Below, piece by piece: positions 1-64,000 of a DNA stretch of 64,000 bases. Location: contig DATMBG010000032.1 of NCBI GenBank assembly GCA_035559535.1, positions 1-64,000 on the forward strand, in the 5' to 3' direction. The stretch is from Candidatus Limnocylindrales bacterium. Its GTDB lineage: Bacteria > Moduliflexota > Moduliflexia > Moduliflexales > JAUQPW01. The notes beneath the pieces are model-generated. The model saw nothing but the letters and a program-made list of their open reading frames with translations, did no database searches and was not told where the DNA came from. The position numbers and the translations under genes are program-made. Each line of letters begins with the position of its first letter. Position 1 is the first letter of the stretch.

Positions 1-101
1 GGCCTCCCGCCCCTACACAGGAGAGGAGGAAGGGGAGGAGGCAGAGGGTCACACTCCCGGCTCAGCCTTACCGACCCGGTATCACGAACCCCGCCCCCAG
101 G

Positions 102-2351
102 CTATCCCTCCAAAATACCTTGCGCGTAAAGCTCTTTCAAATAGGATAAGGTTCTGCGGCGATATTTTTTTCCTATTCTCGTTAGGATTTGCCGAATAGT
201 TTTTGTTCCATCACATAGATAAAGTAATTCCCGGACTTCTTCGGAAATATATAAAGCTGTCTGTCCTTTTCTGAAAAGATACCAGCTGGGGAGCGGATAA
301 ACTCTGGGTAAATCCTGCACAACTTTCTCATAAAGGGCCCGCTCAACACTTCGATTCTTTTCTACCAGGATTTCCTGAAGTTGAGCTTCCGAATGGGAGA
401 GATAATCATGGATTTCATTCAAGTTGAAGGTAAGCCGCTTGAGTTGGATTCCCGGTTTTATCCGGGGCGTCAAGGTCTGAAACTCCCGGCTCTGGATAGA
501 GGGAGTTTGAGGTTTACTTCCATGGGTCGTTAACGACTGCCGGAGAATCTTGAAGATATCTTTTCCATAACGGTCAAAATAAAGCTGACTGTGGGCCACG
601 CTGACCGTTCCGGCCCAGGGATAAGTTCTTAGTTTAAAGTATCGGGAGAGTTCGTCGATCCGTTCATCTAACCGAAGACGATCCTCGTCGGTCTTGTAGG
701 GTTTATCCATCTGATAGCAGCAGTGGGTCTTGAATTCATCTCCCCGGAGATAGTAGATTTCCTGGATGTGGTACCGTTCCGGCTCCAAAGCGGTTCTTGA
801 ACCGGCCTCCAGGTCGTAGGTACCTACGACAAACAGGCTTACGTGGTCCAGATTCCGGGCGATAAAATCCAACGTATCTTCGGCTTCAGAGCGTGTTTCG
901 GTAGGAAAATCCAGAAAAGTCATGATTTGCGGAGCAATACCGGCGGCAGAAAGGTTCCGGACCACCTTTTCGGCTTCTTCTACCCGAATACCCTTGTCCA
1001 TCAGATCCAGGATCCGTTGATTTCCCGATTCCAGTCCCAAGGCAACCGAGACGCAACCACCCTTTTTGAGGGTCTGGCACCGTTCCAGAGTGAAGGTTTT
1101 CTCCAACCGCATATCACTGCTCCACTTAATGTTTAACCCTTTTTGGATCAGGAGCTCAGAAAGCTTGAGTGTGAGCCGGGGAGAGATTAAATCATCGGAG
1201 AAATAAAAATAACAGGTTTGATGCTTCTCCGAAAGGGTTTGTAGATCTTCGAGGATCAACTCGGCTTTTCTTTCCCGATAGGGGGCTGTGGCTTTATCAG
1301 TCAGTCCGTAATGGCAAAAGGCACACTTTTCCCAATAGCACCCCCGGGTGGGAGCATAGAGAAGAACCAACTGAGGTGTTAAATAGAGATCCAGGGGAAA
1401 CCCTTCATAGTTCGGACAGGGTAAAGCGTTAATATCTTCCAGATAAGGATCTGGATTCAAAAATAGCCGGTCCTTCTCCCGATCATAGGTGATCACATGG
1501 GGTAAATTCTGGAGAGGTCGACCTTCCTGTAAGCAGCTTAGAAGGTTATAAAGCGCATGTTCTCCTTCATAGACAACGATACTATCCAGATGGGCAAAGA
1601 GCCTGGTAAGGGTCGGCTTTTCTATTCGAATCGCCATTTGGGTTATGGCAGGCCCCCCAACCGTCACATGAACATGAGGAAAAGTCCGTTTGATCAGGTC
1701 GCAGAGGACCAGGGCCTGGAGTAACTGGGCAGGAAAGACTATGGAAATACCGACCACATCGGGTTGCTCACTGGCTATGAACGGCATCAGTCGGTCCTGA
1801 TAATAGACCATGAAGGGATCCGGAGGGTCCTGGGAATCTTTCCTGCGCCGGATCTCGCGCTGGAGTTCGGCATAGGAGGTCATGTAAAGGGGAACGTTGT
1901 ATTGGGTGAAGGTCAATTCCAGGGGATAATAAACCGCCGAGAGAAATTTTAAAGCCTTGTTGATAATACAAACGGCCCAGTCGTATTTTTCCGGATCAAA
2001 AAAAGTTTCCGGGTTTTTTAAAACCTCCTTTGCTTCCTGGATATGTTCGAGGATGTCTTCGATCTCAGGATAAATAAGATACAGACCAAAATACTCCTTC
2101 TGTTCTTCAAAGCTCAAGGCATGGGACTTCTTCCTTCCCTGACCTGGCTCGTAAAAATTTAATTTATCCAGGAATTTCTCATAAAGCTGTTTTAAAAAGC
2201 CCGGCTCCAAAATAAAATGATAGGCTTCTATATTGGCATCCTTGATGAGGACCTCTTCCCCTCGTTCCTTCAAAAAAGCGCTTAAATAAGCCAGGCTGAG
2301 ATAAGGCTGAGTGGGGTCTGAAGTCGGTGGATAAATTAAAAGCGTTTTCAT
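102..2351 (-). CDS. Cobalamin-binding radical SAM protein with a C-terminal PqqD/RRE-like winged helix
   Basis: N-terminal LLIYPP...PYLSLAYL, VGISI and VTVGGP (B12-binding domain); RGCYWEKCAFC (CxxxCxxC); GLESGNQRIL; C-terminal LLYLCDGTKTIRQI. Confidence 0.85.
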   Translation of the reverse strand: MKTLLIYPPTSDPTQPYLSLAYLSAFLKERGEEVLIKDANIEAYHFILEPGFLKQLYEKFLDKLNFYEPGQGRKKSHALSFEEQKEYFGLYLIYPEIEDILEHIQEAKEVLKNPETFFDPEKYDWAVCIINKALKFLSAVYYPLELTFTQYNVPLYMTSYAELQREIRRRKDSQDPPDPFMVYYQDRLMPFIASEQPDVVGISIVFPAQLLQALVLCDLIKRTFPHVHVTVGGPAITQMAIRIEKPTLTRLFAHLDSIVVYEGEHALYNLLSCLQEGRPLQNLPHVITYDREKDRLFLNPDPYLEDINALPCPNYEGFPLDLYLTPQLVLLYAPTRGCYWEKCAFCHYGLTDKATAPYRERKAELILEDLQTLSEKHQTCYFYFSDDLISPRLTLKLSELLIQKGLNIKWSSDMRLEKTFTLERCQTLKKGGCVSVALGLESGNQRILDLMDKGIRVEEAEKVVRNLSAAGIAPQIMTFLDFPTETRSEAEDTLDFIARNLDHVSLFVVGTYDLEAGSRTALEPERYHIQEIYYLRGDEFKTHCCYQMDKPYKTDEDRLRLDERIDELSRYFKLRTYPWAGTVSVAHSQLYFDRYGKDIFKILRQSLTTHGSKPQTPSIQSREFQTLTPRIKPGIQLKRLTFNLNEIHDYLSHSEAQLQEILVEKNRSVERALYEKVVQDLPRVYPLPSWYLFRKGQTALYISEEVRELLYLCDGTKTIRQILTRIGKKYRRRTLSYLKELYAQGILEG

Positions 2352-2354
2352 AAC

Positions 2355-3614
2355 TCAATAATTCATCGGTTCGTTATCCGTTGTCCAGGACTTATCCCGG
2401 GTGGTAGCCGGGGATTGAGCCTTAGCTGCAGCGAAGGGGCTATAGGCTTCCGATAACGAACTACCGACGGTACCGGTTTTGCGGCGGGCAGGTAAGAACA
2501 GGGACAGAATAACTCCCAGGAAAGCAACGGCAGTGAGGGCAAAGAAGGCATTTCCGAGACCTACCCGGTCTGCGAGGCGACCGACCAGCATAGGAGAAAA
2601 AGAAGAAAAGATTTGAGCAGAACCGAAAACCAGACCGACGGTGGTTCCTATTTTTTCACCCTTTGTAAGTTCTGCCGCAAAGGCCATTCCGACTGGAAAT
2701 AGAGAAAGGGTAAAAAAGCCCACGCAAATGGAAAATATAATTGCAAGGGTTCCCTGGGTGTTCAGAAAAGCAAAGGTAAACACGGTCAAAAAACCAAAGG
2801 ATGTTAAGAAAACAAAACGTCCTCCGAACCTATCGAAGAGTATACCGCCGATGGGTTGGGCAATCAATCCCGCAATGAACATACAGGAAGTTAAAATACC
2901 TGCATGGGAAAGGGTTGCGCCTTTTTCCACATAAAACGTGGGTAAAAAAGTTGTAAATCCGCTATGGACCATGGAATCCAGTCCGTATACCACAGACAAT
3001 AAGATAAGGGCAGAGGGGAGATTTCTGGTAAATCCCCTGTTCCCCCGGGCTTCTGGCTCTTCCAAAAGCTTCCAGATCAAAGGAATGATAAAAATCCCGG
3101 GAAGAACCAGCAGAAAAGAGCTTTTCCGCCAGCCAAAATGATCCACGAGAAACCCTACCGTAAGGGGGGCCAAAACAAAACCGAGGCTCCCACCTATTCC
3201 GTGGATTCCCTGGGCCTTTCCTTGATTTCCTCGAAAATATTTCGATAAGAAATTGGCACTTTGGGGATGGTAGGTACTCGCTCCTACCCCGATAACCAGG
3301 CAGAGCAGGAAAAAAACCCAATAAGCCGGAGCCAATCCAAGGGAAGCGATACCGATCCCGTAAAGGACGAAACCCATCATGAGAATGGCTTTACGCTTTC
3401 GGTGCAGATCAGCAAAGTAGCCAACCGTAGGTTGAAGGATGGCCTGGACAAAAATACTGGTAAAAGATAAAAGTCCTACTTGAAAATGGCTGAGGCCAAA
3501 AGTTTTTATCACGGCCGGTAACAACGGAGGTAAAACCCAATTATAAAAGTCATTAAAGGTATGACACAACGTTAAGCCTGCTAAAATCGCTGTTTTGTCT
3601 TTAGAAAATTTCAT
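2355..3614 (-). CDS. MFS transporter (Fsr-like)
   Basis: About 12 hydrophobic segments; CHTFND, GYFADLH (motif A-like) and YHP motifs typical of the Fsr subfamily. Confidence 0.85.
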   Translation of the reverse strand: MKFSKDKTAILAGLTLCHTFNDFYNWVLPPLLPAVIKTFGLSHFQVGLLSFTSIFVQAILQPTVGYFADLHRKRKAILMMGFVLYGIGIASLGLAPAYWVFFLLCLVIGVGASTYHPQSANFLSKYFRGNQGKAQGIHGIGGSLGFVLAPLTVGFLVDHFGWRKSSFLLVLPGIFIIPLIWKLLEEPEARGNRGFTRNLPSALILLSVVYGLDSMVHSGFTTFLPTFYVEKGATLSHAGILTSCMFIAGLIAQPIGGILFDRFGGRFVFLTSFGFLTVFTFAFLNTQGTLAIIFSICVGFFTLSLFPVGMAFAAELTKGEKIGTTVGLVFGSAQIFSSFSPMLVGRLADRVGLGNAFFALTAVAFLGVILSLFLPARRKTGTVGSSLSEAYSPFAAAKAQSPATTRDKSWTTDNEPMNY

Positions 3615-3749
3615 GTACGTCCGTTTTTGTCCGTTGTCCGTTGTTTATCTAAGCCCCAGAGACCCCAAGAATCCAGAGAAAATAACTATCTATCTCTGGG
3701 TTCTTGGGGTCTCTATCGCAAAGAACAGAGGACGATAGACGAGTTAAGT

Positions 3750-4268
3750 TTATTTCGCCAGCGCTTTAATAATTTCCCTGCAAAAATCCGGAAGATCCGC
3801 AGGAACCCGAGAAGTAATAAGATTGCCATCTACCACAACGGGTTGATCTACATACTCGGCTCCGGCGTTTTTCACATCGTCTTTAATGGCGGATACACAG
3901 GTCATCCGCTTTCCTTTAACGATTCCGGCTGAAACCGGTACCCATCCCGCATGGCAAATAGCGGCCACCACCTTGCCGGTCTCAAAGGCATCTCGTACGA
4001 TGGTCAATACCTGTTCGGATCTGCGTAACCGATCCGGAGCAAAACCCCCTGGGATAACCACCGCATCAAAATCTGCTGCCCGGCATTGGCTTACATCGGT
4101 GTCTACTTCCACCGGATATCCTTTACGTCCTTTATATACTTTCTCTCCTAATCCGGCTACCGTGACCTTCGCCCCGGCCTCGGTTAAGCGAAGCTTCGGG
4201 TACCAAAGCTCCAGATCCTCATATTCATCTGCTGCAAAGATTAAAACTTTTTTTCCTGAAAGTTCCAT
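3750..4268 (-). CDS. DJ-1/PfpI family protein (type 1 glutamine amidotransferase-like)
   Basis: YEDLE, VIPGG, AAICHAG (nucleophile Cys), VVDGNLITSR; start moved to the ATG at 4268. Confidence 0.93.
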   Translation of the reverse strand: MELSGKKVLIFAADEYEDLELWYPKLRLTEAGAKVTVAGLGEKVYKGRKGYPVEVDTDVSQCRAADFDAVVIPGGFAPDRLRRSEQVLTIVRDAFETGKVVAAICHAGWVPVSAGIVKGKRMTCVSAIKDDVKNAGAEYVDQPVVVDGNLITSRVPADLPDFCREIIKALAK

Positions 4269-4276
4269 AATCCCAT

Positions 4277-4408
4277 AGTCAGGAGTCAGAAGCCCGAATA
4301 CCAAAACCTCTGACTTCTAACTCCGACTGCTGTTTTACTTCCGTAGTTAAGTTCTCAGGAGTCCGAATAACAAAAATTTCTAACTTCCGATTTCTGTTTT
4401 ACTTCCGT
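4277..4408. repeat. Heptamer-repeat palindrome (AGTCAGG/AGTCAGA...TCTGACT) within an imperfect 64-bp tandem duplication
   Basis: CTGTTTTACTTCCGT occurs at both 4330-4344 and 4394-4408. Confidence 0.7.
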
Positions 4409-4587
4409 TCGGAGAAAAATTTACCCCCACGGGCCCAGTCCTCTTTTGATTTCTCTTGAATGATAACGGTAACGGCTTCTTTGTCTACCCCGTATTCTTT
4501 GCAGATCACCTCCGTAATCCCTTCCATAGCCCTTCGCTTCTGCTCTTGAGTTCTTCCTTCCATTTGATAAATGAAAACCAATGGCAT
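4399..4587 (-). CDS. 4-oxalocrotonate tautomerase family protein
   Basis: 62 aa; Pro directly after Met; EGRTxEQKR; C-terminal W-A-R-G-G; GGGAGG ribosome-binding site. Confidence 0.92.
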   Translation of the reverse strand: MPLVFIYQMEGRTQEQKRRAMEGITEVICKEYGVDKEAVTVIIQEKSKEDWARGGKFFSERK

Positions 4588-4855
4588 AGGCTTATCCCTC
4601 CCTAAAAAATTTCCTCCGGGTTTAAACTTTATCAGATTTATCTTGTCAACTTTTATATATTAAACTGCCTGTTTCGGTTTGCAACCAATTTTTCGCCTTC
4701 AAAATTTTTATTGAAAACTTTTTAATCGCTTTTACTCCAGGCAAATTAAATTTTATCCCATTAACTCCTTGACATTTTAAGCTGGAAATGAGATGAGATA
4801 AGCTTGATATATGGCCTATCTTAACGAGAGAAGTCAGGAATAAACGGGAGAAATT

Positions 4856-7495
4856 ATGAAGACGATCAGCTATAAATTTTTTGTACTCATTATATTTTTT
4901 ATTTTGGTTCCTCTCATTGCTCTGGGATTTATTTCCTTTACCGTTGCCAGCCGGGCGCTTCAAGAAAATTCCCGCAAGCAGTACGAGCAAATGGTTTGGA
5001 ACTCCAAGGAAAGAATCGATGAGCGATTAGCCGATCGGATTAAACGGATCGAGAGTATTCGAGGGAGTAGTACCCTGCTATTATTTTCGGGTTTCACGGG
5101 AGTAGGTTCTAACAGAACCAGTGTCGATAATGAAGTTTATGCTTTACAAAAAGGTAACGGTCTGGCCTTTGAACCCCCTACTCAGGAAGGAGATCTCCTT
5201 AACTTTGGGATTATGCTGGTTCATCCTGGTAACCAGAAGATTAGAGATTTTGGAGTATTTCCCTCAGAAGAGTACGTGGGGCTCGATGGGGTAGTTAAGC
5301 AGCATATCTATGCTGGAGGATCCAATGATGAAGATTTTACGGCTAAAGATCTCACCAAGCTGAATCGTTCTGACGAAGTATGGTTCCAGGAAGCTAAAAA
5401 TGGAAGGGTTTACATCTCAGACCCTCGTCCGGTCAAGTTGTATTTAAAGGAATACAAACCTTCCGAAGGTAAACACCCAGAGAAAGTCGTTGAAAAAAAA
5501 TTAATCGTTATCGCAATGCCCCATCTGGTTCAAAATCAAGTGCGAGGAGTTCTCATGGTTACTACCACGCCGGATTTCTTATACCAGGAGATGGAACGGT
5601 TGAAACCCGAGCATGGTCAAGCCTTTATTATTAACTCGAAGGGCTGGGTGATCGGACATAGCGATAAAAGCCTGATAGATACCCAACTGGATAACTCTCT
5701 CGTTCAGGCTATTCTGGAACCCTCTATGAAAGAAGCAGATTATAATGATAACTCAAGCACTTCCGATAAATCCTCCACGTCACTGATGGAGAAAAGAGGA
5801 ATGAACACAGGATGGACGGCTTATCAGGACAATTTAATTATTTCTCGTAAAAGCCAGATGGCGGATTGGACGATAGGTCTTTATGTTCCCCAAAAGGATA
5901 TCCTCAGTGCAGTAAATACCTTATGGTCTAAAACCCTTTGGATCATCGTAATTACATTGGGTGTTGTATGGGTCGGAGTAAGTCTGTTTACACGTAAATT
6001 CATCATCATGCCCCTTAAAGAGATGGTTACTTTTGCGGAAGCCATTCGAAATGGAGATCTTACGAGAAATCTTCCCGTTAAAACCGAGGATGAAATAGGA
6101 AAGCTGGGAAAGGCTTTGAACGCCATGTTAGCCACCTTAAGAACCGCAACGAGTCGTATTCGGGAGTCATCCACCCGATTTACCACCACCGCCGAAGCCC
6201 TTCGAGGCCAGGCCAGAACGGTCGGCATAGGAGCAGAAGAACAGCTTAACTCTGTAGAAAAGATCTTTACTTCTACCCGTCAATTGGATCAGTCTATCCA
6301 GGGACTTTCACGGGATGCAGAAAATCTCTCATCGGCTTCTGAAGAGACTTCAGCTTCCACGCTGGAAATGAAGGCGACCTTCGAAGAAGTTACAGAATTA
6401 ATGGAAGATTTATCCTCCTCGGTCAATGAAACGGCTTCTTCTATAGAACAGATGATGATGTCGGTGAGGGAAGTCAGTAAGAACACCCATCAACTCTTAA
6501 CAAATGCCGAGACGACTTATAAGGCCATCGATAAAATTAATGCATCTATCCAGGAAGTTTCTTCCAATGTAGATCACTCCCGTAAACTATCGGAAGAAAC
6601 CACCCAGGCTGCCGTAGCGGGCCAAAACTCCATGCAATCCACTTTAGAAGGGATGCGGGAAATTAAAGATGTGGTGTTAAGATCGGCTCAGGTTATTCAA
6701 ACCCTGGGGGATCGTACGGAAGAAATTGGAGCCATCCTGGACGTGATCAATGATATTGCCGAGCAGACCTCCCTACTCGCCCTCAATGCCTCGATTATAG
6801 CAGCCCAGGCCGGGGAACACGGTAAAGGTTTTGCGGTTGTGGCCGGAGAAGTCCGAGAACTGGCCAATCGCTCGACCCTATCGGCTAAAGAAATCGGGAA
6901 TTTAATTAAAAATGTACAAAAAGAAGCCCTTATGGCTATTCAGGCTATGCAGGAGGGAATCAAAAAAGTTGAAGAGGGGGTAAGGTTGGCAGATGTGACC
7001 GGGGAGATGTTAAAGCAAATTATTACGCGGGCCGAAAAATCAGCCTCAACCGTCTCCAAAATTACCCAGGCCACTCAAGAACAGGCTGACAGTAGCCGAC
7101 GAATTATGCAATATATGGAAAATGTAACCCACATGATTGCAGAGATAACCAAAGCCACCGGCGAACAACAGAAAAGCTCTTCACAAATTATTACGGCCGT
7201 AGAAAATATGAGAAACCTGGCAGCCCATGTCAAGATGGCCATGGGGGAACAGACCAAAGGAGTTGCCCAGGTCATCCGGGCTATGGACACGGTTACGGAA
7301 ATTGCCCTCAGGGCAAAAAATATTACCACCGATCAGACCCGGGAAGCCTCCCAAATCGTCTCGGCCATTCAGGCCATCCGTGAAGTCATAGAGAAGAATC
7401 TGGAAAGTATTAAAAAGACCACCCAGATTGCCGATGACCTCCTGGAACACTCCAAGGGTCTTCTAGAAACGGTAAGTCAGTATAAGATTGAATAA
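4856..7495 (+). CDS. Methyl-accepting chemotaxis protein (TM-Cache-TM-HAMP-signalling domain)
   Basis: Two TM helices; DEIGKLGKALN (HAMP); IAEQTSLLALNASIIAAQAGEHGKGFAVVAGEVRELA signalling hairpin. Confidence 0.95.
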   Translation: MKTISYKFFVLIIFFILVPLIALGFISFTVASRALQENSRKQYEQMVWNSKERIDERLADRIKRIESIRGSSTLLLFSGFTGVGSNRTSVDNEVYALQKGNGLAFEPPTQEGDLLNFGIMLVHPGNQKIRDFGVFPSEEYVGLDGVVKQHIYAGGSNDEDFTAKDLTKLNRSDEVWFQEAKNGRVYISDPRPVKLYLKEYKPSEGKHPEKVVEKKLIVIAMPHLVQNQVRGVLMVTTTPDFLYQEMERLKPEHGQAFIINSKGWVIGHSDKSLIDTQLDNSLVQAILEPSMKEADYNDNSSTSDKSSTSLMEKRGMNTGWTAYQDNLIISRKSQMADWTIGLYVPQKDILSAVNTLWSKTLWIIVITLGVVWVGVSLFTRKFIIMPLKEMVTFAEAIRNGDLTRNLPVKTEDEIGKLGKALNAMLATLRTATSRIRESSTRFTTTAEALRGQARTVGIGAEEQLNSVEKIFTSTRQLDQSIQGLSRDAENLSSASEETSASTLEMKATFEEVTELMEDLSSSVNETASSIEQMMMSVREVSKNTHQLLTNAETTYKAIDKINASIQEVSSNVDHSRKLSEETTQAAVAGQNSMQSTLEGMREIKDVVLRSAQVIQTLGDRTEEIGAILDVINDIAEQTSLLALNASIIAAQAGEHGKGFAVVAGEVRELANRSTLSAKEIGNLIKNVQKEALMAIQAMQEGIKKVEEGVRLADVTGEMLKQIITRAEKSASTVSKITQATQEQADSSRRIMQYMENVTHMIAEITKATGEQQKSSSQIITAVENMRNLAAHVKMAMGEQTKGVAQVIRAMDTVTEIALRAKNITTDQTREASQIVSAIQAIREVIEKNLESIKKTTQIADDLLEHSKGLLETVSQYKIE

Positions 7496-7575
7496 GTGTG
7501 GGAGTATGGGGGGTGTGGAAGTGTGGAAGTACTCCCATACCCCCATACCCTCACACCCCCATACTCCCATACTCC
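7496..7575. repeat. Palindromic 8-mer repeat array (GGGAGTRT units facing AYACTCCC units) between convergent genes; possible bidirectional terminator
   Basis: gtgtgggagtatgggg... followed by ...ccatactcccatactcc. Confidence 0.8.
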
Positions 7576-7582
7576 TGAAAGG

Positions 7583-8953
7583 CTAGGCCAGGAGCTTGGT
7601 AAAATCCCTTAAATGGGAATAACCTTCCAGCTTTTTAACGTGATCAACGATTTCCCTCTGATGGGAATCTGAGAAAATTCCCCGGGTCAGGGTGTTAAAT
7701 TTAGTAACGATCTCTTCTCGACTCAGGGGATTTTCCGGATCTCCCTTGGGATATTCAATCTGGCTCTCTAACTTCCTCCCATCCTGGGTTTCCAGGATAA
7801 CCCGGCTTTTCCATTTCTTAGGAAATTCGGCCTCCAGTTCGGGCATGGTTACACAGGAGACTTTTCTCATGAGTTCCTGGATTTGGGGATGATGAAGATT
7901 CTCCACGGAAAACTCATCTAAAAAGGCCCTTCGTTTTAGTACGGCAACAGCGGCTCCGAAGGGTGCACTAAATTGAGCATCAACGATGTTCTGGGGATTT
8001 ACTTTTTGCTCCGGGGGATCTGCAACCAGGAGTCGTCCGGCAGATAGAATACCTAGCGTGATGTGTCGAATATCGGACGGGGTCAGATGGTAGCGTGTTA
8101 CAAGATCCAGAACGCCATCGATGGGCGGTTGCATGTAACGGCAACAGGCATGGGGCTTTAAACTGGTGCGCATAATCTCAAAATTCTTTCCCAGACCTTC
8201 AAAGACCTTCTCCAGATCCGGCTTATCCGAATAAGAGTGAAGAAATCCAAATTTTCCTTCGATTATTTCATGGGGGCCGGTAAATCCGGTTTTTGCCAGT
8301 AAGGCTGCTAAAATCCCACTGTGGGAAGCCCATCCGGGATGAAATCGCTTGGTCCAGGCTCCATTTTGGAGATAAGCCATGGAACCTGCTGCCTGACTTC
8401 CGGCAATTCCAAAGGCATGGTGCATTTGGTCCTCGGTAAGGTTAAAGATCTTGGAGGCAACTACCGTAGCGGCGAAAACTCCGCAAGTCGCCGTTGGATG
8501 GAAACCATGCCGATAATGCTCTGCCGGATTAATCCCTTTTCCAAGGCGTATAATCACATCGTATCCCGCCACTACCGCCTCGATAAAGGCTTCTCCACTG
8601 CAATTCACCATTTCTCCTGCGGCGAAGGCCGTCGGAAATACCACAACCCCCGGATGAAGGGAAGATTCGTTCTCTACGTCGTCTAACTCCAGGCTGTGGG
8701 CAGCAACGCCGTTGGCCAAAGCGGCATACTCTCCGGCCGCTTTAAGATCGGTTCCTATAATGGTGCCCTCTCCCGGACGGTTCAGATCTTTAACAAATTT
8801 TTGAGAAACCATCCCTGAATCCGAGACAGAACCCCTCGTAACAACTCCTAAGAAATCCAGACAAAGATCTTTAACCTTTTCCACAACTTCTTCAGGCAAA
8901 TTCCGAAATTTGAGCTGATGATAAAAATGGACCAGATCTTTAGTTGTGTTCAT
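7583..8953 (-). CDS. MmgE/PrpD family protein
   Basis: NGVAAHSLELDD, LHPG, GFHPT, KPHACC, AQFSAP, PKGDPENPLS. Confidence 0.93.
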   Translation of the reverse strand: MNTTKDLVHFYHQLKFRNLPEEVVEKVKDLCLDFLGVVTRGSVSDSGMVSQKFVKDLNRPGEGTIIGTDLKAAGEYAALANGVAAHSLELDDVENESSLHPGVVVFPTAFAAGEMVNCSGEAFIEAVVAGYDVIIRLGKGINPAEHYRHGFHPTATCGVFAATVVASKIFNLTEDQMHHAFGIAGSQAAGSMAYLQNGAWTKRFHPGWASHSGILAALLAKTGFTGPHEIIEGKFGFLHSYSDKPDLEKVFEGLGKNFEIMRTSLKPHACCRYMQPPIDGVLDLVTRYHLTPSDIRHITLGILSAGRLLVADPPEQKVNPQNIVDAQFSAPFGAAVAVLKRRAFLDEFSVENLHHPQIQELMRKVSCVTMPELEAEFPKKWKSRVILETQDGRKLESQIEYPKGDPENPLSREEIVTKFNTLTRGIFSDSHQREIVDHVKKLEGYSHLRDFTKLLA

Positions 8954-9686
8954 GGGGAAGAACTAACCACTCAGGGGTCAAGAAAATCTCCGGCTTGATC
9001 CATTTTGGAATCCTCGACGCCTGGGTAGCTGGTTTTTTCAATAATTTATCATTTAAGACATTAAAAGGATTCATATAGTAAAACAGGTAATGATAAAACC
9101 TTCTACTCTCTGTGTTTAATTTTTTCTCTCCATAACGGGAAACTCGATCCAAAACAAAAATGCCAACTATAGAAGCCGAATAATCCGTTACAAGATCCTT
9201 CCCAGAAGGCGGGAAGGCACTCCCTTCAATGGCAAATTCCCAAGCAATATTGTGTATCTGAGTAAAAAGAAGCGCCGTCCAATCCCTGTAACCCCGCTCC
9301 TTTAAATAGAGGCCCATTCCAGCATAGGCTAGAGGATGTGCGATATAGTTAATGAGAAAAGGATCATCATCCAAACGGGTTCCTTTCTTTATACGAAGAA
9401 CAGGATTTCTAAAATTATCAACAACATTTTCAAAAGCCCCTGATTCTTGAATAGCTTTCTGTATATTTTCACGAGCAAAAACAACCCCTGTAGTAACTCC
9501 ACCTATAAATAAAACATCCAAGCCCAATCGGGTTAGCTTTTTTTTAAAAGGTCTATTCTTCTGAGATAGATCTTCATCCTTCTTTAGAGTGACACGCCAC
9601 TCTGACTCTTTAATCCCTTTTATAGAAGGATCTTCAAGGGGATGGAATACGAAACTCAGGAAAAATAGCCATGTCCACACTTGCAT
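8940..9686 (-). CDS. DUF3943-like exported/membrane protein
   Basis: DDDPFLINYIAHP...WEFAIE...PSGKDL pattern. Confidence 0.6.
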   Translation of the reverse strand: MQVWTWLFFLSFVFHPLEDPSIKGIKESEWRVTLKKDEDLSQKNRPFKKKLTRLGLDVLFIGGVTTGVVFARENIQKAIQESGAFENVVDNFRNPVLRIKKGTRLDDDPFLINYIAHPLAYAGMGLYLKERGYRDWTALLFTQIHNIAWEFAIEGSAFPPSGKDLVTDYSASIVGIFVLDRVSRYGEKKLNTESRRFYHYLFYYMNPFNVLNDKLLKKPATQASRIPKWIKPEIFLTPEWLVLPHEHN

Positions 9687-9696
9687 GTAAAGTCCT

Positions 9697-10995
9697 TTAC
9701 AAGTACGCCTCCAGATATTTCAGAATTTTATCGGTAGCTCCCCGATTTTCCAAAATCAGGTTCCTGGCAGCTTCTCCCATTCGTTGTAGTAAAGCAGGGT
9801 GATCCAACAATCTGGAAAGCCAGCTTATTAATTCCAGATCGTTTTTTACCACCTTACCCCCTCCACGCTCCAGCAACCGAATGGCTTCCAGAGCTTTGTG
9901 AATAGCCGGGCCAAAAAGTACCGGCTTACCCATGGCTGCCGGTTCCATCACATTATGGATACCGGCTCCAAACCCTCCCCCCACGAAGGCAATATCTGCA
10001 ACGGCGTAAAGGCCGGCCAGGATACCTATCTGATCTACGATAATGACCTGATTGGAATCTGGAGCCTCTAAGTTCTTGGTTTGAGAGGTAAAAATCGGAA
10101 CCAGGCCGTGTTTTTTCAGTTCTTGAGAGATTGATCCCAGTCGTCGGGGAGAAGGTTCATGGGGCACCAAAATCAACCGTAAATCGGGATATTGGGGAGA
10201 AAGGACCTTAAAAGCCTTTATCAGATACTTTTCATCAACTTCCCAGGTACTCCCGGCGACGAGCTTTCTTCCTTCAAAGGAAAACCTTCGAAGCAAATCC
10301 TTCTGATTCTGAACGGATTGGCTTCTCAAATAGACCTGGTCATAGCGCGTTTCTCCAACGGTTATAATCCGCGTAGCTTCCAGGCCCATCTGTTGGAACC
10401 TTTGGGCATCCGCCGGGGATATGGCAAAAATCATCTGTAAGTGGCGATAAACCCATCGATTCAAAGATCTAATTCCGGGATAGAGTCTTTTAGAGGACGG
10501 GGGTAAAGAGGCAGATACCAGGAAAATGGGAATTTTCAATTCTGCAGCGGCCCAGACATGATTGGGCCAGACATCGTATTTTAGTAAAATCCATATATCG
10601 GGTTGAAGCAGGTGAATCAGCTTCCTCGCTTGAAAAGGGGTATCTAAAGGGAGGTAAAAGACCAGGTCGGCTAAGGGATAATTTCGCGCAGGCTCATAAC
10701 CCGAAGGGGAGAAGAAGCTGACGACAATTTTGATTTTTTCCCCATACCGTTCTTTCAATCCGGCGATAAGAGGCTTTCCCTGTTCAAATTCACCCAGGGA
10801 AGCACTATGAAACCAGATGATCTTGAAATCTCCCTGGTCTTTCCACAAAGCCCGCCTGGCCGCCAGATCTATAAACAAATTCTTTCTACCTTCCAGGCCT
10901 TTTCGGATCTTCTCGTTGAAGTAGTAACCTATCTGAAAAGTAAGGTAAAGCAGGGGAACCACCAAGAAATTATAGATTAAGTACCACAAAACCAT
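9697..10995 (-). CDS. waaA: Kdo transferase (3-deoxy-D-manno-octulosonate transferase)
   Basis: WFHSASLGE, YLPLD, VAGST, LVPHEP, AFVGG, HNVMEPAAMGKPVLFGP. Confidence 0.92.
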   Translation of the reverse strand: MVLWYLIYNFLVVPLLYLTFQIGYYFNEKIRKGLEGRKNLFIDLAARRALWKDQGDFKIIWFHSASLGEFEQGKPLIAGLKERYGEKIKIVVSFFSPSGYEPARNYPLADLVFYLPLDTPFQARKLIHLLQPDIWILLKYDVWPNHVWAAAELKIPIFLVSASLPPSSKRLYPGIRSLNRWVYRHLQMIFAISPADAQRFQQMGLEATRIITVGETRYDQVYLRSQSVQNQKDLLRRFSFEGRKLVAGSTWEVDEKYLIKAFKVLSPQYPDLRLILVPHEPSPRRLGSISQELKKHGLVPIFTSQTKNLEAPDSNQVIIVDQIGILAGLYAVADIAFVGGGFGAGIHNVMEPAAMGKPVLFGPAIHKALEAIRLLERGGGKVVKNDLELISWLSRLLDHPALLQRMGEAARNLILENRGATDKILKYLEAYL

Positions 10996-11219
10996 CAGAA
11001 CGCAGGGACGCAGAAGCCCACGGGTATTGACTTACGGAGTTCCTCATCAAAGGATCCACTCCCCAACCCCTTGAGCTTTCCAGGGGTAAGTTTTTTATAA
11101 CCTGCCTCCCCCCTCCTCAACATGGGAAGAGACCTGGAGATGATTTCTTTATCCTTCCATCTCTGGGCCTCTGGGTCCCTTTCAGCTTTCATAAGCCTTT
11201 AGTAATAGTTAAAATCTCT

Positions 11220-11948
11220 TCAGCGGGCTAAAAACATCAAAAACTCTACATTACCTTTAGTTCCCTTTATGGGTGACGGGATAACACCCCGGACTTCTAA
11301 ACCCAACTTTTTGGCAAATTGTCGAAGAGATTCTAAAACCTGTCGATGTTTTTCAGGGGATTTGACAATCCCCCCTTTTCCCACTTCTCCCTTTCCTACC
11401 TCAAACTGCGGTTTAACCAGTGCGATAATCTCTGCCGTTGGCTCGAGTAGATCCAAAATAACCGGCAGGACTTTTGTCAGAGAGATAAAAGAAACATCAA
11501 TGACGGCCAGTTGCATTTTTTCCTTAAACAGGTCCGGAGTTACATAGCGAATATTGGTCCTCTCCAGCGCTATGACCCTGGGATCCTGTTTGAGTTTCCA
11601 GGCTAATTGTCCGTAACCTACATCCACGGCATAAACCTTCCTGGCCCCATGTTGGAGGAGGCAATCGGTAAACCCGCCGGTGGAAGCGCCGACATCTATA
11701 GCAATTTTATCCTGAACCGAAATTTTAAACTCCTGGAGTGCTTTTTCCAGCTTTAATCCCCCCCGGCTGACATAAGGATGGTCTGCTCCTATCACACGAA
11801 TATTTGCGTTTTCATCGACCAGAGTCCCGGGTTTATCTATTTTTTGTTCGTTAACCAGAACAACTCCGGCCAGGATTAAACTCTGACTCCGCTCTCGCGT
11901 TGGCGCCAATCCTCTAAGGACTAACAACTTATCTAATCGCTGTTTCAT
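11220..11948 (-). CDS. tlyA: TlyA family rRNA (cytidine-2'-O)-methyltransferase
   Basis: S4 domain RLDKLLV; YVSRGGLKL; DVGASTGGFTDCLLQ; DVSFISL; LVKPQFE; start at MKQRLD. Confidence 0.95.
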   Translation of the reverse strand: MKQRLDKLLVLRGLAPTRERSQSLILAGVVLVNEQKIDKPGTLVDENANIRVIGADHPYVSRGGLKLEKALQEFKISVQDKIAIDVGASTGGFTDCLLQHGARKVYAVDVGYGQLAWKLKQDPRVIALERTNIRYVTPDLFKEKMQLAVIDVSFISLTKVLPVILDLLEPTAEIIALVKPQFEVGKGEVGKGGIVKSPEKHRQVLESLRQFAKKLGLEVRGVIPSPIKGTKGNVEFLMFLAR

Positions 11949-12004
11949 AGTAGATACCCTATAAACAGATAACCAACCTGTCAATGGTTTTTACCGTTTT
12001 TCTG

Positions 12005-12033
12005 TTGACCGAATTCTGTAGAGTCTATAAAAT
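12005..12033 (+). promoter_or_regulatory. Putative sigma70 promoter
   Basis: TTGACC-N17-TAAAAT in a divergent intergenic region. Confidence 0.55.
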
Positions 12034-12244
12034 ATATTCCGATTAAGCTATTCGTTCACTCAAGGTATCAACGATCGGAAAAAGATGTCAGGCGAGGAAC
12101 CCTTCAATTCAGCTCAAAACCTGCCCTGAGCCCGTTGAAGGGATGAATTCGTGGAGAAGCAATTCGGTTTAGTGGGGGATAACATCGAAGCCTTTGTTTT
12201 GCTTCCTTCGGTGCCCTCGTCATGATAATGGCAGAGAAATAAGG

Positions 12245-12502
12245 ATGAAATCTCTAATTAGCAAGCTCAAAGAACTCATAGATCAGGATAGACAGGTGGT
12301 GATAGAACTCGGTAAGGCTCATTTTTATCAAGGCCATGTGATGGCTATTTTAAATGATGAACTTGTCCAGTTGAAAGTCAAAGGTGAGCGAAAAGCCAAG
12401 GAAATTGTCGTGTATATTCCTATCGATAAAATTTTGGCTTTTTGGGAGGGAGATGTGGAAAAATCGATCCCTTCTGTTGGTTTTCTCATAAGGGAAAGTT
12501 GA
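12245..12502 (+). CDS. Small hypothetical protein, probable Sm-like fold
   Basis: Helix LKELID followed by strands VVIEL, FYQGHVMAI and VYIPIDKILAF; ATG at 12245 preferred as start. Confidence 0.6.
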   Translation: MKSLISKLKELIDQDRQVVIELGKAHFYQGHVMAILNDELVQLKVKGERKAKEIVVYIPIDKILAFWEGDVEKSIPSVGFLIRES

Positions 12503-12576
12503 AAAGTTTTTTATTTCCATCAACCTTCCCTTCAGGAGCGCAGGCCTTTTGCCTGCATATACGTTGGTAATAAACT

Positions 12577-13299
12577 TTACCGGATAAGTTGAATCATTTC
12601 CCGGACTGCCCGTTCTATACCCACAAAAATGGATCGTGAAATGATACTATGACCAATATTGAGGGCTTCCATTTCTGGAATACGTGCAATGGGAATTACA
12701 TTACGATAATTAAGGCCGTGTCCCGCAAAGACATGGAGTCCAAGTTGCGCAGCCTGTCTGGCTGCATTGGTAAGTCTGGTTAATTCTTGCTGAATATCTT
12801 CTTTTTTTAATGCATTGGCATAGGTTCCCGTATGGAGTTCGACGGCATCTGCTCCCAGTTCTGCGGAAGCCTGAATTACTTCAGGATCCGGATCCACAAA
12901 TAAACTGACCTCTATGCCGGCGCCTTTAAGGGTTTCCAGAACTCCCTTAATGATCTCTTTTTGTCCCAGAACATCGAGACCTCCTTCGGTGGTAATTTCT
13001 TCTCGCCTTTCAGGTACCAAAGTTGCGAAATGGGGGCGGGTAGCCAACGCTTTTTTTACAATGTCCGGAGCTACCGACATTTCAAAATCAAGTCCAATCT
13101 GGAGAACCTCCTTAAGCCGATCCACATCCCGATCTTGAATATGCCGACGATCTTCCCGTAAATGGATTGTAATCCAATCGGCTCCGGCCAGTTCCGCTAA
13201 AAGGGCCGCGGTAACAGGTTCCGGCTCAATCCCCCGTCGGGCCTGGCGAAGGGTAGCAACATGATCGATGTTAACCCCTAATTTAACCACAAGCTTCAA
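12577..13299 (-). CDS. pdxJ: Pyridoxine 5'-phosphate synthase
   Basis: [48 protein letters not shown]. Confidence 0.97.
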
Positions 13300-13375
13300 G
13301 AGGAGAAATCAAGGGTCAGAATCCAGAGATCCTTGGGATTTCTGGATTCTAACCCTTGGTTTCTGCATTTTTTAC

Positions 13376-13930
13376 CTATTGTAACAGCAATTTAAGGATT
13401 TCACGACCTTCCTCGCTATCCCAGTTACGATCTCCTACCGAACTTCCCAGAGCTCTTCCCTCACGATCGATTAAAAAAACCGTAGGAGTTCCTCGAACCC
13501 CATAGTTTTTAGTAACCTCCCCCGTCTCATCCAGCAGTACAGGAAAATCATAACCCCGTTCTTTAACGGCTTTTGCTACAGTGTTGAGATCCTCTTTAAA
13601 ATCGACAAATAAAAAGACAATTCCCTGATCTTTAAATTCGTTGTAAACCTTATTGACAGAAGGTAACTCCTTCTTACATATTCCTCACCACGTAGCCCAG
13701 AAATACAGCATAACGGGTTTTCCTCTGTAATCCTTTAAGCTTACCACATTCCCATTTAAATCCTTGAGTTGAAAATCTGGGGCCAGAGGTTTCTCCTTGA
13801 GTTCCGTAACTTTAAATGCTGCAAAGGCTTCTGATAAGGTCTTCGCCTCTGTTATTAAAGGGGTCAGGGCCAAAAACCCTATCCCTATCATGATATATCC
13901 GACAAGGGTTTGGATTTTTAACTTTTTCAT
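13376..13930 (-). CDS. TlpA/ResA-like thioredoxin-fold selenoprotein (UxxC), 184 aa by UGA readthrough
   Basis: FWATW-TGA(13685-13687)-GIC-KKELP; the frame stays open through FPVLLD...YGVRGTPTVFLID...GDRNWDS to TAG at 13376-13378; GAGGAGG RBS upstream of the ATG at 13930. Confidence 0.9.
13658..13674 (-). promoter_or_regulatory. Putative bacterial SECIS hairpin
   Basis: AGAAGG-AGUUA-CCUUCU; the stem starts after a 10-nt spacer following the UGA, the loop lies 16 nt after it, with G at loop position 2. Confidence 0.7.
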
Positions 13931-14154
13931 TTTTTTACCTCCTCTATCTAGGAAGTTATCCTGAAAAGAAACTCCTGTCAAGGGAACTCCCCGGGTCTAA
14001 TCCTCTATTTTTAACGGAACTTATACGTATAGTACCCGGTAAAAAGTTAAGTAACCATTTTACCCTTATTTACCCTTACCCCTTCACACCATAGGCACCT
14101 TAACCTGACCCCTATGGGGGTTAGAAGGTTAGGTGGAAAACCCCCCATACCGGA

Positions 14155-14505
14155 TTACTCAGCCGAACAGCTTTCAGGTCTTGGGTCAAAATAGATGGAG
14201 ACTTTCTCAACTTCTGCTCCCACAATCTTATCACTTAATTTATAGTTCCCGACCCGCATACACCGATCTATGAGCAAATTATGAAGTTCGGGTTTCACCC
14301 GATTCTTTATTCCCCACTCTATAACAATTTGAAAAACATAGCTATCGGTATTATAGATGAGTTGTTCGAAATCGACCCGGGTCGTGTCCCCTTCTTTGAA
14401 AAGCTTTACATTCTGAATGGCTCCATCGGCATAGAGAATCTCAGTTGATAAAACTCCTGTCATAAAAATTAGAATGAATAAACCACAACTCTTTAATTTG
14501 AACAT
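14155..14505 (-). CDS. Hypothetical secreted protein
   Basis: 116-aa ORF with a signal-peptide-like N-terminus; no family recognised. Confidence 0.6.
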   Translation of the reverse strand: MFKLKSCGLFILIFMTGVLSTEILYADGAIQNVKLFKEGDTTRVDFEQLIYNTDSYVFQIVIEWGIKNRVKPELHNLLIDRCMRVGNYKLSDKIVGAEVEKVSIYFDPRPESCSAE

Positions 14506-14755
14506 ATTAGTAGGAATGATTCTACTCCCCTGGAAGGGGTCGTATAACTCATTCGATGTGGCCTTATTTAAAGGTAGCTACTCAGGCCCTCACTCCCACT
14601 TTCTCCCCCTTTCGGATTTTGTATTGTCCTTTTCCATATAATTCAAAAGTTGTCTGAGAAAAAGAATATTTCAAAATAGTCGGGGAATTCAAGGGAAACT
14701 TTTAAATTTCTCCCAGAGGGCTAAACCACATTATCAAACGAGGATGTTTAACCTA

Positions 14756-17700
14756 CTATCTAAACCACTCCACAGCTAATCGCATCAACCCTTTTTCCTT
14801 ATCTTCATAAAGAAGATATCCTTTTTCCATTCCGTACTGAAAAAGATCTCGAGTTAATTCAACATCTCGACGGCAATGCTCAATAACCTTATCCAATCTT
14901 CCTTCCTTAAACCACTGCACCGTCTGTAATCCATCTCCCAACTTACCCTGATTCAAGGTCTTTTCGCATAAATCCCCTAAAGATAATCGAAATTTGAACT
15001 TCTTATAAATTTCTTCTAAAATATCCAGAGTAGGCAGTTGGTTGAAATCAAAGGAGGTATAAGCCTGGAGCACTGCATAGTCAAAATTTTTGATATTAAA
15101 TCCTACGATGAGATCGGCTTTTTTCAGCTTTTCAATCAGTTGCGGAACCTGGGCTTCGGTATACAAATAAAACTGTTCCTCCAGACTGTCATAGATAGCC
15201 CCAATAGCCAGTCCCATAAGATGTTTGTTCTGCCAGCCTCCTACCTCCTCGGCACTCCGCTGGGTCTCGATATCGAAATAGATTATGCGAGGGGCCGAAG
15301 ATAAAAGCCGGGGAGTAACTGTAATCAACCGGTTTCTATCTATTTTTTGCTCCAGGCTTTCTCTGTAACTCACCATCTTCTTTACGGTTTCCGATCCCTC
15401 TTTCTGGAGCAGGGTTTTTTGTAAGAATTCTGGTTGGCAGGCACTTTCACCCTGTTCCACCCTTTCAGAGGGGAAAGGATCTCGACCCGTCCCTTCACTT
15501 CCTTGCAGAGCAGGCCCTGATCCCCTGCTCCCTGCTTCCTGTTTCGCCATCAGGGCTTTTAGAATTTGCACAGCCGCCTGCTTATCTAAAGGTTTATTCC
15601 CGTTCCCACATTTAGGGGAATGGATACACGAAGGGCATCCTTCTTCACAAGGACACTCTTGAATAGTCAGCAGGGTACGGCTCAAAAGCTCTTCGATCAT
15701 CTCATAACCCCTACGGGTTAATCCAATTCCCCCCGGGTAACCATCATAAATAAAAATGGCAGACTTGCCAACTTGAGGATGATAGGCATAGCTGATACCC
15801 CCGATATCATTTCGATCACAGATGGCAAATAGAGGAAAAAGGGAAATGGCCGCATGCTCTACGGCATGAATCCCCCCCATAAAATGGAGCATTTGCCATT
15901 CCACCATCTCCACCACTGGCTCTTCGATCTCAATCCAAAACCCGCGGGTTTCAAAACTCTGGGGGGGTAAATCCAGGGGGTGTACGCTCAGGAGGTCCTG
16001 CCCAAAGATTCGACGTTTCTCAAATCCTATGATCCGTTCGGTTACTTTTAACCGACCTTCACAAACCTTAAAATTGGCAACTAACTTACTCTGATCACAA
16101 CTCAAGATCTGGGTATCTTTCTCTCCCAACGGTTTTGTGAAATAATCTACATTTACGGGTTCTACATAGATATTCTTTTGACCCAGGTCCAATTCAATGA
16201 CCCGATATTGTTGAGCCCGATGGAGATAAATAGCTCCCGCATGGCATTCACTAAAAACTCGACCTCCGTTGACATGCCCGATGATTTTCCGATCCTTCGC
16301 CGAAAGGATCATATAACCTTCTCCAATGGATCGAATATCGACCCATCGATGGGGATTTTTGGAGGAGGAGAACCATTTAGCCTCCGTTTCACTCTGGAGG
16401 AGTTTTCCCTCTTTAACCAAATCGGACAGGGCTTGTTGGACTTTCTCATTCTGATAGAAAGCCTCTCCACCTTGAAGGGGAAGTTCGGCAGCAGCACAGA
16501 GGAGATGAGATTTCAAAATAATCTCATTATCTGGATCCACAATGGCTTTTTCATAACTGCGATGAAAGAAATCTTCCGGATGATGCATGAAGTATTGGTC
16601 CAAAGCATCGGGAAGGGCTAATAAAACGATAAGGGCTTCGTTATCACCACGTCCTACTCGTCCACTACGCTGCCAGGTACTGACTATACTACCGGGATAC
16701 CCTACCAGGATACAACAATCCAGACCACCGATATCAATTCCCATTTCCAGAGCACTGGTAGAAATAACTCCTATGAGTTCTCCCCGAAAGAGTTTTTGTT
16801 CGATCTCTCGACGCTCCTCGGGTAGAAATCCCGCCCGGTAGGAGCTAATTTTATTCTGAAGTTCCGGATGGGATTGAAGAATCCAGGTATAGATAAGCTC
16901 GGTAATTTTCCGAGCCTTGGTAAAAACAATGGTTTTAAGCCCGGCTTTAAGGGCCAGAATCATCAACCTGGCAGCCTCGGTATAAGGGCTGCTGAAAGTG
17001 GGATTTAAAAATAGAAAATGCTTACCTCGACGAGGGGCTCCACTTTCTAAAATGACCTCAAAGGAACTGCCAAAGAGTTGCACAGCCAATTCATCGGCGT
17101 TAGCTATGGTCGCTGAAGCGGAGATAAATTGGGGATCAGCTTGATAATAACGGCAGATTCGATTAAACCTCCTGAAAACATGGAGAACATGGGAACCAAA
17201 AACACCTTTGTAGGTATGAAGTTCATCGACCACTACATACCGCAGATGGCTGAAGAACTCTCGCCATTTGTAATGATATGCCAGGATTCCCAAATGGAGC
17301 ATATCCGGTGTGGTCAGCAAAATATGAGGGAGTTGAGATCGGATTTTCTCTCGCTGATAAGCCGGGGTATCTCCATCGTAAATCTCTGCTTTTATAACTC
17401 CCCCAAGCCGATTACTCAGGTTTCGAATGATTTTGAGCTGATCTTGTTCTAAGGCTTTCAGGGGAAAAATAAACAAAGCCCGCGTGGTCGGATTACTTAA
17501 GATCTTCTGGAAGACAGGAACATTATAAACCAGGGTTTTACCGCTGGCCGTAGGAGTGCCTATCAGAAGATGTCGACCCTTCTGAATCTGTTCTATAGCT
17601 TCGGCTTGATGGCTGTAAAACGAGTGGATTCCCTCCTCCCTGAGGGCTTTACATAAATCAGGATGGAGTGTCTGAAATATATCCCGATAGCGGGCCTTTT

Positions 17701-17809
17701 GGGAAGGGATGAAATGGTAATAGGTCAAGATCTGCCGATACTCCTCCCCCTGACTTAGTTTTTCTACAAAACGCCTGAGATCGTATTCCATACGAAATCT
17801 ATCCATCAA
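14756..17809 (-). CDS. MrfA/SftH-like DEAH helicase with DUF1998, fused to an RNase H-like (YprB/MrfB-type) exonuclease
   Basis: TPTASGKT, DELH, SAT, QRSGRVGR; CPCEEGCPSC metal site; C-terminal FDIET...GFNIKNFD...HCRRDV (DEDD-type). Confidence 0.9.
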   Translation of the reverse strand: MMDRFRMEYDLRRFVEKLSQGEEYRQILTYYHFIPSQKARYRDIFQTLHPDLCKALREEGIHSFYSHQAEAIEQIQKGRHLLIGTPTASGKTLVYNVPVFQKILSNPTTRALFIFPLKALEQDQLKIIRNLSNRLGGVIKAEIYDGDTPAYQREKIRSQLPHILLTTPDMLHLGILAYHYKWREFFSHLRYVVVDELHTYKGVFGSHVLHVFRRFNRICRYYQADPQFISASATIANADELAVQLFGSSFEVILESGAPRRGKHFLFLNPTFSSPYTEAARLMILALKAGLKTIVFTKARKITELIYTWILQSHPELQNKISSYRAGFLPEERREIEQKLFRGELIGVISTSALEMGIDIGGLDCCILVGYPGSIVSTWQRSGRVGRGDNEALIVLLALPDALDQYFMHHPEDFFHRSYEKAIVDPDNEIILKSHLLCAAAELPLQGGEAFYQNEKVQQALSDLVKEGKLLQSETEAKWFSSSKNPHRWVDIRSIGEGYMILSAKDRKIIGHVNGGRVFSECHAGAIYLHRAQQYRVIELDLGQKNIYVEPVNVDYFTKPLGEKDTQILSCDQSKLVANFKVCEGRLKVTERIIGFEKRRIFGQDLLSVHPLDLPPQSFETRGFWIEIEEPVVEMVEWQMLHFMGGIHAVEHAAISLFPLFAICDRNDIGGISYAYHPQVGKSAIFIYDGYPGGIGLTRRGYEMIEELLSRTLLTIQECPCEEGCPSCIHSPKCGNGNKPLDKQAAVQILKALMAKQEAGSRGSGPALQGSEGTGRDPFPSERVEQGESACQPEFLQKTLLQKEGSETVKKMVSYRESLEQKIDRNRLITVTPRLLSSAPRIIYFDIETQRSAEEVGGWQNKHLMGLAIGAIYDSLEEQFYLYTEAQVPQLIEKLKKADLIVGFNIKNFDYAVLQAYTSFDFNQLPTLDILEEIYKKFKFRLSLGDLCEKTLNQGKLGDGLQTVQWFKEGRLDKVIEHCRRDVELTRDLFQYGMEKGYLLYEDKEKGLMRLAVEWFR

Positions 17810-17964
17810 AAAAACGCCTGTTTTTTATCAAGCAGCCACTCCACAGGCCTTTAACCTATTCATTCCGGGCATGAGACCTTGTTTCTTTGGCACAAGCCTC
17901 GGCTAAACCCTCAACAGAACCCAGGAAAGCATCTCGTCTTATAAATCTAAATTAACACTCCCAT

Positions 17965-19803
17965 TCAGGAAGCGTCCATCCTTTTTAGGATCTTAATTCC
18001 AAAATGATGATCGGTAAGCGGCTCATAAAAGATCCGTTCTAAAGGGATATAGGAACTCTTCACCCAATCCAGGATAGGCTTTCCAAAGTTGGGATCCCTA
18101 CCAAAATATCCCACACCATGCTCACTGCTATCGCTGTGGACAAGAATAATAAACTCCGGAGGATGGGCTTTAAAGGATTCCAGAACCTGTTCGCTTCCAC
18201 CGTTCATTTCAAGACCTATGGGCATGTTGTAGATATATCGGGTTGGACTTATCCTGCGGGATAAATAGTTTAGCATCACACCCTCCGGAAGGGCGACAAA
18301 TCCTATGTCACGGGGTATTAACTCTTCAATCCGTTGAAGGGCCTGTACCATAGCAACTCCGGTAAGATCCACCCGGGGGCTATAGGTCAGGATGGTATCT
18401 CCATTTTCCCCCACGGCAAAATCTTTGTAGCGATAAAACCTGTTTGATACCTGAAAATGGAAAACTATTCCAGCTATGATTAAAGCTATCATGAGACCTT
18501 GAAAGAGATCTCCTGGTTTGTATTTCTTACCAGGTAACTCTGGAAGAAGACCGAGGAGCACGGCCACCAGTAGAAGGGTAGCCGGCATGGCAAGGACAAA
18601 GCCGTAATTGAACAGGCGAGCATTTAGAATGATTTTCCCCAGGAGTACAAAGGCAAACATGGCCCACAGGGCCATTGCGCCCATCCGAATTTTAACATCA
18701 GGCCTGGTATGCTTCCTCAAACAAAGGATGATACAGACTGCGCCCACTACTAAAGTGATCGGTGGGAGCGCCCGACCTAGGCTAAACCAGGGTATCAGCC
18801 CGGGTTTTACTATGAGTAAACCGCCAAAACCAATACTGAGGAGAATAACCGGAATCACCCGGCGGGTCCATAAAGGACACAAACTCCTGTCGGCTATTAA
18901 ACAGCTTCCTATCCAAAGGATCATCCCTCCCAATACCTTTAACATGAGAAAAAAATTGGACCCAGGCTGATCCAGCCCGGAACTCCTGAGATAAAAGGTA
19001 CGATTGAGGACCGGACTTCCCGTCAGGGACGTCCAGGCTCCAGCCGTTGCACGAACTGCCTCACCCAGAGGCATATACCGGGAGAAAAAAATAAAGAACA
19101 ACAGCGAAGGTAACAGGGCTACTGCATGGAATCCAAGCATCACTTTCAGGATTTGTGACTTCGGAGCCTGGGTAAAGTTACCGATCAGTACCAGTCCAAG
19201 TTCCGCAGTTGCAAAGGCTGCCAGACCTACTTCCGGCTTGGTTAAGAAAACTAACCCCAGACATAGCCCAGCCCCTCCTATGAAACCCGGATGTCGCCCA
19301 AGCAGGTAACGGATAAAGAAGAAAATCATCCCCATCGTCAAGGCAGTTCCATGGGTGAGGGCATGGGAATAGGGACAAACAAAATTATAATTCCCATTGG
19401 GAACATACTGGGAAAAGGCAAAGATAAAAAGAAAAACCAGACTACATAAGGTTGCTATAAAGTAGTTAAACATGGCTTTGAAAATCCGATAAATCAAAAC
19501 GGTCACTCCGGCCAGAATGAGCAGATTACAGACTATCAAAGTTGTCAGGGAAACCCCAAAGAGACGGAACCAGAGGGCGTTGAGATAAGAAGGGAGGGGA
19601 CCAAAGTACCAAAATATATCCCTATACAATACCTTTCCTTGGGAAAGTTGCCAGGGAATATAAAGCTCGTGCCCAAAATCTACCAGGATGTCCGGCCATT
19701 TACGCCAGCTCCAGATGGATAACGCCAAAAAAGTTACACCCAGCAGGCTTATACACCAGGCCTCTTCACGAAGGGAGGAATTCTTCGTTTTTTCAATTTC
19801 CAT
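17965..19803 (-). CDS. Polytopic membrane glycosyltransferase (GT-C-like)
   Basis: DFGHELY...GKVLYRDIFWYFGPL loop after the first TM; many TMs; C-terminal soluble domain. Confidence 0.7.
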   Translation of the reverse strand: MEIEKTKNSSLREEAWCISLLGVTFLALSIWSWRKWPDILVDFGHELYIPWQLSQGKVLYRDIFWYFGPLPSYLNALWFRLFGVSLTTLIVCNLLILAGVTVLIYRIFKAMFNYFIATLCSLVFLFIFAFSQYVPNGNYNFVCPYSHALTHGTALTMGMIFFFIRYLLGRHPGFIGGAGLCLGLVFLTKPEVGLAAFATAELGLVLIGNFTQAPKSQILKVMLGFHAVALLPSLLFFIFFSRYMPLGEAVRATAGAWTSLTGSPVLNRTFYLRSSGLDQPGSNFFLMLKVLGGMILWIGSCLIADRSLCPLWTRRVIPVILLSIGFGGLLIVKPGLIPWFSLGRALPPITLVVGAVCIILCLRKHTRPDVKIRMGAMALWAMFAFVLLGKIILNARLFNYGFVLAMPATLLLVAVLLGLLPELPGKKYKPGDLFQGLMIALIIAGIVFHFQVSNRFYRYKDFAVGENGDTILTYSPRVDLTGVAMVQALQRIEELIPRDIGFVALPEGVMLNYLSRRISPTRYIYNMPIGLEMNGGSEQVLESFKAHPPEFIILVHSDSSEHGVGYFGRDPNFGKPILDWVKSSYIPLERIFYEPLTDHHFGIKILKRMDAS

Positions 19804-20125
19804 GGCTCAGGTATTTATAAACTCTTCTGCCTCCCAGGAAAGAAATACCTTTCCAGGTCCGGAAGGAATCTGTCCTGACGGAAAACACTGCGAGCCGAAG
19901 CCTAAGGGAAGGGATAAACGATTGCTTTGCTTCTACCCCTAACCAAACAGATTGTTTTGTTTCGCACCTACCATTGCCTCCAATGCCAGACTCGGTATTA
20001 TTTTTAATTTGAAAAGGTATACCTTTTAAAGGGGTATCCGTCAAGCACTTTTTACTTGACACCTGTCGGCTTATTGCCATAGTCTTCGAACATAAGAGCA
20101 TTTATTGAAAATGGAGAGATAAGTT

Positions 20126-21037
20126 GTGATTACGGTAAAAACAAAGCGAACCGACTTAATGGCTCTAAAAGCCATTCTAAAGACCATGCGTCCCAAGCAG
20201 TGGACGAAAAACCTCATCATCTTTGCAGGTCTCATTTTCTCTTTGAATTTATTTAAGCCTCCTTTATTTGTAAAAACCTTTGCTGCTTTTGTGGTCTTCT
20301 GCCTTCTATCTGGAGCCGTTTATATTATCAATGATATAAAAGATCTGGAGAGGGATAAAAATCATCCCTTGAAATCTAAAAGGCCCCTCGCTTCGGGGGA
20401 ACTTACCATTTCTTCAGCCATTTTAGCCCTGATTCTTCTGATTCCGGGGTCTCTCCTGGTTTCTTTTATGCTTAACCCCGGTTTTGGCTATATTGCCGTA
20501 CTTTATTTAATTCTCTCAACTCTGTACTCATTTTATTTTAAACACACGGTTATTCTGGATGTATTGATTAATTCCATGGGATTTGTTTTAAGGGCGGTCG
20601 CAGGAGCAGTAGTCATTCAGGTGGTAATCTCTCCCTGGCTTTTTATCTGTACCATCCTTCTGGCCCTTTTCCTGGGTCTTGGAAAGCGAAGGCACGAGTT
20701 AGTCCTTTTAGGAGACGGAGCCCTGAATCATCGAAAGATTCTAGAAGAATACAGCCCGGAGCTTTTAGATCAAATGATCGCCGTGGTAACGGCTTCAACG
20801 GTGATGGCCTACTCCCTATATACCATGGCCCCCGAGACCAAAGAAAAATTGCATACCCCGTATATGAATCTGACGATCCCCTTCGTACTTTACGGGATCT
20901 TTCGCTATCTTTACCTGATTCATAAACGAGAGGAGGGAGGAGATCCTTCCTTAGTTTTGTTGACAGATAAGCCGATGCTCATTGATGTGATCTTATGGAT
21001 GCTAACCACGGTAATTTTGATTTACTATGTCCATTGA
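20126..21037 (+). CDS. UbiA-family polyprenyl-phosphate phosphoribosyltransferase (DPPR synthase-like)
   Basis: RPKQWTKN, YIINDIKDLERDKNHPLKSKRPLASG, KRRHEL, YGIFRY. Confidence 0.9.
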   Translation: MITVKTKRTDLMALKAILKTMRPKQWTKNLIIFAGLIFSLNLFKPPLFVKTFAAFVVFCLLSGAVYIINDIKDLERDKNHPLKSKRPLASGELTISSAILALILLIPGSLLVSFMLNPGFGYIAVLYLILSTLYSFYFKHTVILDVLINSMGFVLRAVAGAVVIQVVISPWLFICTILLALFLGLGKRRHELVLLGDGALNHRKILEEYSPELLDQMIAVVTASTVMAYSLYTMAPETKEKLHTPYMNLTIPFVLYGIFRYLYLIHKREEGGDPSLVLLTDKPMLIDVILWMLTTVILIYYVH

Positions 21038-21164
21038 TCGGCAGAACCCTCCGCTGTTTCGTGAAAGAACGAATCAGCCCTTTGGAAGAGGAGGTTAGGG
21101 GTATAGGCGTCAGGATAAGAGTGAGGTCCATGAGGAAGGCCCCCTTAATGTCAAACGAGACGTT

Positions 21165-21290
21165 TAACCTACTCGCCTTCCCTCGCTTTGCAGGGGAAGG
21201 AACTTTGAAGCGAAGTTTCCTCCCCTGTGAAACGGGGAAGGGACAGGGCGGAGGCGCCTTAACCTGGCGCGTATGGGGGCCGGGGGGTGT
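21165..21290. repeat. Cluster of GC-rich REP-like hairpins
   Basis: ccttccctcgctttgcaggggaagg; cctcccctgtgaaacggggaaggg. Confidence 0.6.
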
Positions 21291-21330
21291 CACTTAAAAG
21301 TCAAGCAAAACTAAGTAAACAACGTACTAA

Positions 21331-21458
21331 TACACTGTTTACTTAGTTTTGGCTTAACTTTTAAGTGGCCCTTACCCCAGGTCCCTCTTCCACGCTGCGG
21401 GAGAGGGGGTTGGGGAGTGAAAGCAGCCCTATAAGGCCAAAACTAAGTAAACAACGTA
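21331..21458. mobile_element. MITE (128 bp) with about 23-bp imperfect TIRs, abutting the right end of a related element
   Basis: TACACTGTTTACTTAGTTTTGGC...GCCAAAACTAAGTAAACAACGTA, flanked by CTAA and CTGA; a second right end finishes at 21326. Confidence 0.7.
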
Positions 21459-21467
21459 CTGATTATT

Positions 21468-21944
21468 ATGGAGACCTTTTCGATTAACACAGAAGAGATA
21501 GATGTTGCAAAGATCATGAAGCAAATCCAGGAGCGGGTCTTGGAGAAAAAAAAGGCCGGAATTTATACCGATGAAGAGATCCGGGAAGTGAGCGAACTGA
21601 AAAACCAAATTTCGCCCCAGAAAGAAGGATCCTATGGAGAGCTGGCCTTGCATTTGCGACGTTTGCATCATAACTGGGATATAGCCAATAGTGCGGCCTT
21701 AATCACCTCCCACCGCAAGATTCTGGGACCTTTTATCGTTGCTTTAAAAAAAATAGGATTTCGTATCTTTCGATTTATTGCCCATCCCTTTGTTATCCGA
21801 CAAACCGAATTTAATGCCGCCTCCGTTCGATTTGCTTCGGTCCTGATGGATGAACTTTCTCGACTAGTACAGGAAAATAAAGAACTCAAAGAAAAGCAGG
21901 AAAAACTCTTGCAGGAGATGGAGGAGCTGAAACGTAAGATTTAA
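21468..21944 (+). CDS. Hypothetical protein with a C-terminal coiled coil, first gene of a glycosyltransferase cluster
   Basis: IDVAKIMKQIQERV...ITSHRKILGPFIV...RQTEFN, a pattern I associate with polysaccharide loci. Confidence 0.7.
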   Translation: METFSINTEEIDVAKIMKQIQERVLEKKKAGIYTDEEIREVSELKNQISPQKEGSYGELALHLRRLHHNWDIANSAALITSHRKILGPFIVALKKIGFRIFRFIAHPFVIRQTEFNAASVRFASVLMDELSRLVQENKELKEKQEKLLQEMEELKRKI

Positions 21945-22026
21945 GCTATCAGAATCCAGAGGACTTGAGGGCCTTATATAAAAATTTTTAATAACCCCGG
22001 ATTCTCTGGGTTCCGGTGGCTTCTCT

Positions 22027-23220
22027 ATGAAAATCGCCTTTGTTGTCCAAAGATACGGCCTGGAGGTGCAGGGGGGCTCTGAAAGTCTTTGTCGTTCCAT
22101 CGCAGAACGGATGAAAAAGTACTTCCAGGTAGAGGTCTTGACAACTTGTGCAGTGGATTACCTGACCTGGAAGGATTATTATCCATTGGGTCCGGTGGAG
22201 ATTAACGGGGTCCTCGTCCGCAGGTTCTCAACCCATCTACCCCGAGATATGAACCGATTCAATACGTTTGTTCGAAAACGTATTGCAAACCAAAAACCTT
22301 CTCTGCCGGATCAGATAGAATGGATGTGGCTTCAGGGGCCGCTTACCTTTGATTTAATAAGATATCTTAAAGAATTCCGAGAGGAATATGATTTATTTAT
22401 CTTCTTTACTTACAGTTACTTTACCACTTACCTGGGAATTCAAATCGTTCCGGATAAAAGCCTCTTAGTTCCAACCGCCCATGACGAACCTCACCTTTAT
22501 CTTGACATTTTTAAACCGATTTTTCATCTCCCCAGGGCTATCATTTACAATACAGAAGAGGAAAAACGTTTAGTCCAGCGGGTATTCGGTAATACCCATA
22601 TTCCCAGTGAAGTCGTGGGAAGTGGGGTTTCTGAACTGGAAGATTCCGGCGTTGAGAGTTTCGAGAGTCCCTCCATAACGGGTCCTTATATTCTCTACAT
22701 AGGAAGGATTGATGTCATGAAAGGCTGCAAAGAGCTTCTGGATTATTTTATCCGCTATGTGGAGGATACCGGCAGAGACATAAAACTGGTTTTGGTGGGA
22801 AATAATTTCATGCCAATTCCAAAACACCCTCAAATCTCCCATGTGGGGTATGTGGGGCAAAGGGCAAAATATAAGCTTATGGAACAGGCCAGGGTTTTAG
22901 TTAACCCTTCTGAGTACGAAAGTCTGTCTTTGAGTGTATTGGAATCCTGGTCCGTTGGAACACCGGTATTGGTTAATGGTTGCTCGGAGGTTCTGGTAGG
23001 CCATTGTTTACGAAGCCAGGGAGGACTCTATTATACCAACTACGGAGAATTCAGCCTTTGCCTGGATCTGCTCCTCTCTCAACCCGAACTTCGAGTAAAA
23101 ATGGGTGAATACGGGCGTCAGTATGTACGCACCAACTATGCCTGGGATACGGTTGAAGAAAAATATCTTAAGTTGATTACGGCTGTTAAAAGCCAGGGGG
23201 TAGGAGATCCTGGGCTGTGA
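22027..23220 (+). CDS. Glycosyltransferase family 4
   Basis: VVQRYG..GGSE; YIGRID; PSEYESLSLSVLES (EX7E). Confidence 0.92.
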   Translation: MKIAFVVQRYGLEVQGGSESLCRSIAERMKKYFQVEVLTTCAVDYLTWKDYYPLGPVEINGVLVRRFSTHLPRDMNRFNTFVRKRIANQKPSLPDQIEWMWLQGPLTFDLIRYLKEFREEYDLFIFFTYSYFTTYLGIQIVPDKSLLVPTAHDEPHLYLDIFKPIFHLPRAIIYNTEEEKRLVQRVFGNTHIPSEVVGSGVSELEDSGVESFESPSITGPYILYIGRIDVMKGCKELLDYFIRYVEDTGRDIKLVLVGNNFMPIPKHPQISHVGYVGQRAKYKLMEQARVLVNPSEYESLSLSVLESWSVGTPVLVNGCSEVLVGHCLRSQGGLYYTNYGEFSLCLDLLLSQPELRVKMGEYGRQYVRTNYAWDTVEEKYLKLITAVKSQGVGDPGL

Positions 23221-23328
23221 AAGCTTTCAAGAACAAAAACTATTGCCTTTAAAAATAAGAATAAGAACTTCTCGGACGAGAAGCTTTCTGGCCTACTCTC
23301 TACTGCCCATGGATCAGTGACTGCGGTA

Positions 23329-24393
23329 ATGAGACAGATTCATCAAATCCTTCCTTGTCTAACTTCTGGAGATGCCATCGGGAATCATACCTTGGAAATT
23401 CAAGAGATTCTTCGTAGGTGGGGATACCCTTCTCACATCTTTGCCGATGATATCCACCAAGAGATGCGCCCATTTGCGAAACCTTACCTTCAATACAAGA
23501 AGTATAGCTCGCCGGATAACCTGTTGATTTATCATTTCTCAGTAGGATCTCCTATCTCAAAACTGGTCCGGACATTACCCGATAAAAAGATCCTGATCTA
23601 TCATAACATTACGCCTCCGGAATTTTTGAGGGGATTTGAAGATTTCACCTACGAAGTTCTTAAAAGAGGCCGGGATGAACTGAGAGATTATCGAGAGGTC
23701 TGTCAACTGGCTTTAGGAGACTCCGAGTTTAACCGATTAGAGCTGGAGGAAATGGGTTTTAAATCAACCGGAGTTTTACCGATTATCATAGATTTTGACA
23801 AATACAAGACCCCTCCCCGGCTATCCATCGTGGAAAAGTATCGGGATGATTATGTTAACCTGCTGTTTGTAGGTCGGATCATACCCAACAAAAGACAGGA
23901 GGATGTTCTCCTGTCTTTTTATTTTTATAAAAAATATATCAATCCCAAATCCCGGCTCTTCCTGGTAGGGCTCAACGGGATTGAGAGATATGACTTCATG
24001 CTGGAAGAGTTGATAAGAAGGCTAAAACTGGACGATGTTTATTTCACCGGGAAGGTTCCGTTTGAAGAGCTGCTGGCTTATTATCACATCGCCCATGTAT
24101 TTCTTTGCCTGAGTGAACACGAGGGATTTTGTGTTCCCCTGGTCGAGTCCATGTATTTTAAAATTCCCATAATCGCCTACAATGCGGGAAGTATCCCCTA
24201 TACCCTGGGCAATTCAGGTATCCTGGTTCATTCCAAAAAATACGAAGAAATTGCCGAAATGATCCATCTCCTGGTGGAGGATTCCGATTTCAGGAGAAAA
24301 GTAATCGAATCCCAGACGCAACGACTGGCCTTCTTCCATAAATCCAGACTCGAAGAGATCCTCAGAAAGTATATCCGGCAGGTAGTGGGTTGA
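23329..24393 (+). CDS. Glycosyltransferase family 4
   Basis: GDAIGN, YHNITP, FVGRIIPNK, SEHEGFCVPLVES. Confidence 0.92.
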   Translation: MRQIHQILPCLTSGDAIGNHTLEIQEILRRWGYPSHIFADDIHQEMRPFAKPYLQYKKYSSPDNLLIYHFSVGSPISKLVRTLPDKKILIYHNITPPEFLRGFEDFTYEVLKRGRDELRDYREVCQLALGDSEFNRLELEEMGFKSTGVLPIIIDFDKYKTPPRLSIVEKYRDDYVNLLFVGRIIPNKRQEDVLLSFYFYKKYINPKSRLFLVGLNGIERYDFMLEELIRRLKLDDVYFTGKVPFEELLAYYHIAHVFLCLSEHEGFCVPLVESMYFKIPIIAYNAGSIPYTLGNSGILVHSKKYEEIAEMIHLLVEDSDFRRKVIESQTQRLAFFHKSRLEEILRKYIRQVVG

Positions 24394-24462
24394 AAGACGC
24401 AAGGGATTGGTTTTCTCTCTTTGCGTCCTAAAAATCCCCACGTTCTGTATTCCGGGGTTAGC

Positions 24463-25539
24463 ATGATTATCCAACTTCTCCCGTCTGTCCATAGTGGTGA
24501 TGCTGTAGGAGATAGCGCCTTTGAGATAAGTAAGGCACTTTCGGAGATAGGAATTGAAAATCATATCCTGGGGATTCATATTGACGACCCCCTTCGGGAT
24601 AAGGTAATAGATTTTAAGGAGTTTAAGACTTACGATACGCCTGATACCGTCCACATCTACCATTTTGCAGTCCCTTCTCCCATTACCTATGTCTTCCAGG
24701 AAGCTCAAGGGAAGAAAATCCTTATCTATCACAACATTACCCCTCCCCACTTTTTTGAAGGCTACTATCCGGAACTGGTGCAGATGACCGTAACCGGTCG
24801 TCACGAGATCAAGCTTCTTGCGGACTGTACAGATCTGGCCCTGGGAGATTCGGAATTTAATCGTAGGGAACTGGAAGCCTACGGATTTAAAAAGACCGGA
24901 GTACTCCCTTTACTCATTGATTTCGATAAATATAAAGTTCCACCTGATTCCACTATTTTGAAAAAGTTCGGCTCTAAAACGGTGGGTACAGAGAAAACCA
25001 TTAATCTTCTCTTTGTTGGACGGGTCTCGCCCAACAAAAAACACGAAGACCTTATCAAAACTTTCTACTTTTACCAGAAATACATTTATCCCTCCTCGCG
25101 ACTGCTGTTGGTCGGTAAATATAAAGGCATGGAAAAGTACCTTCAATTTTTACAAGGCCTGGTGAAAAAACTTCAACTATCTGAAGTTCACTTTGTCGGA
25201 CATGTCTCTTTAGAAGAGTTGATAGCTTTTTATAAAGTATCCCACGTGTTTTTATGCCTGAGCGAACATGAAGGATTTTGCGTTCCTCTGCTGGAAAGTA
25301 TGGTTTTCGATCTTCCCATTTTAGCTTACCGCTCCACGGCAGTCCCCTTCACCCTCGGATCTTCTGGAGTCCTTATCAACGAAAAGCGTTATGAAGAAAT
25401 AGCCGAGATGATCCATCTGCTCATAACCGACCCGGCTTTACGGGAAGCCATTATTCAGGCCCAAAGAAAACGATTGATGTTTTTTTCAAGGGAACGGGTA
25501 AAGGGGATACTCCTTAACTACCTCAAAACCGTGATTTAA
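24463..25539 (+). CDS. Glycosyltransferase family 4 (paralogue of the upstream gene)
   Basis: GDAVG, YHNITP, FVGRVSPNK, SEHEGFCVPLLES. Confidence 0.92.
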   Translation: MIIQLLPSVHSGDAVGDSAFEISKALSEIGIENHILGIHIDDPLRDKVIDFKEFKTYDTPDTVHIYHFAVPSPITYVFQEAQGKKILIYHNITPPHFFEGYYPELVQMTVTGRHEIKLLADCTDLALGDSEFNRRELEAYGFKKTGVLPLLIDFDKYKVPPDSTILKKFGSKTVGTEKTINLLFVGRVSPNKKHEDLIKTFYFYQKYIYPSSRLLLVGKYKGMEKYLQFLQGLVKKLQLSEVHFVGHVSLEELIAFYKVSHVFLCLSEHEGFCVPLLESMVFDLPILAYRSTAVPFTLGSSGVLINEKRYEEIAEMIHLLITDPALREAIIQAQRKRLMFFSRERVKGILLNYLKTVI

Positions 25540-25631
25540 CATCAACTTTACGCTAAATCAACTGTATAGCCGGCTTCAGGGGAACCGGGTTGGGTTTTAG
25601 AGAATATTTCAATCTAACCGGGTATTATATC

Positions 25632-25659
25632 TTGACTCTGTCGGCAGGTAGGATATAAT
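25632..25659 (+). promoter_or_regulatory. Putative sigma70 promoter
   Basis: TTGACT-N16-TATAAT, 33 bp upstream of the ATG at 25693. Confidence 0.65.
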
Positions 25660-25692
25660 TAGGTTAAATCCTCTAGAAAGGAACGGACAGAG

Positions 25693-27348
25693 ATGTTAAA
25701 GAAATTTCTTATTACTTTAATTTGTCTGATAATTGCAGGCTTTCTGATCATTAATAAATTTTACCCGGAGTTGATTCAGAATCTTGATAAGACTAAGGGG
25801 ACTTCTGAGGAGAAAGCGTCTGGTTCCTTGGAGCAGGGGAAGATCGTGGCCAGCAAAGAACTTCCCCGTCTGGGTCCTCCTGGGGATTATAAACCCCAGG
25901 GAGATACGGTCGATGTAGAGCTTAGTGTCTGGCCGGGCTATGCTCCTTTGATCGTAGCCAATGGAGGACTTAATCCTAATCCAGATTCCTATTTCTTCAG
26001 AAAGTACGGATTCAAGCTCAAGATCGCAATCAGCGAAGCTGAAGCCGAGGCCTGGCAGGCAATTAATAGTGGGAAAAATGCCATCAGTGCCACCACAGTG
26101 GATGTATTAGCCCTGTACGCGAACCAGTTAAAGGTAGAGGTTCCGATACAATTGGACTTTTCCCGGGGAGGGGATGGGATCCTGACCCGGAAGGAAATCA
26201 ACAGTATCAATCAGCTCAAAGGGAAAGTCCTCACGGTAGCCCAATTTACAGAGTCAGACTTTTTCATTCGATTTTTAGCCCAAGAAGCCGGATTACAGGT
26301 TAAACCTCTGAAAGGATTGAAAGACCCCATAGACCCGGAACGGGTTAATCTGCTCTTCACAGAAACGGCCTTTGATGCAGCCGATGCCTTTGTAGAAAGT
26401 GTGGAGAAGGGAGATCAAATGATTAGTGGAGCGGTAACCTGGTCCCCGAAAACCATCGAAGTCCCCAAGGCCTATCCGGATAAGATCAAGCTATTGACCT
26501 CGAATCGGAACCTGTTGGTTGTTGCAGATATTTTGATTGTAAATGCCGGATTTGCCCGACAGAATCCGAAGATTATGAAGGGACTGGTGGAAGGAATCTT
26601 GATGGGCGTGGAGATGATTCGTAAAGATCCAGAAAATACTTTACCGGTTGTTGCCAAGGCTTTTAATATGAGTCTGGAAGAACTACGGGAATCCCTACAA
26701 GACGTTCATTTATCGAATCATGCCGAGAACCTATTATTTTTCTCTTCAGAGCCCGGGCAAATCGGAAGTTTTAATGAGTTATATTATTCGGCGGTATACG
26801 CCTATGGGAAAGAAGTGATTAAGGATGTTGTGGCACCGGAGAAGTTAGTCAATAAAACTTATCTGGAAGAGCTTGCCCGGGAAGGGCTTTTCCAGGGACA
26901 AACCGTTGAACTGGCTCCGATTAAAAGTACGGAGAAAGCCGAGGCCCTGGAGAGGAATCCCTTGTTGACCAAGCAAATTCGGTTTTACTTTGATCCCAAC
27001 ACGAGTAGCCTGGACCTGACGAATCCCACAAACCAACAGACATTAAAAGATCTTGCAACCCTGCTTAAAATCTCGCCGGGATCTTATTTACTCTTGAGAG
27101 GACATCTGGATAACACCAAGGTCGAAGAGTTTAAACAGAAAGGAGAGGCCTTTTATCGTAAGCAAGCGGTACGGGCTGTTGAAATGTCCAAGCAACGCGC
27201 CGAATCTGTAAAAGCCACTTTGGTTAAAAACTATCCCATAGACCCGAAGCGAATTGACACGGAAGGGCGGGGTTGGGATGAGCCATTACCCGGTGCACAG
27301 CCAGAAGAAAATCGTCGGGTGGAAGTCCAGTTATTTACCCTGGAATAA
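25693..27348 (+). CDS. NMT1/SsuA-like solute-binding domain fused to an OmpA-like peptidoglycan-binding domain
   Basis: N-terminal TM; WPGYAP, DFSRGGDGI, AVTWSP; C-terminal RGHLD, SKQRAESV, NRRVEV. Confidence 0.85.
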   Translation: MLKKFLITLICLIIAGFLIINKFYPELIQNLDKTKGTSEEKASGSLEQGKIVASKELPRLGPPGDYKPQGDTVDVELSVWPGYAPLIVANGGLNPNPDSYFFRKYGFKLKIAISEAEAEAWQAINSGKNAISATTVDVLALYANQLKVEVPIQLDFSRGGDGILTRKEINSINQLKGKVLTVAQFTESDFFIRFLAQEAGLQVKPLKGLKDPIDPERVNLLFTETAFDAADAFVESVEKGDQMISGAVTWSPKTIEVPKAYPDKIKLLTSNRNLLVVADILIVNAGFARQNPKIMKGLVEGILMGVEMIRKDPENTLPVVAKAFNMSLEELRESLQDVHLSNHAENLLFFSSEPGQIGSFNELYYSAVYAYGKEVIKDVVAPEKLVNKTYLEELAREGLFQGQTVELAPIKSTEKAEALERNPLLTKQIRFYFDPNTSSLDLTNPTNQQTLKDLATLLKISPGSYLLLRGHLDNTKVEEFKQKGEAFYRKQAVRAVEMSKQRAESVKATLVKNYPIDPKRIDTEGRGWDEPLPGAQPEENRRVEVQLFTLE

Positions 27349-27368
27349 GGGGTTAGAGAAGAAATTTT

Positions 27369-28169
27369 ATGTCGCCGGTCCTCAAAGATCTCAAAGAAAA
27401 ATATTCTATCTTACTCAAGGATCCCTACTTTTGGATGATCCGGGGGGTGATCGGTCTGGCCGGGGCTCTTTATACACCCTGGGCTTTTGCCATTCTTCCT
27501 ATTGGAGAGGTTTTAGGATTAACCTGGTTCGATCAACTCTTTAAAGATAAGCTGGAACGGCAAAGGATAACGGCTCTGGAGAAAGAAAAGGAAAATCTCT
27601 TAAAGCTGCTTCCGGATAAGGATAAAGCCCGGTACATGCGGGTAGTCGCCTATATTGAGCAGGTAAAAAAACAATTAACCGACCCAGAATATCAGGAGCA
27701 GATTAATTTTGATGAGCTTTCCCTGGATTTTATTAAGAGACTGGTTCTTTTAAGAAAGGTTGAAGAGGCCGCCCGTTACATGTCCGAGGAAGCCATCACC
27801 GATGAAATCAGCAGGCTGGAAGAAATGCTTAAACAGGAAACCAACACCCGGGTTCGTACCGCTTTATCTGAGCGTTTAACCCTGCAGCAGCAACGTCTGG
27901 AACTTAAAAAAAAGGTGAATTCGAAGATACGAGAAATGGAAGCGCAGCTTGGTTTGATCGAAGATCAGATTCTTCACCTGAGGGATCTGGCCATCTCCTC
28001 ACGGATTCAAGATAAGGCAAGCCAGGAGGCTGTTTCGAGTTTACTCGGGTCCGATGTGAGCGATAAAATTGCAGATTTGAGTCAACAACTCCGGATCTCA
28101 TCAGAAATTGCCGAAGAGATGCAGGCGATGTTGGAAGACCCCTCCCATCGACCGCTTATGGAAAAATAA
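27369..28169 (+). CDS. Membrane-anchored coiled-coil hypothetical protein
   Basis: N-terminal hydrophobic segment(s) followed by long E/K/L/Q-rich heptads. Confidence 0.75.
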   Translation: MSPVLKDLKEKYSILLKDPYFWMIRGVIGLAGALYTPWAFAILPIGEVLGLTWFDQLFKDKLERQRITALEKEKENLLKLLPDKDKARYMRVVAYIEQVKKQLTDPEYQEQINFDELSLDFIKRLVLLRKVEEAARYMSEEAITDEISRLEEMLKQETNTRVRTALSERLTLQQQRLELKKKVNSKIREMEAQLGLIEDQILHLRDLAISSRIQDKASQEAVSSLLGSDVSDKIADLSQQLRISSEIAEEMQAMLEDPSHRPLMEK

Positions 28170-28174
28170 AATCT

Positions 28175-28990
28175 GTGAAAACCCTACGATTTCAACAACT
28201 TGGGCTCATAATGCTCCTTTTGTGGGGATACACAGGGCTCCTGACGGGATGTGAACAAAATCCTTCCCCTAAAAAACCCCCAGAAACCCCAACTCCTAAA
28301 TCCAATGAATCCAAAGTTCAAGCCATTGGACCTACCCCAACACCCTATCAGATTGATCTGTCTGAGGTTCCTCTACCGACTTCCGAAACCCTTCAGAGGG
28401 ATACACTGGGTTTGTTTTTCTGTCTGGATATTTCTGGAAGTATGGGAGGGTGGATAGGGAACAAAAAGAAAATCGATATCTCTAAAGAGGCCATGCGGAA
28501 GGTTTTTACCCAAATAGCCTCCTATGTCCAATCCCATCCAGAAAAGAAAGTCGAGGTGGGACTTTGTTCCTTTGATCACCGTGTGAATCTCTTACAACCC
28601 CTGGAGACCTTCGACCAAGACAAACTGGAAAGGATGATCCAACCCTTACAACCCTCGGGTAACACTGCTATCGGGGATGCCATCCTCCTGGCATTTAAAG
28701 AGATCCTCAAATCGGGAGTTGAAACCAAGGCAATTCTGGTAATGACCGATGGAGAAAATAATCGAGGGATTTCTCCGGAACTGGCCGTTGATGCCATCAA
28801 ACAGGATCGAAACAATCGACAGGTTCTAACGGCAGATGTTGATGTGTTCCTCATCGCCTTCGATGTCAATGCCAGCGTGTTTGAAGGCGTTAAAAAGGCC
28901 GGTGCCATTGTCGTAGAGTCCAGAGACCAGAAATCTCTGGAAGGGGTTTTAAGCTCCATTGTGGAACAGGTTTTGCTGGAAGCTAAGTAA
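28175..28990 (+). CDS. vWA-domain lipoprotein
   Basis: Lipobox LLTGC; Pro-rich linker; MIDAS DISGS...GNT...MTDGENN. Confidence 0.88.
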   Translation: MKTLRFQQLGLIMLLLWGYTGLLTGCEQNPSPKKPPETPTPKSNESKVQAIGPTPTPYQIDLSEVPLPTSETLQRDTLGLFFCLDISGSMGGWIGNKKKIDISKEAMRKVFTQIASYVQSHPEKKVEVGLCSFDHRVNLLQPLETFDQDKLERMIQPLQPSGNTAIGDAILLAFKEILKSGVETKAILVMTDGENNRGISPELAVDAIKQDRNNRQVLTADVDVFLIAFDVNASVFEGVKKAGAIVVESRDQKSLEGVLSSIVEQVLLEAK

Positions 28991-29066
28991 CGCCGGATGG
29001 TTTCCAAAGGGTCTTGACGGTTCCAGATTGGGAAGGATACTTTGAGGAGGTCTAAGCAAGGGAGAT

Positions 29067-29954
29067 TTACCTTTTCTGAAGCAGAACGATATCCTGATGC
29101 GCGTTCAATCCCCCCGGAATGTAATCCAATATCTCGAAATACGCAGAATACTGATCAAGAATATATTTTTGCGTGTGATAAGCCGTTTGATACCAGTCTG
29201 GGAATATACCCTTCCAACTATTTAAGGCTTTAAAGACAAAACCGGCTTTTTCTATTTTGTTCACCTCCTCCCAGGGAAGATTCTTCCAAAAATGATAACC
29301 GTGAACGGTTAAAAGGAGGATACCTTCAAACTTGATTACCCGACGGAGTTCCTGTAACCAGCGAAACTGATAATCTTCATTGAGATGGGTAAAGACGGAT
29401 ATGGCATAAACCAAATCAAATTTCTCCGAAGCATACTCCAGAGGTGGTAGGGGATGGTTAAGGCTAAAGCTGGCAAAATGAAGGTTATGGTGGCACCAGG
29501 CGATGGCTTCTCGATCGATATCCGTTCCATAGAAATGGGTAGATAAGGAACGATCTGCAAACCAGAGGAGGATACGACCACAACCACAGCCAAAATCCAG
29601 AATATGTTGAAAGGAACTCAAATTTTTACCTATCCTCAACAGAGCGGCCTCAATATCCTGACTACACCGTTTACCTACTTCTAAGAAACTTTTAATATAG
29701 GGATCCCCATGCACGCGATATCGTAAAGATGCCGGCGGGATAGGAGCAAATCCAGCCTGCCCGCCTGTCAGGTAGACCGATCGAAGATATCTTTGATCCC
29801 ACAAACCCATATATCGGCAAAGCAGTTTCATATAGCACCTTCGGTAAAGGAAGGTAACAATCGGCAGAGCTTTAGCAGGTAAGTAAGGTTTGAGGATATT
29901 CCAGGTACCTTTAAGGCTGAACATTTTTTCCTTTGTTTTAAGGTAAAGGTTCAT
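29067..29954 (-). CDS. Class I SAM-dependent methyltransferase
   Basis: ILDFGCGCGR, GTDID, FDLVYAISVFTHL. Confidence 0.9.
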   Translation of the reverse strand: MNLYLKTKEKMFSLKGTWNILKPYLPAKALPIVTFLYRRCYMKLLCRYMGLWDQRYLRSVYLTGGQAGFAPIPPASLRYRVHGDPYIKSFLEVGKRCSQDIEAALLRIGKNLSSFQHILDFGCGCGRILLWFADRSLSTHFYGTDIDREAIAWCHHNLHFASFSLNHPLPPLEYASEKFDLVYAISVFTHLNEDYQFRWLQELRRVIKFEGILLLTVHGYHFWKNLPWEEVNKIEKAGFVFKALNSWKGIFPDWYQTAYHTQKYILDQYSAYFEILDYIPGGLNAHQDIVLLQKR

Positions 29955-30245
29955 CTACAGGCTCTTTCGTTCGTTTTATGATCCTATGATTTCCTTTTAT
30001 CCCTGTCAAGGGTCTGCCCGGGAAAAGTTCAAATTTCACCAGGCCGGTTCCTGGTCGTTTAGCCCTGGAGCTTTGCCGATACAGGTCGCTCCTGCGGAGG
30101 AAGGTCAGGAAAGGAACCCTTCAGGTATCTCGCTCTTATCCTGGTACGTAGGGGAGTGGGCGGATCAGGTCCAAAAAATATCCTTGAAAGAGATGGGGCC
30201 CGGGGATCAGGGTATTTTTTGAAATGCAAATGGGTAGCAAATCCC

Positions 30246-33200
30246 TTAGGGGACTTCATAGATACTGATGGTCCCTGTTCCTTCTCCTACGGCGAGAAGC
30301 TTACCATCGGGGCTGAAAGCGATCGATGAAGTGACATACCCTGATTCAGACAACGTTTTAATTATTTGACCACCGGCTACATCCCAAAGGGTTAGAGAAT
30401 GATTTTCATCGGCCCCTTCAGAAACCAATATCCTCCCGTCCGGACTAAATAGAACCCTTCCGGTACTGAACACTGTGTGAAGAACCTGACCGCTTTCTAC
30501 ATTCCACAGGGCTACTTTACCCAGCTCATCCTTTAAGGCAAGGAGTTTACCGTCAGGACTAAAAATTATAGAAGATAAGGGTAGGGAAGAATAGATCTCC
30601 CGCTGTAAAGTTTTTATAACCTGGCCGGTTTGAGCATCCAGGAGCAGGACTGAGTTGTTTCGACTAATCACAACCAGGGTTTTGAAATCGGGACTGACGG
30701 TAACATATTGGATATTTCCTATATCCGTCAACTCTACCCGTGAGTTACTCCGGACCGGGTTAAAGAAAAAACCATACAGGGGGAAGACCTGCAAAATTCT
30801 GTCCACCCCTCCACTTTCCCTGTTCCAGAACAAAATAGAATCCTGACTTTGAGAAGCCAGCAATTGAGCATCCGGACTAAAAAACAGGGAAACAATATCA
30901 CTGGAAGGACCGGCCAATACCTTGGCAATATCTACGGCCCTTACATCCCAGAGAAGGAGTAAGCCGTCCTCACTTCCTGTAGCTAATAAGCGATGTACCG
31001 GATCAAAGGCCAGGGAAGTAATTTTGTGATCTGTACCGCTTAAAACGGTAAGCGTTTTACCACTGCTTACCTCCCAGGAGGCAAAGGTCTTATAGCCCGG
31101 ATTACCCATTGCGGCGATAATCTGACCATCCGAGCTGAAGGTGACAGAAGAAACAGGTACCTCGGATTTTTCAAAAGTTTTAATGAGACTCCCCCGCTGA
31201 CTATCCCAGAGAGTTACCTGATCCTGTAAAAGGGTGGCCAAGAATCGCCCATCGGGACTAAAGACGACCGGACCTGTAAAACCTGAACTTTCTAAGCTTG
31301 TAAGCGTACTCCCTTTAGTTACATCCCACAAAATGATTTTATCATATCCCCCCGACGCAAAGACTTTACCATCCGGACTAAAGGAAAGAAAATCAAAGGG
31401 GCGGCTTGCCTCAAATGTTTTCAAAGGCTGCCCGGTAGTTCCATTCCAGAAAATAATTTTGCCATAACTGGTGGTAGCCAGCAGATTCTCCGAACTAAAT
31501 ACAAGACCCGTAATAGGGGTCTCATGCCCTTTAAGGGTCTTTAAGACCTGGCCATTTTCGATGCTTCGAAGGGCTATCCAATTCTGTTGGGGGCCCGTGG
31601 GAGAGATTAAAAATTTACTATCCGGGCTAAACACCAGAAGCCTAGTGGGAAGTTCGGACTCTGGAAGGGTCAAAATTGCGTTCCCATTCTGGACGTTCCA
31701 GAGTACTACTTCTGAGTGATCCGAGGAAATCAATGCCTGACCACTTGGACTAAAAAGAAGAACCTGAACAGGGTCCTTATGCCTGGCGAGCTTTTTTACC
31801 ACTTTCTTCACCTCTACATCCCACAAAACAATCTGATTATCCTTTGTAACCAGGGCCAATAACCTTCCATCCGGACTAAAAGTCAGGGGGGCATTTTCAA
31901 GGGGGTCTTGGTTAAGGATCACAAAGGTATCTCCTGTTGGGATATCCCACAGTAAGACGGTATCCGAAACCAGAACCAATTGTTTTCCATCGGGTCGAAA
32001 GACCAGATTATGAATCCGATGGTGAGGGCCTCTAAAGGATTTTAAAAGTTTTCCACGTTCCAGATCCCAAAGAAAAATAGGATGATCCGGGCCTGTACCT
32101 GCAGAAGCTAAGTAGTAACGACCGCTGGAATCCTTTTTACTAAAAGCAAGGGAGGTTATCGGGGTATCATGGCCTTCCAGAACTTTAAGTAACTTCCTGT
32201 CGGCCAGATTCCATAAAGCCACTTTTTTATCTGAGCTTCCGGCTGCGAGGGTCTGGGCATCCGGACTAAAGGAAAGAGATTGAATTGAACCCGGGTGAGA
32301 TTGACTGACCTGAAGAACCTGACCATCTTCTGCATTCCACAGGCTTATAGCCCCCCCGGCAACTCCCAACGTGCGACCATCCGGACTGTAGGTTACAATC
32401 TGAGGAAGGTCGTAATCTGTTGAAAAGGTCTTCACTACCTGATTCTCCAAAATATTCCATAAAATGAGGCTTTTATCCGTACTCCCTAAAACCAGAGTAT
32501 GGCCGTCTGGGCTGAAATCGGCAGATAAAATCCTTGCAGAAGAACGATCCATCAAAGAACTGGTAGGTAAAGAAGTATTTCCGTTCTGACTTGATAAAGG
32601 AGGAAGACAGGGTTGAGTACTTCCGCAGTCTGGAGAGGTAACCATCGAAGTATTGTTCCTGGCCTGTTGAAGGAAAGTTTCTGTAAGCGTGGCAACCTGC
32701 CTTCGGTTCATGGGATCCCACAAAACGAGGGTTCCATTTCTATCGATAGAGGCCAAAAGTTGGCCGTTAGGACTGAAAGCTATTTTATAAATCTCGGATC
32801 CATATTGTTCTAAAGTTCCCAGCAGGGATGTGGCACTCTGGATCCCACCCGTATTCCAGAGTAGGATTTTTCCATCATCTCCCCCTGAAGCCAGTAACTT
32901 TCCTTCTGGATGAAAGGCCAGGGTATTGATCCATCCTGTATGTCCTTTTAGCCTCCCTATCTTTTCTCCCCTGTCTGGATTCCAGAGTGTAACCAGATTA
33001 TCATAACCCCCTGAAGCTAAAAGCTGCCCATCAGGACTGAAGGAAAGGGCCAGGACTTTCTGATCTGTCTGTAGAGTTTTAAGCAAGTTTCCGCTTTTCA
33101 AATTCCAGAGAACAATATTATTTCCCTGGGCAATAGCTACTCGATCTCCACTTCGATCCACCGCCATGGCGGTATAGGGTTCTGAAGAAGCGTTAAAGGT

Positions 33201-33482
33201 ACGAACGAGTTGTAAAGTCTGGGCGTCCAGGAGTTCTAATCGATCTGGAGTTAAGCCTACTAAATACTTACCTTCCGGTAGATACTGAAGATTTTTAAAT
33301 TCCGCCCCACGTCCCAGTTTAAAAAGAGGCTCTTGAGCTCTGGGACGCAGGGATGGGGTTGATTTAACCTGTGAAGGCTGAGCGGGGGGTTTAATGGGTT
33401 TTGAAGGAGTTCCACAACTTATTACAAAGATCAGAATCAGCAATGTTCCAAGAACAGGTAATTTAATGCTATTCATAGGCAA
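30246..33482 (-). CDS. WD40-repeat lipoprotein (multiple beta-propellers)
   Basis: Lipobox VISC; roughly 20 FSPDG...LW[DN] repeats. Confidence 0.92.
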   Translation of the reverse strand: MPMNSIKLPVLGTLLILIFVISCGTPSKPIKPPAQPSQVKSTPSLRPRAQEPLFKLGRGAEFKNLQYLPEGKYLVGLTPDRLELLDAQTLQLVRTFNASSEPYTAMAVDRSGDRVAIAQGNNIVLWNLKSGNLLKTLQTDQKVLALSFSPDGQLLASGGYDNLVTLWNPDRGEKIGRLKGHTGWINTLAFHPEGKLLASGGDDGKILLWNTGGIQSATSLLGTLEQYGSEIYKIAFSPNGQLLASIDRNGTLVLWDPMNRRQVATLTETFLQQARNNTSMVTSPDCGSTQPCLPPLSSQNGNTSLPTSSLMDRSSARILSADFSPDGHTLVLGSTDKSLILWNILENQVVKTFSTDYDLPQIVTYSPDGRTLGVAGGAISLWNAEDGQVLQVSQSHPGSIQSLSFSPDAQTLAAGSSDKKVALWNLADRKLLKVLEGHDTPITSLAFSKKDSSGRYYLASAGTGPDHPIFLWDLERGKLLKSFRGPHHRIHNLVFRPDGKQLVLVSDTVLLWDIPTGDTFVILNQDPLENAPLTFSPDGRLLALVTKDNQIVLWDVEVKKVVKKLARHKDPVQVLLFSPSGQALISSDHSEVVLWNVQNGNAILTLPESELPTRLLVFSPDSKFLISPTGPQQNWIALRSIENGQVLKTLKGHETPITGLVFSSENLLATTSYGKIIFWNGTTGQPLKTFEASRPFDFLSFSPDGKVFASGGYDKIILWDVTKGSTLTSLESSGFTGPVVFSPDGRFLATLLQDQVTLWDSQRGSLIKTFEKSEVPVSSVTFSSDGQIIAAMGNPGYKTFASWEVSSGKTLTVLSGTDHKITSLAFDPVHRLLATGSEDGLLLLWDVRAVDIAKVLAGPSSDIVSLFFSPDAQLLASQSQDSILFWNRESGGVDRILQVFPLYGFFFNPVRSNSRVELTDIGNIQYVTVSPDFKTLVVISRNNSVLLLDAQTGQVIKTLQREIYSSLPLSSIIFSPDGKLLALKDELGKVALWNVESGQVLHTVFSTGRVLFSPDGRILVSEGADENHSLTLWDVAGGQIIKTLSESGYVTSSIAFSPDGKLLAVGEGTGTISIYEVP

Positions 33483-33551
33483 TTATTTGATAATACCACT
33501 GATGATGGGTGAGACACCCACGTTTGAGTCAAGCGAGGACGCTTAACCTAC

Positions 33552-34034
33552 CTAGGTGCCCGGATCGAAAACTCTTATATCGGCCAGGGTTATCTCTCGA
33601 TTGAATCTGCGTCCATCTCGAATAAAGATAGCGATAATTTCTGCGACCGTACAAACGACCATGAGGATCAGAGAACGAGAAAGCGCGACATTACAGGGAG
33701 CCTCTGGAAGTGCAGCCGCCTCGTCCGCGATAATCGAACCGTATTTATAAACCTCATTCCATTTTACTTCGGCAAATCCATCATCACTCATACCGGCATG
33801 GATACAGGGAATACCCAATGCCGAACATTCCTTGCCTATGGCTATCCGTGAAGTCCAGTTATCAAAGGTATCCACAACCAGATCGGAACCCTTGAGTAGA
33901 GACTTTGCATTTATCGGGGTAACTTCAAACGAGGACGTTTGACCTACTAACCAACCAAATCGCGCTTCAGGACGTAATACAATCGTTGAAGGATAGGTAT
34001 CTATTACGTAATTCTGGAGTATACCCTCTTGCAA
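33552..34034 (-). pseudogene. ThiF/E1-like adenylyltransferase C-terminal half lacking the N-terminal GxGxxG region
   Basis: LLKGSDLVVDTFDNWTSR...IPCIHAG...PCNVALSR is ThiF-like; no ThiF N-terminus found in any upstream frame. Confidence 0.5.
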
Positions 34035-34411
34035 ATTCAGATAGCGTTCGACCGCTCTTTTTAACCCATCTTCCTGGAGAAGATAATCCCTATCCAGCTC
34101 TTGGGAGTCGATCTCATAGCCAGATATTTTTTATTCCTATCATCATCATAAGGTCACTTATTTATTTTTATTTATTAGACATTTTCTCTATAAAAAGTTT
34201 CGTTGGGGTTATTTTAAAATTGCAGTTAATTTAAGCAAGATCGCTCAGCTTGTCAAGTACCCAAAACTTTCCATTGACAGCCAAAATAGGACGTGATAGA
34301 AAAAAAGAATAAATCTTCTCCTTTAGAGATCAGAGAATCGAATCAACACATGGAAAACACCTTAACTTTTTAGGACGTAGGCGTTTGATATAGTCTGAGT
34401 GAATATACAAT

Positions 34412-35728
34412 ATGAATATTAATTTCTATCACCTCAAGGACCTTTCCAGGTCAGCACGAGACCGATTATTGGAACGAACCCGAGTCGATGCCGAAGAGTA
34501 TGCCGCGTTAGTTAAACCCATTCTTGAAGAGGTTCGAAGGCGCGGTGATCTGGCCGTCATCGAATATACCCAAAAGTATGACGGGGTCGATCTATCCCCC
34601 CATCAACTCAAAATTTCCGAAGCAGAGATTAAATCTGCCTATCAGCGACTTTCTTCTTCTGTTCTTAAGGCTATAGAAACGGCCATTGCCCATGTTCAAG
34701 CTTTTCATCAGAAACAGATGCCGGAGTTATTCTGGATGACTGAGTTATTTCCCGGGATCCAGGCAGGTGAAAAGATTACGCCTATTGAATCGGTAGGGTT
34801 ATATGTTCCCGGGGGGAGGGGATTTTTTCCTTCCACCATGATCATGCTGGGAATTCCAGCCGTGGTAGCTCAAGTTCCTCAAATTGTTGTTTGTACGCCC
34901 CCTTTAAAGGATGGTTCTGTGGACCCAGCTACTCTGGTTGCGGCGGATCTCTGTGGAATTAAAAATATTTATCGAGTTGGAGGGGTTCAGGCCATGGGAG
35001 CCCTGGCTTATGGTACCGAAACCCTTCCTAAGGTCCTTAAAATTATAGGTCCCGGTAGTACCTATGTGACGGCAGCAAAACGAGTTTTGCGAGATGAGGT
35101 CGATGTAGGAATACCCGCCGGTCCCAGCGAATCTCTTATACTGACCGATGATACGGCAGATCCCTATCTGGCCTGTCTGGACCTGTTAATCGAGGCAGAG
35201 CATGGCTCTGATTCATCTGCTTACCTGATTACCTGCTCTGAAAGAGTAGGTCGGGCGGTTCGTCAACTCCTTCCTTCTCTTTTAGAAAAGGTACCCGAAT
35301 GGCGGAGGAAATTTTGTGAAGCTGTCTTTTCTACCTATGGGGGTATTATTATTGCGGAAGATTTAGATGAGGCCATCGCCTTTGTCAATGACTTCGCTCC
35401 TGAACATTTGGAGATCTTGTGCGAAAATCCTTTTGAGATTATGAAAAAAGTTAAAAACGCTGGGGAGATCCTTCTGGGAGAATATACTCCCATTTCGGCT
35501 TCGGTTTATGCCCTGGGAACGAATCATGTTCTTCCCACCACAAGATTTGCCCGGACATACTCGGCTTTATCGGTTTATGACTTTCTCAAAAGAAGTTCTA
35601 TTAGTTATTTAACCCGAGAAGGATTTGAAACTCTTAAAGATCCTGTTATAGCCTTAGCGGAGTATGAAGGATTTTTTACCCATGCTATGGCTGTTCGGGA
35701 ACGAAGGTTCAAATCTGAAAAGGACTGA
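34412..35728 (+). CDS. hisD: Histidinol dehydrogenase family protein (atypical paralogue)
   Basis: GLYVPGG, GGVQA, AGPSE, EAEHG, APEHL, GTNHVLPT; the usual QAEH is replaced by EAEH. Confidence 0.8.
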   Translation: MNINFYHLKDLSRSARDRLLERTRVDAEEYAALVKPILEEVRRRGDLAVIEYTQKYDGVDLSPHQLKISEAEIKSAYQRLSSSVLKAIETAIAHVQAFHQKQMPELFWMTELFPGIQAGEKITPIESVGLYVPGGRGFFPSTMIMLGIPAVVAQVPQIVVCTPPLKDGSVDPATLVAADLCGIKNIYRVGGVQAMGALAYGTETLPKVLKIIGPGSTYVTAAKRVLRDEVDVGIPAGPSESLILTDDTADPYLACLDLLIEAEHGSDSSAYLITCSERVGRAVRQLLPSLLEKVPEWRRKFCEAVFSTYGGIIIAEDLDEAIAFVNDFAPEHLEILCENPFEIMKKVKNAGEILLGEYTPISASVYALGTNHVLPTTRFARTYSALSVYDFLKRSSISYLTREGFETLKDPVIALAEYEGFFTHAMAVRERRFKSEKD

Positions 35729-35731
35729 TTT

Positions 35732-37345
35732 ATGGGTAAATTAACCCAAATCATTAAAATCAATGAGGCTCTTCAAAAAGGAGATCGAGAAACCGCCGTT
35801 AAACTTTTGAAAGATTTGAAAAAAAGAGCCAAGGATCCCGCTGCCATCAAATTTGCTGAGGATAAATTGAGGGAGTTGGGAATCCGCAATGAGGAAGTAG
35901 CAGAAGGGACGGTTATACGGGAGTATGAGAAGATAGAGCTTAAACCCAAAGGTAATCCTTCGGGTCGTCCCTATGGGTTTCGTAATCCGAGCTTTTCAGA
36001 TAGGAAAATGAGGGTCCAGGAAACTACAGGGTTAAGGACCCGGAAACCGGAGTTACGTTCCCATCAAAGCCCTACCAAGAGACCTTTTACTCAAAAACCG
36101 AAGATAGGTCGGGAGGTGCTGAAGTCCCCTGTCGAGGAAGGTAAGAAGGCAACCGTAAGGCCAGTGTTTCCACATCCTGTTGCTCCCAAATCTCCATCAG
36201 CCTCAACTACACCGGTCCAGAAGAAGCCTTTTAAGAAGAAACAGAAATTTAAACGTAAATCAAAGCTCCTGACTCCTGAAGAAATGGCTCGAAAGGAGGC
36301 AGCTCGTAAGTTAGTTAATACGTACAAAATCAGTTTTACCGGGGCCTATCAAATTGTAGATGGAAAATTAACCCTGGAAGAATATCAGGCCAAGCAGGCA
36401 GAACTGGCGGCTAAACGTGCTGCCTGGCAAGAACAGCGACGAAAACGGGAAGAACGCAAAGCAGCCGCGTTGGCCCTGGCAGAAAAATATAACCTGGATC
36501 CGAGTATTACTTATCAGATTGTAGATGGCCGCTTTACCTTGGAGGAGTATTTGAAGTTAAGGGAATTAAAACCTAAAAAGCTTCTCCTTCGCCGAAGAAA
36601 GGAAGGGGTGGGAAGTTGGTACTTCCAACAGCTCCTGCAACATCAAACCCCCCTCGTTTTTGTACTCTATAATGGACAATCCCTGGTGAGCCCTATCACA
36701 GAAATACAAAAGTATGATTTTCGCCTGGGAGAGCAAATAATTCCCAAACTGCATATTACCCATTGTTACGAAGCCAGCCAGGCCGAAAAGATCAAAGAGT
36801 TGATTCTGGTCAATGAAGAAGTCAAGGCGAAAGGTTTGGTTCCGGCTATCAAACCCATTGACCGTTATCTAATTCCGGATAAGGATTTGGAGCGCTGTCT
36901 GGAAGAAAAAAATCTTGTAACCTTTACAACACTGGGAGGTGAAGTCATCCGAGGCGTAATCGAATGGCTTGATAGTTTCCAGATTAAAGTTAATTTACAA
37001 GAAAATATGGGGGTTGTCGTATTCCGACATGGAATCCACGATGCCATCCTTCAACCGGAAGTTGGAGAAGCATCTGGACAGGCTCCCCCACAACTTGAAA
37101 AAACCCCTGTGGAAATTCCCATTGAAAAAATCTCTGTGGAGTTGGCCATTCATCAAAATACCCGATTGAATCCGGAGATAACTCAAAAAGTTCGGGAACA
37201 GACCAAAACCCTGGGGAAAATTCCGAAGCCGATCTGGGTTGCCTACGATAAAGAACGAGATGTATATGTTTTACTGGACGGGTTTCGGAGATTGACCATC
37301 GCCCAAGAATTAGGATTAAAGACTTTACCGGCAGTGGTCGAGTAA
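35732..37345 (+). CDS. Multidomain protein: basic low-complexity region, two helical repeats, two Hfq/Sm-like domains, C-terminal ParB/Srx-like domain
   Basis: YQIVDGxxTLEEY twice; LVTFTTLGGEVIRGVIEWLDSFQIKV...VVFRHGI resembles Hfq; PIWV...YVLLDGFRRLTIAQELG resembles the ParB N-domain. Confidence 0.7.
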   Translation: MGKLTQIIKINEALQKGDRETAVKLLKDLKKRAKDPAAIKFAEDKLRELGIRNEEVAEGTVIREYEKIELKPKGNPSGRPYGFRNPSFSDRKMRVQETTGLRTRKPELRSHQSPTKRPFTQKPKIGREVLKSPVEEGKKATVRPVFPHPVAPKSPSASTTPVQKKPFKKKQKFKRKSKLLTPEEMARKEAARKLVNTYKISFTGAYQIVDGKLTLEEYQAKQAELAAKRAAWQEQRRKREERKAAALALAEKYNLDPSITYQIVDGRFTLEEYLKLRELKPKKLLLRRRKEGVGSWYFQQLLQHQTPLVFVLYNGQSLVSPITEIQKYDFRLGEQIIPKLHITHCYEASQAEKIKELILVNEEVKAKGLVPAIKPIDRYLIPDKDLERCLEEKNLVTFTTLGGEVIRGVIEWLDSFQIKVNLQENMGVVVFRHGIHDAILQPEVGEASGQAPPQLEKTPVEIPIEKISVELAIHQNTRLNPEITQKVREQTKTLGKIPKPIWVAYDKERDVYVLLDGFRRLTIAQELGLKTLPAVVE

Positions 37346-37364
37346 TCTAAGGATGGTTATTATT

Positions 37365-38234
37365 TTATCCTTTAATTCCTCCGGCCCCCCATCCTTCGAT
37401 CAGGTATTGCTGGATGAAAATGAAGAAAAGAAGTACCGGGATGGTAATAAGGACCCCAGAGGCCATGATCATACCCCAATCTACAACGGTTTGATTAAAA
37501 AGATCCTGAACACCTACCGGAAGGGTCTTGAGAGGATCTGAGGTGATGAGAATACGGGCAAAAATATAATCGTTCCAGGCCAGAATGAGTGTAAAGATAG
37601 CGGTGGCTATAATTCCCGGAGCTGCAAGAGGAAGGACGATGTAAAAAGCAGCTTGCAAATGAGTTGCTCCATCCACCAGAGCGGCCTCTTCAAGTTCTAA
37701 GGGAATGGTTTGAAAAAAGGATCGGAGCAGCCAGAGAGTAAAGGGGAGGCTAAAGGAGGTTAAGGCCAGAACCAGGGCGGTATGGGTATTAACCAATCCT
37801 ATCTTACGGATAAGGATATAAAAGGGAATGATAATCATAATAGGAGCAAACAGGTAAGTTAAAAGCACGAGTTGGGCGAGGAGTTCTTTCCCACGGAATC
37901 GGAATCGGACGAGACCATAGGCTCCTAAAACAGACAGGACTAAGGCACAGGCTGTGGTCAAAATGGAGACTTTCATACTGTTTATAAAATAGGAAAGAAA
38001 GTGAGACCGGGAAAACAGCGCATGAAAATTGGTCAACGTCATATGCCTGGGAAGGAATTCAGGTGGATAGATAAAGATCTCTTCCGTAGGTTTAAATGAG
38101 GTCATGAGCATCCAGATCAGAGGGAAAATACTCCACAGGAGGAGAAGAATACTTCCTCCATAGAGTCCCAGGATACGCCAGGGAAACTTAAATCCCTTTT
38201 TCAGATAAATCCAACACTTTAGCCTACGACCCAT
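37365..38234 (-). CDS. Carbohydrate ABC transporter permease
   Basis: FFQTIPLELEEAALVDGA (EAA motif); AWNDY. Confidence 0.93.
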   Translation of the reverse strand: MGRRLKCWIYLKKGFKFPWRILGLYGGSILLLLWSIFPLIWMLMTSFKPTEEIFIYPPEFLPRHMTLTNFHALFSRSHFLSYFINSMKVSILTTACALVLSVLGAYGLVRFRFRGKELLAQLVLLTYLFAPIMIIIPFYILIRKIGLVNTHTALVLALTSFSLPFTLWLLRSFFQTIPLELEEAALVDGATHLQAAFYIVLPLAAPGIIATAIFTLILAWNDYIFARILITSDPLKTLPVGVQDLFNQTVVDWGMIMASGVLITIPVLLFFIFIQQYLIEGWGAGGIKG

Positions 38235-38240
38235 CCTTTG

Positions 38241-39107
38241 CTATATTCCTTCTTCTACCTTATAAATTTTAAAATAAATCGCCGCCGCTCCGGCCATGAT
38301 TAAGAGCATCACCATGGCTACCGTTGCCCCAATTCCCGCCTGCCAGTAGGTAAATGTTTTCATGTAGGCATACAGGGGTAAGGTCCGAATATAAAGCCCA
38401 ACGCCCTCGCCTCCGCCCATGAGCCAGACTGTATCAAACTTGGTAAACATCCAGATTCCCCGGAGGAGAATGATAATAAAGAGAACGGTTTTGAGTTGAG
38501 GAAGTGTAATGTAAAAAAATCGCTGAAGGGCCGAAGCTCCGTCCACTTTAGCGGCTTCATAGAGCTCCGGCGGAATAATCTGCAATCGGGCCAGAATCGT
38601 AAGAAATACAAAGGGAAAGAATTGCCAGACACTGACCAGGATCAGGGAGATCATAATGGTATCCTGCCCAAACCACCCAATGGGGTCTTTAATCAGATTA
38701 AGTGCCTGTAGCGTGTAATTAACCAGTCCATAGGTATCGTGAAGGAGCCACTTCCAGAGGAGAACTCCAACGATGGTAGGAACCAGATAAGGAAACAGAA
38801 TCGCACCCCGAAAGAAGTTACGTCCCGGAAAACTCTCATGGAGGAGTAACGCAGCTCCAATTCCAATAACAAGCTGGAGAACCACCGTGACAAGGGAGTA
38901 GATGACTCCAAGTTTAAAACTCATCCAGAACTGGGGATCTTTCAAGACCAGTTCATAGTTTCGAAGCCCTACAAACTTCTCTCCTGGAAGAAATGCATGC
39001 TTATTTAGAAGGCTAAGCCAGACATTATAAACCACCGGATAGAGGGTTAAAGTTCCGATAACCAGCAGGGATGGGAGAAGGAGAAGAAAACCCGTGGATC
39101 TTCTCAT
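38241..39107 (-). CDS. Carbohydrate ABC transporter permease
   Basis: LQIIPPELYEAAKVDGASALQRFFYITLP. Confidence 0.93.
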   Translation of the reverse strand: MRRSTGFLLLLPSLLVIGTLTLYPVVYNVWLSLLNKHAFLPGEKFVGLRNYELVLKDPQFWMSFKLGVIYSLVTVVLQLVIGIGAALLLHESFPGRNFFRGAILFPYLVPTIVGVLLWKWLLHDTYGLVNYTLQALNLIKDPIGWFGQDTIMISLILVSVWQFFPFVFLTILARLQIIPPELYEAAKVDGASALQRFFYITLPQLKTVLFIIILLRGIWMFTKFDTVWLMGGGEGVGLYIRTLPLYAYMKTFTYWQAGIGATVAMVMLLIMAGAAAIYFKIYKVEEGI

Positions 39108-39179
39108 AAGGTGTATAACCTAAAGGGTCAGGAGTCAGAATCAAAGAATTCTTTCAACTCCTTTTCTTCTGACTTCTGA

Positions 39180-40544
39180 TTACCATTTCCTGTATCCCAG
39201 TTGTTCGATAAGTTCTTCGGCGGCTTTTTGAGCTTTCGCCGCCTCTTCTTCGGGCTGCCCCCCGGCGGTTACCCGTTGAATTAAATCGGCTACAATACCT
39301 GAGCCATCCAGCTCGGCCAGGAAGGGAAGGGTAGCATCGGCTTCAGAGACCATTCCGATAGGGGATGCTAACTTTTCATCAAAAATTTTCTGAGCCGTCT
39401 CCTGCCATTGGCTCCACTTCTGGATCGTGGGGTTATTCAAATATTCCGGCGATTTCGCTACAGATAAAAGAATCGGACTCAAATGAATGGGAACAGTATG
39501 AAGGAGTTTAATGTAGTTATCCTTTTGGTAATAAAGTTTGAGATATTCGACGGCGAGATCTCCGTATTTAGAAGAAGTAAAGATAGCCCAATTTTCCCCA
39601 TCCAGAGGGGTAATTCCCACTTTTCCAGAAGGACCTACCTGTTTGAGACCGGTTGCAAAGTAATTTTGATTTTGCATTTCTTTGGGGGCATATTTCTCGA
39701 TAAATCCGATGGTACGGGCGCCAGCCATGACGACCATGGCGACTTTCCCACTGGCAAATTGGGCCATTGTATCCAGGTAACCACGCCCCGACCAGCCGGG
39801 AGGGCAATATTTGCTCAATTCCTTTACAAAGTAGAGCATTTCAATAAAGGGTTTTTCTGTAAAGGCCGGACGCCAGGTTTCCGGGTCCACCCATCGCCCG
39901 CCATTGCTGGCCAGCCACTCCGCCGGAAGAACAAAGCCCATATAAAGACGCTCTCCCGGAAGGGTAATTCCATAACGATCTATCTTTCCATCTCCGTCGG
40001 TATCTTCCGTCAATTGCTTAGCCGCTTCAACAAGCTCAGCCCAGGTGGTCGGAATTTTAATCCCTTTTTTCTCAAACAAATCCTTCCGATAAATAAATAA
40101 ATTCGCTCCAATCACATGGGCAATCCCGTAATAGTGGCCATCAAAATACTGAAGCTTTCGGACCAGCGGGGTAATATCTTCCTCCCCAATGGCCTGGATC
40201 ACCTCATCTATAGGACGTAACAACCCCTTCTGGTAAAGAGACGCGGTGGCATAGGGTTGAAGTTCGGTTAAATCCGGGGGATCTCCTGCCGCAATGGCTG
40301 CAAAGAGTTTTGTATTCAAATCCCCCCACCCCAATGCTTCTACCTGAACCTTTACATCCGGGTATTTGGCCGTTAGTTGATTCCCTATTTCATTCATTAT
40401 GGCAACGGTGTCCGGATTGACTTCCGTCGTCCAGACGCGAAGGATTTTTTCTGCTGCCCCCACCGTACAGCTTTGATCCAGATTTCCCCCCATAAAACCT
40501 AACCAGACTGAGAGGATGGTTTGAAGAAAAAGTCGTTTTTTCAT
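39180..40544 (-). CDS. Carbohydrate ABC transporter substrate-binding protein
   Basis: Signal peptide; AAGDPPDL, YRKDLF, PTTWAEL, FASGKVAM; start moved to MKKRLF. Confidence 0.9.
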   Translation of the reverse strand: MKKRLFLQTILSVWLGFMGGNLDQSCTVGAAEKILRVWTTEVNPDTVAIMNEIGNQLTAKYPDVKVQVEALGWGDLNTKLFAAIAAGDPPDLTELQPYATASLYQKGLLRPIDEVIQAIGEEDITPLVRKLQYFDGHYYGIAHVIGANLFIYRKDLFEKKGIKIPTTWAELVEAAKQLTEDTDGDGKIDRYGITLPGERLYMGFVLPAEWLASNGGRWVDPETWRPAFTEKPFIEMLYFVKELSKYCPPGWSGRGYLDTMAQFASGKVAMVVMAGARTIGFIEKYAPKEMQNQNYFATGLKQVGPSGKVGITPLDGENWAIFTSSKYGDLAVEYLKLYYQKDNYIKLLHTVPIHLSPILLSVAKSPEYLNNPTIQKWSQWQETAQKIFDEKLASPIGMVSEADATLPFLAELDGSGIVADLIQRVTAGGQPEEEAAKAQKAAEELIEQLGYRKW

Positions 40545-40891
40545 GGAAACCCCTTCTTTAAAAGGAAGGTAAAATGAACTCCCCGTGAAAAGGTCACATC
40601 CAGGGTGGAACAATCCCCCATAATGGATTACCTTTCAACCAGGTCACCTCCTTAGGTTACCTTGATCGATCCCCTCTCAACACGAAAGGATATAAGGCCT
40701 AAAAAACTCTGATTAATAAATATTCTGAGATAGGAACTCTCCGGTTGTCAATATTTTCTCGTTGGGACTGAAAAGTTTTGTAGGATTCATTTAAAGGAAA
40801 AGAGTCGTCTTGAGGATTACAAATCTGGAATATCACCTGGATTGGAAGGGGAGTTACAAAGGGAAAGTTTAAACCGTGGAAAAAGTAAGGA

Positions 40892-40965
40892 AGCCCCCGA
40901 GAGGATTTGAACCTCCCCACAGGGATCCGGAGTCCCTTGCTCTATCCGGGCTGAGCTACGGGGGC
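40892..40965 (-). tRNA. tRNA-Arg(CCG)
   Basis: GCCCCCG/CGGGGGC acceptor stem; GCTC/GAGC D-arm; AGGGA-CTCCGGA-TCCCT anticodon arm; GGAGG-TTCAAAT-CCTCT T-arm; CCA not encoded. Confidence 0.93.
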
Positions 40966-41127
40966 CTAATTCTAATCCAATAATATCTTTCAATATATTA
41001 CTTCGAGAAACCGGAACCGTCAACGGAAAAATATCTCCCTAACACCTTACGAAATACCTTACGAGATCCCAGGGAAATCCTTTTAAACAGGCCCCGCCGA
41101 AAGGATTAACTTCCTTAAGTCGGGGTT

Positions 41128-42201
41128 TTAGTCAAATAACAAAGCTCTCTTGAAATCCGCGGGATTATCCGATGCACTGAGTGCGGTTTCCAGGGTAATT
41201 TTTCCCGAATTGTAAAGCTCTGTTAAGGCCTGATCAAAGGACTGCATACCGTACTGGGATCGTCCGGCTTCAATCACTTCCTTGATAAGAGAGGTCTTTT
41301 CAGGTTCCTCGATATAAGCCTGAATAGTTTTGGTACTGATCAAGAGTTCCACGGCAACGACCCGCCCTTTTTCATCTTTTCGAGGCAGCAGACGCTGGGA
41401 GATGATCCCTTTGATATTGGCTGCGAGTTGGAGTCGAATTTGGAGTTGTTGATGGGGGGGAAAGGAATCAATAATACGGTTAATGGTACTCCCTGCATCG
41501 GTTGTATGCAAGGTACTCATAACGAGATGGCCTGTTTCGGCGGCTTTAATGGCGATACTGATGGTTTCAGTATCTCGCATTTCCCCGACCAGGATGATAT
41601 CAGGATCCTGTCGTAAAGCGGCCCTCAAGGCCGTTGAAAAGCTCTCGGTATCTTTTCCCACCTCCCTTTGATTGATGGAGCAGAGTTTATCTTCGTACAA
41701 AAATTCTATAGGATCTTCGATGGTTATAATATGGGCTTTTTTGGTGGTATTAATATAATTAATCATGGAAGCCAGCGTGGTGGATTTACCACTTCCGGTA
41801 ATGCCGGTGACCAAGATAAGCCCTCGCGGTTCCAGGGCTAATTCCTTGACTTTTGGGGGGAGTCCCAGTTCTTCGATGGAAGGAATGGTATAGGGAATAA
41901 CTCTGAAAACCAGGGCAATACTCCCGCGCTGGCGAAAGAGATTAACCCGGAACCGGGAAATTCCAGGGATACTGTAGGAAGTATCATACTCGGATTTAGA
42001 TTGGAATCCTTCCCATTCTCTGGGACTTAATAAACTTTTTGCCAGAATCTCGGTATCTTGTGGCGTTAATTTTCTAAAGTTAGCCGGAATCAATTCTCCT
42101 CTCGCACGTAACAAAGGGGGGCTTCCGGCTTTAAAATGTAAATCCGAAACATCTTCCTTCAGCAGGGAGATGAGAAGTTTATCAACTTGTGAAGAAGCCA
42201 T
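41128..42201 (-). CDS. PilT/PilU-family pilus retraction ATPase paralogue
   Basis: SDLH, GITGSGKSTT, TIEDPIE, LRQDPDIILVGEMRD, GHLVMSTLH; lacks the AIRNLIRE-like motif. Confidence 0.92.
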   Translation of the reverse strand: MASSQVDKLLISLLKEDVSDLHFKAGSPPLLRARGELIPANFRKLTPQDTEILAKSLLSPREWEGFQSKSEYDTSYSIPGISRFRVNLFRQRGSIALVFRVIPYTIPSIEELGLPPKVKELALEPRGLILVTGITGSGKSTTLASMINYINTTKKAHIITIEDPIEFLYEDKLCSINQREVGKDTESFSTALRAALRQDPDIILVGEMRDTETISIAIKAAETGHLVMSTLHTTDAGSTINRIIDSFPPHQQLQIRLQLAANIKGIISQRLLPRKDEKGRVVAVELLISTKTIQAYIEEPEKTSLIKEVIEAGRSQYGMQSFDQALTELYNSGKITLETALSASDNPADFKRALLFD

Positions 42202-42286
42202 AATTTTTACTCCCCATGTAAAGATTATTTAAACACGCTTCCTTTATTCCTTAACCGGATAGGGCTGGGCTATCTGGGACATAATT

Positions 42287-42874
42287 TTAGCGAGGGGGTG
42301 GCGGCGGGGGTGGTTTAGAAAGTGTAGTGGGACTCAAATCGATAAGAATTCCTCCGGTTATCTGAAAGCTGCCGGCATTATCGCCATCAAAATCCACAAA
42401 ATTCCGACCCCCTTCTATGAAGAAATTAACCGGTCGATCTTCAAAGAACTTAATTCCTCCAAAAATTCTGACTCCAAACTCCGTACTGGAATTACTTTTT
42501 CCACTGGCAAAATCTCTATCAAAAAAATAAGGACCTAATCCGAGCCCTACATAGGGGGTCGTGCTATACCTGGGAAGAAAGTTATACTGGGCACTAAAAA
42601 TAAGAGGAACAACCGTTACATCTCCCCCCAGCGTAGAGCTTTTGCTATCGGACGAATAATATTCCACACTAATTCCCAATTGCAACCCCAAGTTACTATC
42701 CAATCCGAGGACCCCACCTAACAGAAGATCGGTATCAAATTCACTGTTAAAAGGAGCCTCGCTGGGAATATAAGCCCCGGTTTTAAACCCTATCTCTATT
42801 TCAGCAGAAACAATCCTTACCCAACCGACCACTAAAAATAAAACCAACACCCAAAATCTCTCTATCCTTTGCAT
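42287..42874 (-). CDS. OmpW/OmpA-like outer-membrane beta-barrel with a poly-Pro tail
   Basis: Signal peptide; VPLIFSAQYNF...PYVGLGLG; alternating beta-strand pattern. Confidence 0.75.
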   Translation of the reverse strand: MQRIERFWVLVLFLVVGWVRIVSAEIEIGFKTGAYIPSEAPFNSEFDTDLLLGGVLGLDSNLGLQLGISVEYYSSDSKSSTLGGDVTVVPLIFSAQYNFLPRYSTTPYVGLGLGPYFFDRDFASGKSNSSTEFGVRIFGGIKFFEDRPVNFFIEGGRNFVDFDGDNAGSFQITGGILIDLSPTTLSKPPPPPPPR

Positions 42875-43156
42875 AAGTTATCTGTCTCCTGTTCGAGGGT
42901 ATAAACGGTTTGTTAATGTTAAGAGGCGATCTCTTTTTATGAAACTACCAGCCACTCTAAATAAAGTCCCAGATTGTCAAATCGATGGAATTGTATTATC
43001 AGAAATCCCTATACCTGTCAAGGGATTCCTTTCTTAAACTTTATGGCTCTAAATTTAATTCTTGACTTTAGGGTCCATGTTCATTTAAAAATAGGTAGAA
43101 AAACTCCAAAGTATATGGTCTTGATAAGGTTTTATTACAACTCCGGAGGATAAATT

Positions 43157-43834
43157 ATGCGTGATCCAGGGCAAACAGGTAAGTTCAATTTAAAGGATCA
43201 AGAAAAAGGTAAGGTTCTGGTTGCAGAGACCGTAGCTGAAATAAGAAGGGACATTAAAAATTTGTTAGAATCTAAAGGATTTGAGGTTATTACCGCTGAA
43301 GACGGAAAAGCTGCCATAAGTAAGGTTGAAGAAGATCGCCCTGAATTGATCATCGTAGATACCATGCTCCCCGGCATAGATGGGATTCAACTCTGTAAAG
43401 TTCTGAGAAACAAACAAGAAACCAGGCTTTTACCCATTGTTCTGCTAACTTCTAAAACGGGTCTGGAGGATAAAGCCCGGGGCTTTGAAAGTGGGGCGGA
43501 TGATTATATTATAAAACCCTTCCATCCCTATGAGTTGTTAATTCGAGTAAGATCCCTCCTGGCTATGCGCAGGTTACAAATTCAGGCTTCCGAGTCGGAG
43601 AAACTTGCCGTAATCCGCGAACTATGCACGGCCCTGGAATTCGAGATTAGCCACTCTACCGATACCATTCTGAATTGTACGACTTATCTGGAAAATGCGC
43701 TTAAAACCCATCAAGACCCGGTGCTCCTCTCGCGGGCTCAAACTATTTCCTATCACACTTCCAGAATCAAAATGATGTTAAGTAAATTAATCGAAATTAC
43801 CGGAGATCCCGACACTAAAGTCAGGTTGGAGTAG
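43157..43834 (+). CDS. Response regulator (receiver domain plus degenerate DHp-like helices)
   Basis: LIIVDTMLPGIDG, LLTS, GADDYIIKPF. Confidence 0.9.
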   Translation: MRDPGQTGKFNLKDQEKGKVLVAETVAEIRRDIKNLLESKGFEVITAEDGKAAISKVEEDRPELIIVDTMLPGIDGIQLCKVLRNKQETRLLPIVLLTSKTGLEDKARGFESGADDYIIKPFHPYELLIRVRSLLAMRRLQIQASESEKLAVIRELCTALEFEISHSTDTILNCTTYLENALKTHQDPVLLSRAQTISYHTSRIKMMLSKLIEITGDPDTKVRLE

Positions 43835-43867
43835 TGTGTAATTGTTAGGACCCATGGGGACAAAATT

Positions 43868-44455
43868 TTACGTTTTCTGGAGCAGGTTTTGTCGTATATA
43901 CAAACTTTGTAAAGCAATAATGGTTTTACCATCACAGATCTCCCCGGTTTCTATCATCTGTAAGGCCTTTTCGAAAGGTAATTCCAGGAGTTGAATATCT
44001 TCATGCTCAGAAGCCAGACCTCCCCCCGGGTTAATCCGCTCGGCCTCATCTAAATACCCTAGATAGACCTGAATCGTTTCACAACTGCTACCGGGAGTTG
44101 GATAAAATTTACACAGGGGAATCAGGTTTTGTATACGGTAACCCACTTCTTCCAGAACTTCATCCCGGGCCGTCGTAAGAGGATCTCGCCCCTTGTCTTG
44201 AATTCCGGCTACAACCTCGATCAACCAGCCAGGTCCTCCGTGTAAGTAAGCAGCACAACGGAATTGTTTAATCAGCAAAACGGTATTTTTTTCTCGATGG
44301 TAAAGAAGAATGGCCACTGCATGGCCCCGATCAAGAACCAGACGCTCGACGACCTCGCTCATAGTTCCGTCAAACTTTTCATGGCGGAAAATCACTTTAT
44401 CCAACTTAAAATAACCGTCATACTCTCGTTGGATCTGTTTTATTTCAACTTTCAC
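43868..44455 (-). CDS. NUDIX hydrolase (ADP-ribose/NDP-sugar pyrophosphatase-like)
   Basis: KQFR, EVVAG...ARDEVLEEVG Nudix box, GGGLASEHEDI, DGKTII. Confidence 0.92.
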   Translation of the reverse strand: MKVEIKQIQREYDGYFKLDKVIFRHEKFDGTMSEVVERLVLDRGHAVAILLYHREKNTVLLIKQFRCAAYLHGGPGWLIEVVAGIQDKGRDPLTTARDEVLEEVGYRIQNLIPLCKFYPTPGSSCETIQVYLGYLDEAERINPGGGLASEHEDIQLLELPFEKALQMIETGEICDGKTIIALQSLYIRQNLLQKT

Positions 44456-44532
44456 AATCTGTAGTCTACCATCCGTTGTCCGTTGATTTTTACTTTTTCC
44501 CTAACTCATAACGGACAACAGACAGAGATTTT

Positions 44533-47520
44533 TTAGAGTTCTCCCATCAATTGAATGGATTGGATTTCAACCAATCCTCCCCCAGTTCCTAAATCCAGGC
44601 GGAGTCCTGTAATTTTATTAACCCAAACCCATGCCGGTAAAGAGGATAGCTGAATGACATAGGGATGAAAGGTTCCATCTGCCCGGAGACTGAAAACAAG
44701 ACTGCTTTGGCTGTTAAAACCCCTTTGATCGACGGCCCAGAGTAGCTGCCCTTGCTTTCCTTGATGGACCCTCATATTTACAATAAAATAAGTGACAGGT
44801 TTTGGATCTAGTCCGTCCACCTCCCATTCTATTCCTTGATTTACCAGACGTACTCCATCCCCCGGGAATTTCCACTCCTTGAGGATCCGATGACCGGGTA
44901 AAATTTCTTCCAGTCGATCTCTTCCCCACAAAAAGGGAACATAACCAAAATCCACAGCATGAAAGAGATAAGATCCATAAGATTCTTCCACGGCCTGGAT
45001 GGTACCGGGTTCTAAAAGGATAAAGTTAGCTATCCGGGCAGCCGGTTTATAATGCCGGAGCAGATAATGGGAGAGGAGATAATGTCGTAAGTAGGTATCT
45101 ACTCCGTCTATCTCGTCCCAATGGGTTTGGGAACGAAAGATAATAAATTTGGGAGGGTGCTGCTCCAAATCCCGGATCACTTCCCTCTGTTGCTCCTCGG
45201 TAATAACAAGCTGGGTCAGAGCATAACGGGTCGGATTCTTTCTATCTGCAAGAAAATAAAAGGCTCCATGATTGGTAAAGTCCCAGATATAATCCGTTGG
45301 GAGGGTCATTTTTGCAAAAAAATTAAGTACCTGTGCCATAGTATGGGCTTGTTCGGGTGAGAGAAAGAGTTGACCCAATCTGGGCTCTGAGACCCTGATA
45401 CGTCCTGTTACCTGAATAGAGTTTTTGGTAGAAAATCGACTCAGTTGATCAGGCAAGGTTGTTTTTCCTTCCCGTCGGGTTGGCGTTGGAATAAATAAAG
45501 AGGCTGCTAAGAAGAGATAAATCAAGGCATACCTTGGATGGAACCGAACCGCTTTGGTGAGTAAAAATAACAATAAAATCCACCCGAAATGGCTTCCCAT
45601 CAAAGCATGTCCGGAATCTGAGCGATCCAATCCTCGTTTATAATAAACAATATTAACTAATAAAAGAAGGATTAGAATCCAATCTTCAGGTGAAGTCCAT
45701 TGTCCGGCCCTTAGTTTAAATCTTAACAGAACGAGGACCAATAAAATAAGAAGGGGGAGGAGATAGCCTTCCCAAAAATCATAATGATCGTTAATACCCA
45801 GAATGAGCGTTTTAAAAGGAAGGGAACTCCAGTGATCATAGGCTCTGAAGATTTCCTTGTAAGTAGAAATAAAGGGCTCCCAGGCCTTTAGTTTGATAAG
45901 ATATATGGCAAAGGGGACAAAGCTGATCCAAAGGGTTAGGGTATAAATAAAAACCGGTTTCCATCCTTTTCCCCTCTCCTTTTTCCACATTCCCAATCCC
46001 AGGAGAATCCCTAGGCCTCCTTCTGCCAGAATAACTGCGAACCCTGTATCGTTGGCAATAAGAAAGCTTAAAAAGGCTGTAAAAGCCGAAAGGCATAAAT
46101 ACCAGGTTCGATGATATCTTAGATACGCAACGGTCCATAAAAGGCTCAGGTTAGCAATCAGGGTTCTCTCAGTGGCAAGGATAGGAAATAGCCCTGTTAA
46201 AATCAGAGAAACCAATAAAAGCGCCCCTTCATAAGGAAGGCATAAGAGTCCCAGATAGTAATAAGAAACGACGGCTAAAGGACTTATAATATTTTCCAGA
46301 ATTCGGAATCCTTCAAGGGATTGCCCAAAAAGCTTGAATCCAAGGAGAGGCATTCCGATATCGGCAAACAAGCCGTGAACGAAAAAGATATCTTTATAGG
46401 GAATTTTTCCATCCAGAAAAGCCCGGGCGGGGACCAACTTTTCCCCTTCATGAAAAAAATCCACGTCTCGCTGAATATTGGGATGAAAGAAAAGAGAATA
46501 AATGAGGATCGGAAACAAACCCCAGAAGAAGATTTTCAAAAAAAGTCCTTTAGGATCCCCTGTTCCTGGATTCCGGATAACCCAAATCCAAATGGCCGTG
46601 GAAACCACAAGGGTTACAAGGATTAAGAGGGACCTGTGATAAGGGACGTTATACCACTCCAAGACTTTACCATCCTGGATATATTCTGCCCAGAAGAGGG
46701 TTTCCAGGGATAAAATAGCAAAAGGTAAAAAGGTTAGAGCGATCTGAGGGAGAACTTCAGATCTGGATTGGGATTTACGTTGGGCAATAAAATGAGAAAC
46801 AAGCCACCAAACGATCCAGCTCGAACCTCCCATAGCCAGCAGGATCCAGAAGCTGTATACTTCCAGAATACTTGAAGAATCGAAACGTCTTCGACCGGGC
46901 ATTGCAAGAAGAAAGAGACCGGGACAGGTTCCAAGCAAAAAAACCCCTAGGGATATCAAGAAGAGATCCCGTTTTTTATTATAGTTTTCATAAAAAAAGG
47001 GTATCAGAAGGTTTATGCCGATAAAAGCGAGACCCAGGGTGAGAACGATGGGGCTTAGAAAGAATTCTTCATTACGATAAGGTGCATAAAAAAGTAGGGG
47101 AACTAAAAACCAGATGGCGTAACTGAATGCCGTAAGTTTTAAATTTTCTGGGGGGGTTATAGAACAGAATTTCTGTTGAAAGGCGGTTAGAGGAAACCAA
47201 AGCAGATAGCCGAAGAAAGTTATCAGGGGAACGATTAAGAGGGTTAACAGATACAGGAAGGATTCACGCTGCTCAGGGTAGAGGCGGAGGGCAGCAAAGC
47301 CTACGGTTCCTTTATAAGAGTGGTACTCGAAGGGAAGAATCTCTTGGAGAATGAGGAGGATCCCCAATCCCGAAAAGAAACTTCCTATAAGGACAATAGC
47401 CTGCCAGAGCGTTAAGTCATATTTTTTAGCTTCTTCGCGAAGGAAGGTTACGGACTTTAAATCCAGTTGGGCAAACATGTATTGAGTGCCAGGAAAGAAC
47501 CAGCTTGTCTCCCTTCCCAA
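44533..47520 (-). CDS. Large polytopic membrane protein, GT-C-like
   Basis: Many TMs; DFFHEGE...GKIPYKDIFFVHG loop resembles the one in 17965-19803. Confidence 0.6.
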   Translation of the reverse strand: MGRETSWFFPGTQYMFAQLDLKSVTFLREEAKKYDLTLWQAIVLIGSFFSGLGILLILQEILPFEYHSYKGTVGFAALRLYPEQRESFLYLLTLLIVPLITFFGYLLWFPLTAFQQKFCSITPPENLKLTAFSYAIWFLVPLLFYAPYRNEEFFLSPIVLTLGLAFIGINLLIPFFYENYNKKRDLFLISLGVFLLGTCPGLFLLAMPGRRRFDSSSILEVYSFWILLAMGGSSWIVWWLVSHFIAQRKSQSRSEVLPQIALTFLPFAILSLETLFWAEYIQDGKVLEWYNVPYHRSLLILVTLVVSTAIWIWVIRNPGTGDPKGLFLKIFFWGLFPILIYSLFFHPNIQRDVDFFHEGEKLVPARAFLDGKIPYKDIFFVHGLFADIGMPLLGFKLFGQSLEGFRILENIISPLAVVSYYYLGLLCLPYEGALLLVSLILTGLFPILATERTLIANLSLLWTVAYLRYHRTWYLCLSAFTAFLSFLIANDTGFAVILAEGGLGILLGLGMWKKERGKGWKPVFIYTLTLWISFVPFAIYLIKLKAWEPFISTYKEIFRAYDHWSSLPFKTLILGINDHYDFWEGYLLPLLILLVLVLLRFKLRAGQWTSPEDWILILLLLVNIVYYKRGLDRSDSGHALMGSHFGWILLLFLLTKAVRFHPRYALIYLFLAASLFIPTPTRREGKTTLPDQLSRFSTKNSIQVTGRIRVSEPRLGQLFLSPEQAHTMAQVLNFFAKMTLPTDYIWDFTNHGAFYFLADRKNPTRYALTQLVITEEQQREVIRDLEQHPPKFIIFRSQTHWDEIDGVDTYLRHYLLSHYLLRHYKPAARIANFILLEPGTIQAVEESYGSYLFHAVDFGYVPFLWGRDRLEEILPGHRILKEWKFPGDGVRLVNQGIEWEVDGLDPKPVTYFIVNMRVHQGKQGQLLWAVDQRGFNSQSSLVFSLRADGTFHPYVIQLSSLPAWVWVNKITGLRLDLGTGGGLVEIQSIQLMGEL

Positions 47521-47568
47521 AACCTCGGGAGAAGGGTTAGAGGTGAGAATCTGACCGGCTATCGTTTA

Positions 47569-48930
47569 TTAAAGGATTCTTCCGGCCAGATCGTAGGTAT
47601 AGGCGTTGGTAATCTCCACGTCTTCCAGTCTTCCCTGCTCAGTCTGGCCCTCGTTGAGGTAAACGACGCCATCAATTTCGGGGGCCTGATTCTGCATCCG
47701 TCCTACCAACAGGAGAGGGGTTTCCGGGGACACGCCATCAACCAGAACACGTTGCTTGGTTCCTATCAGGGCTTTATTTTTCTCTCTGGAGATAGCCGCC
47801 TGTATCTTCATCAGCCGTCGGTATCGTTTATCCTTAACTTTAGCCGGTACCTCGTTTTTAAGGGTTGCGGCAACGGTTCCTTCTTCTTTAGAGTATTTGA
47901 AAACCCCCACCCGATCAAATTGCGTTTCTTGAACAAATTCCACCAGTCGTTCAAAGGCTTCTTCGGTTTCTCCGGGAAATCCTACAATAAAGGTAGTTCT
48001 TAGCGAAACTCCTGGAATTGTTTCCCGTATAGTTTGAATTAATTCCTTTATTTTTTTAGAAGAGCTGGGTCGATTCATGGCCTTGAGTAGGGCATCGTCA
48101 ATATGTTGTAAGGGAAGGTCTATATACTTACAGATTTTAGGTTCCCGGGCGATGGTTTCCATAAGGGGCTTTCTAAGGGTCGTCGGATAGGCATATAAAA
48201 ATCGAATCCATTCAATTCCATCCACCCGGACCAATTCTTCCAGAAGACGGGAAAGGGTTACCTCTTTTCCCTGGTCTTTTCCATAGGCGGTTGTATCCTG
48301 GGCAATCAGGTTAATCTCTTTAACCCCCTGGTCTGCCAGGCGTTTTACTTCTTCGACTACCGATGAAATCGTTCTACTTCGGAACCGTCCGCGCATAGAA
48401 GGAATAGCACAAAACGTACAGGTATAATCACATCCTTCGGCAATCTTAACATAAGCCGTGTGGGGAGGCCCTAAATTGACCCGTGGAGTAGTATGATTAT
48501 AAAGATACGTGGATTGGTAAGCTCCTTGAGAAATAAGGTTAAGGGATAAACGGTGGGTCCGCTCTTCAGAAGAATGTTTGCCTGTTAACTCATCACAAAC
48601 CCTGGCGATGTGAGGGATATCGTCCAGCCCCAGGAAGACATCGACTTCTGGAAGCTCTCTGGCCAGATCCTTGGGGTACCGCTGGACCAGACAACCCGTT
48701 ACAATGAGATATCGGCATTGACCCGCTTCCTTCCATTGAGCGACTTCTAATATGGTATCGATAGATTCCTCTTTAGCCGGGTTAATAAAGCCACAGGTGT
48801 TTACAATGATAATGTCTGCATTGGCTTCGGAAGTCAGCTCATAATTCGCTTCCCGAAGGAAGCCTGCCATAACTTCGGCATCTACCGTATTCTTGGCACA
48901 TCCTAACGTGATAATCCCAACCTTTTTCAT
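47569..48930 (-). CDS. rimO: Ribosomal protein S12 methylthiotransferase
   Basis: LGCAKNTVDAE, NTCGFI, EGCDYTCTFC, APEIDG and TRAM domain. Confidence 0.95.
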   Translation of the reverse strand: MKKVGIITLGCAKNTVDAEVMAGFLREANYELTSEANADIIIVNTCGFINPAKEESIDTILEVAQWKEAGQCRYLIVTGCLVQRYPKDLARELPEVDVFLGLDDIPHIARVCDELTGKHSSEERTHRLSLNLISQGAYQSTYLYNHTTPRVNLGPPHTAYVKIAEGCDYTCTFCAIPSMRGRFRSRTISSVVEEVKRLADQGVKEINLIAQDTTAYGKDQGKEVTLSRLLEELVRVDGIEWIRFLYAYPTTLRKPLMETIAREPKICKYIDLPLQHIDDALLKAMNRPSSSKKIKELIQTIRETIPGVSLRTTFIVGFPGETEEAFERLVEFVQETQFDRVGVFKYSKEEGTVAATLKNEVPAKVKDKRYRRLMKIQAAISREKNKALIGTKQRVLVDGVSPETPLLLVGRMQNQAPEIDGVVYLNEGQTEQGRLEDVEITNAYTYDLAGRIL

Positions 48931-49064
48931 CGTTAAAAGAATACAAACTTTCCAGGCTTTTTTCAAGCGAAATTCTTTACCATGTAACTGTAACAATTTC
49001 TTACGAAAATCGTCTTACGATTTTCATGCTTCGTGAGGCCCTGAGAGGAATATCAAGCTCTTTA

Positions 49065-51314
49065 CTATTCGGCGCGCTTCTGGATCCTCACCTTTTGAAA
49101 GAAATGGGCACAGATCCAAACCCCTGAAATCAGAAGGGTCAGTAAGGTTAAAAATAATCCCAGCTTATATGAAGTGGGTTCATATCGAAATTGTACCACA
49201 TGTTCTCCTTTCGGGATTTTCACGGCCCGTTGTATATAGTTTGCCCGCCGGATCTCAACTTCTGTCTTATCGATAAAGGCTTTCCAGCCGGGATAAAAGG
49301 TCTCTCGTAAAAGGAGTAAACCCTCTGTAGGACGCTGCGTCTGAAGGGTTATCCGAGTAGGATGATATTCTCTGATAAGGACAGGATTCAACTTCTCGGA
49401 TTCCAGCACCGCAGATTCACGTGTAGAAAGCTCCCCATTTTGAACGGTGGATTTTGAAGAGGGTGCTAAAATGACGTGATGAACGGGATCAAAGTTCTCC
49501 TGGATCATATTATTGAGCACATCTATTTTACTTTCCAGGTAAGCCACAGGAATTACCCAATTTGCCCTCGGAGCAAATTTTTTAAGGCGATAAACCCAAA
49601 ACCTGGGTTCTTCAGAGAGGAAAGCCACTTCCAGGTTTTCGTTTTCTAGGGGTTCAAAGGTCAGCAGAAAGGCTGCATTGAGCATTTCAAGAAGTTTAAT
49701 CCTCAGAGGTAAAGGGGTGAGCTCAATAGCTTTCAGGATAGTATGGTAATGGGCCAGTCCTGCAGGTACGAATCCTTCTACATCGGAAATATGATAGAGC
49801 ATGCCGATATTGGATTCCAGGGTATCCCTCTGTCCGTACATATTACGATAAGATGCTGTACCGAATATATCCGTAAGGGGAGAGGGACGATAAATGCGGA
49901 ATGGTTCGTCTTCTGATTTCTCCTGCTCTAAATAAGAAACCAGAAGGGGTCTCTCCAGATAGAGTGTCTCATCGGCCAGGGAAATAACCCGGCTGTTGAC
50001 CCGGTATAAATCCAGGATAACCAGCAGAAGAAGACTCGGGAAAATAAAACGGATTTTGGGAAAGGTACCAATATAACCGGTACCTACACGGCATCGCTTC
50101 AAAACCTGATCTGCTCCAAATCCTGCCAAAGCAGCTCCGGCAAAGGTTGTCCAAAAAAGATATTTCTCCGGGTTCGGGATCATCCGAAATAAGGGAATCG
50201 TTTCGTAAAGGAAATAATAAAAAGGTGTGTATTTACCCATGGCCAGGATTAAGGAGAACAGAAAAGAGAGGGTCAGAAAAAGGGTAGTTTTGCTTCTTTG
50301 GGAGAAGATCCCCAACAAAAGGGATGGCAAAAGGAGAGCTCCCAAATATACACTGGGAAATAAAACGATTCCATCGGAAAAAAAGGATCTTCCCCAGAAA
50401 GACTCTGGAGGATTCAAGGTGCCTAAAAGATTCGGTATGAAAAATTCCAGAATTCTTATGGGATGAAAAGAAAATTTGGTTAAATACGCATAGTCTGCCT
50501 CCTGGCTCCTTAAAGCAAATTGAACCAATTCCAGCGTAGGTAAGAACTGTACCATAGAGAAACCAAGGGCATAACTAACTATCCCGATTAGCTTCAGAAT
50601 GATCTCCCTGCCCCTTTCCCGGACATAGAGACCTGCGTATCCTACAAGGGCCAGGCCGGTTAACATGACAGGGACGAAATCTCCTCCCAGCAATTGAAGA
50701 GCCAAAACCATACCAGCTCCCAAGGGAGGAAGGATAGATCGACCCTGTAGGGTCTTTTCAAAGAAATAGATAACCAGAGGAAGCCAGGACAGGGGAAATA
50801 AAATGTTTAAGTAGCTAATCGAGGAAATGGTAAAACCCCCATAGGTGAAAATAATGGCCGAAAAAAGAGAGGCTTCCAGAGATAATCCCCAATTTCTGGC
50901 CAGAAGGTACATAAACATTGAGGAGAGAAAGTAGGTCAGTACCAGGAGTAAGGTATATCCATAGGGAAAAGATAAGAAATAGAAAATAAAACTTACAGGG
51001 TGGAAAACGGCCGGTTCCAGAGTAGCTAAATGGGGAACACCAGATAAGACGTAAGGGTTCCAGAGAGGAAGGTATCCGGCTTGAATCGCTTCCTTATTAA
51101 AGGAAACCATAGGATAAAAAAAGGGAAGAATATCTTTTTGATGGAAGACTTTCCCCAAAAAAAGAGGTTTGTGAAAAAACAAAAGGAGGGTAAAGAGTAA
51201 AAGGAAAAAAGCTAAAGGAGAGCCCTGTCTATTCACAGGCCCTTTCCAAAATAATGTCTTTTCCACGTCTAATGGCTTCTTCATCGACTTGAACTTGCTG
51301 AAGTCCTGTGTCAC
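49065..51314 (-). CDS. YfhO family membrane protein (GT-C-like)
   Basis: LPLWNPYVLSGVP; Q(F)LPTLE; C-terminal ETFYPGWKAFID...GEHVVQFRYEP. Confidence 0.85.
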   Translation of the reverse strand: MTQDFSKFKSMKKPLDVEKTLFWKGPVNRQGSPLAFFLLLFTLLLFFHKPLFLGKVFHQKDILPFFYPMVSFNKEAIQAGYLPLWNPYVLSGVPHLATLEPAVFHPVSFIFYFLSFPYGYTLLLVLTYFLSSMFMYLLARNWGLSLEASLFSAIIFTYGGFTISSISYLNILFPLSWLPLVIYFFEKTLQGRSILPPLGAGMVLALQLLGGDFVPVMLTGLALVGYAGLYVRERGREIILKLIGIVSYALGFSMVQFLPTLELVQFALRSQEADYAYLTKFSFHPIRILEFFIPNLLGTLNPPESFWGRSFFSDGIVLFPSVYLGALLLPSLLLGIFSQRSKTTLFLTLSFLFSLILAMGKYTPFYYFLYETIPLFRMIPNPEKYLFWTTFAGAALAGFGADQVLKRCRVGTGYIGTFPKIRFIFPSLLLLVILDLYRVNSRVISLADETLYLERPLLVSYLEQEKSEDEPFRIYRPSPLTDIFGTASYRNMYGQRDTLESNIGMLYHISDVEGFVPAGLAHYHTILKAIELTPLPLRIKLLEMLNAAFLLTFEPLENENLEVAFLSEEPRFWVYRLKKFAPRANWVIPVAYLESKIDVLNNMIQENFDPVHHVILAPSSKSTVQNGELSTRESAVLESEKLNPVLIREYHPTRITLQTQRPTEGLLLLRETFYPGWKAFIDKTEVEIRRANYIQRAVKIPKGEHVVQFRYEPTSYKLGLFLTLLTLLISGVWICAHFFQKVRIQKRAE

Positions 51315-53658
51315 ATTTTAGCAGGTAAAAATCAGAAGTATGAATAGAAGCTATGGACTTATCGGTTGAATAGGGAACGGTAAACTTGAAATTTCCCGCC
51401 ATATCGCTCCTGGTAACATTCAAATAGGAGAATATCCGTTGTTGATTCGTTTGAACCTTGAGAAGGATGGATACAGGAATCTCTGCCCTGGTTTTACCGA
51501 TAATACGAGCGCCTGGTACATACTCAAACACCTTAATCCAGTGAACCGGTCGTGGCCTTCCTTCAGATAAAATCGTGTCGGACTCGTATAAGAGCCTGTA
51601 GTGTTCCAGCGCAGGAATCCATTTTTCTCTCTTAATGGCGGTTCCATCAAACTCATAGAGCCTTGTTTGCATCAAAGAATAAAATCGTTCAGTGGGAATA
51701 GCGAGCTGGGTCTGCCCGGACTCTTGAGGCAACGTTTTCATTTCAAAATAGGTGGCCGGATTTAACCCTATGGCTGCTGCATAACGAGGAAAGGCCCGAA
51801 GAAGATCAGAAACCAGGATATAACGGGCTTTTTTTTCGGTCAAGATTTGATTGGCCGTATCTTCATCCTCTGCCAAAAAAAACCGGGTGGATTCTTCAAA
51901 GGCGTAACCGTCATTGTCGGCTATTGCAGGTCGGTGTCCAATGTAGTTAATCCAACGACCAAAAGACCAATTGGCCAGAATTCCATATTGAGGTTGTTGG
52001 CGCAAACTGTAAAAATCCCCAGGTTCCGGAGAGAGTTGTTTGAGTTGGAGAAGGGTCTGATAGATATCTCGGGGAGGCCCCACAGGCAACTTAGAAAGCC
52101 CGGACAGATATTGCAAACCCGGGAAAAGAATCCAGATAACCATAGCAAAAAGTACCCCAAGACCTGTTTTTTGTTCAACCAAAATCTGAAAAAAGGGACT
52201 CTTTGTTTTCCATAAATTCCCATAGGCTTGCAGAAGGCGAAAAAACTTTTCAACAAAAAATCCGAGATAAATAGAACAAACTACAGAAAACAGGTACGTA
52301 TAACGATGCTGAAAGAGGGCCATGAATCCACTCAAAAGTGTCCAGGCGAGGAGAAAAAAAAGTCTGTAAAAATCACCTGAAGGGCTTTTTTTAACCTTTA
52401 CGGCGAAATAGACCCAGAAAAAGGGTACCAAATAAAAAATTCGAGAGAGAACTTTTTCTGCATAGGAAGTATCGAAGGAACCTTCGATAAAGAAAAGGGG
52501 TTTGTATTCTGAAATAGTTTGTATCCAGGCCTTTGAAGAAGACTGGATAACTTCATTCTCCCTTAAAACGGTTTCATCGGTTCTATTGGCCAGATAGATA
52601 GCTCCTTTCAAAATAGATGATCCCAGGAGCAGCGTAAGGGCCAGGAGAGAAAGACTTAGCAAAATAGCCGGTAAAATCATCCTTCGCCTCTGTTCCTTTG
52701 GCTTCTGTCTAAAAGAACCCATCAGGGACAGGAGGAGGATCAGAATCAGGCAAAGGAGGGTAAAAAAGAAATGGAACCAGGAAAACGTGACATAGGAGAG
52801 GATGGTAAACCGACCTGAATTCCAGAGATACCAGAAGGTTACGGTACCTATGAACAGAAGGGCAAGGAGATAAGCCTTGACGATTTCACGGAGAAGAGAG
52901 GTATCAAGCTTTTTTCTAAAAGCTTGATATCCCAGATAGATCAGAAGGTAAAGGGTTATAAACCCTATAAAAACTACGGATCCCTGCCAGACCAGAATGC
53001 AACCGGCCATTCCAATCCCCAGGAGTCGGGACGCGGGGACGCGTCCCCCTACCTCCGGGTCTTCGAAGCGAGAGATCAGTCTGAGGAGTGCTACAAACGT
53101 AAAGGTTGAACAAAAAACCTCAGCCAGATGCTGATCCGTCATTCCGATGGTCGAAATGGTAACATGAGCCGGAAGTACGGCGAGAAATAGAGCACTGTAG
53201 AGGCCGATGGTAGAATTAAAAATTTCCCGGGCTAATAGATAAATCGGAAAAATGGTCAGAGCACCTATAATCGGAGGGACCAAAGCTCCAACAACCTCGG
53301 TAAGATAGGTAGAAGGATTTCCCAGTCCAACTACCTTGGCAATCAAGGCAATAAAAAAATCGAAGAGAGGCGGCCAGATAATGTATCCGCCATGGGGATA
53401 ATTGGTATAAGGATCAAAGGCAGGTACCGTTGGAAAGTATTGGACCGTCAAGAGAACCCGTTTCATGTGATAGTAAGCATCCGGTCCATCAAAAAATACG
53501 GTATTCCCTTTAAAAACCGCGGGATAGGGAAGAAGTCGGATGAAGAGGGCCAGGATAAAAACTAAAACGAGTCTTGTCGCTAACTTCCTTTGAGAAAAGG
53601 AAGGAGGTCTGGGGGAGATTAAGAAGTCATCTATAGATTCTTGAACAGTGCGTTTCAA
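51229..53658 (-). CDS. STT3/AglB-like oligosaccharyltransferase
   Basis: GPDAYYH, FDPYTNYPHG, TDQH, TISE, NWSFG at the WWDYG position, VFEYVPGARI. Confidence 0.82.
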   Translation of the reverse strand: MKRTVQESIDDFLISPRPPSFSQRKLATRLVLVFILALFIRLLPYPAVFKGNTVFFDGPDAYYHMKRVLLTVQYFPTVPAFDPYTNYPHGGYIIWPPLFDFFIALIAKVVGLGNPSTYLTEVVGALVPPIIGALTIFPIYLLAREIFNSTIGLYSALFLAVLPAHVTISTIGMTDQHLAEVFCSTFTFVALLRLISRFEDPEVGGRVPASRLLGIGMAGCILVWQGSVVFIGFITLYLLIYLGYQAFRKKLDTSLLREIVKAYLLALLFIGTVTFWYLWNSGRFTILSYVTFSWFHFFFTLLCLILILLLSLMGSFRQKPKEQRRRMILPAILLSLSLLALTLLLGSSILKGAIYLANRTDETVLRENEVIQSSSKAWIQTISEYKPLFFIEGSFDTSYAEKVLSRIFYLVPFFWVYFAVKVKKSPSGDFYRLFFLLAWTLLSGFMALFQHRYTYLFSVVCSIYLGFFVEKFFRLLQAYGNLWKTKSPFFQILVEQKTGLGVLFAMVIWILFPGLQYLSGLSKLPVGPPRDIYQTLLQLKQLSPEPGDFYSLRQQPQYGILANWSFGRWINYIGHRPAIADNDGYAFEESTRFFLAEDEDTANQILTEKKARYILVSDLLRAFPRYAAAIGLNPATYFEMKTLPQESGQTQLAIPTERFYSLMQTRLYEFDGTAIKREKWIPALEHYRLLYESDTILSEGRPRPVHWIKVFEYVPGARIIGKTRAEIPVSILLKVQTNQQRIFSYLNVTRSDMAGNFKFTVPYSTDKSIASIHTSDFYLLKCDTGLQQVQVDEEAIRRGKDIILERACE

Positions 53659-53774
53659 AAACCTGGGTTTACGTCATGGCTCCGTATCATCTATAGAAAC
53701 GTCGTACATGGCGTTTTTACCAGAAAGAGTATTTAGTTGTTATTGGATAGATCATTCTAACAAAATTTAAAGAA

Positions 53775-53801
53775 GGCACAGCAGCAAAAACCTGCTGTGC
53801 C
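53775..53801 (-). terminator. Rho-independent terminator after pilA
   Basis: Perfect 10-bp stem GGCACAGCAG/CTGCTGTGCC followed by TTCTTT on the minus strand. Confidence 0.8.
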
Positions 53802-53819
53802 GGATATAAAGATATAAAA

Positions 53820-54287
53820 TTAAGTTCCTGAATCTGGGGATGCGATGAAGATTCCGTTACTGATCATCAAGTCATGGTCCCAGTTCCGATCATTACGAGT
53901 AGACGGAGTATTGATGGCACCGTCTCGCCCAGGACTTATAAGGGTGTAGGCATCTTTCGCTGTGGTCGTATAGACGAATGTATTCCCCCATCCATCTTGA
54001 TCGGGAATCGCAGCTATATATGTGGGGACTAAGCTCGAGATAAAAGCACTACCTGAAGCAGCCGGGTTACCGGAGTATTGAATGGCAATGCTTGCGTCCT
54101 GCATGTACTGACCCACTGCATTGGCGATCGTCTTCATGTCACCCATGGTTCGACGTTGCTTGGCCCTTTGGGTGGCATCCAAGAGGTTAGGGATCGCTAT
54201 AGCTGCGATGATACCGATAATGGCCACGACAATCAACAATTCGATTAAAGTAAAGCCGTGTTCGTTCTTTCTCAATTTCATTAGCAT
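53820..54287 (-). CDS. pilA: Type IV pilin (major pilin candidate) with a GspG-like C-terminal region
   Basis: G|FTLIE prepilin cleavage site; DGWGN...SPGRDG; AAGGAGG RBS; own sigma54 promoter and terminator; located in the pil cluster. Confidence 0.85.
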   Translation of the reverse strand: MLMKLRKNEHGFTLIELLIVVAIIGIIAAIAIPNLLDATQRAKQRRTMGDMKTIANAVGQYMQDASIAIQYSGNPAASGSAFISSLVPTYIAAIPDQDGWGNTFVYTTTAKDAYTLISPGRDGAINTPSTRNDRNWDHDLMISNGIFIASPDSGT

Positions 54288-54356
54288 ACAATATTTCCTC
54301 CTTATCAAAAGGGAACAAAGTTAATTTCTCACCGATAACAACACAGCTTTATGGAG

Positions 54357-54372
54357 TGCAGAATATATGCCA
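54357..54372 (-). promoter_or_regulatory. Sigma54 -24/-12 promoter of pilA
   Basis: TGGCATATATTCTGCA (GG-N10-GC). Confidence 0.8.
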
Positions 54373-54482
54373 GGGGAAAAAAGATCTGTAGCAGGGTTCC
54401 TGGAAAAGCTCTCCTTTGGGAATTCACGGGGAAGAGATAGGCGTTAAAGGAAAAAGAATTGAAGGAATAAGGGGAGGGTATC

Positions 54483-54520
54483 TGACAATTATTGTAGAAA
54501 TTGAGTGACGTATTTTGTCG
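54483..54520. promoter_or_regulatory. Two putative PilR enhancer sites
   Basis: TGACAATTATTGTAG and TGACGTATTTTGTCG (TGAC-N7-GTCA-like), 23 bp apart, about 110-150 bp upstream of the -24 element. Confidence 0.55.
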
Positions 54521-54534
54521 ACTTTCGACTCCAT

Positions 54535-56478
54535 CTAATTCCTGATCGAATACTTCTCTAAAAGAGCCGTTACCTCTTCTAATTTCTTCTGATAAGAAAT
54601 CCGTAAGGGAAATAACTCCACGGCCCTTTTCGTTTCAACGTAAGCACCGGCCAGATCTCCTTTCAGAAGGTACGCCTCTGCCAGATAAGCATGAAACCTG
54701 GGTACTCTAGGGTCCAGTTCAATAGCTTTTTGAAAGGCCTGAGTAGCTTCTTCGGGTCTTTTCAACTCCAGGAGTAACACCCCGGAGATTTCTTGCAACG
54801 AAGGACTTTTCGGATTATAAAAGAGGGCTTTTTGAGCCGTCTCATAAGCCTTTCCAAGATCCTTCTGCTCCCAACTCTCCTTAATCTGCTGGAGGTAACC
54901 CCGGGTAAGATAGAGTTGGGTGTTGACGGTGAAAAGATACAAACTCAGACCGACGAGGGAGAGATGAAGAATATAAAGGGGTATGGAAGTATGGGAGGGT
55001 GGGAGGATGGGGGGATGGGAGTGTGGAGGGATGGGGGGGTGAAGATCTGTAGAAGATCCTCCCATCCTCCCACCCTCCCATACTTCCATCCTCCTACACC
55101 CCCATCCTCCCACACTCCTGTTCCCCCCCAGCCCCAGCAGCATAAACCCCATCAATCCCAGGGAAGGCACATAGAGATCGTAATCCATAAGATTATGAAA
55201 ACAAAAGCATAGTCCGGCCAGAAAAAGACCCTGAACTAAAATCCGGTTATCCCCATCGCCAAGAGCAGTTAATCTGGTAAGTCCTCGGAGTATCCAGACT
55301 CCGGCAGCATAACAGATGGCTAAGAGTCCGGGCAGGCCGAGTTCTGACCCGATTTGGAGGTAAGAATTATGGACGAAGTTAGCCTCATTGGCGCCGGGGA
55401 GCATGTATTGAGGGTATATAATTTTAAAAGTACCCAATCCGGCTCCGGTCCATGGATAATCCATAAGGATAGAAAGGGCGCTTTTCCAGTTTAGAAGCCT
55501 TAAATAGGCCGGATGACGAGGGTCGTTTAAATCCCAAAGATAGATGCCCCGGCTATAGCCAATTAAGGTCAGGACCATAAAGATCCCCAGACAAAAAACC
55601 ATAAGATTCACAGCCTTTTTAAGAATCCCCTTTTTATCGATCCCTGTTGGTTTAAATAGGGGTAGAAAGGATTCTTTTTTGAGGTTTAGAAAGGACCCTG
55701 CCGGGGAACCCAGGAAAGAATAGGATAAAGTCAAGGTCAGGGCAAATAGCAAAGAAAGCCAGGCTCCATAGGATTTTGTTAAAAATAATCCGATAAAATT
55801 AACTCCCAGAGCAAGAATCCAACCGATGCGTTTCCATAGAGTTGGCGTCAGCCGGATCAAGGCCCAATTAACCGGAATGATCAGGATAAGATATCCGGCC
55901 AGATGGGAGGGCAATAAAAAATGAGAAAAGATTCTCCCGGATAAATCGGCCACCCGATTTTTCATCATCTCCAGAGTGAAGGGATCGAACTCTTGAGCAT
56001 ATTCGGTCAGATAAGGTAGGTAAGCAGGGTAGCGATAGAATTTTTGAAAAAGGCCATCTAAGGATACCAGGACGGCTATAATAACCAGGAACTGACAAAT
56101 CCTTTTTATTAGGTGTTTAGAAAAATAAGATTGGTTTATCAAATCGTAGAGGACGCAGTAAAGGAAAAAATCGAGAAAAGTCGATCGACTGGTAGAGGGG
56201 CTTAGGCTCCAGAGAAAGGATAGAAGCCCCCATCCTGACCCCAGGAATAGAAATTTATTCCAAAGGATAGGATCCTTTGAGGTATCCGGTTGAATTAAGC
56301 CCCGCATTCCTCTTATACAGACATATCCTAAGATAGAAGCTCGTACCATGAAGGGGCCGATTTCTTCGGAAGGGTATAGGGGAAGGATTCCTATGGGGAT
56401 TAAAACCAAAAGGATCAGGAGTGGATCTGTGGGGGAGGGCCGGGTAGCCGGCAAATTTTCCGATGTAAAACCTTCCAC
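54535..56478 (-). CDS. O-antigen-ligase-like (Wzy_C) protein with C-terminal TPRs; candidate pilin O-oligosaccharyltransferase
   Basis: RLLNW...PWTGAGLGTF...HNSYLQIGSELG; AFQKAIELDP TPR. Confidence 0.85.
   Translation of the reverse strand: MEGFTSENLPATRPSPTDPLLILLVLIPIGILPLYPSEEIGPFMVRASILGYVCIRGMRGLIQPDTSKDPILWNKFLFLGSGWGLLSFLWSLSPSTSRSTFLDFFLYCVLYDLINQSYFSKHLIKRICQFLVIIAVLVSLDGLFQKFYRYPAYLPYLTEYAQEFDPFTLEMMKNRVADLSGRIFSHFLLPSHLAGYLILIIPVNWALIRLTPTLWKRIGWILALGVNFIGLFLTKSYGAWLSLLFALTLTLSYSFLGSPAGSFLNLKKESFLPLFKPTGIDKKGILKKAVNLMVFCLGIFMVLTLIGYSRGIYLWDLNDPRHPAYLRLLNWKSALSILMDYPWTGAGLGTFKIIYPQYMLPGANEANFVHNSYLQIGSELGLPGLLAICYAAGVWILRGLTRLTALGDGDNRILVQGLFLAGLCFCFHNLMDYDLYVPSLGLMGFMLLGLGGNRSVGGWGCRRMEVWEGGRMGGSSTDLHPPIPPHSHPPILPPSHTSIPLYILHLSLVGLSLYLFTVNTQLYLTRGYLQQIKESWEQKDLGKAYETAQKALFYNPKSPSLQEISGVLLLELKRPEEATQAFQKAIELDPRVPRFHAYLAEAYLLKGDLAGAYVETKRAVELFPLRISYQKKLEEVTALLEKYSIRN
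54978..55118. repeat. Palindromic 8-mer repeat array lying in-frame within the ligase-like gene
   Basis: (GGGAGGAT/GGGAGTGT)n - ATCTGTAGAAGAT - (CCCATCCT/CCCACACT)n; same family as 7496-7575. Confidence 0.85.
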
Positions 56479-56548
56479 GTGTAGATTTTAACGTAAGAGC
56501 AACCTGTAGTCGCTCATACCCATCGATGAATTTCTATAAGTCTGGAGT

Positions 56549-57943
56549 TTAAAAAGGTTTCTCAGGCTTATCGATATCGAACTTATCTAATCGGTACCGA
56601 AGGGATCTAAAGCTTAAGTGGAGCATTTTAGCAGCCTGTTTTTTCACCCAACCGGATTTTTGCAGAGCCTTCATTAAAAGGCCCTTTTCGACTTCATTTA
56701 CAATATTTTCCAGATCGACCCCTTCCGGGGGGATATCCGGAATGAAAGGTTTAATCCGGGTGGATAATCCCCGTACACTATCCGGTAGACTATTTACCGA
56801 GATGACAGAACCGGATTCCAAAGCAACGGCACGTTCAATGGCATTTTCTAATTCTCGGATATTACCGGGCCAGTCGTAATCCATGAGCACCTTCATAGCC
56901 TCATCGGTTATGCCTGAAAAGGTTTTACCCAGTTCCTCACCATACTTTCTCAGAAAATGATTAACCAACAAGGGAATGTCTTCCTTTCTGTTTCTGAGGG
57001 GTTCAATATAGATGGGGATTACGTTGAGTCGGTAGAAAAGATCCTCCCGGAACGTGCCCTCCTGAACCATTTTTTCCAGATCTTTATTGGATGCAGCGAT
57101 AATTCGGACATCTACTTTAATATCTACGGTTCCCCCGACCCGCTTAAATTGTCTATCTTGCAGAACCCTCAAGAGCTTTACCTGGATGGTTGGGGTTGTC
57201 TCTCCAATTTCATCCAGGAAGAAGGTTCCTCCATCTGCCAGTTCAAATAACCCTTGCTTGTTTGCAATGGCTCCTGTAAAGGCACCTTTCATATGTCCAA
57301 AAAGCTCGCTTTCTAGAAGGTGTTCTGGAATGGCTCCACAATTTACCGTAACAAAAGGCTTGTTTCGTCGGGGACTGTTCTGATGAATGGCTCTAGCTAC
57401 GAGTTCCTTTCCGGTCCCACTCTCTCCCAGGATCAGTACAGTACTTCGATTATAGCTGACCTTCTCAATCATTTTTAGAACCCGCTGAAGGGCCGGGCTT
57501 TCACCAATGATAGCTGCCGAGGTATGCTTGGACTCCAGTTCTCGTTTAAGGTACCTGTTTTCTTCAGATAACCTTTTGCGTTCCAAAGCATTTCGAACGA
57601 TGAGCTTGATTTCTTCCACCTCGAAAGGTTTGGAGATATAATCAAGGGCCCCCTGTTTCATAGCTTTAACCGCGTCTTGGGTTGAAGAGAAAGCCGTAAT
57701 CATAATGACCAGGGTTTCAGGAGATAACTCTTTAATGGTTTGTAGGACCTGGAGTCCATCTACCCCGGGCATTTTAATATCGGTAATGACGAGATCGAAA
57801 ATGTCTTTTTGAATGGCTTTGATGGCCTGATTTCCATCTTCCACCACCGTCACCTGGTAACCCTCTTTTTTTAGCATGATGGCCAGGAAATCCCTCATGC
57901 TCCGCTCATCATCTACGACTAGAATTGAAAAGGTCTCATCCAT
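56549..57943 (-). CDS. pilR: Sigma54-dependent response regulator PilR
   Basis: Receiver domain; GESGTGKE; GAFTGA; WPGNIRELEN; SFRSLRYRL helix-turn-helix. Confidence 0.93.
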   Translation of the reverse strand: MDETFSILVVDDERSMRDFLAIMLKKEGYQVTVVEDGNQAIKAIQKDIFDLVITDIKMPGVDGLQVLQTIKELSPETLVIMITAFSSTQDAVKAMKQGALDYISKPFEVEEIKLIVRNALERKRLSEENRYLKRELESKHTSAAIIGESPALQRVLKMIEKVSYNRSTVLILGESGTGKELVARAIHQNSPRRNKPFVTVNCGAIPEHLLESELFGHMKGAFTGAIANKQGLFELADGGTFFLDEIGETTPTIQVKLLRVLQDRQFKRVGGTVDIKVDVRIIAASNKDLEKMVQEGTFREDLFYRLNVIPIYIEPLRNRKEDIPLLVNHFLRKYGEELGKTFSGITDEAMKVLMDYDWPGNIRELENAIERAVALESGSVISVNSLPDSVRGLSTRIKPFIPDIPPEGVDLENIVNEVEKGLLMKALQKSGWVKKQAAKMLHLSFRSLRYRLDKFDIDKPEKPF

Positions 57944-57962
57944 GGAAATTCGGTGAACAACT

Positions 57963-58011
57963 CCTTCTTAGCAATTCATCACGGTTGAATCCTCAAGAAT
58001 TGCTAAGGGGG
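57963..58011. repeat. Intergenic inverted repeat between pilS and pilR
   Basis: CCTTCTTAGCAATTC ... GAATTGCTAAGGGGG. Confidence 0.6.
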
Positions 58012-58019
58012 AATCGTAT

Positions 58020-59753
58020 TTATTCAGAACAAGGTAAACTTACTTCAAAAATTGTACCCTCGTTAATTTTACTTTTTACTTTAATAATCCCCTGATGATT
58101 CTCGATAATGTTATGTACGATAGCCAATCCCAGCCCTGTTCCGTTTTCCTTAGTGGTAAAAAACGGAACAAAGATCTTTTCTAAGTCTTCCGACTTTATT
58201 CCATAACCGGTATCCTGAATGGTAATTGTACACCAGGAGCGTCGGCTATTTTTAATTTCAGGAGGAGCTAATTTTTTAGATGGAGAGATATCTTTTCCAT
58301 CCAGGTTTCCTTCGATTTTCTTTACAGAGATCAGGAGAATTCCTCCTCTTGGCATGGCTTGAACAGCGTTGAGGCACAAATTCCATAAAACCTGACGCAT
58401 TTGTTGTCGATCACATACGACCCAGAGGGGTTCCTGGGGATAGATTTTCTCGATATGAATGAGATCTGAGCATTCCGGGCTATTTTTGAGGAGAACGAGT
58501 GTAGGATCAATGATCTCGCGGATGATGTCAAATTTATTAAGGGTTAAAGGAGTCGGACGGGCATACACCAAAAAATCGGTAATGATATTGTTGAGGCGGG
58601 TGGACTCACGAATAATAATATCCATGAGGGTTCGGCTTTCTTCTTCCAGCTTAAGATCGGCTTTTAGCATCTGAACGGATCCCTTAATAGAAGCCAGGGG
58701 ATTTCTTATTTCGTGGGCTATTCCTGCGGCTAACTCTCCTAATGCAGCCAGACGATCGGACCGCCTAACCTGCTCTTCCATTTCTCGGAGTTCTGTAAGA
58801 TCCTGAAAGATAATGGTTAACCCTGTTACTTCATTCCGCCGAATATTTTTAAGAATAGAGGCCGTCATCCCCAGATACATAGTAGTGCCGTCCTTAGACT
58901 TAACCATTTTTTGAAAGCGGTACGAGGATTGGTTCGTTTTTTCCATCATGTCAAAGATTTCTTTAACACAGACTCCGGGCAATATCTGATCCAGATCGGC
59001 CCCATAGGCCTCTTCAAATTTATATCCGGTTATTTCCTCGGCAGCTCGATTGTAGGAGGTAATTTTCCCTACAAGATTGGTTGTTAAGAGACCACTACTC
59101 ATACTCTGCAGGATATTTTTGTGGAATACTTGAAGTTCGTTGAGGTCACTGGAAGTTTCTTGCAGTTGTTCATGGGTTATTTTTAGGGATTCGGCCAGGT
59201 AACTACTCAGGAAAGCTACGAGATAAAAAGCACAGACATTGAGAAAGATATTATAGTAGAAGGAACTGATATTTAAGGTTGTAAAGGGGAATCCTGGAGG
59301 TCCATAGATAGGGATAATTTCATAATACTGGAGGGTCGCTAAAGTCCCGTACAATAAACTACTCAGGGAAGCCATCACAAAGGCGCCTTTACGGAACAAG
59401 ATAATGCTGGCGGCGATAATCGAAAAAATATAGGTAAAAGAGAAAAAACTTTTAATTCCACCGGTTACATAAACAAATCCGGTTTCAAAAAGTAAATCAC
59501 TGATAATTTGAAAGTAGGCCAGAATGTAAAAATTTCGAATGATTTTTAGAAGAATAATTGAAAAAACTGCGAAGAGGTAAGCAAAGATAATGAAGTTATA
59601 GAGAGGATCCAGTGCAGCCGGGTTTGCATTTTGAAGTTGAAACAGCAGGGCAGAACCCAAAGTTAACGTAATGACCACGATTCGAAGAAAAATCAGCCAT
59701 TTTATTTTATTAAATCCTGTTTCATTTTTAGAGTCATCTATATTCCGGCTCAT
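58020..59753 (-). CDS. pilS: Sensor histidine kinase PilS
   Basis: Multi-TM N-terminus with YVTGG; PAS-like region; AHEIRNPL; NAVQA; DTGYG; GTGLGL. Confidence 0.92.
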   Translation of the reverse strand: MSRNIDDSKNETGFNKIKWLIFLRIVVITLTLGSALLFQLQNANPAALDPLYNFIIFAYLFAVFSIILLKIIRNFYILAYFQIISDLLFETGFVYVTGGIKSFFSFTYIFSIIAASIILFRKGAFVMASLSSLLYGTLATLQYYEIIPIYGPPGFPFTTLNISSFYYNIFLNVCAFYLVAFLSSYLAESLKITHEQLQETSSDLNELQVFHKNILQSMSSGLLTTNLVGKITSYNRAAEEITGYKFEEAYGADLDQILPGVCVKEIFDMMEKTNQSSYRFQKMVKSKDGTTMYLGMTASILKNIRRNEVTGLTIIFQDLTELREMEEQVRRSDRLAALGELAAGIAHEIRNPLASIKGSVQMLKADLKLEEESRTLMDIIIRESTRLNNIITDFLVYARPTPLTLNKFDIIREIIDPTLVLLKNSPECSDLIHIEKIYPQEPLWVVCDRQQMRQVLWNLCLNAVQAMPRGGILLISVKKIEGNLDGKDISPSKKLAPPEIKNSRRSWCTITIQDTGYGIKSEDLEKIFVPFFTTKENGTGLGLAIVHNIIENHQGIIKVKSKINEGTIFEVSLPCSE

Positions 59754-59934
59754 TCATATTGGGTAGAGCAATTACACTCACCCTCCTTAGAGGGTGGGCT
59801 ATGCTCACCATAAAAAATCAATTTATTTCTTCGATGAGAAGAATTTATAAACTTAGTTTGTTGTACCCCCATGAATCTGAGAAGGGAGAATCATCTTTTT
59901 TCTATGACTTGCAGAAAGAAATCTAAAGGATTTA

Positions 59935-61149
59935 TTATCCGATATGCTTAATCAGACTAAAGATAGGCAGGTACATAGAGATAACGATCCCTCCCACGGT
60001 AATTCCCAGGAAAACAATCATCAAAGGTTCCAACAAGGAGGTTAAATTTTCTACGGCGCGATCTACTTCCTCCTCATAGAAGTCGGCGATTTTAGCCAAC
60101 ATGCTGTCTAAAGCCCCGCTCTGTTCGCCCACACTGACCATTTGAACGACCATAGGTGGAAAAACCTCGGTCAGTTCCAGGGGTTCTGCAATAGTTTTTC
60201 CCTCTTTAATACTGTTTCTTGTTTCCATTACGGCCAGCTCGATAATGGCGTTACCTGCGGTACGGGCTGTGATCTCCAATCCATCCAGTATAGGCACCCC
60301 ACTGCTAATCAGGGTACCCAGAGTTCTGGTAAATCGGGCAACGGAAGCCTTGGTAACCAGGTCTCCAAATATGGGGAGTTTCAAAATAAACGCATCGACC
60401 GTGCGGCGACCATTTTCGGTCGCATAGTATTTTTTGAAGAGGTAGCCGGCCACAACCAGACCAACCGCCAGGAAAGGTCCGAATCTGACTAAAAATTGAC
60501 TTAAGGCCATCACAAACAGAGTGGGACCCGGTAAGGGAGCTCCTAATCCTGTAAACAGCGAAGCAAAGGTAGGAATCACAAAGATAAGCAAGAACACCAC
60601 GACGACAATGGCTACGGTGATCACGGTAATGGGATAAATCATGGCCGATTTGATTTTGGCCCTTAAAGCCTGGGCTTTTTCCAGGTATCCGGCTAATCGG
60701 TTCAGGATGGTATCCAGAATACCACCGGCTTCTCCAGCTTCTACAAGGTTGGTAAACAAGTTATCAAAAACCTTCGGGTGTTTTCGTAAGGCATCTGCAA
60801 AGGTAGAGCCTTCTTCCACATCCACACGGAGTTTTTTAATAACTTCGGCGAAGGTTGGATTTTCTTGCTGATTCCCTAAAATTTCCAGACATTGGACCAG
60901 AGGGAGCCCTGCGTCGATCATGGTTGCAAACTGCCGGGTAAAAATAACCACGTCCTTCGTCTTAATTTTAGGCTTCATCATCGACGACAGGAAAGGAATT
61001 TCGATAGGCTTCGATTTAGGTTTAACCGAGTTGACATCTGCCCCTGTTTTATTTTTTATAAGCCGGATGGCAGCTTCCTTGTTGGGAGCTTCAATGGTTT
61101 TTTTAATCTTCCTACCCGCTATTTTAATTTTATATGTAAATTCCGGCAT
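59935..61149 (-). CDS. pilC: Type IV pilus platform protein PilC
   Basis: FTRQFATMIDAGLPL, GEAGGILD, GEQSGALD, MYLPIF. Confidence 0.96.
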   Translation of the reverse strand: MPEFTYKIKIAGRKIKKTIEAPNKEAAIRLIKNKTGADVNSVKPKSKPIEIPFLSSMMKPKIKTKDVVIFTRQFATMIDAGLPLVQCLEILGNQQENPTFAEVIKKLRVDVEEGSTFADALRKHPKVFDNLFTNLVEAGEAGGILDTILNRLAGYLEKAQALRAKIKSAMIYPITVITVAIVVVVFLLIFVIPTFASLFTGLGAPLPGPTLFVMALSQFLVRFGPFLAVGLVVAGYLFKKYYATENGRRTVDAFILKLPIFGDLVTKASVARFTRTLGTLISSGVPILDGLEITARTAGNAIIELAVMETRNSIKEGKTIAEPLELTEVFPPMVVQMVSVGEQSGALDSMLAKIADFYEEEVDRAVENLTSLLEPLMIVFLGITVGGIVISMYLPIFSLIKHIG

Positions 61150-61221
61150 AGTTGTTAAGTTCTAAAGGTCGGGTTCTAGTTTTATAGGGATTCTATGAAC
61201 TTAGAACTTAGATCTTAGAAC

Positions 61222-62316
61222 CTATACGGATAAACGATCCATAACGGCACCTTCCCGAGCCATCATTTGCTCGAATTCATCTAGATTAGGTGATCTCTTA
61301 AAAGCCTCGTTTTTACTGATCAAGCGTCTTTTGAACAGGCTGAGGAGGGATTGATTCATGGTCTGCATCCCGGTCTTTTCCTGTCCAACCTGCATCTGGG
61401 AATAAATCTGGTGGACTTTATCTTCCCGAATAAGGGCTCGAATAGCCGGGTTAGGGATCATGACTTCAACGGCCAAGACACGACCTCGCCCACTGGCCTT
61501 AGGGATCAGTTGCTGCGTGATAACCCCTTCCAGGACAAAGGACAGTTGAGCTCTGACCTGGGATTGTTGATAAGGTGGAAACACATCGATGATTCGATTG
61601 ATAGTTTGGGCACAGGAATTGGTATGCAGGGTAGCAAAAACCAGGTGTCCGGTTTCGGCGATAACCAAAGCCGATTCAATAGTTTCAAGATCCCGCATTT
61701 CGCCGATCAGGATAATATCTGGATCTTGTCTTAATACGTATTTAAGGGCTGCCTTAAAGGATTTGGTATCAGCCTGAACCTCTCGTTGATTGACGATACA
61801 ATTTTTATGTTCATGTAAATACTCGATGGGATCTTCGATAGTTATAATATGATCGTGGCGTTCGGTATTGATTTTATCAATCAAAGCCGCCAGGGTGGTC
61901 GACTTACCGCTTCCTGTAGGACCTGTCACGAGGACAAGACCCTGGGGTTTTTCAGCTAATTTGGAAACGGAGGGGGGGAGTCCCAACTCTTGAAAAGAGG
62001 GGATTTTATAAGGGATCGTTCTGAAGGCAGCCGCTACGGCCCCCCGTTGTTGAAAGGCATTACCCCGGAAGCGACTGAGTCCTTTCACACCAAAAGAAAA
62101 ATCCAACTCATTATTTTCCTCAAAGGTATGTTTTTGTGAATCGGTTAAAACGCTATAGACCAGCCGCTTGGTATCTGCCGGGGTGAGAGGTTCTTCCCCA
62201 TCGATGGGAATCAGGCTCCCATCTATACGGATTTGGGGAGGAGAACCACTGGTAATATGTAAATCCGAAGCACCCCGTTCAAACATTATTCTGAGTAACT
62301 CATGCAGATCGGACAT
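61222..62316 (-). CDS. pilT: Twitching motility ATPase PilT
   Basis: GPTGSGKSTT, LRQDPD, GHLVFATLH, AIRALIRE. Confidence 0.96.
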   Translation of the reverse strand: MSDLHELLRIMFERGASDLHITSGSPPQIRIDGSLIPIDGEEPLTPADTKRLVYSVLTDSQKHTFEENNELDFSFGVKGLSRFRGNAFQQRGAVAAAFRTIPYKIPSFQELGLPPSVSKLAEKPQGLVLVTGPTGSGKSTTLAALIDKINTERHDHIITIEDPIEYLHEHKNCIVNQREVQADTKSFKAALKYVLRQDPDIILIGEMRDLETIESALVIAETGHLVFATLHTNSCAQTINRIIDVFPPYQQSQVRAQLSFVLEGVITQQLIPKASGRGRVLAVEVMIPNPAIRALIREDKVHQIYSQMQVGQEKTGMQTMNQSLLSLFKRRLISKNEAFKRSPNLDEFEQMMAREGAVMDRLSV

Positions 62317-62318
62317 AC

Positions 62319-64000
62319 TTAATCTCCTAAGGTAACACTTAAAACCTGTTCCAGAGAGGTAATCCCTTCTTTAAGTTTGGCAAGTCCACTGGCCCTCAGG
62401 GTTAACATTCCGTTTTGAATAGCCTGAGCTTTCAATTCATCGGTCGAGGCTCCCCTCAGGATTAACTCCCGAATATTGGGTTTGACGACCATGACCTCAT
62501 ACAGAGCAATACGCCCCTTATACCCCGTCTTATTACACATTTCACACCCTTTACCCTTGTAAGGCGTAATGGTTCTGGCTTCTTCCTCACTCAATCCAGC
62601 TCGAATGAGGACATCCATAGGAAGTTTTTCAGGTTCCTTACATTTTTGGCATATTTTCTTCAGCAATCTTTGCGCCACAATCAATAAGACCGAAGACGCT
62701 ACCAGAAAAGGCTCTATCCCCATATTTAAAAGGCGATTCACCGTGCTGGGGGCATCATTGGTATGAAGGGTACTCAAGACTAAATGCCCGGTAAGAGCGG
62801 CTTTGATGGCTATTTCAGCCGTTTCAAAATCTCGTATCTCCCCAACCAGAATAATATCCGGATCCTGGCGCAGGAAAGCCCTCAAGGCACTGGCAAAGGT
62901 AAGACCCACATCTTCCCGCATCTGCACCTGATTGATTCCCATAAGATTAAACTCTACCGGATCCTCAGCCGTCACAATGTTTACATCGGTGGTATTTAAC
63001 GACTGCAAGGCCGAATAAAGGGTCGTTGTTTTACCACTTCCCGTGGGTCCGGTTACCAGGATCATTCCGTAAGGTTTACGAATTGCCTCCTTAAAGTCTT
63101 CCAGGGATTGAGGTTCAAACCCGAGTTTGGTTAAGTCCAGTTGTAAGGTAGATTTATCCAGTAACCGTAAAACAATTTTTTCTCCAAACAGGGTGGGAAG
63201 CGTAGAAACCCGAAAATCGATCTCTTTTTTCTTACCCAGTTTCAATTTGATACGCCCATCCTGGGGGAGCCGTTTCTCCGCGATGTCCAGGTTGGACATA
63301 ATTTTAATTCTGGAGACCACGGAATTCTTTAAAGTAAGCGGTAAACTCATGACCGGATACAGGTCCCCATCCAGTCGATACCGAACTCTGAAAACTTTTT
63401 CATAAGGCTCGATATGGATATCGCTGACTTTCCTTTGTACAGCATTGAGAAGGATCCCGTTCACAAGCTTTACAATGGGGGCATCCACCTCGGTAATAAC
63501 CCCTTCCTCCTCTTTTTCTTCTACCACCTCGACATTTTCTATGGCTCCCTTAACAATTTTATCAAATTCATTAATATCGACGGTGGGACTCATCTCCATT
63601 TCTATGGTATCCCCCTCGATCTCATCTTCCGTCATGGAGAAATCCTTATAATTAATCGCTTCGACCTTCTTTTCTTCTTGTCCTTCAGAGGCGGCTGCTT
63701 TTTTATCCTTTTTACCGTAATGTCGATTAATTGCTTCTATGATAGAGCTTTCAGAGGCAACGACCGGCTCGATGTTGTAATTCGTCATAAACTTGATATC
63801 ATCCATGGCGAAAACATCGGAGGGGTCTGCCATAGCAAGGGTCAAGATATTTCCCACACGACTGATGGGAATGACCATATACTTCTTAGCTACGGAAACC
63901 GGGATAGTCTCAAGAACCGACTCTTCAATATGAAAAGTATCTAAATCGATGGCAGGAACTCCAAACTGACTACTTAAACAGGAAAGGATCGAGTCTTCAT
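62319..64000 (-). CDS. pilB: Type IV pilus assembly ATPase PilB (5' end outside the window)
   Basis: SDIHIEP, RLPQDG, GPTGSGKTT, Zn-binding CxxC...CxxC; the frame is open from 63878 to the window edge. Confidence 0.96.
   Translation of the reverse strand, partial: EDSILSCLSSQFGVPAIDLDTFHIEESVLETIPVSVAKKYMVIPISRVGNILTLAMADPSDVFAMDDIKFMTNYNIEPVVASESSIIEAINRHYGKKDKKAAASEGQEEKKVEAINYKDFSMTEDEIEGDTIEMEMSPTVDINEFDKIVKGAIENVEVVEEKEEEGVITEVDAPIVKLVNGILLNAVQRKVSDIHIEPYEKVFRVRYRLDGDLYPVMSLPLTLKNSVVSRIKIMSNLDIAEKRLPQDGRIKLKLGKKKEIDFRVSTLPTLFGEKIVLRLLDKSTLQLDLTKLGFEPQSLEDFKEAIRKPYGMILVTGPTGSGKTTTLYSALQSLNTTDVNIVTAEDPVEFNLMGINQVQMREDVGLTFASALRAFLRQDPDIILVGEIRDFETAEIAIKAALTGHLVLSTLHTNDAPSTVNRLLNMGIEPFLVASSVLLIVAQRLLKKICQKCKEPEKLPMDVLIRAGLSEEEARTITPYKGKGCEMCNKTGYKGRIALYEVMVVKPNIRELILRGASTDELKAQAIQNGMLTLRASGLAKLKEGITSLEQVLSVTLGD

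Follow-up and report, generated by a model that had tools for sequence, protein, structure and literature searches.

What does a protein do that unites two Hfq-like domains with a ParB/sulfiredoxin (Srx)-like domain on one polypeptide? The question is raised by an open reading frame (ORF) on a 64,000-nucleotide stretch of DNA from a Candidatus Limnocylindrales bacterium (positions 1–64,000 of contig DATMBG010000032.1, hereafter called the window), the product of which had been taken, in a sequence-only reading, for a candidate novel RNA-binding enzyme. In many bacteria, Hfq acts as the central RNA chaperone; much of bacterial diversity is said to lack it. The ORF as originally delimited (35732–37345, forward strand) proved correct and encodes 537 aa plus a stop codon. 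It was also correctly stated to begin 3 bp after hisD: at the junction, the TGA stop of hisD is followed by 3 nt and the ATG of the ORF, with AAAGGA located 5′ of the ATG. Because only 3 nt separate the two genes, hisD and the ORF are probably co-transcribed, and the same gene order was found in a congener (locus L003). Besides hisD, the neighbors of the ORF in the window are ABC permeases; no parA adjoins it, and a canonical ParB is encoded on another contig of the genome (119.6 bits). The gene and the parts of its product are arranged as follows.

34412..35728, forward strand: hisD (histidinol dehydrogenase; PF00815, E 4.7e-151), directly 5′ of the ORF.
35732..37345, forward strand: the whole ORF; four full-length orthologues, 62–92% identity.
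35732..35893, forward strand: predicted three-helix N-terminal domain, aa 1–54 (helices 3–15, 19–32, and 36–48; pLDDT 70–84 in a shallow model).
35894..36286, forward strand: Lys/Arg/Pro-rich basic region, aa 55–185, predicted to be disordered (pI 10.6).
36287..36607, forward strand: two helical YQIVDG..TLEEY repeats and a long charged joining helix, aa 186–292 (translation and model).
36608..36772, forward strand: Sm1, a diverged Hfq-like domain, aa 293–347 (modeled as a helix and five strands, pLDDT 96–98).
36773..36877, forward strand: inter-Sm linker, aa 348–382, two short predicted helices with the near-invariant R378.
36878..37054, forward strand: Sm2, an Hfq-type domain, aa 383–441 (G403, G408, F416, and F431-R432-H433-G434).
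37055..37102, forward strand: short linker modeled with low confidence, aa 442–457 (pLDDT about 50; 38–81% identity among orthologues).
37103..37342, forward strand: minimal ParB/Srx (ParB-CTPase) fold, aa 458–537 (Foldseek, structural superposition, Box II).

An AlphaFold2 (AF2) model of aa 285–537 was built on 148 aligned sequences (pLDDT 90.1, pTM 0.68). In this model, Sm2 consists of a helix (383–391) followed by five strands, and its superposition (aa 382–442) on Hfq of C. crescentus (6gwk_A) resulted in a Z-score of 7.7 and an rmsd of 1.1 Å over 60 of 63 residues. With a profile made from six orthologues, S. aureus Hfq (1kq1) was matched at E 2e-6, and the 30 PDB matches at E ≤ 1 were Hfq without exception; the proposal that aa ~382–440 follow the Hfq pattern is, thus, well founded. 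The family profiles also recognized Sm2, with E-values of 2e-3 (Pfam Hfq), 1.4e-3 (Hfq_1), and 5e-5 (TIGR02383), but below the respective curated cut-offs (18.1–20.8 bits vs 27, 19.1–21 vs 27, and 23 vs 61.7). When aligned with phmmer, Y56-K57-H58-A59 and Y42 of S. aureus Hfq pair with F431-R432-H433-G434 and F416, respectively; the roles of the [YF]-K-H-A motif (the Sm2 motif) and of the aromatic residue in the proximal pocket are those known from the S. aureus Hfq–RNA structure. Across the 148 rows, G403 is present in 146, G408 in 143, arginine or lysine at position 432 in 131, H433 in 146, and an aromatic residue at position 416 in 145 (Y 92, F 37, W 16). Judged from its sequence, Sm2 retains the Hfq signature, that is, the two glycines, an aromatic residue corresponding to position 42 of Hfq, and the basic-His pair of the Sm2 motif. 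Pro382 is found at the position paired with Gln8, a residue with a role in Hfq; this position is variable (among the 148 rows, P in 41, K in 32, and S in 31) and counts against a function like that of Hfq.

Sm1 had been suspected to be a second, more divergent copy (aa ~295–346), which its predicted helix and five strands substantiated, as did the comparison of the family sub-alignments of Sm1 and Sm2 with hhalign (probability 96.3%, E 1.8e-9, 39 columns). In one relative (P0008), the first Sm copy by itself exceeds the Pfam Hfq cut-off (33.5 vs 27 bits). Sm1 keeps Y328 and K339, and has L340 where Sm2 has the histidine; of the 148 rows, 139 are aromatic at position 328 and 144 have K339. It is, as far as can be read from the alignment, a diverged duplicate of Sm2 in which the Hfq signature is reduced to the aromatic residue and the lysine. 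The linker between the copies is marked by R378 (146 of 148 rows) and P371 (124 of 148). By sequence and model, then, aa 293–441 are tandem Sm/Hfq-type domains that arose from internal duplication. None of the matches of the structure search spanned Sm1 alone.

This unit is widespread. A search with the double-Sm profile returned 390 representatives (clustered at 50% identity) at E ≤ 1e-3, while the stricter limit of E ≤ 1e-10 left 195; the profile core common to the matches listed corresponds to positions 290–440, a unit of ~150 aa in the order Sm1–linker–Sm2. A word-indexed search with aa 190–537 had yielded no shorter relatives; many were recovered by the exhaustive profile search, so that the blank reflects a limit of sensitivity. 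A phylogenetic tree places the ORF protein inside the tandem Hfq-like family, all marker residues of which (K339, R378, G403, G408, and H433) it possesses. Pfam Hfq was matched at E ≤ 0.01 by 80 of the 148 aligned members, by some of them above the cut-off. Within the same 148 rows, the unit is fused to CSD (13), to HTH_3 of the XRE type (4), and to HU (1), and outside of them, to an S1 domain in one relative (P0144). The best structural neighbor in the Atlas was a CSD-containing cluster with Poribacteria as its commonest phylum. The ParB tail is found in 12 of the 148 members, which fall into three diverged clades with 21–29% overall identity. A search for related loci yielded 26, in four of which (L013–L016) the Sm–ParB architecture was present, and the tail motif alone in the other 22. 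For five family members, no match was found in the PADLOC defense library. The survey of homologues revealed a large tandem-Sm family, but that of the neighborhoods neither a conserved gene order among the relatives nor an operon partner. The surroundings of L014 and L015 have no function in common with the window, save for a ThiF-family gene near L015 and in the window.

Within the genome, which is 95.8% complete, no match above the Pfam Hfq cut-off, that is, no canonical hfq, was found; the family profile detected the ORF and one double-Sm paralogue of 142 aa only. A Pfam Hfq match on contig C44 (E 0.015) was located inside a cytochrome-c-type ORF and was considered to be due to chance. In the sister family of the same order, canonical hfq was not detected, and the family profile matched none of seven genomes. 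Since canonical hfq went undetected in both the genome and the sister family, the ORF protein and its paralogue may supply Hfq-like functions in this lineage. The gene of the paralogue shares 4 nt with the start of a DNA methyltransferase gene (Eco57I/N6_Mtase/TaqI_C).

The N-terminal half of the protein (pI about 10) is of different character. A fold of the whole protein, computed from six sequences, was poor (pLDDT 51.7), and the C-terminal model from 148 sequences was used instead. The N-terminal domain (aa 1–54) is 76–98% identical across the four orthologues. A match of aa 9–68 (34% identity; E 1e-4 among candidates) to a locus from Thiotrichaceae (L004), where a hybrid histidine kinase has its HPt region, was dismissed as a chance similarity between helices, because the ORF protein lacks the context of a phospho-accepting histidine. 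Both the Lys/Arg/Pro-rich stretch and the two YQIVDG..TLEEY repeats, which had been noted upstream of the Sm domains, are visible in the translation. The former contains 21 K, 17 P, and 12 R per 131 residues and is devoid of predicted secondary structure to about aa 160 (pLDDT 29–38); pLDDT is 53–59 for aa 161–180, and a helix starts at 182. Among orthologues, it is only 27–76% identical and contains indels. The repeats are located at aa 206–219 and 261–273, in helices predicted with pLDDT 83–91 (aa 181–250) and 65–79 (aa 251–280), falling to 36 at the C-terminal end of the region. Similar repeats are carried by two distant ParB-tailed relatives (P0093 and P0154).

The C-terminal tail is the best-conserved part among the orthologues (86–100% identity). 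The claim that aa ~460–537 form a ParB/Srx core was borne out by its predicted structure, for which Foldseek returned ParB of M. xanthus (7bnr_A) as the best match (E 3.4e-5). It superimposes on residues 38–112 of M. xanthus ParB (7o0n_A) with a Z-score of 12.5 and an rmsd of 2.2 Å over 75 residues, and on sulfiredoxin of A. thaliana (6ky4) with a Z-score of 11.1 and an rmsd of 1.8 Å over 76 of 89 residues. The matches to ParB, Noc, and KorB had Z-scores from 12.5 to 10.6; further ones were free serine kinases (5x0b, Z 9.3), SbnI, and PadC (6ryk, Z 9.3). The serine-kinase chains comprise 240–254 residues, of which only residues 1–90 align with the tail, and their second domain is absent from the ORF. 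At the sequence level, the tail matched Pfam ParB_N with E 4.6e-3 and 17.4 bits, below the cut-off of 26.3, and within PHROGs ParB-like families only (E 5.7e-5). A fold search of BFVD with the ORF model again produced ParB/Srx matches; three of its rows with high rmsd were regarded as noise.

Within this fold, Box II (G517-F-R519-R520) aligns with G-E-R-R of M. xanthus ParB. G517, R519, and R520 are invariant in all 12 tailed members, and the position of the glutamate is occupied by F, Y, L, or M; the phenylalanine of the ORF protein sits at Glu93 of M. xanthus ParB, the residue mutated in 7o0n (E93A). The active-site cysteine of sulfiredoxin, part of a GCHR-type motif, is missing from the tail, where the equivalent stretch reads D-G-F-R-R. 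A Box I-type helix (481–494) and loop (495–500) can be recognized, the sequence of which differs between the three tailed clades; according to section 9 of a 2025 survey of ParB-CTPase-fold fusions, the Box I helix has ~12 and the loop ~6 residues (PMC12704722). Box III is absent: the structural alignment ends at ParB residue 112 and that with the Pfam profile at position 77 of 95. The same section describes Box III as contacting phosphates and magnesium in canonical ParB, and orphan ParBs as often lacking it (PMC12704722). Neither an HTH nor a dimerization domain is present in the ORF protein, which ends after the strand following Box II, and all 12 tailed members terminate 2–8 residues past the last strand. 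Because Box III is absent and phenylalanine occupies the position of E93 of M. xanthus ParB, ParB-like hydrolysis by the tail is unlikely. As predicted from sequence and model, the tail is more likely a regulatory nucleotide-binding or interaction module than a catalytic one. In section 8 of the survey, ParB-fold fusion proteins are reported to have been assayed for NTP binding, and several bound CTP, ATP, or GTP (PMC12704722).

Read as a whole, the protein would be a modular nucleic-acid chaperone of the Hfq superfamily, assembled as a trimeric pseudo-hexamer and with a tail that possibly binds NTP for regulation, a reading to which we give an even chance. Via their tandem Sm units, three chains would form a pseudo-hexameric ring with three Hfq-like and three altered pockets; half of the pockets would be unlike those of Hfq because Sm1 has leucine at the position of the Sm2-motif histidine. 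The ring would bind single-stranded RNA, probably U-rich, and the basic region and the helical repeats would contribute unspecific affinity for RNA or DNA. The tail might bind a nucleoside triphosphate or pair with another tail, and either event might gate the association of rings with each other or the release of substrate; catalysis would not be expected. Three tails per trimer misfit the two-fold pairing of ParB N-domains, which speaks against this reading. That the curated cut-offs for Hfq and ParB_N were missed also weighs against it; the fusion partners in the family, being nucleic-acid binders, speak for it. A more far-reaching version, rather unlikely in our estimation, is that of a nucleotide-gated Hfq, in which a ParB-type NTP switch (for CTP, ATP, or GTP) acts on the trimeric pseudo-hexameric Sm ring and the protein is the Hfq equivalent of the lineage. 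Here, NTP binding would join the tails of different rings, or close them like a clamp on bound RNA, and thereby control how RNA, alone or together with DNA, is loaded, released, or condensed. If true, it would be the first link of the ParB-CTPase switch to an RNA chaperone.

Among the alternatives, it is possible, if doubtful, that the tail is a nucleotide-independent module for interaction or self-association, a remnant of the ParB N-domain, while the remainder works as an Hfq-type chaperone. The reduction of the tail to an Srx-sized core and the variation of the Box I region between clades are consistent with this, and the ParB/Srx fold serves partly as a docking surface in sulfiredoxin and in PadC, the latter of which was among the matches. 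However, the invariance of the glycine and both arginines of Box II over clades only 21–29% identical can hardly be accounted for unless a phosphate ligand is bound, and the several orphan ParB-fold fusions found to bind NTP in the survey section cited above (PMC12704722) point in the same direction.

It is unlikely that the protein is mainly a DNA-binding, nucleoid-associated, or DNA-organizing one, with the Sm ring, the basic region, and the ParB-type arginine motif all acting on DNA, of which ParB N-domains and Hfq are capable, even though the best structural matches of the tail (ParB, Noc, and KorB) are DNA-clamp proteins, the protein is basic in its N-terminal half (pI about 10), and Hfq and archaeal Sm proteins are described as binding DNA fairly unspecifically (PMC3710371). 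The family fusions to XRE-type HTH (4 of 148) and HU (1 of 148), and the overlap of the paralogue with a methyltransferase gene, agree with this explanation and hint at DNA as much as RNA. But the protein itself is without an HTH or any other domain for sequence-specific DNA binding, and the genome already encodes a canonical ParB elsewhere. Furthermore, the commonest partner in the family is CSD (13 of 148), which, like the S1 domain of P0144, binds single-stranded nucleic acids, mainly RNA, and the residues of the Hfq proximal pocket are the most conserved positions.

Quite improbable is a role as an FljA-like, sequence-specific translational repressor that targets one or a few mRNAs instead of serving as a chaperone in general. 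A Flag1_repress (PF03614) cluster was indeed among the Atlas neighbors of aa 290–444 (TM 0.47 for the query and 0.71 for the hit, 142 residues), and the C-terminal Sm domain of an FljA-family protein from phage SSU5 is in register with Sm2; the latter hhalign match was weak, however (probability 32%, E 4.8e-4, 47 columns), PF03614 was unmatched at E ≤ 10 in both the protein and the genome, the unconserved neighborhoods of the relatives do not suggest a dedicated target, and the long basic region speaks for broad affinity. Very improbable, finally, is the enzyme of the sequence-only reading, in which the ParB/Srx domain would act on bound RNA as an NTPase, kinase, nuclease, or sulfiredoxin-like activity: ParB/Srx folds do include CTPases, free serine kinases (5x0b), SbnI, and sulfiredoxin, and the phosphate-binding motif G-x-R-R is invariant across the tailed clades, but the tail lacks Box III, the phosphate and magnesium contact of canonical ParB, has Phe, Tyr, Leu, or Met at the E93 position, carries neither Cys nor His where the motifs of sulfiredoxin or of nucleases would have them, and is without the second domain of the serine kinases.

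The architecture had also been called novel. In the literature searched, no paper was found that names the tandem double-Sm family, nor one on an Hfq–ParB fusion or a tandem Hfq–ParB protein, and this part of the claim stands; the protein is not isolated, however, but belongs to a family of 390 representatives with tails in three clades. In the main text of the 2025 survey, Hfq, Sm-like, and LSM do not occur, nor do Hfq, LSM, PF17209, and Sm-like in six supplement files (PMC12704722). The ParB-CTPase fold was only lately recognized as a general NTP-binding switch that is reused via fusions. The partners named in the survey sections considered are DNA- or RNA-related, such as methyltransferases, nucleases, HTH, and ASCH, with Sm/Hfq not among them (PMC12704722). 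The literature searched suggests that domains of known kinds occur here in a combination, Sm/Hfq with ParB, not found there before. As a member of a big tandem-Hfq family, with just one other Hfq-like gene detected in the genome, the protein is of wider relevance: the conserved fusion suggests that an Sm ring may come under nucleotide control, or may be tethered by a ParB-type module, and the ORF product is a compact, expressible protein with which to address the ring, the ligand of a ParB fold without Box III, and the replacement of Hfq.

Compared with known systems, the tail shares with ParB, Noc, KorB, and PadC the fold and Box II (G-x-R-R), and its helix and loop in the Box I region are close to theirs in length. 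Unlike ParB proteins, the ORF protein has no Box III, HTH, C-terminal dimerization domain, or ParA-binding motif, has phenylalanine in place of the glutamate of GERR, and is fused to Sm domains. With sulfiredoxin, it shares the fold (Z 11.1) but not the catalytic cysteine. FljA, a tandem-Sm-like repressor that binds fliC mRNA, is similar in size and in its predicted build of two Sm-like domains, but the ORF protein has no match to its Pfam family (Flag1_repress, PF03614), and FljA has neither the basic region nor the repeats nor a ParB tail. The two-domain Hfq of Sphingomonadales (Zymomonas mobilis ZMO0347) likewise carries two Sm-like domains on a single chain, and for it the authors raised a hexamer-like ring of three chains as a question (PMC2877685). 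In the passages on that protein, the Hfq interaction sites and nucleotide-binding pockets are described as being carried twice, and no other type of domain is mentioned (PMC2877685); by this description, the ORF protein is set apart by its degenerate first copy and by a double-Sm unit from a family of its own, the fusions of which vary. The CSD-fused tandem Hfq-like proteins contain the same double-Sm unit of ~150 aa, but not the ParB/Srx tail. Bacterial Hfq itself (PF17209, TIGR02383; 1KQ1, 6GWK, and 1HK9) resembles the ORF protein in the fold of Sm2, in its G..G Sm1 pattern, in having an aromatic residue at position 42, and in a basic-His-small Sm2 motif (F-R-H-G in the ORF protein vs Y-K-H-A in S. 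aureus Hfq). In contrast to Hfq, the ORF protein has two such domains per chain, the first without the histidine, and scores under the curated cut-offs; and whereas Hfq comprises 70–100 aa with a short C-terminal tail, the ORF protein is 537 aa long, is basic in its N-terminal half, and ends in a ParB/Srx tail.

The frame lies downstream of the histidinol dehydrogenase gene (hisD) and begins 3 nt past its TGA, as the sequence-only reading had claimed:

35732-37345, + strand: ORF encoding the double-Sm protein with ParB tail (537 codons, open frame)

The hisD product (438 aa) matches PF00815 with an E of 4.7e-151, AAAGGA stands 8-13 nt 5' of the ORF's ATG, and 20 nt 3' of the ORF follow two ABC-permease genes and a solute-binding-protein gene on the opposite strand. 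Gene order at the locus of a congener (L003) is identical. The genes of two distant tailed relatives are flanked by MiaE, Omp85, a Ser/Thr kinase and a methyltransferase (L014), and by ThiF and a deoxynucleoside kinase (L015), respectively; no operon partner was common to the window and these two loci, and the PADLOC defence library gave no match. The gene looks like a stand-alone chromosomal gene. Three further features of the window were recorded:

30246-33482, - strand: 1,078-aa protein, nearly all WD40 beta-propeller repeats (68 Pfam families matched, every one propeller-type)
33552-34034, - strand: 160-aa ORF upstream of hisD, with a ThiF profile match limited to positions 97-144 of 238
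40892-40965, - strand: one tRNA gene (57.4 bits), the window's sole Rfam match to reach gathering score

The ThiF-matching ORF may be a fragment, or its start may have been called wrongly; upstream of the distant ParB-tailed relative in L015, two genes away, lies a full gene of the ThiF family (L015:2929-3957, - strand).

A word-indexed search scored 7,997 candidates, of which five proteins reached E<=0.001: four are full-length (62-92% identity), and one is a 359-aa relative that lacks the C-terminal tail. A query with the ORF protein matched in 2 of 41 related genomes, the window's own and that of one congener. Identity to the four orthologues was 76-98% in the head (aa 1-54), 27-76% in the basic region (aa 55-185), 79-98% in the helical repeats (aa 186-292), 76-96% in the first Sm domain (Sm1), 63-97% in the second (Sm2), and 86-100% in the tail. 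Because of these orthologues and their region-by-region identity, the gene is real and under constraint; by the same measure, the ParB/Srx tail is its most conserved part.

The three domain calls of the sequence-only reading drew weak support from single-sequence scans, in which Hfq (E 2e-3), Hfq_1 (E 1.4e-3) and ParB_N (E 4.6e-3) each stayed under the Pfam cut-off; TIGR02383 was matched at E 5e-5 and S. aureus Hfq at E 0.057. A six-sequence profile reached Hfq 1kq1 with an E of 2e-6, and its PDB matches at E<=1 were Hfq in 30 of 30 cases. When 1.84 billion cluster representatives were searched exhaustively with a profile, 390 matched at E<=1e-3 (195 at E<=1e-10, 7 at E<=1e-30); their common core, profile positions ~290-440, comprises both Sm-like segments together. 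The family alignment (A2; 148 rows) holds aa 285-537 of the ORF protein and 147 relatives, namely P0002-P0154 minus the long multi-domain or partial matches P0044, P0076, P0133, P0136, P0144 and P0148. AlphaFold2 on this alignment predicted aa 285-537 with a pLDDT of 90.1 and a pTM of 0.68:

293-347: Sm1, helix (293-304) and five strands
between Sm1 and Sm2: linker, two short helices
383-440: Sm2, helix (383-391) and five strands
between Sm2 and tail: linker, low confidence
460-536: tail unit, strand-helix-strand-strand-helix-strand

Structure searches with this model bore out the calls for Sm2 as an Hfq fold (6gwk_A, Z 7.7, rmsd 1.1 Å, 60 residues, then many further Hfq entries) and for the tail as a ParB N-domain (M. 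xanthus 7o0n_A, Z 12.5, rmsd 2.2 Å, 75 residues, ParB residues 38-112; also Noc, KorB and PadC). The tail also matched sulfiredoxin (A. thaliana 6ky4, Z 11.1, rmsd 1.8 Å, 76 of 89 residues). In these searches no matching row covered Sm1 alone; its assignment as a diverged second Sm copy, as proposed, rests on three findings: its order of helix and strands, an hhalign match between the profiles of the two copies (96.3%, E 1.8e-9, 39 columns), and relative P0008, whose first copy exceeds the Pfam Hfq cut-off (33.5 bits).

When the protein is aligned to S. aureus Hfq by phmmer, G403/G408 stand opposite G29/G34, D414 opposite D40, F416 opposite Y42, F431-R432-H433-G434 opposite Y56-K57-H58-A59, and Pro382 opposite Gln8; the roles of these Hfq residues we take to be those from S. 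aureus Hfq-RNA work. Across the 148 rows, conservation in Sm2 is high (G403 146, G408 143, aromatic at 416 145, R432 124 plus Lys in 7, H433 146). Copy 1 retains an aromatic at 328 (139 rows) and K339 (144 rows), and its position equivalent to the Sm2 His is occupied by Leu in 84 rows, with only 18 rows having His. Of the 148 rows, 146 have Arg378 (nt 36863-36865), which sits in the linker directly ahead of the Sm2 helix and is as conserved as the Hfq-motif His; we know of no Hfq feature that accounts for this arginine.

At E<=0.01, 80 of the 148 rows have a Pfam Hfq match and 56 an Hfq_1 match. Partner domains are the cold-shock domain (13 rows), ParB_N (5 by Pfam), XRE-type HTH (4), and HU, HEAT and DnaJ_C (1 each); in P0144, outside A2, the double-Sm unit is accompanied by an S1 domain and additional Hfq/LSM copies. 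Relatives P0010, P0011, P0029, P0062, P0026, P0044 and P0144 carry the unit in varied fusions, among them one or two cold-shock domains, XRE-type HTH (at times together with a cold-shock domain) and HEAT repeats. Atlas structure neighbours of aa 285-445 are clusters with Poribacteria (with cold-shock domain), Thermodesulfobacteriota, Myxococcota, Nitrospirota or Pseudomonadota as the commonest phylum, and include 160-aa double Hfq proteins and one Flag1_repress (FljA) cluster.

By alignment, 12 of the 148 rows bear the ParB tail:

Group 1: the window's protein and its four orthologues
Group 2: P0093, P0100, P0108, P0128, P0154 (466-491 aa, Lys-rich start, two to four similar helical repeats)
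Group 3: P0105, P0146 (short proteins)

In a quick maximum-likelihood tree restricted to the double-Sm columns, groups 1 and 2 join (SH-aLRT 86) and group 3 stands apart; the tail label requires two changes on this tree, and the tail may still have a single origin. The G-E-R-R of M. xanthus ParB aligns with G517-F518-R519-R520, and in all 12 sequences G, R and R are invariant, with F, Y, L or M intervening. Box III, HTH and dimerisation domain were absent from all 12, each C-terminus lying 2-8 residues past the following strand. Because all tailed sequences stop at the same place, this absence is by design, not a truncation of the window's gene alone.

In the genome that the window comes from (58 contigs, 95.8% complete), no match to Pfam Hfq exceeded the cut-off and no canonical Hfq was detected, which does not prove its absence. 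The family profile found the ORF under study and one paralogue:

Contig C12, 139690-140094 (L050:3682-4110), + strand: 142-aa double-Sm paralogue, stand-alone

The paralogue (family profile E 7.6e-16; hhalign to the family 98.7%; Hfq_1 27.1 bits) has Cys for the Sm2 His, lacks the conserved linker Arg, and is also present in the congener. The stop of the paralogue and the start of a gene for a 762-aa Eco57I/N6_Mtase/TaqI_C DNA methyltransferase overlap by 4 nt. In the sister family of the same order the profile matched in 0 of the 7 genomes searched, which is not proof of absence, and in six unrelated genomes it gave single-Sm matches resembling ordinary Hfq.

Domain anatomy and conservation pattern are established here; as a mechanism we infer that three chains could assemble into a ring with six Sm domains in which Hfq-like and altered pockets alternate, the same three-chain question that the authors on the Z. 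mobilis two-domain Hfq raised (PMC2877685). The ring would bind single-stranded RNA, to which the basic region (pI 10.6) and the helical repeats would contribute, and the tail would bind a nucleotide or pair with a second tail, whereby the ring would be regulated. The role proposed for the tail draws on Kaljević et al. (PMC12704722), according to whom orphan ParBs frequently lack Box III and Box II almost invariably reads GxxR; CTP, ATP or GTP was bound by several of the ParB-fold fusion proteins tested there, and nucleotide specificity is described as not predictable from sequence. It is fairly unlikely that the tail is instead a nucleotide-independent docking module. A mainly DNA-directed role, for which the HTH and HU partners in the family and the coupling of the paralogue to a DNA methyltransferase gene speak, is unlikely. 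It is quite improbable that the protein is a specific repressor like FljA, as the FljA-family protein of phage SSU5 matched the double-Sm family weakly in hhalign (probability 32%, E 4.8e-4, 47 columns). A true enzyme, as the sequence-only reading had it, is very improbable, as catalytic features are missing.

No paper was found among those searched on tandem- or two-domain-Hfq proteins of this kind, or on a pairing of ParB/Srx fold and Hfq, and some family members are annotated in one source merely as 'sRNA-binding regulator protein Hfq'. The ParB-fold survey mentions neither Hfq, Sm-like nor LSM in its main text, nor Hfq, LSM, PF17209 or Sm-like in six supplement files (others may exist; PMC12704722). 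Parts of an Sm review (PMC3710371) give zinc-finger-Hfq and other fusions, and none with ParB. The new element is the conserved ParB/Srx tail on a double-Sm unit, in a genome without detected canonical Hfq.
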